DNA of 45,911 nucleotides from Sarea resinae (Eukaryota). The stretch is from positions 372,001 through 417,911 of the forward strand of contig JAPEUD010000014.1 in the NCBI GenBank assembly GCA_026026165.1, in the 5' to 3' direction. Position numbers and translations under genes: made by a program. The notes below the pieces were generated by a model, which was not told where the DNA came from, ran no database searches, and saw only the letters and a program-made list of their open reading frames with translations. This document shows, piece after piece, positions 1 through 45,911 of this stretch; positions within the stretch are counted from its first letter, which is position 1; every line of letters begins with the position of its first letter.

Positions 1-130
1 CCTTAGGTATGCGTAAATTCAATTCCATTCGCAACGGTCAATCATGATGATATTCCGCACACCTTGCATCACGCCGCCGCATTGCTTTTCCCCCTTAGCG
101 CAATTGAGATGCACAGATCAACACGGATCG

Positions 131-202
131 TGGGATGGGATGGGATGGGATGGCGCCATCCCACATTCTATCGATGATGATGATGAGGATGATGATGATG
201 AT
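131..202. repeat. Microsatellites (TGGGA)4 and (GAT)~10
   Basis: tgggatgggatgggatggga at 131-150 and an imperfect gat run at 173-202. Confidence 0.8.
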
Positions 203-711
203 CCGGGGTCCTCCGTGCCGCGTGTGCGGCGTATGGTGCATGGCCCGCCAGGTACCTCGACTCCAATCATCGACGGCAAAGCAACAACGTGCTTCAGTGC
301 TTCACCGGCACGCCCTTGCTTGCCTGCAGATCGTGGTCCGTGGATGCGGCATCCCGAGAGCGGACAGTGTACTACTGACTGCCTATCCAATGGAGCCGAG
401 GACTCTCTCCCTGTGCTGGTAGGAACAGGAACAGCGTGAGGTGCCGTGTAGCAGCCGCTGTTGCCTTTTCGGGATAGAGAGCGTTGATCTTCAAGCCTCC
501 TCCATTCGGTCTGACGGACACTACACAGTGTGGTCGAGCTGGAGGCACGCAAGCAGCAAAACAGGCCTTCGCAAGTTCGCTTCTACCTAAATCATCCATT
601 CTGACCATACACAATACTCGTTCCTAAGGTACTTGAGAAGACTATAGATAAGGTACAAGACCGAAATGCCCTTCATCTTGTCTCCCCAACACCCTTCTGT
701 TATGCCATCGT

Positions 712-3048
712 TCATCTTCTGCTCTTCGCCGATGTGGAAGATCCTGCCGGGATTTCACTTCCGCTCCCTCTTAGCGAGCCCTTGGACACGCCGCTGTTAT
801 GCTTCAATTCTGTATCGACGTCCCAGCTTTCAAGAAAGCTCCCAACGTCATCAATCATAGCGGAAAGGAAGGCTTCGTCGACCTTGGCCTGTCCGTCTTG
901 CTGGTGACTCTCTCCCAAGGTCCCTTGAGGTGTGATGGAAGCCGGTGGCAATGAATAAACAGTCTTACTTGCTGGCTTTCTCAAAGCGCTTTTCAGACTC
1001 CGCCCCGCCTCTTTTCCACTGCCCATAGAGTCAGGGCTCGTTTCCATGTCGAGTTCAGGTCCTTTAAACCCCCCATCATCTAAGGCAGCTCTCTCCTGGC
1101 CTGCCACTTCTACCGCGGCCGCGAAGCTCGCCCTCTTCCTAGTCTCGGGTTCCTTCTTCACCGTACTGACAGCAAACGGCGATGCCGCATTCAACATATC
1201 CTGGGTGCTTAAGAGATCTTCGTGGTTGACTGTGAAAGAGACCTTGACTGACTCGACAGATGGCGTGCGAAAGGTCCGGAAGGGAGTGATAGCGGTTGGA
1301 GAGCCTTGGCTAACGCGGGGTGGTGTGCTCAAAGCAGGGCTATGAGGATGATGTATTGTTGGAGATAGGATAGATGAGTTTTTCAAAGGCGACACGATAT
1401 CGGCCTGAAACTCGCTCTGGGCTTTCAAGATTGCAGCTTGCGTAGAGAGATAGGTGTCATATTCCTCCTCCGCCGTCAAGGCGTATGCCTTTGAATCTTG
1501 GCGATCTGGAACCGTAGAACTAACAGCGGTAGAAGGATTATGGAGGATAAGGTCAGCTTCCAAGATCCTATCTGAGCCTTTGCTTGATGGAAGCAGCCGA
1601 GGTGGGTCTTGCGATGCTGGCGAGGCCTCTGGCTGCGGCTTAGTGTACCCGTCGTCCTTTCTCCGACCGACATCCACATCTGTGCCAGTATTCTGCCCGT
1701 TTGATTTTACTGCATCAGAAGGAATGCTGATATGAGAGGTATCTCCAGACCAGTTCTGATTGGCTCTTCTTCGAGAATGTTTCTTCGCAATCTCCTTGTT
1801 CTTTGTGACTGGAAGTAGTACGTCCCTCTCCTGAGGGGTCAAAGACCCTGGGGATCTCGTGACCCTCCTATAGTCAAAGGCAGGCAAATTTGTCGAGGAA
1901 GGTAGTGTATGGAAAGAACCTCGACGATGAGTCGTAGCAACGTGGTTCGGGTCAAGAGACTCTTGCGGACCAGGTACTGGCTGCGATATTGAGGCTCTGG
2001 CTTTCTTCGGTTTGCGCTTCGAGAGAGGCGAGCTGTTATTGGCCTCACTAAGCTGCTGATCCTTACTGTCGGACTTTTTGACGCTGAGAAGGTTTGAGTG
2101 AGCCGCGCTGTCCGCTGAAGGACTCTTATCACTACCAGTTCCAGCTGATCGTTCCACGCCAAGCAAATCCAAAGCAGCCTGCGCAACGACATTCACTGCG
2201 CCTGGATCCAAAAACTGTTCCTTGATTGATAGATTACCGGTTTCTCCTATAGGCGGCGTTTTGCTAGTCTCGTGGTCCATTGGCGAAGGATATGACGCTT
2301 CTGGATGGACAGATTCCGGTGCATCGTCAGGCTGTCGTTCCATTGATGGCCTTCGTAGAGGTACTAAAGGCGTCGGTGAGGGTGGACCGTCCTGCACAGA
2401 TGGCTTCAAGCGTGGCAACCCAGATTTGAGCCAACTTTGTCCAGTGGGAAGTGATGCCCCCGGCCGTGAGTTGAAGTAATCATTATTTCCTGAAGGCGCC
2501 GGCTGGACGGCAAGACCATGAGAAGGCCGAAGATGGGTATCGTATATCGCTGTATTGTTATCTGCCCCTGTTCGTGACGCGGGAGATGACCCTCGTTTAC
2601 TAGAGTTTCTCTGGACCGGTTTGCGTTTCGGTCGTGGCCCGGCGGCCGGGCTTTGCTGTGCTCTATCCGGACCCTTGAACCCTTCAGTTGGGGAGATCTC
2701 GATCTTTCTGCGGATGCTCTCGTTCTCTCTCCTCACCTTGCTGTCTCGGTGTAGAGCCCTCGCTTTGATGTCTCCTTTGGACTCATTGGTCTTAGCTTTC
2801 TTCGACAGCTTCTTGCTTGCCCACGGGTTGATCCAGTCTTCACCAAGCGGGCCTTTGATGCCTGCAGACAGTATGAACAGTGGCTGCCCGGAGAGGTATT
2901 GTTGGGCAATCTCTTCGATCCTCCGACGTTTGGCTTCAGGAGGTCTTTCATCATCCCCATCAGAGTCGGAGCCCAGGTATGAGCTGTCGGACTGATGCGG
3001 AGAGAGTGGTTCAAGGCACAGCCCGGACCGTGCGTGGAGGAATGACAT
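712..3048 (-). CDS. Uncharacterised 778-aa, largely disordered, basic Ser/Pro-rich protein
   Basis: Single uninterrupted 778-codon ATG ORF. Short ordered N-terminal segment (KRRRIEEIAQQYLSGQPLFILSAGIKGPLGEDWINPW) and short internal/C-terminal motifs (LSTQAAILKAQSEF, LSTQDML, GSFLESWDVD) separated by low-complexity sequence. No domain recognised. Confidence 0.8.
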   Translation of the reverse strand: MSFLHARSGLCLEPLSPHQSDSSYLGSDSDGDDERPPEAKRRRIEEIAQQYLSGQPLFILSAGIKGPLGEDWINPWASKKLSKKAKTNESKGDIKARALHRDSKVRRENESIRRKIEISPTEGFKGPDRAQQSPAAGPRPKRKPVQRNSSKRGSSPASRTGADNNTAIYDTHLRPSHGLAVQPAPSGNNDYFNSRPGASLPTGQSWLKSGLPRLKPSVQDGPPSPTPLVPLRRPSMERQPDDAPESVHPEASYPSPMDHETSKTPPIGETGNLSIKEQFLDPGAVNVVAQAALDLLGVERSAGTGSDKSPSADSAAHSNLLSVKKSDSKDQQLSEANNSSPLSKRKPKKARASISQPVPGPQESLDPNHVATTHRRGSFHTLPSSTNLPAFDYRRVTRSPGSLTPQERDVLLPVTKNKEIAKKHSRRRANQNWSGDTSHISIPSDAVKSNGQNTGTDVDVGRRKDDGYTKPQPEASPASQDPPRLLPSSKGSDRILEADLILHNPSTAVSSTVPDRQDSKAYALTAEEEYDTYLSTQAAILKAQSEFQADIVSPLKNSSILSPTIHHPHSPALSTPPRVSQGSPTAITPFRTFRTPSVESVKVSFTVNHEDLLSTQDMLNAASPFAVSTVKKEPETRKRASFAAAVEVAGQERAALDDGGFKGPELDMETSPDSMGSGKEAGRSLKSALRKPASKTVYSLPPASITPQGTLGESHQQDGQAKVDEAFLSAMIDDVGSFLESWDVDTELKHNSGVSKGSLRGSGSEIPAGSSTSAKSRR

Positions 3049-4135
3049 GGCGACTTATCCGAACTTATGCCTCTTGGCGAGCAACTCAGCGCTGGCAGAT
3101 AAGGCAGACTTGTGGTCTTTGGTGCAGATAGGCAATTAAAAAGTCTCACAGGGATGACTTCATCGAAGTTCCATATCCGTCGGCAGTGTGTTGACATACA
3201 ATCACTTCAGATGGGCAGTCAAACAACTTGGACTTAGGTAGAGGCACCTCAGAACAACGAGCGTTGCCAGGTCACGAATCTTCGCGTAGATTGATCCTGT
3301 TTGCACGCGTCGCGCGATCAATGTAGATTAGATAAGGAATATGTCGAGTACCTTGTATTAGAGCCCTCGTCTGTGAACAGAAAGAGACAGAAGAGGCGGA
3401 GTCTGAATGAGTAGGAAATCTTGAACAGCCTATCACCTCATCATAGAGATATCGCCTACTGCTACCGAGTACCTTCCGTGGTCCTTCAAAGAGGAGTGAG
3501 AAAGGAAGAAAGAAAATACAGGGAGGAATTACTGTATGAATCAGATTCAATGAAAAGATCAAGGATAAAGATGTGATTCCAAGAGGCAATCTGTCTATTC
3601 GTGCAACCGTCATCTCATTCATCATTGCAGATTTCGAACCACACAAGGATAGCACCAGTTGCAACAGGATAACGCACTGTACAGGGAGGGAGGCTGAAGT
3701 GAAGTGCATAAATGAATGCATTCGGGACTATGTATCACAGCACATGGAGGGTATGTCCGTACCGCGCGCTTGTATTTGAGGCGTTGCCCATGACAACAAG
3801 TTTGCCGAGTGTCGCGACTACCCGATTTGGATCGCGATTGAGACTTACAGAACTTCGAGACGCCAAGCTGTCTATCCAAGCGCGACGACGAGGTCGACTC
3901 AGCATAACAACGACTATAGAGCGGTTCGGGTCCGCTCGACACTCTACAAGCAACGCACTACTTACCTCTGTCGACAGCAAACACTTCGTCAACTCCAGTC
4001 TTGACATCAGCTTCAACCTCTCAGGCCTAGCTCAAGTCACCATAAACATCTACCGCATAGAGCCACACCATGAATGGGACCGCTTGACTGGAAACATCCC
4101 CCTCTTTGTACGCGTGTGGTCGGGCGGTGCCGACG

Positions 4136-7100
4136 ATGGATCCCTGGCTGGACTCACTTTCGGAGGATTGGATACCTCAGCCCCGATCATCCTCTTCAGC
4201 GCGTAACTCCGATGGCGCGAGCGCGAACAGCGACCTGAGCGCCATCAACACATCCCAGTGTCGCATCCCGCGATACAAACCATTGGGCGAGCACGGCCAA
4301 GGGAATACCAGCGCAATCTCGGAGCGCACCCGGCCCAAACATGTAAAGTCAACCCATGACTCTTCTCCCTCGGAACATGGACGGCGACTCTCACGAACCG
4401 TATCCTGCTCGACCACACAGTCAGTCCAGCGGCACACAGTACAGCATCACTCATTGAGCTCATCCCCTAAGAAGAGCGGGATGCTACACGACACTCCAGA
4501 GTGGAAGAGGAAATGGGTTGATGGAGTCGTCATGTATGGAGAGCAGAGAGATCTATTCAGTGGCGGTGGACTGGAAAGCATCTTTCATCCTCCTCCACCT
4601 CAGCAGGATAGCAAGCCCTTTCAGATACCTAGGGGCAACGATCCTCCGTCCAGCCCTCCAGCCTATTCACCGTCGCCCTCGAGAGGGCATCAGTCTCCAT
4701 TGTACGCGAGTTCACCAGCTTCGGAGAAAAAGCAAACCCTCGCGAAAGAGGTGGATGAATCGACTGAGGCAGGAGGAGTTCGAGAACATGAAGATGTGGA
4801 ATCATTGGGGAAGGACATTGGTAAAGAAGCAATTTTGGCAGACAGTGGTGAACATGAGAAGACTGAAAGGGATATCAAAGTGGCCGGTGAATCGGCCAAC
4901 AATTGTGGCGAAGGGTCGGGCTCTAAGGACGACAACGAAAACGAGCGTCCACTCACGCCTGCTTTCCGAAACGATGCCAGCCCATTATCGAAAACGGTGG
5001 AAAGTTCAGGGAAGCAAGACACAAAAAATAGGACTCGGATTGGCAAAGACGAGGAGAAAAACGAGGCATTTAGCCTCATATACGTCTCCAAACACAACAC
5101 AGTAGACGGGCGTATAGGATATGCACCTTTCGTACCACAAGAAAATCAGGACGGCTCCGTCTCGAAGGAATCATTTTTAGACTATTATGAACAGGAAAGA
5201 TCGGCCCAAAGCGTTCATTTTCCGTTGACTGGAGATTCTTTGGGTGGCTTATCTTCCTTGGGCAATTGGACGAGCCCTTCTCTTCCTGGAGACCTATCCA
5301 CTGGGACAAAAGAATTTGCGGCTAAAGGTGGTTTTATCAACTTTAAACGAGGCGGCTATGACAGCCCATCGTTCCGTCAACGAAGTCTCAGTCCATCTTC
5401 CTTACCAGAAGATGTACGAGATCAGAGTGCTGTCAGATCTTCTGAGGGTGAAGATTCTCATTGCTCTACAAAAGGGACTTTACGGAAGAAAGCTAGGGAG
5501 CCTAGATCAACGTTTTTGTCGCCTATCCCATCTGAACCCAAGACTCCAAAGAGGAGTCCTGTACGGAATGGGGCGAGCCCGGAAAGATCGCGCCCTTCAG
5601 GTAGTCCCCTCAAATTGTTTGGCAATTACGATACATTCACGAATGAGAAATTCAAACGGAGAATGAGCCAGCTTGAAGATAGCCTTTTCCCTGGCCGAAC
5701 ACCAAGCGAAAAAGATTACCCCACGGCAACTGGTGACAACAAGTCAAGGCACGCAGAGCCTCTAGATCTTTCCTGTTCGCACAGATTGAATCGAAATAAT
5801 CAGTCAAAGGATCGCGTTGCGGCGGAGGAGATGCAATGCACGTCGCGATTGAGTAGTTTTGGGGAGGGCCAATTCGATGAATATGTGTTCAATCAAGAAA
5901 TGCCTTTGGGGTTACCAAAGTCGGGAGATTTCGACGAAGATCGTGAGAATCAGCCACCTTTACCAGAGCTCAAGCATGGATCTCAAGAGAGCTTCAGATT
6001 CGAGGTGAAGGTGCCTGATCTGCAAAATGTTGAAAGAGTCCGCACGCGGTCATCTAGAACTGTCAACGAAATCTCATGCAAATACGAAAGCACCACCAAC
6101 GGTATAAAAGCTGAAAGAACCCAGTCACCGGATACCTTGTCTGGTCGGGCGAATGGCCAGCGTTACGCTGAGGAGACCACCAATGGGCGGCTCGAGGGCA
6201 AGCGGCCACCAGCATCCCCTTCCAAAAATCCAACGCCAAAAAGACGACGAACGCTACATAAATCTGAGATCATCGAAACGTCGCCTAGCAGGAGCATGGC
6301 TGCTGAATCTATAAGAGAAACACACTCTCAGATGCAGTCTGTTATTGGCAGGAAGAGGAAAGATGCGCGATACGATAACAATGGTGAAAGAGCAGATGCG
6401 GAGACTCTCGCGCGTCGCCAGATTCTGCTACCAAGGAACACGACACCAAACCAGTCTCAGCGCAGATCTTCCACTGTACTGGAAAATGGCATTGGCCCGA
6501 CTCCTGTCGACAAAGAATTGTCCGCCATACCGGAAGACCTCCAAAGTTCCCCATTGGAACACGATCTCAATGCTCACGCTGCCGAGGTAGCAGAAGAACT
6601 TGAATCATTGCACTCCGACGAAGCCAATCATCTATTAGAAGAGAATCAGAGAGGATCTGTTACGACCCAGGATTTCCTAAACGAAGCTCTCAGGATAATG
6701 GACTTCATTCGTGCAAGGAGTAGACCAGAGCAGAGACTGGCAAGCCTTAACGAGGCCGATGGGGAGGTTGATAGTTCCATCGCTGAGAGTGTCTCAGCGT
6801 GCGACTCAACAAAGGAGAGCTTTTCTCGCCCGCCAAGTCGTGAAGGCATCATCGTTTCAAAATTGAGGGTACCAGGGCCACAGGATGCACGAATTTTCAG
6901 CCACCTGAAGAAGTATCAGGATCATGATGACATGGACCTTATTGTAACCTCATCGTTGAAATCGCTCGATATAACCAAAAAGGCTGCAGAGACTCCAGGC
7001 CTGGAGACGTCAGTACCAGACGAGGCCAGGGATCCCCCTAATATTCGCGTCATCTCAAACCCAGACCATATCATTGAGCCCATTGCTACATCTGCCGAGG

Positions 7101-10100
7101 CAAAAGATGATTCGACAGACAATCAGCCGCTAGAACATGGCTCGCACTCTTCGGCTCCCTCGTGGGGTCGCACCGTAAATACCAGCAGCTCTTCTCGGAG
7201 GTCGGAGACTAAGCAAGTGATTCAGCCAGAGATGGTCTCGCACCTAATATCTGGTCAAATAGGGAAAATGGTTTTTGATGATACGACGCAGAAATGGATC
7301 AAGAAAAGGGGAGCCCACGAAGCTTCAACGGGAGCTAGCAAGGGCGCTATCAGCGAACCAAGCGAAGATGATCCTTTTGGAAGTATTCCAGATCTTACAG
7401 TGGATGAGCTGGAAGAGACAAGGAGAGTGCAGTCTACACGGTCGGTAAATCCGACAACCATGAATCCACTCAAAGACGTGGAGGCTCCAGATTTGGGCTT
7501 TGCGACAAAACGCGTGCATCATCGGGATAGTTTACAGGGAGACGTGGCTTCTTCTCGGCCTCAAACTCGCGATGGCACTGAAAACACAGTTGATTCCAGC
7601 TCTGCGCCTTCGAAGTATTCACGTTTTGCTTCTAGCTACCCAAGGACCGAAACACGAGCAACTTCGTGGGGCGATGAGGTTTTCCGGCCGAGAGGGCCAG
7701 TCGAAGATCAAGCGAACAACGCCTCAGGATCAACGTGCGAGGATCAACCATTAGAAGCTCAACAAGAGAAGAGAAAAGACGATGAGCATACTGGATTGGA
7801 AATCGGTCGTATCGACCATGAATACACAAGAGCGGACAATACATCATCCTCACCCATTTCGTCACAACTTCAGAATCCCGATCACATGAAAACACCCTCT
7901 GGAAATCCACCATTCTGGACGGATGCCAGTCAAATAACTGCGGACGATTTCGAGGAAGATCCCATTCGCGACCTTCATCGTTCCTCCCCAGGCCAGCAGA
8001 GTGCTTCAAGAGTGGCCTCATTCCGTTTCACCCCACAGTCTGGATACCGAGGTGCAGCTCGGCGAGTTTCCTTTGGTGGACGATCTTTTACAGCGCGCCC
8101 AATATCTCGAATTGATGAGCGCAGCGAAAAATCTTTCCACGAGTTTGGTGACGACTATCGTAGGGCCAGCTTCGATGTCACTCTTTCAACACCCTTGCCT
8201 ATTCGAGACTTATCAGCAAGCATTGCTATGCCACCGACAACGGGCAGACGGGCAAATGTCAGCTTTCATCTAAGTCCTTTATCCGAATTCAATCTCGACC
8301 AGATCGATGACTCGTTACAGCTGGAGGTTAGTTATATTGCCAAACGGCAAGGGCATCTGTCTACCAAAGAAGCTGAGGCGAGCTTCTCACTCGCGATCGA
8401 AGAGTTGGTAAAAAAATTGACCGATGTTGAACCCTTCGAGCCCTACTGGGAATACATACGTCAGCTCGATCTGAAAAATAAGGGCTTGATGACGCTGCAT
8501 ATGCTCAATCAATTTTGCGGCCGCATTGAAGATTTAGATGTGTCAAGTAACGAAATTGGTCAACTGGGAGGTGTGCCTTCAAGCCTGAGAAGTCTAAGGG
8601 CTCAGGGAAATTGCCTTTCAAATCTGACAGCCTGGAGCCATCTCCCCAACTTGCAGTATCTGGATGTTTCAGATAACAGCCTTGACTCTTTGGAAGGTCT
8701 ACAATGCCTATTCCACTTGAGGGGACTAAAGGCAGATGGCAATAACATTACGAGCTTGAAAGGTGTTCTCCAATTCAATGGGCTGATTAGCCTGAGTCTG
8801 ACAAACAACGCGCTTGGGAGTGTCGACTTTAAAGGGAGTGATCTGTAAGTGGCCTTGTTCGAGAAAGGGGATATACCAAGCTCACTACCTTAGTAAACGC
8901 CTTACGACGGTCGATCTACGAGGGAGCGGAATTCGTGAGGTCAAGAATCTACATTGTCTTCCGGCTCTTGAGCGTCTTGATCTTGGTAAGTCTTGGCGCT
9001 ATGAGTACTCAACTGTATGGAATGCTAACGGCGATGAAAGGTGATAATAAAATAAGGCAGCTCCATGTTGGAGGAGACGGTCTCCTTCGTAATTTGCAAG
9101 CTTTGAGGCTACCAGATAATGACCTCAAGAATTTCGACATTACTCCGTTTCCAAATATTCGGCTTCTCGATCTCGACCGAAATGGAGTACGCAACATAAC
9201 GGGGCTTACTAATGCGAAATACCTTGACACGCTATCATGGCGCGAACAGAAGCTGTCCATCACTCAGTCATCACCCAGCACTACCACTAACATGAATATT
9301 GATGAATGCCACGAAGTCCGCAGCCTCTATGTCTCGGGAAACCACCTTACCCTCTCAACACTCTCGCCCAAACTCGACTTCCTCAACCTGCAGCATCTTG
9401 AGGTTGCTTCCGCAAGCCTGCAAGCCCTTCCCGCGGACTTTGGCCACAAATTTCCCAACCTTCGCGTCCTGAACCTCAACTTCAACGCCTTGAAAGATAT
9501 TGGGCCTCTGAGGGGTATCAAGAGATTAGAGTGCTTGATGTTGGCGGGCAATAGATTGACGAGGCTGCGAAAGACTATGGCTGTGCTCAAGGATCTGAGC
9601 GGTCCGGGCGATAGTGAGTGTGGCGAGTGGTTACAGAAGGTGGATCTGAGGAGCAATCCCATCACCATTGGATTCTACCCCCAACATGCTTTCGCGGGCA
9701 CTACTACGTCCCCAACGGCGACGACGACGGAGCATAGCCGGATCCTCACACGCTCTCGTCAAAACCCTCAAATCTTTGACTACAAGTATACGGACGCCTT
9801 CGCACTCGCTTCCCTCGAGCCAAGTGCGGATATCATCTACCGCCGTCGTATAGACGACGATACCGCACTCCGTCGAAAGGTCTACGAGATGCTCCTCCGC
9901 ACCGCTTGTCCATCTCTCACGCATCTCGACGGTCTGGCTTTCCCGACGGATAGATCGGACCCGAGATCGGCGGTGGATGCGGTGGATGCAGGCAATGCTC
10001 GCGTCGATCATGATGATGATGATGCTCTTTTCGGACAATTGGTTGGCCTGGGCGTTTTGAGACGCAGAAGTGGCAGCGGCAGTGGCAGCGGCAGTGACGA

Positions 10101-10236
10101 CACAAGCAATGGCGAGGCGAAGGGCAACATCAAATTGGATGGCGATGACGTCCGCAGTCGTGGTATTGGCGGTGCGATTCCCACCACGGCACCATTGCGA
10201 GGAAGACAGCGCGAGCGTCGTCCAGGGAAGCATTGA
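4136..10236 (+). CDS. cdc11: Septation initiation network / spindle pole body scaffold, Cdc11/Nud1/SepK family leucine-rich-repeat protein (~1998 aa)
   Basis: ATG 4136 (MDPWLDSLSEDW). Exons 4136-8844, 8894-8985, 9041-10236; both introns start GTAAGT, end in AG and keep frame (5997 nt). Long disordered N-terminus with GSPLKLFGNYDTFTN and GKMVFDDTTQKW motifs, then a C-terminal LRR array (LQYLDVSDNSLDSLEGL, LRVLNLNFNALKDI) with an LRR-cap-like segment. This matches the fungal Cdc11/Nud1 architecture. Confidence 0.85.
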
Positions 10237-10911
10237 TCATGCATGCCCCCTCTCCCCTGCTCTGCTCCGCCTCATCGAGCACCCACTACTTCGACGAGTT
10301 TATCCACCCGTTCGCTCGTTTCTTGGTCCATCCGTTCTTTTTCTTTTTTTTTCTTTTTGCATGCAGTGTCCTGTACATACTTTGACGACTTTGGATGCCC
10401 CCGTCATGAAGATGAGAAAAGCGAGGATGACACATGAAAACACACTTCACGACTTTGATGGGCCCGGCGTTTTAAAAGGGGCTGGATTGGGTAGAGCATT
10501 GTTTGAGGTTGCTATGGGGTCGGGCGCTATGAATTGGATCGGATTGAGTCATGGGGGGTTTTCTCGTTCCCATTCGCCTTCTCCTTCTCGTTCTTCTTCA
10601 ACTTTCTTTTACAGAGAGGCACGGATGGATGGATGGATACGGTTGGAAACCACCAACCCCTTTTTTGCTCGAGTTTTGGCCGCTGGATACGATCGGCTCT
10701 TGGCTCATTCATTCCTGTCTAGCTCTTCTTGGTCCTTTTTCTTCTTCTCTGTGATGGATGGACGCTCGCCTGATTTCAAGCAGAGCGGATTTTCCTGGAT
10801 CCTTGTAAGTGGAGGGAGAAGGGAGGGTTTGTGAATCAATCGATGCTGAAGAGACAGACAATGGAAGATTATCACACTCTACTAGGCTTCGATGATGACG
10901 GGATGTGCATT

Positions 10912-10990
10912 ATGTGAATCGTGTGAACCGTGTGAACCGTGTGAATAGTGTGAATAGTGTGAATCGTGTGAATCGCATGAATCATGTGAT
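10912..10990. repeat. 9-bp tandem minisatellite (GTGTGAAYM), ~8.5 copies
   Basis: ATGTGAATC GTGTGAACC GTGTGAACC GTGTGAATA GTGTGAATA GTGTGAATC GTGTGAATC GCATGAATC ATGTGAT, read directly between two convergent gene ends. Confidence 0.9.
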
Positions 10991-11336
10991 GGGTTGGCGT
11001 CGAGTCGAGTAAAGTAGAATAGCTTGAGTGGTTGGCGTGGAGAATGGACCTGAAGGTTCTTTTTGCCTTTTCTTCATCTCGCTGTACCCATGCTTTTCAT
11101 TGCTGTTGATGCTGTGTGGGGAAGAATTATGCTATTTTTTCCTTGTTGTAGCCGACTGAATTCATCCAAAGATTGCCATACAAGACGAAGCGTGAATTTT
11201 TAAAAGAGGGAATAGATGCATGCAGAACGAGCCAACAAACCAGGAGAAACAGCTAAGCCAAGAATCAGTAAAAGCCAAACATGAAAGCACATCACCACGG
11301 TCGTGCCCCTGCCGTTCCCAAATTAATCATGACGGT

Positions 11337-14300
11337 TCAGGACAGCCACCTCTTCGCCTCGCCCCTCCTCGTCCTCGACCGCAACTGCATAGTCATCAAG
11401 TTCCTCGCCGTCACCGCGACATTGGTCGAATTGGCCTGGACCAGCACTCCGTTGTCCTCGTTCATGCTCCGCGGTACACCCGCGCTATCCAACGTCGCCT
11501 CGTCCTGGAGGTACACGTTCAGTGCGGCCCACCCGCCGCAGAATTCCCTGCCGTTGCCCGGGCAGGGCATGTCGCATTTGCTCGCATCGTCGACGACCTC
11601 GACGTTGCTCCCGAGCTCGTCGGCGCAGTAGCACGTGGTCGAGGCCTCGAGGGCTGCGTACGAGGAGGAAGGGGAACGCAATTGGCAGATTGCAACGCAG
11701 GCTTCGACGCTCATGGACGTGGCGTTGGTATAGTTGGAAGTGGAACCGGGGAAGAGAGAGGAGGAGGCGGTATAGCAGCCTTGAGCGGCGTAGGCGCCGA
11801 CGGCTTTGACGGTCGTGGGTGGTAGGTAGCTGGTTAGGTTGTAGAGACTTAGACGGTCGGCGCCGCCGCAGAGGGTGGTGGTATTGCCGGAGCAGGGGGA
11901 AGAGCAACCGGTGTGCGTGGGGGTTGATGATTGCTGGAGACCGTTGCCGCAGTAGCCTGTGGCGCAGTATTAGCACAACTTCGTTCTATCGCGAGAGGCA
12001 AAGTCTAGGTTCAATAGCGGAAGATGGGAGGAGAGCCCGGGTGATCTTGAATTTGTCGCCTTACATTCTGTCCCGTTCTGCGTTGCAGCCAACCCGTAAT
12101 TATATTCGGAAGAAGAGCAGAAGGCTTGACACGCTTCATTCGTCATCCCCGTGGCGTTCGTGAAAGAGGCGCCGACCAAGGGTGGGGGACTGGTATTGTT
12201 TGCACAGCCTAGGTAAACCCACGAACCAAATACCTGGCCAGGGTTCGGGAAGACTACGGCGGCAGATGTGGTTGATGATGAGGTTGATGATGTGTTTGTC
12301 AATGAGCTGGTTGCCGTAATTACGGGTGTAGTCGATATGATGGACGTGAGAAGAGCAAGGGAAGTCGAATTTGCTGAGGATGTTACATATGTTGTCTGAC
12401 TAGAAGAAAGGTTCGGGGAGGCAGATGCTGATAATTTGGAAGAAGTAATGATGAAAGCGGTGGTACTATTGGTAGTTGATTTCGAGCTTCTGGTTGAAAC
12501 CGCTGAAATCGATGAGAAAGGTGTTCCACTATCTGTTGATTTAATGGCAGCTGAAGATATAGAGCTCAAAGAAGTGGTTGTGACTGTGCTTGTGGTATTG
12601 CTGTAGGTTAAGAATACTGAGCTCGGTAGAGAAGTCATTGTAGTGCTTGTCTTATTGATCATGGTCGAATAATTCGAGCTCAAAGAATTTGTTACAAGCA
12701 TTGGAGAATGAACCTTCGCAGACGAGAATAACTTAGTCGACGATGATTTTATCGTGCTTGTGACGTTCATGGCGGTAGACGAAGTTGGGCTCATAGATGG
12801 CCCCCTCGATGATGTGGTAGAACTTGCTGTAGAAGGACCTGCTGTGGCGTTTGATATAGAATAGGAGGTAGCAAAGCTTATAGAAGTCGACTTGAAGACT
12901 AAGCTAGGAGTCGTAGATGCCACAGAGGTATTCGTTCTACCTGAAGTAGCAGAAGCTAAGTCTCCAGACGGAGACATTGGCCTAGCAGAAACTGTGATAA
13001 TAACGGAATTAGTTGCATTGGAAAACGGAGCGGTAGATGCTGCTGCTGAAGTAGAGTTGTCCGAGGAAACCGTAGAAATCAATGTGCTATCAATAACAGT
13101 AATGTTACTACTGAGAGAAGCCGGTAAGAATTTCGAGAACGAAGTGGCATTATGCACTAGGAAATCCGGCGCCGCTTCCAGAATTTGACCCTTGAGCTCG
13201 TATAAACTGAGCCGACTGCCAGCTCCACAGTACTCGGTGCTGTTCCCTCCACAGGCCATGTCACACTGGCTCTCTGATGAGGCCTCAAGTGCATTGGAGT
13301 TGAGATCGCTTCCACACCAACACCTTACGCTGTGGTCAGCATGAATTTCAGAATTCCTAGTATAAAAAAAGCACTTACTCTCGTCCGTATTCCAAGCCAG
13401 CATATTGATACATATAACATGATTCAAGACAGATCTCCACTGTCATGGAGTCATTTGCCACGACTAGGTTTGCAAGAGCTCTAACCCCGTTCATTGGCTC
13501 AGCGTAGCATGCCACGTAGGTAAAGTTTGCATTGCCCGCAACAATGACAGGGTCACTGGTAGGAAGGGGGTCTGGAGCTGCACTCGAAGTCGATGACGGA
13601 CTCGAGCTGGTAAATGTTGTAGGAAGTGTCGAAGAGTTTGCCTGATATATGTTCAGACGGTTTTCGCCTCCGCAATACTCGGTTGAATTCCCAGAACAAG
13701 TCATTGAGCACCCGCTCGTCGAAGCATCACCCGCTTCAGGGGCTGATCCTTCAGAAAGAGTATTACCGCAATAACTAGGAGAAGACGTTAGTAAGGTCCC
13801 AAATGTTGGTTTTATACCGTACCATTCATCGGAATATTCTACACCAAAGTAAGTGTATCCGGCACATCCAGCTGCACAGCTCTCCACAGTTTGACCAGAA
13901 CTTGGTGCAGCAATCTCTTTGCTCGTCAGAGCCCTCGAACCATTACCTTCACTGTAGCATCCAATTGAAATATAACTTCCAACAGAGGAGACGACGAGAG
14001 GGTCTGCAGGATCTGGTGGATCTGTCCCAGTTGTATCGCCCGGCGTGTATTTACTGACGTCGTAATAAATGCTGATGTAGCCGCCTTCGCCTCCACATGC
14101 CTGGGAGCTATCACCAGAGCAAGCGAAAGTGCACTTAGAATCGGTCTCGTTGTAGAAGTATTCAGATGATGGCGCAGTATCACCGCACCTGGACGGATCA
14201 GGAAAGATATTTATAATAAGCATGAAAACCTACCAGCATTCCGTTTGGTACTCTGTTCCGGCAAAGATATAGCCTCCTTCCAAACACGCTTCCTGGCAAC

Positions 14301-17300
14301 GTCCGTTAGAATTGTCGTCATCTTCGTACGGCTCCTGAGATAGCAGCCGCCCATTTGTCCCATCCAGATAGCAGCCAAGATATTGAAATTCGGCAGAGCC
14401 ATTTGCCAGAGTTGGGCCAACTATTCTATCAACAACAGTACCTTCTGCGTCAATCACATGGACACCAAAGTTCAGATCATCTATCAATGTTAGCAAGACA
14501 TCTTGTATCAATAAGTATGGGGGAAGCCGTACCTGTATTTAGAGTCCAAGTATTGGAAACCTCGTAATTGGGCTCATTGGGCGGTTCAGTATTTGGTTCA
14601 AACAACACCGTCCCGTAAGCGCATGACCCTACAGCTATCTGCTGAGATTCATGCAAATCTATACCGGGTGCTGTTGCACGGATGACCCCAGAAGGTGGCT
14701 TCGATTTCGTAACCGTCAAGACGGAGCCTCCAGAATTACAAATTCGAATCTGGCGCGTAGCATTTCCTCCCGGAGCCACATCACCGAAATCCATCAGTAA
14801 GTTTGTTGATGGTAGCCAACCACCTTCACCATTGCTGATGGCGAAGTCCGCTATAGGAGCCGTTGAGGCCGAGCCCTCCAGGATGGTATATCCAGTCCCT
14901 CCGTTGGTCCACACGAAGAAATAAGACTGATAGGCACCAGTTCCATTTATGGGAGTAAAAACAGCATCAACAGAGATAGAGTCACCTGATCCGAGTATCG
15001 TACCAACAAGTGGTAAGTTGGTCGACGTGAATCCGTAGCCTAAATCCCACGTCCCATCGATCTCGGTGCTATTGGTGTAGTCGATGTTATCGTCGTCGAG
15101 ATCTTCGGTGGTATATGCATAACCGGTGATAGTAAGATTAGCCAGGCCGGCATTCGCAATGCTGAAAGGAGATGATATTGTCCCACCGCTGCTATCATTG
15201 CCAGTAAGTACTATGCCTCCAAAGTCCACTTCGACAGGGGTTAAACTGAGATAAGCCTTTGAGCTGACTTCTGTCCCGGTAAGGCTGATGGGAAATAGAG
15301 TTGCATATCCTGTCACTGCATTGGTCGTATAAAGGGTCAGAGCTGTGCTTTTTACCCCAGGAGACGTGTTTCCATAGCTAGCATTAGCGGCGTCTGTAAC
15401 ACTGGCATCCGTGAGATTCCAGGTGACGGGAAAGTTGAACGTTGCGCCTGCCGCTAAAGCCCCTTGCGGGAGTGATGAATTGTCCACTTCAAAGAAACCA
15501 GTGCCAACGGTGGCGCCGTCGACCGAGGTGATGGCTATATTAGCTGTGCACGTAACTGTTTCTGTCTCTGAAGAACCTAGAGCTACAGTACCAAAATCCA
15601 CGGGGGAGGTACAATTGAGCGGTAAGTCAACGGGGGAGCCCAGGCAATATAAGACACCATTAGCATCAGTCACGTAAAGTCTGGTATCTCCGAAAGCTGG
15701 GCGCTGAAATTTGTTCAAGCCATTGACCTGAGGAAGGGTGATAGTCTTTAAGTAGCCATCGGCGCCGGGAACAGCATACCAGGCCCGCAGACCCGCGTCA
15801 GGATCCTATGAGCAAGTCAACACTAGTATCAAAAGACACAAAGAAAGTCGAAAACATTAGGGTGACAGAAGTTGTAACGAAAGTGGAAATAATGACGAGA
15901 AAATTATTTCGTCGGGCTAAGCAGAAGACTTGCCGAAGGAACTTACTGTCATCCATAGAATTGCAGTTCCTTCTTTCCCCTGGTAAGTCGTGATAGTGGG
16001 TATGCCAACCCCGACGCGGCCTGCAGAGTCTTCGTGACTTTGACCCACTTGAGAAAACACAGGCCCGCCAGAGCCATCGAACCCTAATTTGTACACATAC
16101 GTTGGATAGCCTACAGGTGTAGAATATATATAACCTCCCTATGAGAGCGGTTGGTATTCGATTTGGTGCTCAATTAATACGTGAGTTGGAGAGCTTGGGA
16201 AAGCTTACCTCTAATGGATAGGACCCTGAACCCCCAAACACCGCCTTTTCGGTCTCAATAGTTTGAAGAATTCCATCTGTCTGACCGACCCCCAGCTTGT
16301 AGCCTCCAAGGTTATCGGCGTTCACTATGTAAATTTTCCCATTCTTTCCAGCTGTTACACCGATGCGTTCTACCCCGGTACCGCTGAAGTAGGCCGGATC
16401 AAGAAGAGCAATGCCACCAGAGCCTTTGGACTTCACATTAGAGATGTGGGATAAATTGAGTTATCGGACCTTACCGAAGTCTTCATCTCCAGCATCCATG
16501 TTTTCGTAGTCATAGGGCTGGAAATAATCGGTAAGTGAGACGACGCCAGCATCATCGATTCCAAGATTAACCTGAAAGCCATTCAATGAGATTCTGTATG
16601 TCAGTCTAGGATTAAAGACTTACGACCGCCTCTCCCAATGTCGTGCATCCACTACTTCCTGATGCGGGGGTTCCTTGGTTTTCATGTCCATCACCGTTGC
16701 CCTGCAGATCAAACAGTGTTAGCAAAAGTCCAGTTCGCATTTCGGATACAACAAGTGCTTTCCAAGATTAGAATATATCCTTCGGTAAAACTGAGAGGGT
16801 CTGTGTAATCTCACAGCAATACATCATGGCATAGGTCGGAAGCACAGCAAAATGGACAACTAGACTAGGGGCCAGAAAAGGGAGCTGGGAAATGTAAAAC
16901 AATCTCATACCGTAACAAAAAACAAGCGAGCGCCATCTGTGGCCATCGCCATACCACTCATCCATATGCCGCCTTGGCCACCACCACCGTTGTCGTCCCA
17001 GTTGAGGTCATGAGAAACTAATGGACCTGCTTCGGTTGCAAAATTGGTCACAATCTTTTTTTCATTAATGTCAACCCCGAGAACAATTCCGGTATAATTG
17101 AACAGATCGCAGTGTCCCCCGAAAGCTCCATACACCACGCTCCCAATTTGCGTCAATGATGGTCGCTGGAGTATAACACCACCGATGAAATATTTCAGAG
17201 GATCGTTCTGGCTGACAGACCCGTCGACCAGAATCGGAAACCCATCAATATCTTCAAGTGTATTGAAGTTGACAGCATAGAAATAATATACGCCATTGTA

Positions 17301-17936
17301 AGTCCCAGTATCGCCGGCAGCTCTGAAATTCGGAATGTACGTCTTTGCAAAGAAATATACGATATCGGTGTCCGGATCGATAACGGGTGTCCCAATTATG
17401 CCGATGTAATTTGGAATATCTGTACATCCGATGTCAGACTGAAGGAAAGGCGTCTGAACTTGACGAGAGTTAATGAGCACTCCGGATTTGGCGTCGAGGG
17501 TTCTGATCCAATTCTGGGAGGATGCGAGAAACACGAGCTGGACTCCGGTAGACGTCGGCGTATATACCAGCGGTTTTGCATAAAACTACTCAATGGGCAC
17601 CCGATTAGGGCAGTCAACGACGGAGAGGATAGAACGAGCAGCTCCGTGGCGTTAACCTTAAGAATGATTTCTTTTCACAAGAGAAATGCTCGAGTGGCAG
17701 TAGAATCGGCGCTTAGCCCGTGGAGTGTTCCATACCTGCTCTTCATTATTGAAAGCGATTTTCCAAAGTTGCCCAAATTCCGCACTGTCAACGACCGCTG
17801 GGTCCATGTTGTGGTTGGGTAGATACCCTGACTGCGGGAGATCTGCATCCGAAACACTATCTGTTGATGCTAATGCTGCTATCACTGGCAAGAAAGTTGC
17901 CGCTAACGCAGAGATCATCTGGAACGAAGAATACAT
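11337..17936 (-). CDS. Secreted multi-WSC-domain protein (~1872 aa): signal peptide, beta-rich N-terminal region (propeller-like plus Ig-like), five WSC domains, Ser/Thr-rich linker
   Basis: 12 exons: 17936-17736, 17585-16911, 16701-16624, 16571-16475, 16423-16209, 16138-15947, 15805-14533, 14480-14234, 14188-13823, 13774-13379, 13323-12065, 11956-11337. All GT-AG; total 5619 nt in frame. Hydrophobic N-terminus MYSSFQMISALAATFLPVIAALA. Five WSC units, each of the pattern (G/A)CY or GCA...C...C...ECxCG-like...C...CxG...CG(G/A)...Y. A ~300-aa S/T tract separates WSC3 and WSC4. Confidence 0.88.
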
Positions 17937-20900
17937 GATGATAGTAGAGCGGGCTGACAGACGGTGACTCCCAACGTGAGCGTCTGATCTTCGCAATTTT
18001 GTAGACAAATGAGACGACTGCAAATGATGAGGCAAAAGATGAGCTATTCAGGACCTGAAAGGAAGAATCCCATCGAGTCTATATAGACTCAATTGCTTGG
18101 CCATGAGCGCCATTACTTTTGGACTGCAATGATGACAGCTCTGCTCAAAGGCGCCCTGCTTTTTTCTTGGTCGTGACAGCATGAGCCCCAAAAGGCTTGC
18201 AGCATATATCCAACGCTCTGATGCAAGAAACATCCAGTCGCGCACCAGCCAGATCCCGCATGTCAAAGGATCCCGCGTTCTAGGCCGGATCTACCATGAT
18301 CCATGGTTGGATCAACGGAGTTAGAGCAGGGATCGACAGGCAAAACATCAAGGGTTGAATACGAGCAACAGCACGGACCGTTTCCCACCCGGAAAGAAGA
18401 ACGTGCTTGTCGATGAAGCCTTGCCCAAGTGAACTGCTTTTGGAACCCACAGAAGGCCACCGCGTACATGCCGTAAGGTGAGCCCACAGCCGCGGGACCC
18501 GGAGCTTGACTGACATATAAGCCACGATCATGTCTTCCGGAAGACGTGGTACGGCATGGAGAGTAGAATACTGCATCTCTAGGTAGTGATGATACGGAAC
18601 CGGTCTTCTTGTGTACACTTGGAGGGGAGGGCTCAGGCTGCATCGGAGACCCTATTCCAGTAGCAGATGAAAGGTTTTCTAGCGTGGTACAGGAGGCCTT
18701 GACAGCGCAAGTGGCCGCCAAGGAGAACTGACGGCAGAGCAAGAGAGAATCCATACGGGAGGTGACGACGAAACGATACACGGACAGATGCATGACCACG
18801 AACATCAGCTATGGATACATGCTACTATCAAGGCGTGGCCTATGATATCAATTGTGCCGCAGTACCGACATGGAGCCTCTGCATAATAGGAATGACGATA
18901 GCGCCTCCGAGGCTACTCAATTGACAGCCCATTCGGAGTTCGCTGACATCCTGATGTAGGTAGCAAAAGAAAATGGAGTATCCATGGAGCCCGGGCGCCT
19001 CAAAGACCCCAGAGCTCCAGAGTCAACCTACCTTACCTACCTTACCCGATCTATGCCAACCCCACATGGAGCTAGCAAAAGCCCGAGCTATTATAGGCAT
19101 CAGACGACACGACAGCCAATAACAGATACTATCTTGTGAATAACCTCCAGTTCTCTCGAATCGAAATGTGGTACGCAGACCTGCATTTATGGTCTCGTAG
19201 AGAAGAATGGCATGGAGGACGGACGGATGGATGGATGATCCCGAGCAACCAGCAGAGCCCTGGCGGTCAGTAAAGAAATGACTTCTTTGGGAAGGAGAAG
19301 CTGCAGCCGGATAACTACCTTGAGGGTCCTCAAGCCAGTTCTGCACCGATTGTGGTGTTCGGCAGTCATGGTTGTTGGTCCAGGATTAATACGAGGAGTT
19401 CGCCAAACGGTTTCTCCTTTCGCCTCAACTCAAGTCGCCAGGCGGACCATCAGTCGGCCGTTCTCTCAGAGCCGGACTCTTCCAGCAGTCGTCCGTCGTC
19501 ATCCTTTCGTTATGCTTTGTTGCCGACATCATACTGTCAAATGTTTTTGTACCTCTCTTCAACGCTATGAATATCTATGAGCTTGGTCACACAGCATTGA
19601 AAGAAGCCGTGCAGCTGAGACCTGGATTCCCTCTGCGGCGAAATCGCCCGATACATAAGCTGAAGCAGCCGTATCTACGCATCCTCGCTACCAGACAGAC
19701 AAAACGGCGGTTGTACCAAAACCTCCTTACATGGCCGTGCGCGTTTGGCCACGCAGGCCCATATTTCGATGGGTTACATTGGCAATGCAGGTAGTAAACA
19801 CGAGGACCATGGAACCCAGTTGGGATGTCTGTCTGAAAACCCATGAGGAAATCCGAAACCGGTACGAGCATTTCATAGGCATAAACCCTGGATGACCTCC
19901 CTGTGTGCCCTTGAAGTGTGACGAAGTGACTGGCGCCTCTTTCGCGGACCAGGTACACAGATCTGTCAACGGATAAGGCACTGTATGGTGCTTACCCCGA
20001 GTACATACATAGCATGTTCCGTGGCAGTTACATGCAAATCGTCGGTTCCAATTAGATGCCTGCTCTTTCGATTTCTGGTAATCGGCCTGTTCGTGGTCGC
20101 CAGCCTCGGCAGTCAGTCATTCAGCGTCGTCTCCTCAGCAGGTGACTGGGCTGGCGGGTGGTCAGAGACGCAGAATCGTGGGGTAGCCTACCGCATCCGT
20201 TTGATCCGACTGGCTTTTGGTAAAGCCACAAGGCACGTTCAGCTCACTTATTCTCGTCGCCAAAGGTTGATACCGATTCAGACATAGTTCTGTTGACGTT
20301 GAAGCTCGCGTACCAACCACACGGCGTGCGGGTCGTGATAAGGCTTCTGGAAAGATGGTGTAAGAGCGAATTCTGCGTCATCGGCTCGCCGTGGCATAAA
20401 CAACCTAATTCTGGTGCACTTGGCATGACATAGCATTACACTACGTTGCGTCCATCCCATCTGGGTCTTGTCTGGCCTCATTCACCGGAGAAGTTGCTTT
20501 GCGTTATCCAGGCTCTCTTGTGTATCGACCCCTTACTCCGGACACAAAGATCTTGATACAGAGCGCGTGCTACAATCATGCCGAAGCGATCGTCTTCCAC
20601 GTTTCCTCTGGATCTTGAGAGTTGCCATGCGTGTACCATAGCTCGAAGCCCAGGTAACGCAAGGTTCCACCACGATACGTCCCTAGGGCCCGTAATCGGG
20701 TCAATGACTTCAGCCACTGATGAAGGGAAGGTCCGGTCAGATAGGTCAGAAACCGTCAGGGCCATAATCGAACAGACATATTCAATCCAGGCATACAGAC
20801 ACTGCAGGAGCCTTGGAAGGCAAACAAGGTCTGATGACGATGCGCAGTGGAATAAGTATCTAAGCAATTCCCGAATCTGAGATAATCAAAGACCGTGTTT

Positions 20901-21397
20901 GTAGATTGTAGGAGGGCAGAGCAAGTCTGGTCTGAGAGATAGAACACAAACAAACAATCTTACCTGCTTCTTGTCTACATAGCACAGTGCGTTTCAACTG
21001 CTCCTCGTCGATGGTGGGCTCAGCGTTCCTTGAGATGGATGCTGATAAGATCATCTACGGAGTAAACTCCGGAGTTGTTCGCTGCCCGGCCTCCATATGG
21101 TATGAAGTACTCGTACTTCGTACACATTCGCAACGGGGATGTCTCGAGGCGGCATTGAGCTTCAAGGACAAAGTCACTGGTACCGGCCTCGTCAACTTCT
21201 TTGACTGGGAGGAGGGAAGTATCGACCACTGGTACCTTAGCTATCTAGAGTCGCTAAGCGAGATGGAGCTGAACGCCCCGAGCTACTGCGAGATGTGTGT
21301 ATGAGGTGCGCCGAGACCCATCTGGAGTGACCGACAAAACAGCCAAAACAGCTCGTGCCCATCCTTCAAGTGTGGGCATTTGATCAAGGCTGCAAAT

Positions 21398-24300
21398 ATG
21401 GCCTTGACATCTGTAAGGCCCCCTGCGATCGTTAATTGCACAGCCAGTCTGATTCTCTAGTGGAAAACGTTCAACTTCTTCGATGTTACCCAGGTGAAAC
21501 CTCAAGATGATGACGGAGGGGCGTCGATCTTCGAGGTGAGCTCCGACAAAGCTTCCAATATCCTGCGATGCGTGCGCTGACTCTTCTCAGAGCACTGATA
21601 TTAGCTGCGTCTGTTCAGGGTCAGATAATGTCTTCATTGCCAGCTTCGATGGTTCCGTCCGTATTCTTTCGCAGGCATTCAAAGTCGTACGGTCGTTCAA
21701 AGCATATGAATCGGGCTCCATAACCCACATTAAACAAGTCGAGGGAACAGCACTACTAGTAACCATAGCTGAAGATGTGTCAAATGAACCAATACTGAAG
21801 GTGTGGGCCTTGGACAAGACAGAGAAGAAGACGGGCAGCCCACGGTGTCAGTCAACCCTGTCAATTCAGAATGGCCGTAAACCATTCCCTGTAAGCCAAC
21901 AAATTATGCCCTCGCCCTTCAGCGTTCCCTACTAACAATGTAGATCTCAGCATTTTCTGCATTAGAAGACCTCAGTCAGCTGGCTGTAGGCTTCGCGAAT
22001 GGCTCGGTCACCATGATTCGGGGGGATCTGATCAATGACAGAGGCGCAAGGCAGCGAACGGTATTCGAATCTGAAGAGCCTATTACTGGAGTCTGCTTCC
22101 GCGAAGACTCCGTCACGACATTATACGTTTCAACTACAGCACGAATCTTGGCTCTCGTAATATCCGGTCGAGGACAAGGACAACCTGCGCGGACGCTGGA
22201 GGATTCTGGCTGTGGAGTAGGTTGCATGACCAGCGACAAAAACCATCAAGGTATTGTGGTGGCACGGGATGACGCGATATACTTTTATGGACCTCAAGGG
22301 AGGGGTCCTTGCTCTGCCTATGATGGCCCAAAGCAGCTCGTCAATGTTTACAAAGACTACGTTGCAATAGTTGCCCCCCCTCAGGCGGACCCTACATTAA
22401 GGTCTGGGGCATTGAGAAGATTCGGTGGCTCCCAAACGGATGATTTCTTTAATACATCAAGATTCACGCTGTTAGATCCGGATAACAATCTGAAGTATAT
22501 CGCCCATACTGAGTCTCTCATCTCTCAGGTCAAGGCGCTGTTCACCGAATGGGGGGATCTATTCTTGCTTACGGTAGATGGCAAAGTAAGCTCTTCATAT
22601 CTCCTGTTGTGGACTTGTTCTCATACAATCCTACAGCTATATCGTTATCATGAGAAATCTCTTCAACAGAAATTGGAAACACTATATCAACGGAATCTTT
22701 ACGGTTTAGCGATTAACCTTGCGCAAAAAGCTGGCGTTGACAGCGCTCAACTCAATACGATATTCCGTAGATATGGTGATTTCCTATATCAAAAAGGAGA
22801 TTATGACACTGCGATGCAGCAGTACCTCAGGGCAATCGAGAACACCGAGCCATCTCAAGTCATCCGCAAAGTAAGTCTAGTCATCGTTATTCTATGTTTC
22901 CCGATTTGCTGACGACCACCAGTACCTGGATACGCAAAGGATGCATAATTTGATTGAGTATCTTGAAGAACTCCATGAGCATCACAGAGCTACCGCCGAT
23001 CACACAACCCTGTTACTAAACTGCTACGCGAAGCTCAAAGATCTTGACAAGCTTGAGAAATTCATCAAGTCTCCTGGAGACCTCAAATTCGATCTGGACA
23101 CCGCTATTACGATGTGTCGACAAGGTGGCTACTTCGAACAAGCTGCTTATCTTGCGACTAAGCATGGTGAACATGAGTTGGCCGTGGATATCTTGATTGA
23201 AGACTCAAAGAATTATGCCGAGGCTTTGGCTTACATATGGCGATTGGAACCGCATGATGTCAGTGCTAGCTCTCTTCTCCCGGAAGCGGACACCGCTGAC
23301 TCTGATCATGTAGGCTTATCTGAATCTTATGAAATATGCAAGAGTCTTGATTGGCCATTGCCCGGAAGATACGACGCAGCTTTTCATCGACTACTATACC
23401 GGCCAATATCAGCCAAAAAAAGACACTGTAGTATCCGCAGCTCCCATTTCTCAAGGTGGAGCATCCAGCGCTGTCCAAAACTTGGCTGCTCTGCTTCCCA
23501 TTCCATACAGAAACACTTCTAGCATCCCGACTCCCCCATCTTCTGGTCCTCAAAAACCTTCGAATGCTCAAGAATCCCACATGCATCACGATACACCAAA
23601 TGGCGCTGTGGATTATTCAATCCCAAAACCACGCACAGCATTTTCGTCTTTTGTCGACCATCCAGATGAATTCGTCGTTTTCTTAGAAGCTTGTTTGAAG
23701 GATGAGGATATCAAGGAAGAAGACAAAGTGGATCTATACACGACTCTCTTCGAAATGTATCTGCACGCTGCGAACAGTAGCAAGGCTGAGGAGAGAGAAG
23801 GATGGGAAACCAAAGCAAAGAGTCTCATCGAGAGGAAGCAAGTATGTGCCGATATACGGAAAGTGATTGAGAAATTGCTGACCACTCAAAGGTTCCAATC
23901 GACACTTCGAATGTTTTACTTTTGTCACACCTGTCGAACTTTCGAGACGGGACTATCCTAGTTCGCGAGCAACAAGGACTGCTTTTTGATATATTCAGAT
24001 CGTATACGTCTGCCCAGGATACCGCCGGTGCCATTCGGGCTCTGAGAAAGTATGGTCCCGAAGAACCACTGTTATATCCTGCCGCTCTAGCATACTTTAC
24101 ATCTAGTCCAAGGGTTTTGGAGGAAGCTGGTGATGAGCTGAACGCTGTCCTCAAAAAGATCGAACAGGATGGGCTCATGGCACCTCTACAAGTAATTCAG
24201 ACTCTTAGTTCGAACGCCGTTGCTACGATGGGGATGATCAAGAAATATCTGAGCGACACTATCGAGAGAGAAAGGAAAGAGATCACTACTGTACTACTCC

Positions 24301-24728
24301 CCCCCGTATTTCTTATTCATTTGCCTTCGAAGATATTTGACTGACTCTTTCAGAACCGTCGCCTTATCGAAAGCTACAGAGAGGAAACAGAAGCGAAGCG
24401 CAAGGAGATCGACGAGCTAGGCTCCAAGCCTACGGATTTTGCATCCTCGCGCTGCTCCGCCTGTGGCGGTATCCTCGACCTACCCAAGGTGCACTTCATG
24501 TGCAAACATTCTTTCCACCAACGGTGCCTCAACCAGGTCGGCGACGATGCCGAGTGCCCCATGTGCTCGACGCAGAATGCCACCATCCGCGCCATCCGTA
24601 AGGCCCAGGAGGAGTCAGCCGACCGCCACGATATGTTTCAGGATGCGCTGCAGCGGAGTCGGGACCGCTTCAGCACTGTCAGCGAGTTCTTTGGCAGAGG
24701 CGTTATGTCGATACCCACACTCGAGTGA
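21398..24728 (+). CDS. VPS11: Vacuolar protein sorting 11 (CORVET/HOPS core subunit, Pep5), ~967 aa
   Basis: 9 exons: 21398-21412, 21461-21535, 21591-21890, 21944-22585, 22637-22870, 22923-23258, 23314-23841, 23892-24290, 24354-24728 (2904 nt). N-terminus MALTSWKTFNFFDV; clathrin-repeat-like region (YGDFLYQKGDYDTAMQQY, HTTLLLNCYAKLKD); C-terminal RING CSACGGILDLPKVHFMCKHSFHQRC...CPMC and tail FSTVSEFFGRGVM. Confidence 0.96.
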
Positions 24729-25297
24729 ACTTGTTGGCCGACCGGGGTGTTGTTGTTTGGTTTTGTAAATATGGGTGTTCTTGGCATGGGTATAGTGATT
24801 TAGGTAGCAAGTGAACCTTCTGCTTTTGATGATCTTTTGTAGAATTTTATTTTGTTTCAGCGTTACTTTCTTTAGATCAGCATCGTGAGATAACTTATTA
24901 TTTGCTTGTACTTTTTAGATATCAATCACAAGAGCCTTCTTCCCTCAAGTTTTTTGCGCATCAATCTATCTCGTCCTCATATCTCTGATACGGATCTCTC
25001 AGCCGGGCAAGCGCCCTTCTCCGTCTTCCGCACAATCTACTGCCAATCATAAACACCCGGCTATTCCTACTCAGGTATGGCTATACTCGACAGTACAACT
25101 TTACGCTCGGAACGGGGGCGTCTACTGTAGTCAGTAGTCTACAGACGTTGATAGATCGAATTGCTGGAGACAAGACAGAATGAAACCGATTTCAAGAGCT
25201 GGCAATATTTCAATTCTCAATACCACAAATATCATTATATATTTGACTCTTGAGTTGATGTATTGGTGACTTCAGTGCTATTCTAAGTCTATTTACG

Positions 25298-25345
25298 ACG
25301 CGTCATTCGGCGTAAGGACTCTAACGCCTGACGCGCGAGACGCGA
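25298..25345. promoter_or_regulatory. Cluster of MCB-like elements (ACGCGT, ACGCG x2) upstream of the 783-aa gene
   Basis: ACGCGT 25298-25303, then ACGCGCG at 25331 and ACGCGA at 25340, about 140-185 nt upstream of ATG 25483. Confidence 0.45.
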
Positions 25346-25482
25346 CCGCCTAAGGTATCCACAAGCGACCGTATGCCGGTGGGGGATGGAATGTCAACAC
25401 CAAACAGCGACCTTCAGTGTTGATAAACTGGCCTCCGGCTTGTGATTCCTGCGGAAGGCAATGCGTCTAGTGATCTTATTCG

Positions 25483-27889
25483 ATGGCCACGGAGATCCTT
25501 GATTCCGACGATGAGACTGGAGATCGAAGCCCCTCACCGCCTATGGTCGACAATGGCATCACTTCCTTTTCCGAATCTGCTGAACTTGCAGGAACGACAC
25601 CGAACAACGGACCGCATCCGAGCGTCAACTTAAGCATCGGCTCGACTGGTATTTGAATCCCTTCGCTATCTCTCGTCTGAAGACATCTAACTCGTCTGAC
25701 TAGACAAGCTGAACATGGATATTCGCGAGGCACGCCGTGCGCTCATGGAGCTGACTCCAAACACCAGGTCTCCGCTCGACAATGCAGTATCAAGTCGCGA
25801 CGAAAGCCCTTTCACTTCGTCCGTTAAACGGCGGAAGACCATGAGAACTTACTCCTCGAAAAGCGACTCGGACAAGATCAGGCGAAGCACTACTGGGTTG
25901 GACTCGCCGAACGCATTTAGACAGAGTCATAGGCAAGTCGGCTCGCTGAGAAGTCAGGGAGTCGTTGATCGCAATTGGGAGGGCTGGGAATTTACTGGGA
26001 GCAGTCCCTCAGACGACCTTATAATCCAGAATGGAGAGGAGTCGGTGAAAGTCAAGAGCAGAAATGCTAAGAGAAGCATACAAGCGTCTGGATTGCAGTT
26101 CAAAGATAATGATTACCATTGTGATCAAGGAGGAGATGATAATGCAGCCGCAGGGTTTGAAAACTCGGTAAAAACTACGACAATCAATAGACGCTATCTG
26201 GAGGCTGTACTGATCAATGGTGGTAAGAGTGCACAGCAGCGGTCCCAGGCAGACGACATGATGAAACGGGTGGATGGAGATGGAAAAGATGGATTGCCAT
26301 CTACATTACAATTTGACATACGAGGAAGTACAAACCATGAGCGTCGTGATCACTCCGACAAATCTGACCATGAGCAAGAAACATGGCTTCCGGATATCTC
26401 CACAGGGAGGAGTGAGCACGCAGGGACGAACGCCATGATCACCACAGATTGGATGCCGCCGCCTTTGCACGGTTATCCGACTCTTTTTGATCCTTTAGCG
26501 CGATACCCCGGAGAATCGAGTACGATACCTGATCCTACGCCCGCAGAGGAGACCCAGAAGGACACATCAGAGCCTCATGGCTCTAGATCGACCGAGAAGT
26601 CCAGTTTCGAAAGGGCCATGGCCAGTAGTCCACCTTTCGGTATCTCAACCTCGATGATACTCGATGGGTATTCTAATCGAGCAAGAGAGCCGTCTCCCAC
26701 AACTAACTCTAGAGAAACAGTTCCGGCGAGAATCGTCGAACTTGACGTTCCATCTTCAAGTGGTGCTAGGGAATCCTCCGTCGCCATGTCAGGCACACCA
26801 AGTCCTCGTCTTCGGCGCAAACGTCGGACCAAGACGACGATGGGATTCATCCCGCAGCCAGTCAACGACACAGATTCAGATGACGAGATTGCTCTCTCCC
26901 CTAGAAAGATTACCCCGAAGCCAATTGTTGTGCACGAAACGATGGCAAAGAATGGTGTACAAGCTCTTGAAGCCATTGGTCCTAGACGGCTGAAAGGCGC
27001 AAACCAGAACCGGCCGGCGGACGAGCTTGGCTCTGAAGATAATGAAATACCGGTCGAGCAGTACAAACCACGACCAAGCCGTTCGAGAGCTGCTAAAGCG
27101 CCAGAAATGGATCTCATAGACTTTTCCAGGCGTCCGGAAGCGAGACCTCGAGCTAGGCGAAAGAAAACCGTCGACATGGAGAGTCAAGAGTTGCATATGG
27201 AAGAGGCTTCGTTCAAAGTCAATGAGCGTGGTCCCTCAGCCGAGAGAGGAGTATCGATAGTGCAAAATGAAGAGCCCGTCCGAGAAGAAGAGCACCTACC
27301 GAAGGTCATATTACAGGCCGCCTCACATCCGCCACACGAATCCGCGGCATCCACAAGGGATGCGCCTTCCGCACCCTCCAAAATAATAGAGACCGAATCA
27401 AATCATGCAGAAACCAGATCAGAGCCTCGAAAAGCCCAAAGCCAAGCCGACCGTAAGACGTCGAAACCGTCGACTCAGATTACTCAATCACGAAAACGGC
27501 GAAAGACCCAGGAGGAAGATCCGTCTTGCACCAAAGAAACCCTTCCAGAAGAGCATCTTCAGCCCACTGCCATCGAAGTCTCCCACTCGAGATTGGTTGA
27601 ACACCTAGAAACATGCCCGCCGCCACCTCTCGTGGACAGCGGAGAGAAGGTGACCTCCATCCACCAACCAGACCCAGAGCCCGAAACGACCTCAAAGACC
27701 ATCCGCGCTCATCCTCCTCTTTCCCCCTCGAATCAGCCAAAAACGTCCGACCAGGCAACCCCGGAAACGCCGACCTCAAAGCCAAAGACGGCGCACAGCC
27801 CAATCCAAAGCGGGAATAAAGTCCCGTACCGTGTCGGGTTGAGCAAACGAGCGCGTATTCAGCCATTGTTGAGGAGTGTCAGGAAATAG
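25483..27889 (+). CDS. Uncharacterised disordered protein (~783 aa) with basic C-terminal motif
   Basis: Exon 1 25483-25648 (MATEILDSDDE...SIGST), intron 25649-25703 (GTATTT..CTAAC..TAG), exon 2 25704-27889 in frame with the 724-aa ORF. Motifs EQYKPRPSRSRA and C-terminal KVPYRVGLSKRARIQPLLRSVRK. Function not recognised. Confidence 0.78.
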
Positions 27890-28090
27890 GTCGTTCGTAA
27901 TTTGTTTCTGCTTAAGGGGATGGTGCATGGGCAATGTGGGCAATGGGGGCAGTGTCAAGAGGGTAGTCAGTAAGCAGAGGAGAGGTGGTAGCGGGGGTAC
28001 AGTGTAGAAGGGATGGAATGGAGTCTAGGGATGGTGCTGATGCGGGCTGTGAATCTGGTTCGGGACAAATCTTAATGCGATACGGAATCA

Positions 28091-28125
28091 GGGATCTGGG
28101 ATACGGGATACGGGATATGGGACAG
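28091..28125. repeat. 7-bp tandem repeat (GGGATAC-like) x5
   Basis: GGGATCT GGGATAC GGGATAC GGGATAT GGGACAG, read directly. Confidence 0.75.
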
Positions 28126-28503
28126 AAGCAACAGGATCGCCACGAAAAGGCATACAGGGATCAAGTTCAAGCATACCATACATGACAGAGGAACGACGCC
28201 ACGCGAGACGACGCACTTGATTGTCATCACGATGCTCGCTCACTCACCCAATCAATCAATCAATCATTTGCCCTTTCGCTCATATACCTCAACCGCCCGT
28301 GGAGTTTGCTGGTGGATTTGGCTCTAGAGACATGAATGTTCTTGATAGCAATATTTGTCGATTTGTTCTTCCCTTTTGCTGTGGATATATACCCTTGACT
28401 TACTTTGTAGATTTCATACAATCGAGCTCTTCCCCGTTCATATCCGGCTCAGCATCGCTTCTATGCTTTGATATACTAGCATATCAATTCCATCTCCCCT
28501 TCT

Positions 28504-28534
<31 letters not shown>

Positions 28535-28563
28535 CCTCTCTCTCACCCATACGCATGACTCAC

Positions 28564-30199
28564 TTACGCTGCAAACGCATAACTCCCCAACACAGCATAT
28601 ACATCCCACGGACCCATCACCCCTCTCCTTTCCCCTTCCCATTCCCTTTCACCTGCCTCCCGACCCCCCCTCTCCAGAATCCCCGCCACCACGCCCGCAT
28701 TCCTGATCCCAAGCGCCGCGTCCAGGAACCGGAGGTGCGCCGTCACCCACGCCCGGATCGGCGAAGCGGGGCTGGCGTACAGAGCGGCGACGTAGAGTGG
28801 GAAGAGGAGCGTGTAGTTGGCGAGTCTTTGCTGTGGTGATGGACTGGGGTTGGGGGGGACGGTAACTGAGGAAGAGATGGTGAATTGTGGGGCGCTGAAG
28901 CAGATGGCTTGCGCGAGGGCGTCGATTGTGGCTGTGGTTGTGGTTGTGGTTGTCGCTGGGTGGGGAGGGCGGAGGGGGAGGGATTTTTCTTCTTCATCTT
29001 CTCCCCCTTTTTCTGCGCTATATTTTGTCGTCGCCGTCGCCGTCGCCGTCATCGTCGGGTTGACGCAGTGCGTGCGCATGAGATCATTCAAGAAGATGCG
29101 CATCACCCGCAGCACGTTCCACGTCTGAGTCGTGAAATGGTCCGCGTACGTATCGAAGCGCTGCTCGAACACCCGCTCCGAGGCCGCCTCAAGGTACGTG
29201 GTACGATAGCGCCATCTAGCCGGCATGCTCTGAGCCAGCGACAAGAACCGGTGATCGAGCTCCGCGGCGCGAGCGACGATGTCTTCCGGATCGGTGAGCC
29301 GACGATCCTGGATCGCGCCTTGCAGGTGCGCGTACTGGAGCACCAGCCCGGACACGCGCCACTTGGGGTCGGTGCCGTCGAGGAACGGCGCCAGGTCTGC
29401 GCGGAGCTTGAGGAGGGCCGGGGGCACGGGCGCGTTGGCTGCCACGCAGCTGATGAGCAGGTTGGTGCTCAGGCGCACTGACAGCCGCCGGCCCGTGTAG
29501 GTCTGCAGGTGGCCGGCGTCGCGCAGCTTGACTAGGGCCAGCGCGCCGTTGACGTGGCTCATCCATGACGCTGTCGAGCGCGGGTTGGTGTTGGTCAGTT
29601 TCTCGAAGAGGTCGAGCAGGAGCACGGCGAGGAGGGTGGAGTCGCTCGTTGCGGATGAGGCTGATCTCAGCGCTTGGTTGAGGAGTGGGAGCGCGAGTGA
29701 GTACTTCTGCCGTGCCCTCTGCGAGACCGACATGCTGCCGCGGCATTGGAGGTCGTATATGGCTAGACTGACGGCATCGATGCTGGCCTCGAGATGGCTG
29801 TCTAGTCTGGGTTGCACATACAGCCGTTCGAGGACGTCGTATGTCTTCGAGAAGCCGGACACGTAGTGCGAGAAAAACGCAGCCCTGGCCCTCTCGTCGA
29901 TCGTGGTGGTGATAGTCTGTGGGACAGCTATACTGACCGCAGCACGGGTCAAGGCTTTCTGCTTGGTCGTCTGGCTTTCGTCGCGGATCCTTAGCTGCTC
30001 CGTGTCGCGATAGCCGGAGCATAACAGGGTGGCTCGGGCACACTGGCCGCAGGAGTCTTTCTGGAGATCACACTATGGCTTTGTCAACCGCTGAGAAGGG
30101 GGGGGGGGATTGGAGTCAATAGTTCAAGTTGAGACTCACACGAAGCTTTCTCCTTCTGCACTGCAGGCAAGCCTTGGAGGGTTTGCCGCGGTACACCAT
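28564..30199 (-). CDS. Zn(II)2Cys6 binuclear cluster transcription factor with fungal-specific C-terminal domain (~522 aa)
   Basis: Exon 1 30199-30140 (MVYRGKPSKACLQCRRRKLR), intron 30139-30073 (GTGAGT..TTGAC..TAG), exon 2 30072-28564 (CDLQKDSCGQCARATLLCSGY...). Six cysteines in Gal4-type spacing. C-terminal region has DSTLLAVLLLDLFE, WMSHVNGALALVKLR and LLFPLY motifs. Confidence 0.92.
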
Positions 30200-30777
30200 G
30201 ATGCCTGTTGCTGTCTTCTGCCTTCTAGCTTCTCGCGTTGGCTATCCCCGGGAAGATAAAGTCCTTGACCCAGGCCGACTTGAGCTTCGTAGCTGTTCCA
30301 TAGAGATGATGCCACCCTTGCATCAACGCGCGCGTGAAATTCCGCGTCGATGTTGGCTGGAGTCAAGCCCCACCTACATAGAGGAGCTCGAAGCAAATAG
30401 CTCTGTCCCGAGTCCGGACTTAGTCGGCGATACAGATTAGCTAGCGATGCAGATCCGACCATTCCTAAAAGCGTAGGCGTTCCGTAGCCGTCGGCAGATC
30501 CTTGCGTCAACACCATACTGGAAGCGGTATGCAATTCGGAGAGGTCATCATGGTGATTCTTGCCTCTCAACAACCTTGAGATCCGTGATTTGTAAATGTG
30601 CTCTGGGGAATCTCTGCAAGATGTCATCCCGCAGGGAAAAATCCCAAAGACATTGGGTCGTGCATAAAAAGAGACAATCCTCCCAGAAAAGTTGATCACG
30701 AACCACCCGTCATCAACCAAAATTAGCTTTTAATCTTTGATTAAACAGAAGCTGCAGCAGCTTGAATTCCTTCAGAG

Positions 30778-31796
30778 ATGCCATTTCAATACAAACACGT
30801 CCTCGTGATTGGGGCAACTTCTGGCATAGGCGCCGCCATGGCCAATCGCCTCGTCCAAGAAGGAGCCAAGGTCATTGCCGTCGGCCGTCGACAAGACCGG
30901 CTCGACGGGTTCGTCCACAAGCATGGAAAGGAGAAGGCCAGCGCGGTCAAATTCGACATCACTGACAGGAGGGTCATGGATCAGTTCGTGAACAAGTCAG
31001 TCTTGTCCCCTGCCTCCCCTCCTTTTGCCCCTTTGGCCGGCTGTCCTCAGTCGGTATTGTGTGGTAGAGAGAGATATCCTGACAGCATCTCCCATTAAGC
31101 ATCACGCACACATACCCCGACCTGGACTGCGTTTTTCTGAACGCGGGAATCCAACACGAAACCAGCTTCGCACCTCCGGAGAAGTTCGAGCTCGACCGCT
31201 TTCATTCCCAGATCGACACCAATTTCTCCTGCTTCGTCGATCTGACCATGAAGTTCTTGCCCTTCCTGATGAACCAGAAGACCGAGACAAGTTTGATATA
31301 GTCAGACCCATTCCCTGTCCTTCTTGCAGCCACGGAAAGTGGAAGATTGAACTGACAACAACAAATAAATCGAACAGCACGGGCTCCAATTTAGCCATCG
31401 TACCCACACCCAAGTTTACTGCATACTCCGTGTCCAAGGCGGCCTTGAATACATTTGTTCTCTGCCTGCGTGAGCAACTCAAGGACTCCTCCGTCAGGAT
31501 CATAGAGATATCGCCACCTCCTGTCCAGAGTATGCGCATGCGATGCGAGAATGACTGATCGTGCAAGACAGCTGACGTCTCCCACAGCGGAACTGCACGA
31601 CTGGATGAGCCCCGAAATCGGACGAAAGCTCGGTATGCCGCTGGATGCATTCACCGACGAGGCATACAGGGGTCTCGCGTCTGGAAGTGATCAGATCGTC
31701 ATCGGATCCATCGGTCCATCTGATACCTTCAATGAGATCATTGACAAGAGGCGGACTACCTTCGAGAACTTGTCCAAAATGATGAGAGATCATTAG
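30778..31796 (+). CDS. Classical short-chain dehydrogenase/reductase (DltE-like), ~259 aa
   Basis: Exons 30778-30995, 31100-31300, 31378-31529, 31588-31796 (780 nt). Gly-rich IGATSGIG, FLNAGIQ, catalytic Ser (TGS) and YxxxK (YSVSK), IEISPPPVQTELH. Confidence 0.93.
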
Positions 31797-32617
31797 GGAG
31801 CACGAAAGATTGTGAGCGCAGCCAGTATAACTCCCAGCGTACTGCCAGGAGAGAAAAGGAGTGGTGTGACTTTGTTTCCACTTCGGAGCTCAAATCAAAA
31901 CTGAACAGGTACACTAAGAGTAAAATATCTGAAGCTGGGTAGATATTCTCAGTCGTACTAATTCAAAGAGATATTGTCAAACCTCCAAGTTAATAACAGA
32001 TCCGATTAAGGTCAGATAGGTCTGCGTGGTATAGTGACTAGCAAGATGCTGTAGATGATAGATCGATATTCTGAGGTAGCAAAGTCCTCTATCTGCGTCC
32101 GACTTCATATGATCATATGTATTGAAATCATGATAACGATTATTGTTCGTCCCCAGCAGGTACGATGCTCATGCCACAGATCACGATCTGACAAGGCCAT
32201 GACCAACCCCATATCATCGCATGGTGCTCAGATCTACTACCTACTTATTAGGGAATACTGCAATTGACAGGAGGCCAAAAGGGTATATCATTTCCCTTTG
32301 CATGTTCATAGGTCTTTGAAATCCCCACTTGAATGCGACCTTCTTACTGTCTCCTCAAGTGTTTCTCGTAGTATTTTCAATTGCTCCGGCCTGTCTACCG
32401 CTCTACCACTAATCTCCAGCCGCAGCGAACCAATAAAGTAGGCCGTTAGGTCATAAAGGAGACTCAAACATAAACGAAAAGGATGCGCCCTCTTACCCCC
32501 CTCCATGACTAAGAAAGGGAGAAGGAGAGATTACAAGAGAGAAGAAAAGGAAAAGAAATCCGATAATCCGATTGTCGCCATCATTATTTTGATATACGCT
32601 GAACTTGTCAATAGCAA

Positions 32618-35175
32618 TCAAATCAATCTCTTCAGTGCCTCCACGGCCGCCTCTAAAACGCCCGGATTCTTCTCCCGCATGAGCACGGCTTTCAGAACCT
32701 CGACGCCGCCCTCCTGCTTCACTTTCTCGGTGCCCTGTCGCCCCGCCTCGCCCAACGCACACACAATGTTCTGCACGCACACGACGCCGCGATGCACAAG
32801 GCTTTCGTCATCATGTTCCTCGCAGAGACCCAAGAGGATCTTTACGCCGCGGTCGCGCGCCACGACCGCCTTGACCGCCTCATCCCACTCCGTTAGCATG
32901 GCAAGCGCACCGCCAGCTGCACGGCGCGTAGCCTCGTCTTCGGCATCCGCTAGAGCCAGAAGAATATGGAGTCTGTTGTTTGCGGCGGGGGAACCATCGG
33001 CAAATTTGGCGGTGGTTTCCGCCAAAGCCATGAGGTTGCAGATGAGCTCTACGGCGGCGCGTTGAAGGAGTGGGTTTGAGTGCAGGAGAAGTGATTCTGT
33101 GACGGGCTTAAAGGAGAGTTGGAGGATTAGGTGTCGGGTCGGATCGTCTGTGGAGGCGAGATTGGTGAGGGCTAGGAGGGACTCGAATGTGGGAAGAAGA
33201 TCGCGGGGGCCATTGTCGTCAAAGATACCATCGTCGTCGGAAGAAGGAAGGAGGAAGACGAGCGGACGAATGGCGGACGTGATGGGGAGGGCGGATGAGC
33301 CGAAAATATGAGAAGGGTTGACGGATATGAGTATTCGGGCTAGGGTGTGAGCGGCTGTGCGGCGCGAGACTATATCTGTTGCGGAGGCGGTGGTGTCGGG
33401 AATGGCGGAGTAGGCCTGGAGGATGAGCTTGACCGCCCCCTGTTGAGCCAGAGGACCACGGTTCTTCGAGTCTCTGGAAAGTGAGAGCAGTATAGTGAGA
33501 ATAAGGGAGAGCGCTGTTGGGGAAACCTTTCTGCTGATGGTAAGAAGAAGAGGGACGAGACCTGCATCGAGAACGGCTTTGCAGCGAACTGTCACGGCAG
33601 GATCTTTATTGAGGGGATCCGGCTCGAGATTGACTTTAGATGTGTTCGCGTAGGCTTTAAGTTGGGACAGCCGCTTCTGCTCCTCAGAGAGGTTGGGGAG
33701 GTATGAGGTTATGTTGACGAATATGTTGAGACCGCCGAAGATGATGCTGGAATTTGGGGGGGTATGCTCAAGGGTAGAAATTAAACTCTTGAGAAATGGC
33801 TTGTCTTTCGCAAGTCTCTCTTTTACTGTGGGCTGTAAAGACGTAAATGCAAGGCCTTCTATCGAGCTCTGCTTGTCGTTCACGCTTTCTTTGACCATCA
33901 TCTTTTGGAACATGTCTACCAGTGCATTGACACTTTTGGCTTCTTCCTGCACTCGCTGGTCTTTTCCGGTGCTATTCTCTCCACTGGGGCTCCTAATCTT
34001 AGCCAGTATGAGCGCAGCCATCCCTGGGCTCGGATCATTTCCGTCTTCCAGGATATCCTCCAGCCATTCGGAACAGTACTTCGATATTGCCTCGCGACAT
34101 GCTCGATCGATACAAGCAGCACTCAAAAGTTCCAGGGCAGCATGCTCCGCCTTTGAGCTTTTTAGCTTTTTGTTGACCGTGGACTCCAGCGACGGAACGA
34201 AGCCTTCTGTGAGGAAAAGGGAAGAGGCCATCGATGGTACAATAGGAAAGACGGCTGCCGCAACCGAGAGCGCCGTGATTAATTGATCGTTCGTATGCTT
34301 GGCGATCCGAGAAGTGACGAACTTGGTCAGGAGCGCATGGCCAGCATCCCCTGAGACCTCGAGATACTTTGCCGTAGCAAGAGTGGCCTGGCTTCGTACT
34401 TCTTGACTCCTTCGATTATCCAGTGAAGTCAGAATAGGGTCTAGCGTGTCTTCGTCGATCAGATATTTCAGCTTCTCGGCATCTGCTGCCAGAAGACGTG
34501 CGATTCCCCTCAAAGCTCGACCGGGGTGATCCTGCCCAGCTTCCATGAGCTTAGCAAGGAGTAGCTGAAAAACGTCATGTTCCATACGGTCCCTTGTTTC
34601 TTGTGAAGCCCAGGCCATGGTATCGAGAAGCATCAAAACAAGACCGCCAATGGCTGCATCGCCCTTCTCCCAAAGGCTCTCGAAGACTTGCGGCTGAGAT
34701 TCGTCGATCTGAGTCGCCAGGTATGCTCTTGCCCCTAAGCTTTGACGCAGAATACCACCGACCAATTCATCAGCAGTTGTCTCATCTGCTTCCACTGGCC
34801 GCTCCAGTAGAATCTTTAGACATTGTTCTCCCACGTCGTGTGATATTTGCCCGTTTGACCGTTCCACGAGCCGAAGAGCTTCCTTGCCGGCCGCTGCGTC
34901 CTTCTGCAGCACGAATCTGCGACATAGCTTTGCTAGAGGATCAGCAGCCTCTTCCTGCTGTATCTTTGCGAAGGCCGCCTTGACTTCTTTATTCTCGGGC
35001 GAGATGGACGCGGCCTCACGTAGCAACCGGGCACCTTCCTATCCGACACGAGGTTAGTGATTTGCACATCGATCATGAGCGTCGAGGCCCTAACCTCAAG
35101 TCGATCACGGGAGACTGATTCGAGTGCCCTTTGGGCCAGCTCTTGCGCTCTGGTATCATCCCCGGAGCTGGACAT
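32618..35175 (-). CDS. CRO1: UCS-domain myosin chaperone (Cro1/She4/Rng3/UNC-45 family), ~833 aa
   Basis: Exon 1 35175-35095, intron 35094-35039 (GTTAGG..CTAAC..TAG), exon 2 35038-32618. ARM-type motifs ELLSAACID, IEGLAFTSL, QLKAYAN, RGPLAQQGAVK, LARILISVNP, FESLLALTNLAS, RAAVELICNL, RRAAGGALAMLT, HRGVVC are typical of the UCS domain. Confidence 0.93.
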
Positions 35176-35666
35176 CTTACCGAGCTCGTGGGGGAATTTA
35201 TTTTGATGCTCGTAGGAAGCCCGAGTCAGAGAGCAGATGAGGTGCAATGGAGGGGCAATGGAGGGGCAATGGGGAGGCAATCACGGGCGAGGGCACGAGC
35301 TTTTGTATTGCTTATTTCTCATTGTGCAGCCAGGCAGCTCAGGTAAGGTATGATGATTGCATTGACATTGGATGTATCACATACTCTTCCTCCGAGGAGC
35401 TTTCGCTGGAAGTCCTTGTATCTGTTGTGGCTTATCGATAGAAAGTGACATCCCAGCCGAGTCACATGCACAGGCGTCGGCTTGCGACCATCATCGAGAT
35501 CGAGAGCGACGGAGTAGAACACCAGAACACCAGAACACCAGAGAACCAAATCATCGCCACCTCATATCGCACCACCTCTTCCAGCGAAAAGGGCCATCTC
35601 GAGACTGTCCGGCATGTTCGGGACGACCCCAATCATCGTGAGAAGCGCATCTTGGGCGAGGCCATC

Positions 35667-37041
35667 ATGAACGCCGTAGACGGCTCCGAACATTATGAAC
35701 GGGAATCAAACGGTAGCACATCCATCTGTTCAACATGTCTGCTCACCTACTGACTCTTCCCCTCAGAACCGCCTCCATCGCTCCTTACCGTCATCCTCGA
35801 CACCAATCCGCACGCCTGGTCCCTGCTCTCCTCCACCCTGCCGCTCTCCAAAGCCATTGCCAACATCCTCGTCTTCATCAACGCTCATCTGGCCTTCAAC
35901 TACGCCAACAAGGTCGCCGTCATAGCCAGCCACTCCCAACGCGCCCAATTCCTCTACCCTTCCCCGCCGTCCGCCTCCACATCTCTCGATCACCATGATG
36001 CCCCCCAACTACCCGCATCCGCTACGGGCCAAGAAGACACCGAGATGGCCGACGCACCTCCGAAACCGAAACTGAAACTCACCCTCAACGGCCGGAAACC
36101 TACGCCTTCCTCCGCCTCTCCAGCAGCTGAAGCCGGCCAGGCCCGCACAACAGACGACGCAAACAAATACCTGCCATTCCGCCTCGTCGAAGAAGAAGTC
36201 ATGTCGAACCTGCGTGCCCTCATCGCCTCCACCACGGCCTCGGATATCTCCACCACGAATAGCACGCAGATGGCGGGCGCGCTGACCCTGGCCCTCAGCT
36301 ATACCAACAAGCAAGCACTGGCCTACACGGAGAGCAATGGCGGCAGCGCCGGCGCCACGGGCGACCGAGGCGGCAACGACGGCCGCGAGCCGGAGAAGGC
36401 GAAACAGCTCCAAAGCCGCATCCTCGTCCTCAGCGTCTCGGGCGACCTGGCATTCCAGTACATACCGGTTATGAATTGCATCTTCGCCGCTCAAAGACAG
36501 GTATGCCTTACTCCCTCCCCCTTGCCCGCCCCCACCCTTGCTCCTCTGGCCTCTCGTGATCCCACACAAGCGCAGCATCTAACCAAGTTCTCCGACCCAG
36601 CGCATCCCCATCGACATTCTCAAAATCGCCGGCGACACGGTATTCCTGCAGCAAGCCTCGGACGCCACACGAGGCATCTACCTACCGCTGGACCCGCGCC
36701 AAGGCCTGCTGCAATACCTGATGATGGCGTACCTGCCGTCGCCACTCACGCGCCAGCACCTGATCCCGCCGACGCAGGTCAACGTCGACTTCCGCGCCGC
36801 GTGTTTCTGCCACAAGCGCGTCGTCGACGTCGGCTACGTCTGCAGCATCTGCCTGAGCATCTTCTGCCAACCCCCTGCCGCCGGCGAGTGCTTGACCTGC
36901 GGCACCCTGCTGGGCGTCGCTGACTATGGCCGCCGAGCTGCTGTTGTTGCCAGGAAGAAGAAGAAGAAGAGGAGACTTGATGGGGCCGGCGGCACGGGCG
37001 GCACGCCGACGCCGACGCCCGGAGGCACACCACTTCCGTGA
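35667..37041 (+). CDS. TFB4: TFIIH core subunit Tfb4 (p34/GTF2H3), ~406 aa
   Basis: Exons 35667-35712, 35767-36500, 36601-37041 (1221 nt). SLLTVILDTNPHAW, VFINAHLAFN, MAGALTLALSY, QYIPVMNCIFAAQ, FLQQASDATRGIY, and C-terminal Zn motif VDFRAACFCH...GYVCSICLSIFC...CLTCG. Confidence 0.96.
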
Positions 37042-37586
37042 AATCTTGATAGAATCGTCGCGGGTTCCGGAGTACAGGCATTTTCTTCTTCTCCACATTC
37101 AAGCGGGCGGGCTCAGGTAGAAAAGGCGCGCATTTTTCTATTATTTCCACTGTTGTTCATATCCTACCAACTAGTCGGAAAGCTAGATCTAAATCTCCAG
37201 CCACATTCAGCATCATAGAGACTCATTTTCAAACTTCAATTCAGTTCGCTTCTCGTTCCAGCCTCTACGTATAGCAACGTATTATGATCAGAGCACTACA
37301 TCACAGTCGATATCAACCAAATTGAAGGAAGCTTCAAGATGGAAAAGCACTCAGATAGAGATATATAACACATCGTATTCCAGACCACCACCACCACCAC
37401 CACCTCGTCCCGTCCTAACTTGGGACACAGCCAAAATCAGACCCACCGACCTCTCAGAGCCATACTTCTCCAACATTTCTAGCTCCTATTCCTAGTCCCA
37501 GCGCCACATTTCCAAGCCATGTCCTTAGATGCTCCTCCTCATCCCCATCGCTCCCCGCCTCTCTCTCTCTCTCTCATCAAAGCCAC

Positions 37587-37646
37587 CTATACACGCAGTT
37601 AGCCGTCTTTCCCAACTGACTCAAAACATAGGCAGGGAAGACTTAT
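37587..37646 (-). other. Terminal 60-nt intron of pre-TER with non-canonical 5' splice site AUAAGU (spliceosomal 3'-end cleavage signal)
   Basis: Minus strand reads ...GAGAAUUUUUUUU|AUAAGUcuucccugcc...acgGCUAACugcguguaUAG. 5'SS at 37646-37641, branch point GCUAAC at 37603-37598, 3'SS UAG ending at 37587. Confidence 0.88.
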
Positions 37647-37656
37647 AAAAAAAATT
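37647..37656 (-). other. Sm/Lsm binding site (AAUUUUUUUU) at the predicted mature 3' end of TER
   Basis: A + U8 run directly abutting the AUAAGU splice donor, the arrangement known for fungal telomerase RNAs. Confidence 0.85.
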
Positions 37657-39806
37657 CTCGAGCCATCCCCTCTCGAAGAGAGAGGACAGCTGACGGCCTC
37701 CCCGCCATCCCGTCTTACATCGCCCCGACCCCTCCCACCACAGGAACCCGCCGTTCTCTCTCTCCCGGTCGAAAAACAGAAGTACCCCGCACCATTTGCC
37801 CCACCGCGTAAAACACCAACGAATTCCAGAAAACACACATGGCAAGCTCGACTCGGGGCGCTTTCACCTTATCGAAACTGTACCACACGAGGAGAGAAGG
37901 ACAGACAAGCGCAAAGCTTTGAGCCTCACTCGAGAGAGGTCCCGCCTTCCACCCTCGTGCCGCCAGCGATAAGGGAACCCCGAAGGTCTTGGTGCAGACC
38001 AGAGGTATGTGTATGAGGTTTTCGTGCTTGTGCTTTTTGGGGAAGTACGGTGAGGGTCGTGGTTGCGGTAGTGAGGGGAGAGAGAGAGAAAGACGGATCC
38101 CCACGAGCTATCCCCGTCGTCAATCCTACTTCTGACATACCTGACCTTCGAAAACCCGCTCGGTCCAGTCCAAACGGTCATCCATATAGTCAACTTTGCT
38201 CTGCCAGGTCGAGCGCGATTTTCAAGCTTCTCTCAAGATGACCGCGCTCTCGAACGGTCGGACTTCCAAACCCTGGTCAAACGCCTTTTTCAAGGAGCTT
38301 TGCGGGGAAAGAACATCTCTCTATTTGTGGTGCAGTACTCTCAGAGACAAGTTTTATGTTTCCTCCCTCGCCTTTCACACGTCCGCACTTGACTCGCTGT
38401 TACGCAAAGCAATGGGACGGCTACTTGGCGAGAGGGCATTGAAAAGCGAACAAAAGACATCCTCAAAAACCGCTTTCGTCTCCCCGTATGAAGGGGGAGG
38501 ATGATGTCCAGCCTGCTGCTCCGAAGAGAGCAAGAGGACAGTGAATGTTGGGGCTCACCGTCGACCCGCGTGCTGAACACGCGAGGAGATGATTGACGCG
38601 GCTGGTCGAAACCTCGTCTCCTTGCAAGAGACGACTACAACTGTGGCTGGAGCCGCATCGTAGGTTTTCTGAGCTGCAGGCTGGGTAGAAAAAGTGGGGT
38701 GGAGAGCAGAGTATTCAAGCAGCCTGGAAAGATGCTTGAAGTGGTAGGGGAGACATACGGGACGTCTTCTCTTTCGCCGCCATGATGCTCTTTGAAGGTT
38801 TTCGATGTGAATAGTGTTGTCCCTTCCACGACCCAAGACCATACAGGTGTTTGATAAAGGGTCGATCGCTTGCATCTTCCTTCTCTCTTCTATCGCCTCA
38901 AAGCCTGCAATGATCAAGAACAACCAGCCCTCTGTCCTGTCAAGATTCAGACGTCCGAAGCAGACGCGTAGCCATGTTTTACAACTCACCCACCAGGGCA
39001 GCGATGCGAGTGTAAAATGATGCAATCAAATGCAGTTCTCTTTTTGTAAGGTCAAGCATCTCGCTACATGTCTAGAAAGAAGCTGCCCAGCCAAGCCTGA
39101 TCCCTGATGGGACCGTGAAGGCCATCTCGGAGGAGGCACGGAGCAGCTTTTCCAGACACGATTCCGACGATTGAATGCTATAGACCATTGCCCCTCAGGG
39201 CGAGATACATGCGTGATGCATTCTTTGGTAGGCAAGCACCACTAATGTGGAATTCGACGTGCTCATGTCTTCGTCTGAAACAGGAAGAGAAGCTTGCAGT
39301 CTCTCACAACGCAGAACCTCGAAAATGATAGAAAAAGAGAGGTCAGACTGTCAAGCACCTTATATCAATACCGATTGGCCCATTTAACGGGTGTCGAAAG
39401 AGCAATGTGTATTCGCCTTCAGAGCTCCGTTGCAGCAGAAAGAATGTGAAGAACCCAAAGACAATCCCAATAATGGGTGCCTGATATCTCCCATCCACTC
39501 TCTCCCGAAGATTTCCACAACGCCACGCATCAGAAAGACGATCTCAAAAGTGACCAGAGTATATGTTCGGCTAGAGGGAATCGACGCGCGCTCTCACAGA
39601 GAGGCTTACCAGACTAGACGCATGAAACACCTCATATTCAAAGGTCCAACAGGACTCCGAACGTCAGACCCTCTTTTCATCCCCCCAGAGAACACGGAAC
39701 TCAGCCTTGCGGCGAGGAAACGACGATCACCAGAGAGCTTAATAGGAAAGATGACAACTATGGACCGCAAAACTGCTTTCCAAAGGAAAGACAACCCAAC
39801 GAGTAC

Positions 39807-39815
39807 TTAGGGTTA
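39807..39815 (-). other. Telomerase RNA template 5'-UAACCCUAA-3' (1.5 copies of TTAGGG complement)
   Basis: Plus strand TTAGGGTTA at 39807-39815, flanked by non-telomeric bases (C and A). It lies one nucleotide 3' of the 3' strand of a strong helix. Confidence 0.88.
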
Positions 39816-40253
39816 AGCTCCGGAACCCATCCTCCCCATACCGCCATTCAATCTTTCGATTGTGACACGCCCGCGGGTGCGCTGGAACTCATTGAGACCA
39901 TGCTATGAGGCTCGAGTAGCAGCTCCCGCCGTACCATGCGCAGGCGGTGATGGGGGGCTGTTAAACATTCCTCGCGCAAGGCTGGAAGATGGGAGCCGGA
40001 AAACTGTGTGGAAAGTGCGCTGCTTTGTGATTACTCGAGAACGAGCGAGAGAATGAGATGGAAGCCGAAGGTTCATTGAGAGCGCGTCTTGAGATGGCGT
40101 GGAACGCGTTCACTGGCGGAGTGAAAGCTGTACTGGATGTCATGTGTAGACTGGAAGTAGAGCGGTCGAAAGATAGATTATCAGAGGGCATGATGCTCAG
40201 AGGATTGACGAAGATGAGGATAGTCGTTGGTGAGAAGGATATGGACGGTGTAT

Positions 40254-40510
40254 GAAGAGAGAAGAGGAAGAAGCGGAAGAAAGAGAGGAAAGTAAACACG
40301 GACAGCTCGAGTGACCGGCTCGAGTGACCGATACGCAGGCGCGTCGCTGACTAAGCAAATTCACCACGCGCTTTCATGTGATCTATCATTTTGCACTTTA
40401 CCGGCCAGGATGACACAACACCAAAGATTCACCCAATCTATCAAGGACTCGGTGCTGTGAAGCATCTAGAATCCCAAAAGCTATATGACAAGTCCGTGGA
40501 GGTCCAAGCC
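40254..40510. promoter_or_regulatory. Short bidirectional promoter region between TER (-) and RTP1 (+)
   Basis: Minus-strand pyrimidine tract 40291-40254 just upstream of the inferred TER 5' end. GTAAACA (forkhead-type) at 40292-40298, perfect 13-bp tandem duplication GCTCGAGTGACCG at 40305-40330, CGCG cores near 40340 and 40367. Confidence 0.55.
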
Positions 40511-43500
40511 ATGCCCCTCAGTGCGGTCGAGGCAGCTTTTGCGAATGCGAAAAGCTTCCTAGCTCCAGTATTAAATCGAGGTATCTGAGATATTGCATGA
40601 ATCGTCAGGCTGTTGATTTGGTTGATAGCTAAGCTAACGAATACCTCAGCGTCGATCGAGAGAGCGCGCTCCAAGTCAATCATCGAATTACTTTCTACTA
40701 ATGCCCAGGTTCATCATGGGGCCGAGTCAAAAGGTCACGTGCTTGAAAAGGCTATCAGCTTGATTCAGAGCATTCACGATGCTTTGAAAGCTGATGCCCA
40801 GGCTGAGAAAATTTTTGAATATGATCCACAGAGCCGCCGAATCGTGTATGCTCTTCTGGACCTAATATCATTGGAGGGTATCTATCCTTCCTTATCTTCG
40901 GGTGTTGGTATACCAATCGAACGTCGAGTCAAGTCTGTATTACTCGCTGGAGTAGTCGCCAAACCAACGACATCAGAATCAGCAGACCGGCATGATCAGG
41001 ATCTGTCGTTACTGAAAAATATCATTGATGCTTCCTCGAATTTCACGGCAGAACAGGGCAAAGGTATCGAGCCAATCATTCGTGATAGGATCCTCGTGGA
41101 CATTATCTGCGGGTCTGCCGAGCTCGCGTTCGGCCCTTTCTCGGACAGCAGCAACAAGGCAAAGTATGCAGCTACGTTCGAGAAACTGTTGGATGAGTAT
41201 GTCTGTCCTTTAATTATAAATCCCATGTATTTTAGAGCAAATCCAAGACTCCAACATCGTCTTTCATGCCTTGAGATTGGCTGAAACATATCATAGTTCA
41301 CCTACGTCTACTCTTCTCCCTATCTTGACCTCCCTTCTAACGCCGACTACGCCGACATGGCTACGCCCCCATTTCTCAACTCCACTCTCTTTGGTGCCGC
41401 TCCGGTCACATGGCGTGCGTCAGACAATAGAATTCATAGCTTCCACCGCCCGAGGTCCACCTCCATTCCAGAACGATAACGTTAATCCTCCATCAGCAAC
41501 AACCTCTACTGTATCACAGGGTCCCTCTTTGCCCATCGAAGCTTTGACACAGGCTTCAAAATTGCTTGCTTCTGTGCCCAGCGCCTTGACGCCTGATCAG
41601 TATTTCTCGCGGATCGCGCCTCAGCTTCTTGATTTACTAGATAGCGAAGCTGGCCCTGGAATGAGCAAAGCAGCAAGCTTTATTATTGGTGGAGGCATAC
41701 TGAATAGAAGGGCGTATGGAGCCCCTGGGACCATTGGATGGCGGCTCTTTGCCCAGCCAATATTGGCGAAGATCGACCCTGGATTGGACATTCAGGCCTC
41801 CATCCCTAATCAACCGGGCCCCGGTATCCACGAGTTTGATACTGTGCTAGTATCTGAGAGTGATCTCAATTTGGCCTTGACAAGGCTCGCTACTCTTATA
41901 ACATCTCACCCCAACCCTGCGCTTGCCAAAAGGCTTTTATCACGGCTGATGTTGCCACTTTGGTCTTTACGTTGCTTTTCCCGAAAGATGGGGAACTCGA
42001 CCTGGTGCGAGCGAGCTTCAAGTCTCTTAGAGACTTACTTCAAGGTTTCCGCCGATGCAGAGCAATTAGGTAAATTTGCAAGACAACTGCTCTGGGATGG
42101 GAGGCCTTCGTGGGAATATGCGTCTACTAAAGGGGGAGGAGTTGAAATTAGACGAACGTCTGATAAGACCACAGCGCCAAAAAATATGGTTGAATATGTT
42201 GAGAGCATTGACGACCGAGTGGACGAGTTCCTCAGACTTACTCAGTCTGGTGCCGTGGACGACGAACGACTTGGCGCCTTCTTCCTGGGTATCACTCGAC
42301 GCTGGCTTCTAGGCATGGAAGAGACGTCACCGTCCCAGCACGTCCTAGAGCCGGCATCTCAAAATTCTACGCAAGACCCAGCACAGATGCTGGTCGATGC
42401 CAAGATCGTCCAAAAAATGCTGGAACAGCAAAAAGAGAAACTCGCAAATAATCCTACACAAATCTTCGAACTCGTAAAGCAGCTCCTGAGTACCTTTGTC
42501 GAAAATCAGAACGCGCGATTTCAACGGAGGAGCAACCTTCAAAACCCGTCACTGTCTAGCCTAGGCAACATCGCCCGCGAAGCTACCGAGGAAGATCCAG
42601 GGGGCGCTGGTGAAGCGGGTTCTGAAGACGAGCCGACAGATATGGCCTCCATCGCTCTCAGTCTCCTCAGCACGATCCTATCTTCTCCTGATCTATCTCT
42701 TACGGAAGAAGACACACGGGTCCTATCCAGCATAGAGCCCTCCCTATCGTATCTCTCCTCTTCAAACAACTCCATCCCTTCATCTCTCTCCATGGCTGCC
42801 ATGAACCTGTCATCGCTCCTGACCCTCCAGGCTTCTATCCCCTCTACAACCTCGTCTTCCCTCAAAGCCTCCGACATCGAAGACCGCAAGACACACCAGC
42901 TCGCTCTGACCTATCTCACCGATGCCCTGCCTCCTGTCCGAGCACAAGGCCTGTCTCTCCTCACCGCTCTTATCTCGTCCCGCTCACCTGTCCTCGATGT
43001 CCCAGCCACCACGATCCTACTTCTCAGCCTGCTCCAAGACGATGACGAGTTCATCTACCTCAACGCCGTGAAAGCTCTCGGCGAGCTCAGCCAGAAACAT
43101 TCTCGGACCATCGTCAAGAATCTGGTAAGCCGGTATGTCGACCGTGAGGAGGAACTTGGACTTGATCAGCGCCTGAGACTCGGTGAGGCTCTTCTAAAGA
43201 CGGCAGAAAGTCTCGGCGAGGCCCTGGTCGGCGACACCGCCACCACGCTTGCAGAAGGCATGATCGCCGTTTCAGGGCGGCGCGGCACGCGGCCCAAAGC
43301 CGCCGCAGAACACGCCCGGCGCATCAACCTGCAAGAACTCCGCAACAAAGAAGCTGCCGATGCGTGGGGCGGAGAATTGCCGGACCTCCCTGCGATGAAC
43401 TCGTCCTCGGACTTGCAAGACGGCGCCCTCGACCGCGAAGAGAATGAAGCCTTATCCGCCATCCTCGCGGGCTGGGAAGGCAACCGCGCCACAGAAGACG

Positions 43501-44012
43501 TCCGGATCCGCACGTCGGCGCTCTCGGTCCTCGGCGTCGCCCTCGAAACCAATATCGCCGGCATCGGCGCCGTCCTCACGTCCACAGCTATCGACCTCGC
43601 CATCTCGATCCTGACGCTTGAGAATACGGGCGAGGAGAAGGCCATCCTCCGCCGAGCCGCGGTGCTGCTTTTCATGAGTCTGCTCAAGGCGCTGGATCGA
43701 GCGCGCGAGGAGGGCCGGAAGCTGGGGTTCGGACTTGCTGGAGAGAGCTTAGGCGATGTCATCAGAGTGCTCGAGTATGTGCGGGCTACTGATGGCGATT
43801 GGATCGTTAAGGGACATGCGGGGGCTGTGGTGGAGAGTCTGGAGGCTTGGAAGGAGAAAAGTTTGGTGTTTGGGATGGCGGAAGGGATGGAGAGGGAGAG
43901 AGGCGGGCATGGTATGGCTCCGCCTATGCTGGGGGAGAGACTGGCGGGTTTGAGAGTGGATCCTACGGGGCAGGGACGCGGCTCCAGGCCACGCATTGAA
44001 GAGATTGAATGA
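40511..44012 (+). CDS. RTP1: Rtp1/Tango6-family HEAT/ARM protein (RNA polymerase II assembly/nuclear import factor), ~1110 aa
   Basis: Exons 40511-40580, 40650-41196, 41297-44012 (3333 nt). LLDLISLEGIYPSL, YFSRIAPQLLDLL, and C-terminal motifs LTDALPPVRAQGL..LLSLLQDDDEFIYLNAVKAL, RLRLGEAL, DVRIRTSALSVLG, LRRAAV, DGDWIVKGHA are characteristic of the RTP1 C1/C2 regions. Confidence 0.88.
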
Positions 44013-45416
44013 AGCGAGTGAAACCGTCTATACCGTCAGCTCATTAATAGAACAATATACAACGCGTCATACGCGTAGCGCAGCCTTGTCTTGAGTTTCT
44101 AGTAAAGGTACTATGGGTCCCTACCCAAGATAGTAGTTATCGAAGAGGCACGGCTACCTACTAGTAGAGAGCAACCGCATAGAGTATCCTAGCTATTAGT
44201 TGAACGTAAACACTGTGGATGCAAAGTAGCAGTCGATTAGAAATCCAGAAAACTACTATAAGAAGCGTTCTACTTAGGCTGTTCGTTACGAGGTCATTCA
44301 CTGCACCACAGTACCATTTGGCCCCGTGAAGGTTGTCAGCCTCTCGACCAAGCTGTCGTGAATATCCGGACCTCGACAATATAGACCAAGTTAACAGTCA
44401 CCCTTGTAACAGAAAGGTCCGTTTGGCGCAAGGGTATACTCGGTGTTATCTGCCTGCTTGAGAAAAATAGCTAAAATGGAATCTCCACCAATCAAACTTC
44501 AGGTGGAGGACCATGCTCGCCCGTGTTCGAGCCCAGCAGGAGGAGTATTTCCTTTCCTTACCATAATGTCCCGCACCTTGGGCAGCCTTTCGCTACTAGA
44601 GCGATCTAATGAGATAAATCCAAATCTAATGCGGGTTTTCGTACGACTATTCATGAAAAAGAATAGTCTGAGCTTTTTGCTTTTTGCTTTTGAAGATCTT
44701 GGTTTGTTTAGTTCGTGTGCGATTCGTTATTTTTGTCGGCGCGACTTGTGTGGTAGTCTCTTCATCTGACACTCGATGAAAAGCATACTCCCATCTCATT
44801 CTCGTCTTCGTCATCGAGTATGAAAATGGAGATGAAGCAGCATCTAATCCTTTGTTAGCAGAGGAGCAGCTTAGGAGTTCTCATCATTCCCATTCAGCAT
44901 GAGGCACCGTGGTCGCAAAAGCGGCGATTTTTGAGGAACTGCTGAGTTGAGCTGATAATGTTGGTTTCATTGAGTAAGATTCCATTGTCATGGTATTCTT
45001 GACGTAGCCAACAAGAACACCAACAGTTTGCGGTATGTCAAGAAGTTCAAAGCAGCAGTAATAGAAGGAGATTTGTTGGAAATGCCAATACTTTTTTGGA
45101 AATGGAATCCCTAGTCTCAGGAGGCGCGCCAATAACATACAAATACACAATCTCCAAGCCGAGTTCCTAGATGCCCTACTCATGAATTTGTCGTAGCAAT
45201 CGATCCTAGCTGCATCGCCCGTGCGCTCGAGGATCGCTGTGTCCACCTCACATCAATGCCAAGCCCATCTTTCTTTATCAAACCCCAGCAAAATCCTCTC
45301 GAAAATAGCCGCAGAAGAGATGAACAGGCCACAGTCTCTTGGTCCGTCTTCCTTCGATGCATTCAACGGCTCCCGAGGTCTGCTATTCATATGATATGAC
45401 CGACAAAACGTCCCGC

Positions 45417-45800
45417 TCATCCCTCCATCTTCGTATCCTCGTCCTTCTTCCCCTTGTTCGCGGCCGAGATCCATAGCACATTGTTGCACCTGCCACCAAT
45501 ATCATCACCGGTCAGTAAACATCGGCACGACAGGAACATCGTGCTCCCATCTCTCTCTCTCTCCGTCTCTCTCGCAATCTTTCTCCCTCCTTATCCGGAA
45601 ATCTCGACGAATATCAACCCATCGCATAAAGGAAAAGCGCTTACCGTATCAGCACCTGTCCCAGGCTCCCCGTACTCTTCCCATCGATAAACTCCTCCGT
45701 ATTCGCGAGCTGGATATTCATGTACGAGTCGACGGACACGAGACGGCCTTTGTATTCTGTCTGGCCCCATTTTAGGCGCACGAGGACGTCGTCGTTGACG
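45417..45800 (-). CDS. SMX3: Small nuclear ribonucleoprotein SmF, 3' two exons (5' exon(s) outside window)
   Basis: Exon 45800-45645 ([52 protein letters not shown]), intron 45644-45490 (GTAAGC..CTGAC..CAG), exon 45489-45417 ([23 protein letters not shown]). Sm1/Sm2 motifs with LKWG and IRCNNVL diagnostic of SmF. The upstream intron runs past the window end. Not present in the ORF track. Confidence 0.93.
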
Positions 45801-45911
45801 CTGGTTTGTCTTAGCGTTAGATTCTAATGTATGAGGACGATATGGGACTTTGTGTGGAGAGCTTCCGTCAAGCAATCCCGATATGTGGAGAAGGGGAAGG
45901 AGGAGGGGGGG

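Follow-up and report, generated by a model that had tools for sequence, protein, structure and literature searches.

A short segment on the minus strand of the window, the whole stretch of 45,911 bases of DNA analysed here, raises the question of how the 3' end of the RNA encoded there is made. In this segment, a run of eight U residues directly precedes AUAAGU, which resembles a 5' splice site except that the first intron position is A, and a branch-point sequence and an AG follow at intron-like distances. The initial annotation had interpreted the arrangement as an Sm site fused to a noncanonical 5' splice site, at which spliceosomal cleavage would generate the 3' end of a telomerase RNA. 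The evidence assembled below indicates that the host of this segment is very probably the telomerase RNA gene of a filamentous ascomycete, encoded on the minus strand of the window, and that the 3' end of its RNA would be made by the first step of splicing only, an interpretation built by analogy with characterized fungal systems.

Each of the elements named in the initial annotation is found at its assigned position, to the base, on the minus strand (Table 1). When positions 38400-35400 are read as the reverse complement, the order is GGCUCGAGAA-UUUUUUUU-AUAAGU-(37 nt)-GCUAAC-UGCGUGUA-UAG. The intron spans 37646-37587 and is 60 nt long, and 12 nt separate the branch A (37599) from the G of its terminal AG. 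The size of the intron, the branch point about 12 nt from the 3' splice site, and the presence of A instead of G at +1 had all been claimed previously and are borne out by the sequence. After the first splicing step, the predicted 3'-OH would belong to U37647, the last U of the tract. This U8 run is the longest T-run of the gene, which has four T5 runs in its interior, and a search for poly(A) signals 3' of the intron returned just weak motifs near 37087-37076.

The composite pattern T5-ATAAGT-N25-55-GCTAAC-N5-25-YAG matches once among the 45,911 bases of the window when both strands are searched. In 100 dinucleotide-preserving shuffles of the window, the same pattern gave a mean of 0.00 matches, with none of the 100 shuffles containing it. 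A looser regular expression recovered no second ATAAGT-type intron-like composite in the window, nor does the window hold a second instance of a run of five or more T residues followed by ATAAGT. One match where 0.00 are expected, combined with the conservation in relatives described below, places the module far beyond chance.

Table 1. Features of the telomerase RNA locus, its 3' processing module and the adjacent genes (window coordinates)
Feature	Positions	Strand	Basis or remark
Telomerase RNA gene body, ~2.4 kb mature RNA	37647-40050	minus	Predicted 3' end 37647; 5' end merely placed near 40050
Template TAACCCTAA, 1.5 telomere repeats, specifies TTAGGG	39815-39807	minus	Single match in window
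Three-way junction (CR4/5-like, P6/P6.1) region	38346-38543	minus	RF02462 model 1192-1381, 29.4 bits, E 2.2e-6
Conserved 3'-domain block	37907-37949	minus	RF02462 model 1648-1690, 25.3 bits, E 4.1e-5
Predicted terminal hairpin, 14-bp stem, UUC loop	37691-37661	minus	MFE and centroid folds
AA + U8 tract (Sm/Lsm-like)	37656-37647 (AA 37656-37655, U8 37654-37647)	minus	Sequence reading
Noncanonical 5' splice site AUAAGU, A at +1	37646-37641	minus	Sequence reading; 6/6 columns invariant
Branch-point sequence GCUAACU (GCUAAC 37603-37598), branch A 37599	37603-37597	minus	7/7 columns invariant
3' splice site UAG	37589-37587	minus	12 nt from branch A
Presumed discarded 'exon 2' of precursor	37400-37586	minus	Nominal extent; G/purine-rich, (GA)n ~37570-37555
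Tfb4 (TFIIH subunit) homologue	36045-36923	plus	Convergent with telomerase RNA
RTP1/TANGO6-like gene	40613-44012	plus	Divergent; Pfam RTP1_C1, E 2.8e-31
UNC45/She4-like gene	32618-35026	minus	Neighbour of telomerase RNA locus

The identity of the host gene as a Pezizomycotina-type telomerase RNA is supported by a template, by two collinear matches to RF02462, by open reading frames that lack Pfam families, and by blocks that align to telomerase RNAs from metagenomes. The 9-nt template word TAACCCTAA has one match in the window compared to 0.13 expected, and this match lies about 2.16 kb upstream of the module on the same strand. Both local matches to RF02462 (Telomerase_Asco) were obtained in an E-value search of 37300-40300 and are collinear on one strand. 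The gathering cut-off of this family is 30 bits, with the junction match 0.6 bit below it, and a search of the whole window at gathering score yielded no Rfam match. Weak matches to ROSE, ceN109 and Pab91 in the E-value search were dismissed as falling far under the respective cut-offs. All four open reading frames tested inside the gene body (112-156 aa) are without a Pfam family.

Relatives of the locus were sought among metagenome contigs scanned with a 20-base motif, which produced 20 loci. Since this motif was taken from the junction of the window itself, the relatives are a sample selected through that element. Ten of the 20 loci carry Telomerase_Asco matches of 47-677 bits, with E values of 2.1e-10 or better. 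The match is full-length in L004 and L015 (676.8 bits), and the remaining scores are 50.7 bits for L001, L003 and L020, and 47 bits for L006, L008, L010, L012 and L013. One additional locus, L018, has the template context on a contig that stops 51 nt past the junction. The other nine loci (L002, L005, L007, L009, L011, L014, L016, L017 and L019) have neither a telomerase match nor the template word, and were treated as chance matches that serve as a control set. In L009, a cobalamin riboswitch occupies positions 1683-1818 (63.4 bits), which marks this contig as bacterial and unrelated.

Redundancy among the confirmed relatives must be accounted for when counting them. L001 equals L003, L004 equals L015, and L006, L008, L013, L010 and L012 are near-identical (L006 and L010 agree at 4001 of 4050 columns), so that with L020 there are roughly four lineages besides the window. 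Among the eight sequences of the alignment, four are near-identical to one another, and the alignments discussed here therefore represent about five independent lineages, the window included. The sequence context that flanks the template, GGARCTTAACCCTAAG, is common to L004/L015, to L006, L008, L010, L012 and L013, to L018 and to L020. The block at 40000-39500, which holds the template/pseudoknot region, is conserved in sequence with L006, L010 and L020. The 5' end near 40050 is the position at which conservation with these same three loci starts, and it is not a mapped terminus.

Gene order offers a further point of comparison. An RTP1 homologue lies upstream of the telomerase RNA, and on the opposite strand, in L004 and L015 (tblastn E 2e-5, 34% identity over 89 aa), where the homologous stretch takes up oriented positions 3-233. 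In tblastn searches of the metagenome loci, the Tfb4 open reading frame and the N-terminal RTP1 open reading frame had no match, and the large RTP1 open reading frame matched L004/L015 only. The presence of RTP1 beside the telomerase RNA in both the window and L004/L015 suggests an old synteny. On the other side of the gene, the interval from the Tfb4 stop (36923) to the intron end (37587) must contain the 3' ends of both genes. Across the 46 kb of gene-bearing fungal DNA, the same type of regular expression written for canonical signals (GTRNGT...CTRAC...YAG) finds one composite. Ordinary introns here must therefore carry looser signals than the telomerase RNA intron, in which the branch site and, except at +1, the 5' splice site are perfect consensus.

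The initial annotation had made conservation in close relatives one of the points on which its interpretation should stand or fall. All 10 Rfam-confirmed loci, with at least 1,255 nt of downstream sequence each, carry the U-tract, ATAAGT, GCTAACT and AG. In the nine chance loci, no hexamer resembling a 5' splice site follows a T-run, four of these controls having just 322-1,015 nt downstream. The module is located 530-943 nt downstream of the junction in the relatives. In the seven sequences measured, window included, introns are 47-60 nt in length, and each branch A is followed by an AG at a distance of 9-13 nt.

An alignment of 220 nt around the site (eight sequences, five lineages) has 27 invariant columns, and 17 of these correspond to the four U residues nearest the 5' splice site region, the six positions of AUAAGU, and the seven positions of GCUAACU. 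Next to nothing can be aligned across the eight sequences in the intron spacer, in the lead-in or in the downstream sequence. Over longer distances, the window agrees with L006 in 1649 of 4260 columns, which sets a background identity of ~40%, and the identity of the window to its relatives rises only in 40000-39500, in 38800-38300 (the junction), and in 38000-37900, reaching 0.60 with L006 and L010 at the conserved 3'-domain block (37907-37949). That every position of AUAAGU and GCUAACU is invariant while the surroundings can barely be aligned argues for selection on recognition by the spliceosome. ATAAGT starts at 2541 in L015, immediately after the last base of the full-length Rfam match (2540), a coincidence of model end and 5' splice site that is partly definitional. 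A small departure occurs in L012, where the 3' splice site at ~1045 reads AAG and members of the same near-identical group read UAG, such that the AG is kept and the pyrimidine is lost. Such a substitution would fit weak constraint on the site used in the second step.

The U-tract is conserved in a different manner. Among the relatives its length is 5-11, with T5 in L020, T8 in L010 and L012, T10 in L006 and L013, T11 in L008, T7CTT in L001, and T5GGAGG in L004. Because lengths of 8, 10 and 11 occur among loci that are ~99% identical, the tract behaves as a slippage-prone homopolymer. The base on its 5' side is A in the window and in L020, G in L006, L008, L010, L012 and L013, and C in L001 and L004. 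The Sm consensus, as quoted in PMC3603654, is AU5-6GR, whereas AAU8 of the window is followed by the AU of AUAAGU and not by GR. The same source gives the 3' ends of Aspergillus telomerase RNAs as CGGC3-5U7-12 followed by AUAAGU and GCUAACU (Kuprys 2013, PMC3603654). A run of U8, which the initial annotation considered longer than usual, is thus unremarkable beside U5-U11 in the relatives and the U7-12 reported for Aspergilli in that paper. The naming of the element as an Sm site fares less well. The U-tract itself is conserved, but the flanking purines of the consensus vary by lineage, which leaves the Sm label unproven.

Predicted structure around the tract was evaluated by folding. The hairpin at 37691-37661 ends 6 nt before AAU8, and the 80-nt fold that contains it has z = -2.9. 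When the last 74 nt plus the 5' splice site were folded for representatives of the lineages, all six showed a stable hairpin whose end lies 0-6 nt upstream of the U-tract (z from -1.9 to -5.0), and the U-tract and 5' splice site were unpaired in four of the six. The tract is partly paired in L001, in the centroid fold as well, and the U5 of L004 lies in a hairpin loop. For the window, the 80-nt fold shows pairing of upstream sequence with part of the U-run and with the beginning of AUAAGU. In a 211-nt segment, the MFE and centroid folds leave both the U-tract and the 5' splice site unpaired. This 211-nt fold around the site is no more stable than those of shuffled sequences (z = -0.98), and a consensus structure for the last 110 nt of the eight sequences, the alignment of which is poor, reached -0.31 kcal/mol without usable covariation. 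The base composition of the site is skewed, with a G content of 0.41 in the last 150 nt of the RNA and 0.44 in the first 150 nt after the 3' splice site (purine 0.71), compared to 0.24 in the gene body. Two repeats, (GA)n at ~37570-37555 and (GGT)n near 37400, lie downstream of the 3' splice site. The G-rich setting recurs in L006, L010, L012 and L020, and it is absent in L001 and L004.

The series of events that would best account for these features begins with a precursor that extends beyond 37587. The spliceosome would assemble on AUAAGU and on the perfect branch sequence GCUAACU, and the 2'-OH of A37599 would attack the phosphate between U37647 and A37646. The 5' exon, which is the telomerase RNA, would thereby be released with the U8 tract at its end. 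Since the first base of the intron is A and not G, the 3' splice site presumably could not be docked for the second step, and the lariat-exon 2 intermediate would be discarded rather than ligated. The hairpin and the terminal U-tract might then be bound and protected by Sm proteins, Lsm2-8, or both, and a few of the terminal U residues may be trimmed. Cleavage, the block to the second step, and the identity of the bound proteins are carried over here from work on A. niger and Neurospora crassa. In N. crassa, spliceosomal cleavage at the 3' end of the telomerase RNA reportedly uses AUAAGU.

The closest experimental precedent comes from studies in which the A. niger AUAAGU element was placed in S. 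pombe TER1, producing cleaved, non-polyadenylated RNA that ends within the U-rich site (Kannan 2015, PMC4299874). In that work, A at +1 is necessary for the cleaved form with the A. niger sequence and spliced RNA is barely detectable. With an A1G change, the amount of the cleaved form falls by a factor of more than 10 and the spliced product predominates; activity is almost lost and telomeres become shorter. The paper also notes that G1A mutations block the second step in yeast and human introns (PMC4299874). Spliceosomal cleavage is stated for the N. crassa telomerase RNA in PMC9564094, and both PMC9564094 and PMC4993307 describe such cleavage, with a distinct 5' splice site, for filamentous-fungal and N. 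crassa telomerase RNAs. The proposal of the initial annotation that this locus uses the AUAAGU mechanism gains support from the telomerase RNA that hosts the element, from the presence of the module in all 10 related loci, and from the published A1G effect in the Aspergillus sequence (PMC4299874), with cleavage itself extrapolated from those systems. By analogy with the A. niger construct, the mature RNA may end at more than one position of the U-tract rather than exactly at 37647.

There are both likenesses and differences between this module and known telomerase RNA 3' ends. The telomerase RNAs of A. niger, A. oryzae and other Aspergilli likewise have a U-rich tract directly before AUAAGU, an identical GCUAACU, a short intron with a nearby AG, a position at the 3' end of a ~2-kb RNA, a TTAGGG-type template, and a hairpin before the U-tract. 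They differ in the lead-in, which is GAGAA-U8 in the window and CGGC3-5U7-12 in Aspergillus. The RNA of the window is also too diverged to match the Rfam model in full, with two local matches of 29.4 and 25.3 bits compared to 677 bits for L004/L015. From the junction to the 3' end there are 826 nt in the window and 540 nt in L004/L015, and the module of the window is G-rich on both sides. The N. crassa telomerase RNA, compared here by its published description, uses spliceosomal cleavage (PMC9564094). Its length is 2049 nt (Qi 2013, PMC3592445), and 73 Pezizomycotina telomerase RNAs have been published (PMC3592445). The ~2.4 kb predicted for the RNA of the window, the 5' end of which is unmapped, is somewhat longer. 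As judged from sequence, the module belongs to the Aspergillus/Neurospora type, in which a 5' splice site of the form AUA(A/C)GU immediately follows a U-rich tract, at every point that can be tested at this level.

The S. pombe TER1 RNA presents a related solution. Its 3' end is also made by the first transesterification beside an Sm/Lsm site, from a precursor with a terminal intron, but PMC4299874 describes a canonical GU 5' splice site, a strong branch site, and a long distance from the branch to the 3' splice site. In the window, the +1 position is A and the branch-to-AG distance is 12 nt, and thus a block to the second step would rest on a different basis than in S. pombe. Cleavage of the S. 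pombe type was rejected for these same two reasons. U12-type AT-AC introns have the 5' splice site ATATCC and a terminal AC, and this intron class was rejected for the window, where the 5' splice site is ATAAGT and the intron ends in AG.

Explanations other than first-step cleavage of a telomerase RNA precursor must also be weighed. It is extremely improbable that the locus is no functional telomerase RNA 3' end at all, whether because the motif arose by chance, because the gene is a decayed paralogue, or because a Pol III-type transcript terminates at T8. The Rfam result at gathering score and the rank of T8 among the T-runs of the gene can be cited for such an explanation, and a second copy might exist elsewhere in the genome. 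Against it stand the chance expectation of 0.00 and the sharing of the module, the template context and the junction with Rfam-confirmed telomerase RNAs. A Pol III terminator was rejected in particular: Pol III products do not resemble a ~2.4-kb body that contains four T5 runs, and if Pol III terminated at the T-run, the splice signals conserved on its 3' side would be without function. It is quite unlikely, if somewhat less so, that the RNA is a true telomerase RNA finished by another route, such as termination, exonucleolytic trimming back to the hairpin and U-tract, or complete AU-AG splicing, with AUAAGU and the branch site having a minor or quality-control function. A stable hairpin plus U8 might be enough to halt a 3'-5' exonuclease or to bind Lsm proteins or La, and the AG that all seven measured sequences retain 9-13 nt from the branch A, in the manner of ordinary introns, would be unnecessary if only the first step mattered. 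Yet the invariance of AUAAGU and GCUAACU argues for selection on spliceosome recognition, and with the A. niger sequence A at +1 is needed for the cleaved form, while G1A blocks the second step (PMC4299874).

The most serious doubt concerns the U-tract and leaves the cleavage mechanism standing. It is possible, though on balance doubtful, that the tract is not the site of an Sm ring but rather an oligo-U ligand for Lsm2-8 or La, or a pyrimidine tract that is tolerated beside the 5' splice site. The conservation of the U-run alone fits this alternative, given a 5' neighbour that is A, G or C depending on the lineage and a 3' neighbour that is A, not G/R. So does a length that differs even between the near-identical L010 (T8), L006 (T10) and L008 (T11), and after cleavage the tract would be terminal, lacking any 3' purine. 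On the opposite side, L004/L015 have a canonical-looking U5GG before AUAAGU, and a hairpin sits next to the U-tract, as it does at many Sm sites. Sm and Lsm proteins also reportedly act in sequence in S. pombe, which is counted against a tract without an Sm function. Moreover, the equivalent Aspergillus tract is called Sm-like in PMC3603654 and PMC4299874. A more elaborate proposal, and an unlikely one, concerns the lineage comprising the window, L006-L013 and L020: Lsm2-8 or La would bind the hairpin and oligo-U tail directly, without an Sm ring step, and the G-rich flanks, perhaps acting as a G-quadruplex or a purine-rich enhancer, would help to bring in or hold up the spliceosome. If true, the known cleavage pathway would have a variant specific to this lineage.

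Spliceosomal cleavage as a mechanism, the part played by A at +1, and the long U-tract have all been published already. What this locus contributes is the annotation of a telomerase RNA gene that the standard threshold of Rfam misses, with its predicted 3' end fixed to the base. It also adds several independent and strongly diverged lineages in which AUAAGU and GCUAACU are invariant although their surroundings have changed. These additions support the published view that splicing halted after its first step is the general way in which filamentous ascomycetes finish their telomerase RNA.

Follow-up and report, generated by a model that had tools for sequence, protein, structure and literature searches.

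The minus strand between 40.25 and 37.65 kb of the window, the 45.9-kb stretch of DNA that was analysed, very probably represents the telomerase RNA (TER) gene of this organism, located in the gap between TFB4 and RTP1. Judged by its sequence, this is a TER of the Pezizomycotina type, a well-known kind, which is unusually long but otherwise ordinary. The assignment to this type is supported by three agreeing lines, namely Rfam, profiles made from relatives, and the features of the family. A TER on the minus strand of this gap had been proposed from the letters alone (the sequence-only reading), and the pieces of RF02462, the relative-derived profiles, the defining helices and the AUAAGU module all agree with that proposal. 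The gene, its neighbours and its elements are listed here with the basis of each assignment in brackets.

36045 to 36923, plus strand: last large ORF of Tfb4, convergent with the 3′ end of the TER (Pfam)
40511 to 44012, plus strand: RTP1, probable ATG at 40511, divergent from the TER (Pfam)
37647 to 40253, minus strand: predicted mature TER (3′ end well supported, 5′ end a plausible estimate)
40047 to 40052, minus strand: outer core-enclosing helix, UCUCUC with GAGAGA at 38321-38316 (covariation)
40014 to 40023, minus strand: inner core-enclosing helix, GCAG-CGC-ACU with AGU-A-CUGC at 38339-38332 (covariation)
39996 to 40005, minus strand: 5′ strand of the boundary helix, AGU-UUU-CCGG (Rfam alignment, relatives)
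39816 to 39823, minus strand: 3′ strand of the boundary helix, CCGG-A-GCU, adjoining the template (Rfam alignment, relatives)
39807 to 39815, minus strand: template 5′-UAACCCUAA-3′, 1.5 repeats, specifying TTAGGG (aligns to the template of the Rfam model)
39795 to 39800, minus strand: template-closing helix, GUUGGG with CCCAAC at 38552-38547 (covariation by eye)
38346 to 38543, minus strand: pseudoknot domain (RF02462 positions 1192-1381)
38476-38470 with 38449-38443, minus strand: pseudoknot stem A (pair counts in relatives)
38469-38465, minus strand: U5 tract of the pseudoknot (sequence)
38461-38450 with 38359-38346, minus strand: pseudoknot stem B, crossing stem A (pair counts in relatives)
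38436-38431 with 38368-38362, minus strand: inner hairpin of the pseudoknot with a 56-nt insert (window against relatives)
37886 to 37959, minus strand: CR4/5-like three-way junction (Rfam, relatives, pattern search)
37959-37945 with 37900-37886, minus strand: P5, 14 of 15 pairs formed (covaries by inspection of the strands)
37941-37936 with 37927-37921, minus strand: P6 (region of Rfam positions 1648-1690)
37920, minus strand: junction A between P6 and P6.1 (sequence)
37919-37916 with 37910-37907, minus strand: P6.1, a 4-bp stem with the 5-nt loop UUUGC (Rfam, relatives)
37647 to 37654, minus strand: U8 tract, Sm/LSm-like site at the mature 3′ end (sequence, relatives)
37587 to 37646, minus strand: 60-nt intron for 3′ end formation (sequence, relatives)
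37646-37641, minus strand: 5′ splice site AUAAGU (sequence)
37603-37597, minus strand: branch site GCUAACU with branch A at 37599 (sequence)
ending at 37587, minus strand: 3′ splice site UAUAG (sequence)

RF02462 (Telomerase_Asco) matches the window only in fragments of about 25-31 bits, which form three colinear pieces on the minus strand. The piece with boundary helix and template (model positions 208-802 against 40025-39450) reached 30.6 bits with an E value of 2.9e-7 when 39450-40350 was scanned alone, the pseudoknot (1192-1381 against 38543-38346) 29.4 bits (E 2.7e-6), and P6/P6.1 (1648-1690 against 37949-37907) 25.3 bits (E 5e-5). Two of the three pieces are below the gathering score of 30, and the P6/P6.1 piece was not recovered when 37500-38350 was scanned alone. 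When the whole window was run against Rfam at the gathering threshold, no match was reported, which bears out the earlier expectation that routine annotation misses such TER genes. Matches to ROSE, ceN109, sR36, MIR2118 and TCL6_3, with scores far below gathering, were attributed to chance. In a control at the gathering threshold, 8 of 14 loci with the same P6 type were missed while all six with the other P6 type were found. This indicates that the current Rfam model is not sensitive enough for a whole clade of filamentous-fungus TERs, and the roughly 75 related loci with the P6 type of the window are material for a better one.

A metagenome scan returned 113 related loci. The closest sequences found (L064, L065 and L068) are colinear with the window over the domain from template to pseudoknot, with about 59-66% identity; for L064, blastn alignment extends over 1643 columns (E 1.3e-57). 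Two nhmmer profiles, built from 35 and from 50 relatives after removal of the window, gave one hit each in the window, at 40067-39739 for the template region (E 3.5e-39) and at 38612-38311 for the pseudoknot region (E 4.5e-39); the underlying alignments were made with the window, which was deleted afterwards, so that these values carry a small bias.

The window contains a single TAACCCTAA motif, at 39815-39807 (minus strand). By itself it is weak evidence, as at least one match was obtained in 12 of 100 shuffles. The window template aligns with the templates of 41 non-identical relatives, and exactly one TAACCCTAA is present in all 38 loci having at least 1900 nt upstream, at a distance of 1022-1868 nt upstream of P6 (1871 nt in the window). 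The 9-nt template is identical to that given for Neurospora crassa in PMC3592445. The boundary helix ends one base before the template and is paired, position by position, in 27-36 of 36 sequences. Its CCGG/CCGG replaces the CCGA/UCGG of most relatives, a compensatory change from A-U to G-C. A boundary helix adjoining the template and the same order of elements are common to the TERs of N. crassa and other Pezizomycotina (Qi et al. 2012/2013; RF02462), as are the core-enclosing helices, the pseudoknot together with its inner helix, and the vertebrate-like junction of P5, P6 and P6.1.

Of the six hallmarks which the sequence-only reading had placed on the minus strand, boundary helix, template, pseudoknot, P6.1 hairpin and 3′ module were all recovered, but the long core-enclosing duplex was not. 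Core-enclosing helices do exist and covary. However, they are short, with 6 bp for the outer and 4+3 bp for the inner one. The outer helix has a standard pair in 20-27 of 27 sequences per position, with variants that include UCUUUC/GAAAGA and UCCUUC/GAAGGA. The inner one is paired in 21-27 of 27, with compensatory changes (GCAG/CUGC, GCAC/GUGC and GCGC/GCGC; ACU/AGU, ACC/GGU and GCC/GGC). The template-closing helix varies as GUCGG/CCGAC, GUCAG/CUGAC and UUUUGG/CCAAAA, a covariation judged by eye on the individual strands, as the alignment register blurs column counts. The sole long inverted repeat, of 22 nt and 77% complementary (39786-39765 with 38305-38284), crosses these covarying helices and was rejected as a conserved duplex. 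In a crude energy test on 25 sequences, cognate and non-cognate strands gave -31.10 and -31.34 kcal/mol, which is no signal, and for the window the cognate partner was outscored by 17 of the 24 non-cognate ones.

Within the pseudoknot, the inner five pairs of stem A are formed in 46-50 of 50 sequences, and compensatory changes are present. Stem B hardly varies: 8 of its 11 pairs are formed in 42-50 of 49-50 sequences, and one pair alternates between C-G and U-A. The window retains the boundary, both core-enclosing and the template-closing helices, both pseudoknot stems and P5 in intact form, and covariation among relatives was found for each of them except the largely invariant stem B. All sequence and pairing elements of the locus, and its homology to TER genes, have been demonstrated. 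The suggestion that extra structure in this RNA may be new holds only for one pseudoknot hairpin, in which the insert is longer than in relatives; this is the sole structure found to be unique to this copy.

The P6/P6.1 pattern has a single occurrence in the window and none in 100 shuffles; its identity among relatives is by construction, as the pattern was used to fetch the loci. P6 pairs as CCUC/GAGG in the window, in contrast to CCCA/UGG in the Rfam consensus. The closest relatives share this P6 type as well as the U-tract, AUAAGU and GCUAACU.

At the 3′ end, the full module of U8, AUAAGU, GCUAACU and UAUAG was found once in the window and in none of 100 shuffles. Among the 49 non-identical sequences that extend far enough downstream, the window counted, it is complete in 29, and the 60-nt intron compares with 50-73 nt in relatives. 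The Sm site and the AUAAGU intron postulated earlier were both located, at 37654-37641, and the 3′ end that had been placed at 37647 coincides exactly with the final exon base before AUAAGU. We regard it as well supported by the sequence that U8 and the intron constitute a signal for first-step-only splicing, with the mature end at 37647. The order of a U-rich tract followed by AUAAGU and GCUAACU is that of the Aspergillus TERs described by Kuprys et al. 2013 (PMC3603654, which gives both motifs for Aspergilli) and Kannan et al. 2015 (PMC4299874), and implies spliceosomal 3′ end formation by the first step only.

The 5′ end is less sharply defined. A TER start at 40253 is plausible, and the start extrapolated from the Rfam model is at about 40232. 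Since the RF02462 match begins at model position 208, a variable leader of about 200 nt that does not align is to be expected. On the other hand, conserved sequence begins only at about 40067-40091 (the similarity to relatives starts at 40091 for L005, at 40067 for nhmmer and at 40058 for L068). The gene might therefore be a real TER with a shorter transcript of about 2.42-2.45 kb, starting at about 40070-40100, shortly before the outer core-enclosing helix. When 40420-40060 was compared to 11 relatives by local alignment against shuffles, z was at most 1.7 for 10 of them and 4.4 for L069, so that apart from this one comparison there is no significant conservation upstream of about 40090. A resemblance around CACCAAC in the 5′ leader, seen by eye, was dropped, as local alignments did not exceed shuffles except for L069. 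Against the short transcript, the full-length Rfam match of the Sordariomycete-like locus L032 begins 420 nt before the template (419 versus 839), and a pyrimidine-rich block at about 40290-40250 coincides with the proposed start. We consider the shorter transcript unlikely, though it deserves to be kept in mind, and the predicted TER has a length of at least 2.42 kb, probably of about 2.6 kb.

The earlier statement that this TER is long for the group is correct relative to published sizes but not relative to its closest relatives, which are similarly large. PMC3592445, which reports 73 TERs, gives 2049 nt for N. crassa and 2425 nt for M. graminicola, called the largest then known. In the closest relatives, the spacings from template to pseudoknot and from pseudoknot to P6 are close to those of the window while the distance from template to 3′ end is longer; from P6 to the 3′ end there are 424 nt in L064 and 429 nt in L065 compared to 298 nt in the window. 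The template and the pseudoknot U-tract are separated by 1344 nt in the window but by 737-813 nt in Sordariomycete-like loci. It is conceivable, though we lean slightly against it, that the window TER forms with L064 and L065 a clade having the longest telomerase RNAs, of about 2.6 kb or more and thus above the 2012 record. The additional length would reside mainly in a stretch of about 1.24 kb between the template-closing helix and the pseudoknot. Relatives can be aligned with each other over this stretch, so that it may carry protein-binding arms, perhaps lineage-specific, which are absent from the Rfam model. The known size range of telomerase RNAs would move slightly upward, while the understanding of how telomerase RNA works is unchanged.

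That the window holds a duplicated or retired TER copy, with the working gene elsewhere in the genome, is very improbable: template, conserved helices, junction A and the full 3′ module are all intact, and none of the 49 template-bearing loci has a second template. Similarity due to chance or composition, a protein gene or an unrelated long non-coding RNA could be invoked from the frequency of the template motif in shuffles and from gap ORFs of up to 156 aa, but is effectively refuted by the blastn colinearity and by profile matches at E of about 4e-39, with elements colinear over 2.4 kb, while the six gap ORFs scanned (102-156 aa) gave no Pfam match at E ≤0.1, in keeping with the earlier view that the gap has no credible ORF.

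The functions of these elements, as well as transcription and protein binding, are transferred from the literature on Neurospora, Aspergillus and fission yeast. In the TER as proposed here, TERT would copy the 9-nt template into TTAGGG repeats and would be stopped at the template end by the helix immediately 5′ of the template. The two short core-enclosing helices and the template-closing helix would keep the template beside an H-type pseudoknot, in which the U5 tract adjoins a U-A-rich stem. The separate three-way junction with its P6.1 hairpin and junction A would provide a second TERT-binding domain. The spliceosome would generate the mature 3′ end at the intron starting with AUAAGU. According to PMC4299874, the second splicing step is blocked when the first intron base is an A; the first step would be allowed, and the block would release the 5′ exon, ending in the U8 tract, which would bind Sm/LSm proteins. 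An essential non-coding gene that was missed by a standard Rfam run on the window can be annotated with confidence.

Tfb4 and RTP1, which had been named as the neighbours of the gap, are both backed by Pfam. Pieces of the two proteins gave no tblastn hit (E 1e-4) in any of the 113 related loci, where flanks of at most 2 kb make this little informative, and neither was detected in the 2-kb flanks of L064, L065 and L068. The Aspergillus TERs named in PMC3603654 have neighbours other than TFB4 or RTP1. An upstream motif proposed for Aspergillus, CRCGDCGCG, is matched at 8 of 9 positions at 40348-40340 on the minus strand, an observation that was given no weight.

The minus-strand locus in the gap between TFB4 and RTP1 is, with high confidence, a genuine telomerase RNA (TER) gene of the known Pezizomycotina type, situated where the sequence-only reading had placed it, and is thus a further example of an already known RNA class. 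When the whole window was scanned with Rfam at gathering thresholds, no match was obtained. The covariance-model search that had been proposed as a check was also run on 37000-40700 with E-value thresholds and on 39450-40350 alone. In the former, the Telomerase_Asco model RF02462 (1858 positions, gathering score 30 bits) matches 38543-38346 with model positions 1192-1381 (29.4 bits, E 2.7e-6) and 37949-37907 with positions 1648-1690 (25.3 bits, E 5e-5); in the latter, positions 208-802 match 40025-39450 (30.6 bits, E 2.9e-7), a stretch that includes both template and boundary helix. All three pieces are on the minus strand and colinear. The piece covering P6/P6.1 is absent from the results when 37500-38350 is scanned alone.

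Relatives were sought in metagenome contigs with a degenerate pattern for P6/P6.1 that drew on both the window sequence and the Rfam consensus; at least 113 loci were obtained. Their likeness in P6/P6.1 is by construction, while all other shared features are independent evidence. Among the loci listed, P6 is of the CCUC..GAGG type in 76 (plus one CCUU variant) and of the CCCA..UGG type in 36, the two types differing by paired changes on both P6 strands. A single same-strand copy of the template TAACCCTAA occurs in all 38 listed loci whose upstream sequence spans 1900 nt or more (chance expectation about 0.008 per locus), always upstream of P6 and at a spacing of 1022-1868 nt (median 1460); the spacing in the window, 1871 nt, is the largest among the matches listed. 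By blastn, the window is colinear with locus L064 over 40032-38432 (1643 columns, 59% identity, E 1.3e-57), and L065, L068 and L005 match it in the same order. Two nhmmer profiles, one based on 35 relatives and one on 50, were stripped of the window row and searched against the whole window; each gave one match, at 40067-39739 (E 3.5e-39) and 38612-38311 (E 4.5e-39).

The sensitivity of Rfam was examined with 20 of these loci at the gathering threshold. All six CCCA-type loci were detected, L032 with 1229 bits across model positions 1-1858. Six of the 14 CCUC-type loci were detected, by pseudoknot fragments only (84-166 nt, 31.6-44.5 bits), and the remaining eight, clear TER loci all (L001, L004, L005, L017, L034, L044, L049, L069), had no match to RF02462. 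The marginal scores of the window are therefore typical of its clade. RF02462 appears to have been built mainly from the CCCA-type clade. This supports the earlier remark that such TERs escape routine annotation, and the model could be broadened by adding the missed CCUC-type sequences. This coverage gap and the size of the TER are the points of modest interest.

The core comprises the following minus-strand elements, with pair counts taken from MAFFT alignments:

40052-40047 (UCUCUC) with 38321-38316 (GAGAGA), minus: outer core-enclosing helix, paired in 20-27 of 27 sequences per position
40023-40020 (GCAG) with 38335-38332 (CUGC) and 40016-40014 (ACU) with 38339-38337 (AGU), minus: inner core-enclosing helix, paired in 21-27 of 27
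40005-40003 with 39818-39816 and 39999-39996 with 39823-39820, minus: boundary helix, paired in 27-36 of 36
39815-39807, minus: template, from the Rfam match and the relatives
39800-39795 (GUUGGG) with 38552-38547 (CCCAAC), minus: template-closing helix, covariation by inspection
38476-38470 with 38449-38443, minus: pseudoknot stem A, inner five pairs formed in 46-50 of 50
38469-38465, minus: U5 tract of the pseudoknot
38461-38450 with 38359-38346, minus: pseudoknot stem B, 8 of 11 pairs formed in 42-50 of 49-50
38436-38431 with 38368-38362, minus: pseudoknot inner hairpin, carrying a 56-nt insert

The inner core-enclosing helix shows many two-sided changes among relatives (GCAC/GUGC, GCGC/GCGC, ACC/GGU, GCC/GGC), and the boundary helix ends one base short of the template. 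Variants of the template-closing helix (GUCGG/CCGAC, GUCAG/CUGAC, UUUUGG/CCAAAA) were read by eye, the automatic counts being blurred by alignment register. In stem A the inner pairs alternate between C-G and U-A and between G-C and A-U. It is crossed by stem B, whose other three pairs are shifted in the alignment by a one-base insert in the window. The 56-nt insert exceeds those of the relatives in length.

A long core-enclosing duplex had also been proposed, and this part was not upheld, as the true enclosing helices are short. The sole long inverted repeat in the region (22-nt arms, 77% complementarity, 39786-39765 with 38305-38284) would cross the covarying helices, and a crude duplex-energy test gave no co-evolution signal for it. 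Most relatives, in both clades, conserve a motif AGUYUYGCGG (39774-39765 in the window, minus) some 35-50 nt past the template on its 3′ side. The Rfam consensus leaves it unpaired, and in the window it makes up the inner portion of the non-conserved 22-nt duplex.

The three-way junction and the 3′ end consist of:

37959-37945 with 37900-37886, minus: P5, 14 of 15 pairs (two G-U), covarying among relatives
37941-37936 with 37927-37921, minus: P6
37920, minus: junction A, described as needed for TERT binding (review PMC4993307)
AAGC/GCUU stem with UUUGC loop, minus: P6.1
37654-37647, minus: U8 tract
37646-37641, minus: 5′ splice site AUAAGU
37603-37597, minus: branch site GCUAACU
ending at 37587, minus: 3′ splice site UAUAG

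Among 82 non-identical three-way-junction segments from the loci listed, window included, the P6.1 loop has 4 nt (AAGC-UUUG-GCUU) in 40 and the 5-nt form described for Pezizomycotina TER in 39. The 4-nt loop is confined to the CCUC-type clade among the matches listed, and the window has the 5-nt form.

The proposed 3′ end at 37647 is exact, being the last base of U8 directly before AUAAGU. The predicted intron has 60 nt, and the combined pattern of all four 3′ elements has a single match in the window and no match in 100 shuffles. The module is complete in 29 of the 49 non-identical sequences, window included, that extend 520 nt or more 3′ of P6, and their introns measure 50-73 nt. In L064 and L065, which share the U-tract, AUAAGU and GCUAACU, a nearby YAG is missing. 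The same AUAAGU and GCUAACU are described for Aspergilli (PMC3603654), and an A at intron position 1 is reported to stop splicing ahead of the second step, which frees the 5′ exon as the mature RNA (PMC4299874). Two simple runs, (GA)n at 37575-37559 (minus), 12 nt past the predicted 3′ splice site, and further downstream (GGT)7 at about 37404-37384 (minus), lie within the second exon, which is predicted to be discarded.

At the 5′ side, similarity to relatives begins at 40058-40091, with no significant conservation upstream of this point. The RF02462 match in the window begins at model position 208 (40025), and the full-length match of L032 begins 420 nt 5′ of its template; by analogy, the 5′ start would lie near 40230-40250, close to the 40253 of the sequence-only reading. 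The TER thus has a minimum length of about 2.42 kb (40067-37647), and its probable length, with the extrapolated start, is about 2.6 kb. That it is long for the group holds against the published mapped sizes, 2049 nt in N. crassa and 2425 nt in M. graminicola, the latter called the largest at publication (PMC3592445), but not against its closest relatives among the loci listed: the template lies 2169 nt from the splice site in the window, and 2203 and 2297 nt from it in L064 and L065, respectively.

The flanking genes are TFB4 and RTP1, as had been stated:

ending at 36923, plus: Tfb4 ORF (Pfam Tfb4, E 3.1e-24)
from 40613 and from 41271, to 44012, plus: RTP1 ORFs (Pfam RTP1_C1 and RTP1_C2), with a probable start codon at 40511

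The TER candidate is divergent from RTP1 and convergent with Tfb4. The gap between them has no credible ORF; the largest has 156 aa, and none of the six scanned (102-156 aa) had a Pfam match up to E 0.1. Upstream of Tfb4, an 802-aa ORF (32618-35026, minus) has a UNC45-central domain (She4/UNC-45-like myosin chaperone). Near the TER loci of relatives, with flanks of at most 2 kb, tblastn gave no matches to Tfb4 or RTP1. Unlike the window TER, the Aspergillus TERs whose neighbourhoods are named in PMC3603654 have neither TFB4 nor RTP1 there. In the region of about 260 nt that separates the likely TER start from the RTP1 start codon, the 13-mer CGGTCACTCGAGC forms a perfect tandem pair (40330-40305, minus), which could be a promoter element common to both genes. 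At 40348-40340 (minus), AGCGACGCG fits 8 of 9 positions of CRCGDCGCG, which PMC3603654 puts forward as an upstream motif of Aspergillus TERs.

What the first reader, a model, noticed from the sequence alone, without database searches (positions are those of the whole stretch)
38097..40240. ~180-nt imperfect long-range duplex joining the 5' end to the region just 3' of the pseudoknot
Seen: 40059-40240 and 38097-38268 are colinear imperfect inverted repeats about 1.8 kb apart. Paired blocks in the RNA: CUUCCA/UGGAAG, UCGG/CCGA, GAAC/GUUC, CGCGCUCUC/GAGAGCGCG, UCUCAAGA/UCUUGAGA, GCCAG/CUGGC, CAGCUUU/AAAGUUG, CAUCCA/UGGAUG, UCCAGUCU/GGACUGGA, CCGCUC/GAGCGG, CUGAUA/UGUCAG, UCGUCAAUCCU/AGGAUUGACGA, CUAUCCUC/GGGGAUAG. 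Several mismatches are G-U wobbles on the minus strand, which points to RNA-level selection and gives the strand. Inference: an extended core-enclosing helix that brings template and pseudoknot together and places the 5' end at or above ~40240.
Basis: partly seen in the sequence, partly recalled or inferred. Interest (0 to 1): 0.75.

Follow-up and report, generated by a model that had tools for sequence, protein, structure and literature searches.

The report
Long stem in fungal telomerase RNA
This is the telomerase RNA gene of a filamentous fungus: its first ~170 bases pair with a stretch 1.8 kb further on to form a long stem that wraps the enzyme's working core, a feature that related fungi seem to share but that the standard model of this RNA leaves blank.

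Summary
The duplex is real. It lies in a single-copy, minus-strand Pezizomycotina telomerase RNA gene (template, pseudoknot, P6/P6.1, Sm site, AUAAGU). The genome has TERT and TTAGGG telomeres.

Two corrections. G-U wobbles do not give the strand here: the antisense folds as well. The duplex is also not the core-enclosing helix itself; that is a separate ~10-bp helix (40023-40011/38332-38342), and the duplex lies just outside it.

Two other fungal telomerase RNAs (Eurotiales-like, Sordariales-like) have unalignable arms that still pair only with their own partner: z -9.9, -6.5, -3.4 for 3 cognate pairs, -1.4 to +0.4 for 6 swaps. Both arms are single-copy, so a transposon is unlikely. Best reading: the core-proximal helix of a yeast-like terminal arm, serving folding or scaffolding, not catalysis. 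Rfam RF02462 leaves both arms unpaired. The predicted RNA (at least 2,581 nt) exceeds the 2,425-nt upper size cited for fungi. No expression data were available.

The parts
40059..40227 (-). 5' arm of the long interrupted duplex (pyrimidine-rich, C 0.36, U 0.27)
   Evidence: MFE and partition function; single copy in genome
38103..38268 (-). 3' arm of the long duplex (G 0.35), between CEH1 and the three-way junction
   Evidence: single copy
40011..40023 (-). Core-enclosing helix 1 (CEH1), 5' strand
   Evidence: same position as Rfam model 210-221 in L012 and as 'Core-enclosing I' of Kuprys Fig. S1; pair probability 0.65-0.72
38332..38342 (-). CEH1, 3' strand, just after the pseudoknot
39819..40000 (-). 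Template-boundary helix with a ~180-nt arm, ending 3 nt before the template
   Evidence: fold -80.6 kcal/mol, z -2.2, 5 of 200 shuffles as good
39807..39815 (-). Template UAACCCUAA (would make TTAGGG)
   Evidence: identical to the N. crassa template (PMC3592445); TTAGGG arrays at contig starts and elsewhere
39795..39800 (-). Candidate core-enclosing helix 2, 5' strand (partner 38552-38547)
   Evidence: by inspection only, same position as Rfam CEH2; not tested
38346..38543 (-). Pre-pseudoknot hairpins and pseudoknot (U-rich CS3 38471-38460; A-rich CS4 ~38369-38346)
   Evidence: Rfam RF02462 1192-1381, 29.4 bits, E 2.4e-6, just under the gathering score of 30
37885..37960 (-). Three-way junction / CR4-5: P5, P6 and P6.1 (4-bp stem, loop UUUGC fits NUNGN; 37919-37907)
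   Evidence: RF02462 1648-1690, 25.3 bits, E 4.5e-5; fold z -3.0, 2 of 200
37647..37656 (-). Sm-like U tract; predicted mature 3' end near 37647
   Evidence: matches the Aspergillus arrangement (PMC3603654)
37641..37646 (-). Non-canonical 5' splice site AUAAGU for spliceosomal 3'-end cleavage
   Evidence: PMC4299874 passages
37587..37603 (-). Branch point GCUAACU (37603-37597) and candidate 3' splice site UAG (37589-37587)
   Evidence: PMC3603654
40228..40252 (-). Possible terminal helix with 37716-37740 (unproven)
   Evidence: probability 0.8-1.0 in the ensemble, but not above shuffles (z -1.5, 14 of 200) and not specific in swaps
40340..40382 (-). Promoter-like motifs resembling the Aspergillus upstream element (40382-40362; second motif 40348-40340); imply a 5' end near 40300-40320
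   Evidence: resemblance by eye to Kuprys Fig. S1; inference
40511..44012 (+). RTP1/TANGO6-like gene, head-to-head with the RNA gene; same arrangement in L007 and L012
   Evidence: Pfam PF10363/PF10304; tblastn; first ATG
36045..36923 (+). Tfb4 (last large exon), convergent neighbour downstream of the RNA gene
   Evidence: Pfam PF03850, E 3e-24

Best explanation
The locus is the telomerase RNA (TER) gene of a Pezizomycotina fungus, read on the minus strand from about 40300 to about 37647. Its 5' ~170 nt pair with the ~165 nt that follow the pseudoknot. This gives a ~125-bp interrupted helix directly outside the short core-enclosing helix CEH1. It is the core-proximal part of a yeast-like 'terminal arm', or a greatly lengthened vertebrate-like P1. 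Most likely mechanism: once transcription passes the pseudoknot, the two arms zip up and clamp the ~1.8-kb template / central arm / pseudoknot domain as one folding unit. That would stabilise the marginal CEH1, keep the C/U-rich 5' end from mispairing with the core, and space the core from the 3' three-way junction and Sm site. Pairing is kept across lineages while sequence is not, so the role is architectural (folding, stability, scaffold) rather than catalytic. SHOWN here: complementarity, its position relative to TER motifs, single copy, and cognate-specific pairing in two other lineages. INFERRED: expression, ends, folding in vivo and function.
For: TER identity: two RF02462 hits in the right order and strand, the only 2 found in the genome (a floor); template, P6.1 loop, Sm tract, AUAAGU and branch point; TERT RNA-binding domain at E 2e-43; TTAGGG arrays; RTP1 head-to-head in 3 of 3 TERs. 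Duplex. Comparative: the metagenome scan gave 8 loci = 2 distinct TERs (L006=L007; L008~L012) plus 4 without template or P6. blastn between the three TERs hit only the pseudoknot, P6/P6.1 and template regions, never the arms. Cognate arm pairs gave z -9.9, -6.5, -3.4; 6 of 6 swapped pairs gave z -1.4 to +0.4 (60 shuffles each). With 210-nt windows: z -7.9 (0 of 300), -8.3 (0 of 300), -3.1 (1 of 300). The cognate partner ranked 1st of 172, 153 and 154 windows. MFE duplexes have 125, 138 and 98 bp. By eye in Kuprys Fig. S1, the outermost 4-bp helix pairs in 10 of 10 Aspergilli, with an A-U pair in 6 and G-C at the same place in 4. The Rfam consensus sequence itself has complementary 8- and 7-nt blocks in its unpaired 5' and post-pseudoknot parts. 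[quoted passage not shown]
Against: No RNA data: expression, ends and strand are unshown. The antisense duplex is as stable in the window. The unconstrained fold misfolds the core (6 of 9 template nt mostly paired), so fold probabilities are not to be trusted everywhere. L012 is only modestly significant (z -3.1 to -3.4; at least one shuffle beat it in each). Only 2 independent homologues, none close enough for column-wise covariation. The Aspergillus A-U/G-C switch is read by eye and may be one evolutionary event. Both RF02462 hits are below the gathering score. The N. crassa core without nt 1-224 is fully active in vitro, so function would have to lie in vivo.
Confidence: 0.75

Rival explanations
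1. The helix is real in the RNA, but its main job is to present a specific protein-binding element (an internal loop or bulge), like the S. pombe T1 region, for biogenesis or recruitment factors; the clamp effect is secondary.
For: S. pombe T1 is essential, must be helical, is sensitive to two point mutations, and is proposed as a protein site (PMC11870620 passages). Aspergilli keep a short conserved G/A-rich block inside the 3' arm (by eye).
Against: No shared arm sequence between the three lineages (blastn). Arm length varies from 98 to 138 bp.
Confidence: 0.12
2. Paired but nearly neutral: long fungal TERs drift into quasi-helical arms because the 5' part is pyrimidine-rich and the post-pseudoknot part purine-rich; the stem has no selected role.
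For: The compositional bias is present in all 3 TERs. The region is apparently dispensable in vitro in N. crassa. S. pombe T2 and T3 can be deleted.
Against: Composition-keeping shuffles and cross-species swaps of similar composition do not pair. Cognate complementarity survives complete sequence turnover in 3 lineages.
Confidence: 0.08
3. Relic of a DNA-level inverted duplication, or of a foldback/MITE-type element, that happens to bracket the TER core.
For: The window's duplex is strand-symmetric (GU not above A.C), as expected of a decaying DNA inverted repeat. About 120 exact complements.
Against: Both arms and the 1.8-kb interior have 1 match each, to themselves, in the 25.5-Mb genome (that search can miss common words). 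No target-site duplication except (TC)n microsatellite. No Pfam family in the 3 internal ORFs scanned. The same duplex with different sequence sits at the same place in two other classes. An ancient duplication later co-opted cannot be excluded.
Confidence: 0.05

Closest known systems
Pezizomycotina telomerase RNA (N. crassa TER, Aspergillus TERs; Rfam RF02462 Telomerase_Asco)
   Same: Order and form of CEH1, TBE, template (identical 9-mer to N. crassa), long central region, pseudoknot, P5/P6/P6.1, Sm tract, AUAAGU and branch point; an RTP1-like neighbour.
   Different: Rfam leaves model positions 1-209 and about 1398-1655 unpaired, and Qi et al. left regions beyond the two cores undetermined. 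Here they form a 125-bp duplex. Predicted length is at least 2,581 nt against 2,035-2,425 nt for mapped ones. Kuprys Fig. 7 may draw this helix; the figure could not be seen.
Terminal arm of S. pombe TER1 (P1-P3, region T1); by recall also S. cerevisiae TLC1
   Same: The 5' end pairs with sequence 3' of the pseudoknot, outside the CEH; the arm leads on to the three-way junction.
   Different: Here the core-proximal helix alone uses ~170 nt per strand. Closure of the arm by a 5'/3' terminal helix is not shown. No conserved-sequence blocks were demonstrated.
Vertebrate TR P1 helix
   Same: 5' end paired with the strand just 3' of the pseudoknot, with CR4/5 further 3'.
   Different: Vertebrate P1 is the template boundary element (PMC4993307 passages) and is short (recalled). 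Here a separate template-adjacent TBE and CEH1 exist, and the duplex is far longer.

Membership tests
Pezizomycotina telomerase RNA | Template of ~1.5 telomere repeats matching the genome's telomeres | tested here: met
   UAACCCUAA at 39815-39807; TTAGGG arrays, 214 forward and 206 reverse matches against 1 and 0 for the control
Pezizomycotina telomerase RNA | Template-adjacent boundary helix | tested here: met
   40000-39984 with 39838-39819; z -2.2, 5 of 200; computational only
Pezizomycotina telomerase RNA | Pseudoknot with U-rich and A-rich strands | tested here: met
   RF02462 1192-1381, E 2.4e-6; base triples not tested
Pezizomycotina telomerase RNA | Rfam gathering score (30 bits) | tested here: not met
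   29.4 and 25.3 bits as two local hits. The Eurotiales-like L007 also gives only a local hit (50.7 bits) while the Sordariales-like L012 gives 676.8 over the full model, so the model looks lineage-biased
Pezizomycotina telomerase RNA | Three-way junction with 4-bp P6.1 and NUNGN loop | tested here: met
   consensus from PMC3592445
Pezizomycotina telomerase RNA | [quoted passage not shown] | tested here: met
   37656-37597; PMC3603654
Pezizomycotina telomerase RNA | Single copy; TERT in the genome | tested here: met
   (these searches give lower bounds)
Pezizomycotina telomerase RNA | Expressed, TERT-bound, templates telomere synthesis | not testable with these tools
   no RNA run was available to lay
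Core-enclosing helix (strict sense) | Directly closes the TBE-template-pseudoknot core | tested here: not met
   CEH1 is the separate helix 40023-40011/38332-38342; the duplex starts 36 and 64 nt further out
Yeast-type terminal arm | 5' segment pairs with post-pseudoknot segment outside the CEH | tested here: met
Yeast-type terminal arm | Arm closed by a 5'-end/3'-end helix that encloses the three-way junction | tested here: inconclusive
   predicted in the window and L012, not in L007; z -1.5, -0.1 and -1.2 for the 3 cognate pairs
Yeast-type terminal arm | Helix needed in vivo | not testable with these tools
   needs mutants
TIR transposon / MITE | Multi-copy family | tested here: not met
   1 match each (self) for both arms and the interior
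TIR transposon / MITE | Target-site duplication; transposase | tested here: not met
   only (TC)n repeats among the top 15 candidates of 5-10 nt; 2-4-nt TSDs not testable this way; 0 Pfam families in 3 of 3 internal ORFs scanned

The most novel reading that the evidence does not exclude
Filamentous ascomycete telomerase RNAs share a long (100-140 bp), sequence-free but pairing-conserved 5'/post-pseudoknot helix that current models leave blank. It is essential in vivo (as S. pombe T1 is) and could be a Pezizomycotina-specific protein platform. This TER, at about 2.6-2.7 kb, would also be the longest fungal telomerase RNA described.
Probability: 0.3. Interest if true: 0.6.

Novelty: new member of a known kind. 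Interest (0 to 1): 0.42.

Why it matters
It extends the TER family to a lineage where Rfam misses it at its curated threshold, and it supplies structure for roughly 350 nt that the Rfam model and the main comparative paper leave unassigned. If general, it unifies the overall architecture of filamentous-fungal TERs with the yeast terminal arm and vertebrate P1. It also gives a direct test (unpair and re-pair the arms in A. nidulans or N. crassa) of what the bulk of these very large RNAs is for, and a structural constraint for predicting 5' ends. A telomerase specialist would find it plausible rather than startling.

Tried and rejected
Strand from G-U wobbles: rejected for this locus. It does favour the sense strand in L007 (17 vs 5 GU; -164.8 vs -141.7) and weakly in L012 (-112.7 vs -105.9).
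Rfam at gathering threshold: 0 hits in the window.
Ungapped repeat finder: the duplex is not among the 25 longest of 592 inverted pairs.
Pseudoknot pattern: 0 hits in viral contigs and genome contigs. Of 8 metagenome loci, L009, L010, L011 and L013 were dropped (no template, no P6; L009 had no Rfam hit), and L006 and L008 were treated as duplicates of L007 and L012.
Sequencing runs: no RNA holder listed. Laying contigs of X1-X4 at 80% gave no variant in the arms; only X1, a possible source of this DNA, covers them, and the others touch mostly template, pseudoknot end and P6.
Terminal 5'/3' helix: not supported by shuffles or swaps.
Idea that helices are capped at 11 bp to avoid Dicer: the maximum is 11 in 3 of 3, but crude null probabilities are 0.10, 0.18 and 0.45; not evidence.
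Column-wise covariation statistics were not run because the arms do not align.
Literature searches that showed no description of this helix or a larger fungal TER among the listed titles and abstracts. Several returned mostly unrelated papers, and only 12-25 hits were listed per search.
Earlier findings of this scan: none.

Full report
1. Observation. The two stretches are complementary as described. The duplex runs 40227-40059 against 38103-38268, with 125 bp (66 GC, 52 AU, 7 GU) in 24 helices of at most 11 bp. Mean pair probability is 0.96, with 111 of 125 pairs above 0.9. Its energy is -159.3 kcal/mol against -87.9 +/- 6.3 for dinucleotide shuffles, 0 of 200 as good. The partner is the best of 172 windows across 34001-43000. 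By a simple alignment score one unrelated C/T-rich window outscored the partner among 704, so the thermodynamic and swap tests carry the weight. The wobble argument fails. Neutral alignments give 11 G-U vs 12 A.C, or 7-8 vs 9-10, and the plus strand folds as well (-167.1, z -11.2).

2. What the locus is. The window is fungal: Tfb4, UNC-45, RTP1, VPS11 and other eukaryotic families. A protein 100% identical to the window's UNC-45 ORF is labelled Sarea resinae by its source; the next hit is Xylona at 59%. Between Tfb4 and RTP1 the minus strand carries, in order: promoter-like motifs (40382-40340); the 5' arm; CEH1 5' strand (40023-40011); a boundary helix (40000-39819; z -2.2); the template UAACCCUAA (39815-39807), identical to that of N. 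crassa; about 1.25 kb of central region; the pseudoknot (RF02462, E 2.4e-6); CEH1 3' strand (38342-38332); the 3' arm; the three-way junction with a canonical P6.1 (E 4.5e-5); and a U tract, AUAAGU and branch point (37656-37597). That 3' signature is the one described for Aspergillus TERs and shown to drive spliceosomal cleavage. The genome has one TERT RNA-binding-domain match and TTAGGG arrays, and the Rfam search finds only these 2 matches (a floor). Both Rfam hits fall just short of the gathering score (29.4 and 25.3 vs 30).

3. Not a transposon. Each arm and the interior match only themselves in 25.5 Mb (these searches can miss common words). Direct repeats at the outer ends are only (TC)n. 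The 3 internal ORFs scanned have no Pfam family.

4. Relatives. A pseudoknot pattern found 8 metagenome loci: two distinct TERs, each present twice, and 4 loci without template or P6, which were dropped. L007's neighbouring gene has its best named hits in Eurotiales; L012's in Sordariales. Both TERs lie head-to-head with RTP1, as in the window. Their arms do not align with the window's or with each other's: blastn hits only template, pseudoknot and P6. Yet each 5' region pairs with its own post-pseudoknot region: z -9.9, -6.5 and -3.4, against -1.4 to +0.4 for all 6 swaps. A repeat with 210-nt windows and 300 shuffles gave 0, 0 and 1 shuffles as good. The cognate partner ranked first in 3 of 3 loci. 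Duplex sizes are 125, 138 and 98 bp. L012 is the weakest case.

Reading Kuprys Fig. S1 by eye, the Aspergillus 5' region also has blocks complementary to the post-pseudoknot region. The outermost 4-bp helix pairs in 10 of 10 species, GCAG/CUGC-type in 6 and GCGG/CCGC-type in 4; this may be a single event. By my count it starts about 15 nt inside the mapped A. oryzae 5' end. The Rfam consensus leaves positions 1-209 and about 1398-1655 unpaired, although its own consensus letters there hold complementary 8- and 7-nt blocks.

5. The helix that closes the core is CEH1, located from the Rfam alignment of L012 and Kuprys' label; it has probability 0.65-0.72 in the window. The long duplex starts 36 nt and 64 nt outside it. 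In N. crassa a 295-nt core built from nt 225-1515, plus P6/6.1, is fully active in vitro. I infer, without having that sequence, that nt 1-224 hold the equivalent 5' arm. So the duplex is probably not needed for catalysis. The nearest described element is the core-proximal terminal arm of S. pombe TER1, whose T1 section must be helical for telomere maintenance.

6. Mechanism (0.75). A co-transcriptionally closed clamp isolates the 1.8-kb core domain, backs up the short CEH1, sequesters the pyrimidine-rich 5' end, and spaces the core from the three-way junction. Complementarity, position and cross-lineage specificity are shown; folding in the cell and function are inferred. Rivals are a protein-binding platform (0.12), near-neutral pairing (0.08) and an inverted-duplication relic (0.05). 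A caution: the unconstrained ensemble pairs 6 of 9 template bases, so it is wrong in the core. A predicted terminal helix (40252-40228 with 37716-37740) did not beat shuffles (14 of 200).

7. Size. From the top of the duplex to the end of the U tract is 2,581 nt. The promoter-like motifs suggest about 2,650-2,680 nt. M. graminicola TER (2,425 nt) was the largest in 2012, and 900-2,425 nt is still the fungal range in a 2020 paper. Searches showed no larger one but were weak. The ends are unmapped.

8. Novelty. The gene is a new member of a known family. The helix is of a known kind (terminal arm / P1) but is absent from the Rfam structure and was left undetermined by Qi et al.. The Kuprys text does not mention it (0 hits for 'core-enclosing', 'long-range'), but its Fig. 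7 is a whole-RNA structure prediction that I could not see and may show it. Searches listed nothing describing it.

Papers seen: PMC3592445, parts 3-4 of 7 of the text; its two listed supplement files (under 1 kB each) were not read, and its real supplement may bear on novelty. PMC3603654, parts 2-4 of 6, passages, and Fig. S1 text in full. PMC11870620, passages and section 6 (supplements not seen). PMC4299874, PMC4993307, PMC8480181 and PMC11964246, passages only. Statements on TLC1 and on the length of vertebrate P1 are recalled.

Verdict: observation confirmed, interpretation partly supported, interest 0.42.

Noticed in passing
window 37647-40227 (to ~40320): Predicted TER length of at least 2,581 nt, likely about 2,650-2,680 nt, above the 2,425-nt upper range cited for fungi.
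   Followed up: partly
window 40511-44012; L007 266-2226; L012 3-2232: An RTP1/TANGO6-like gene is head-to-head with TER in three classes, probably sharing a promoter; a useful anchor for finding TERs that Rfam misses.
   Followed up: partly
window 40382-40340: Two motifs resembling the conserved Aspergillus upstream element; L007 has a similar element about 55 nt above its duplex.
   Followed up: partly
window 40286-40228 with 37656-37740: Possible helix between the C/U-rich 5' end and the G/A-rich region before the Sm site; high ensemble probability for 40252-40228 but not above shuffles.
   Followed up: yes
window 39518-39410 with 38685-38813: The MFE predicts a further long helix in the central region between template and pseudoknot, like the yeast central/Est1 arm; not tested. 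The weak ROSE match at 38716-38813 on the + strand (E 0.06) is probably chance.
   Followed up: no
L007 about 2930-2950: The template region reads CUAAACCCUAAU, with an extra A as in A. niger; its telomere repeat may differ from TTAGGG.
   Followed up: no
window, L007, L012 duplexes: The longest uninterrupted helix is 11 bp in all three; crude null P 0.10, 0.18, 0.45.
   Followed up: yes
window 37834-38000: A 167-nt contig in run X2 (snow metagenome) is identical to this stretch.
   Followed up: no
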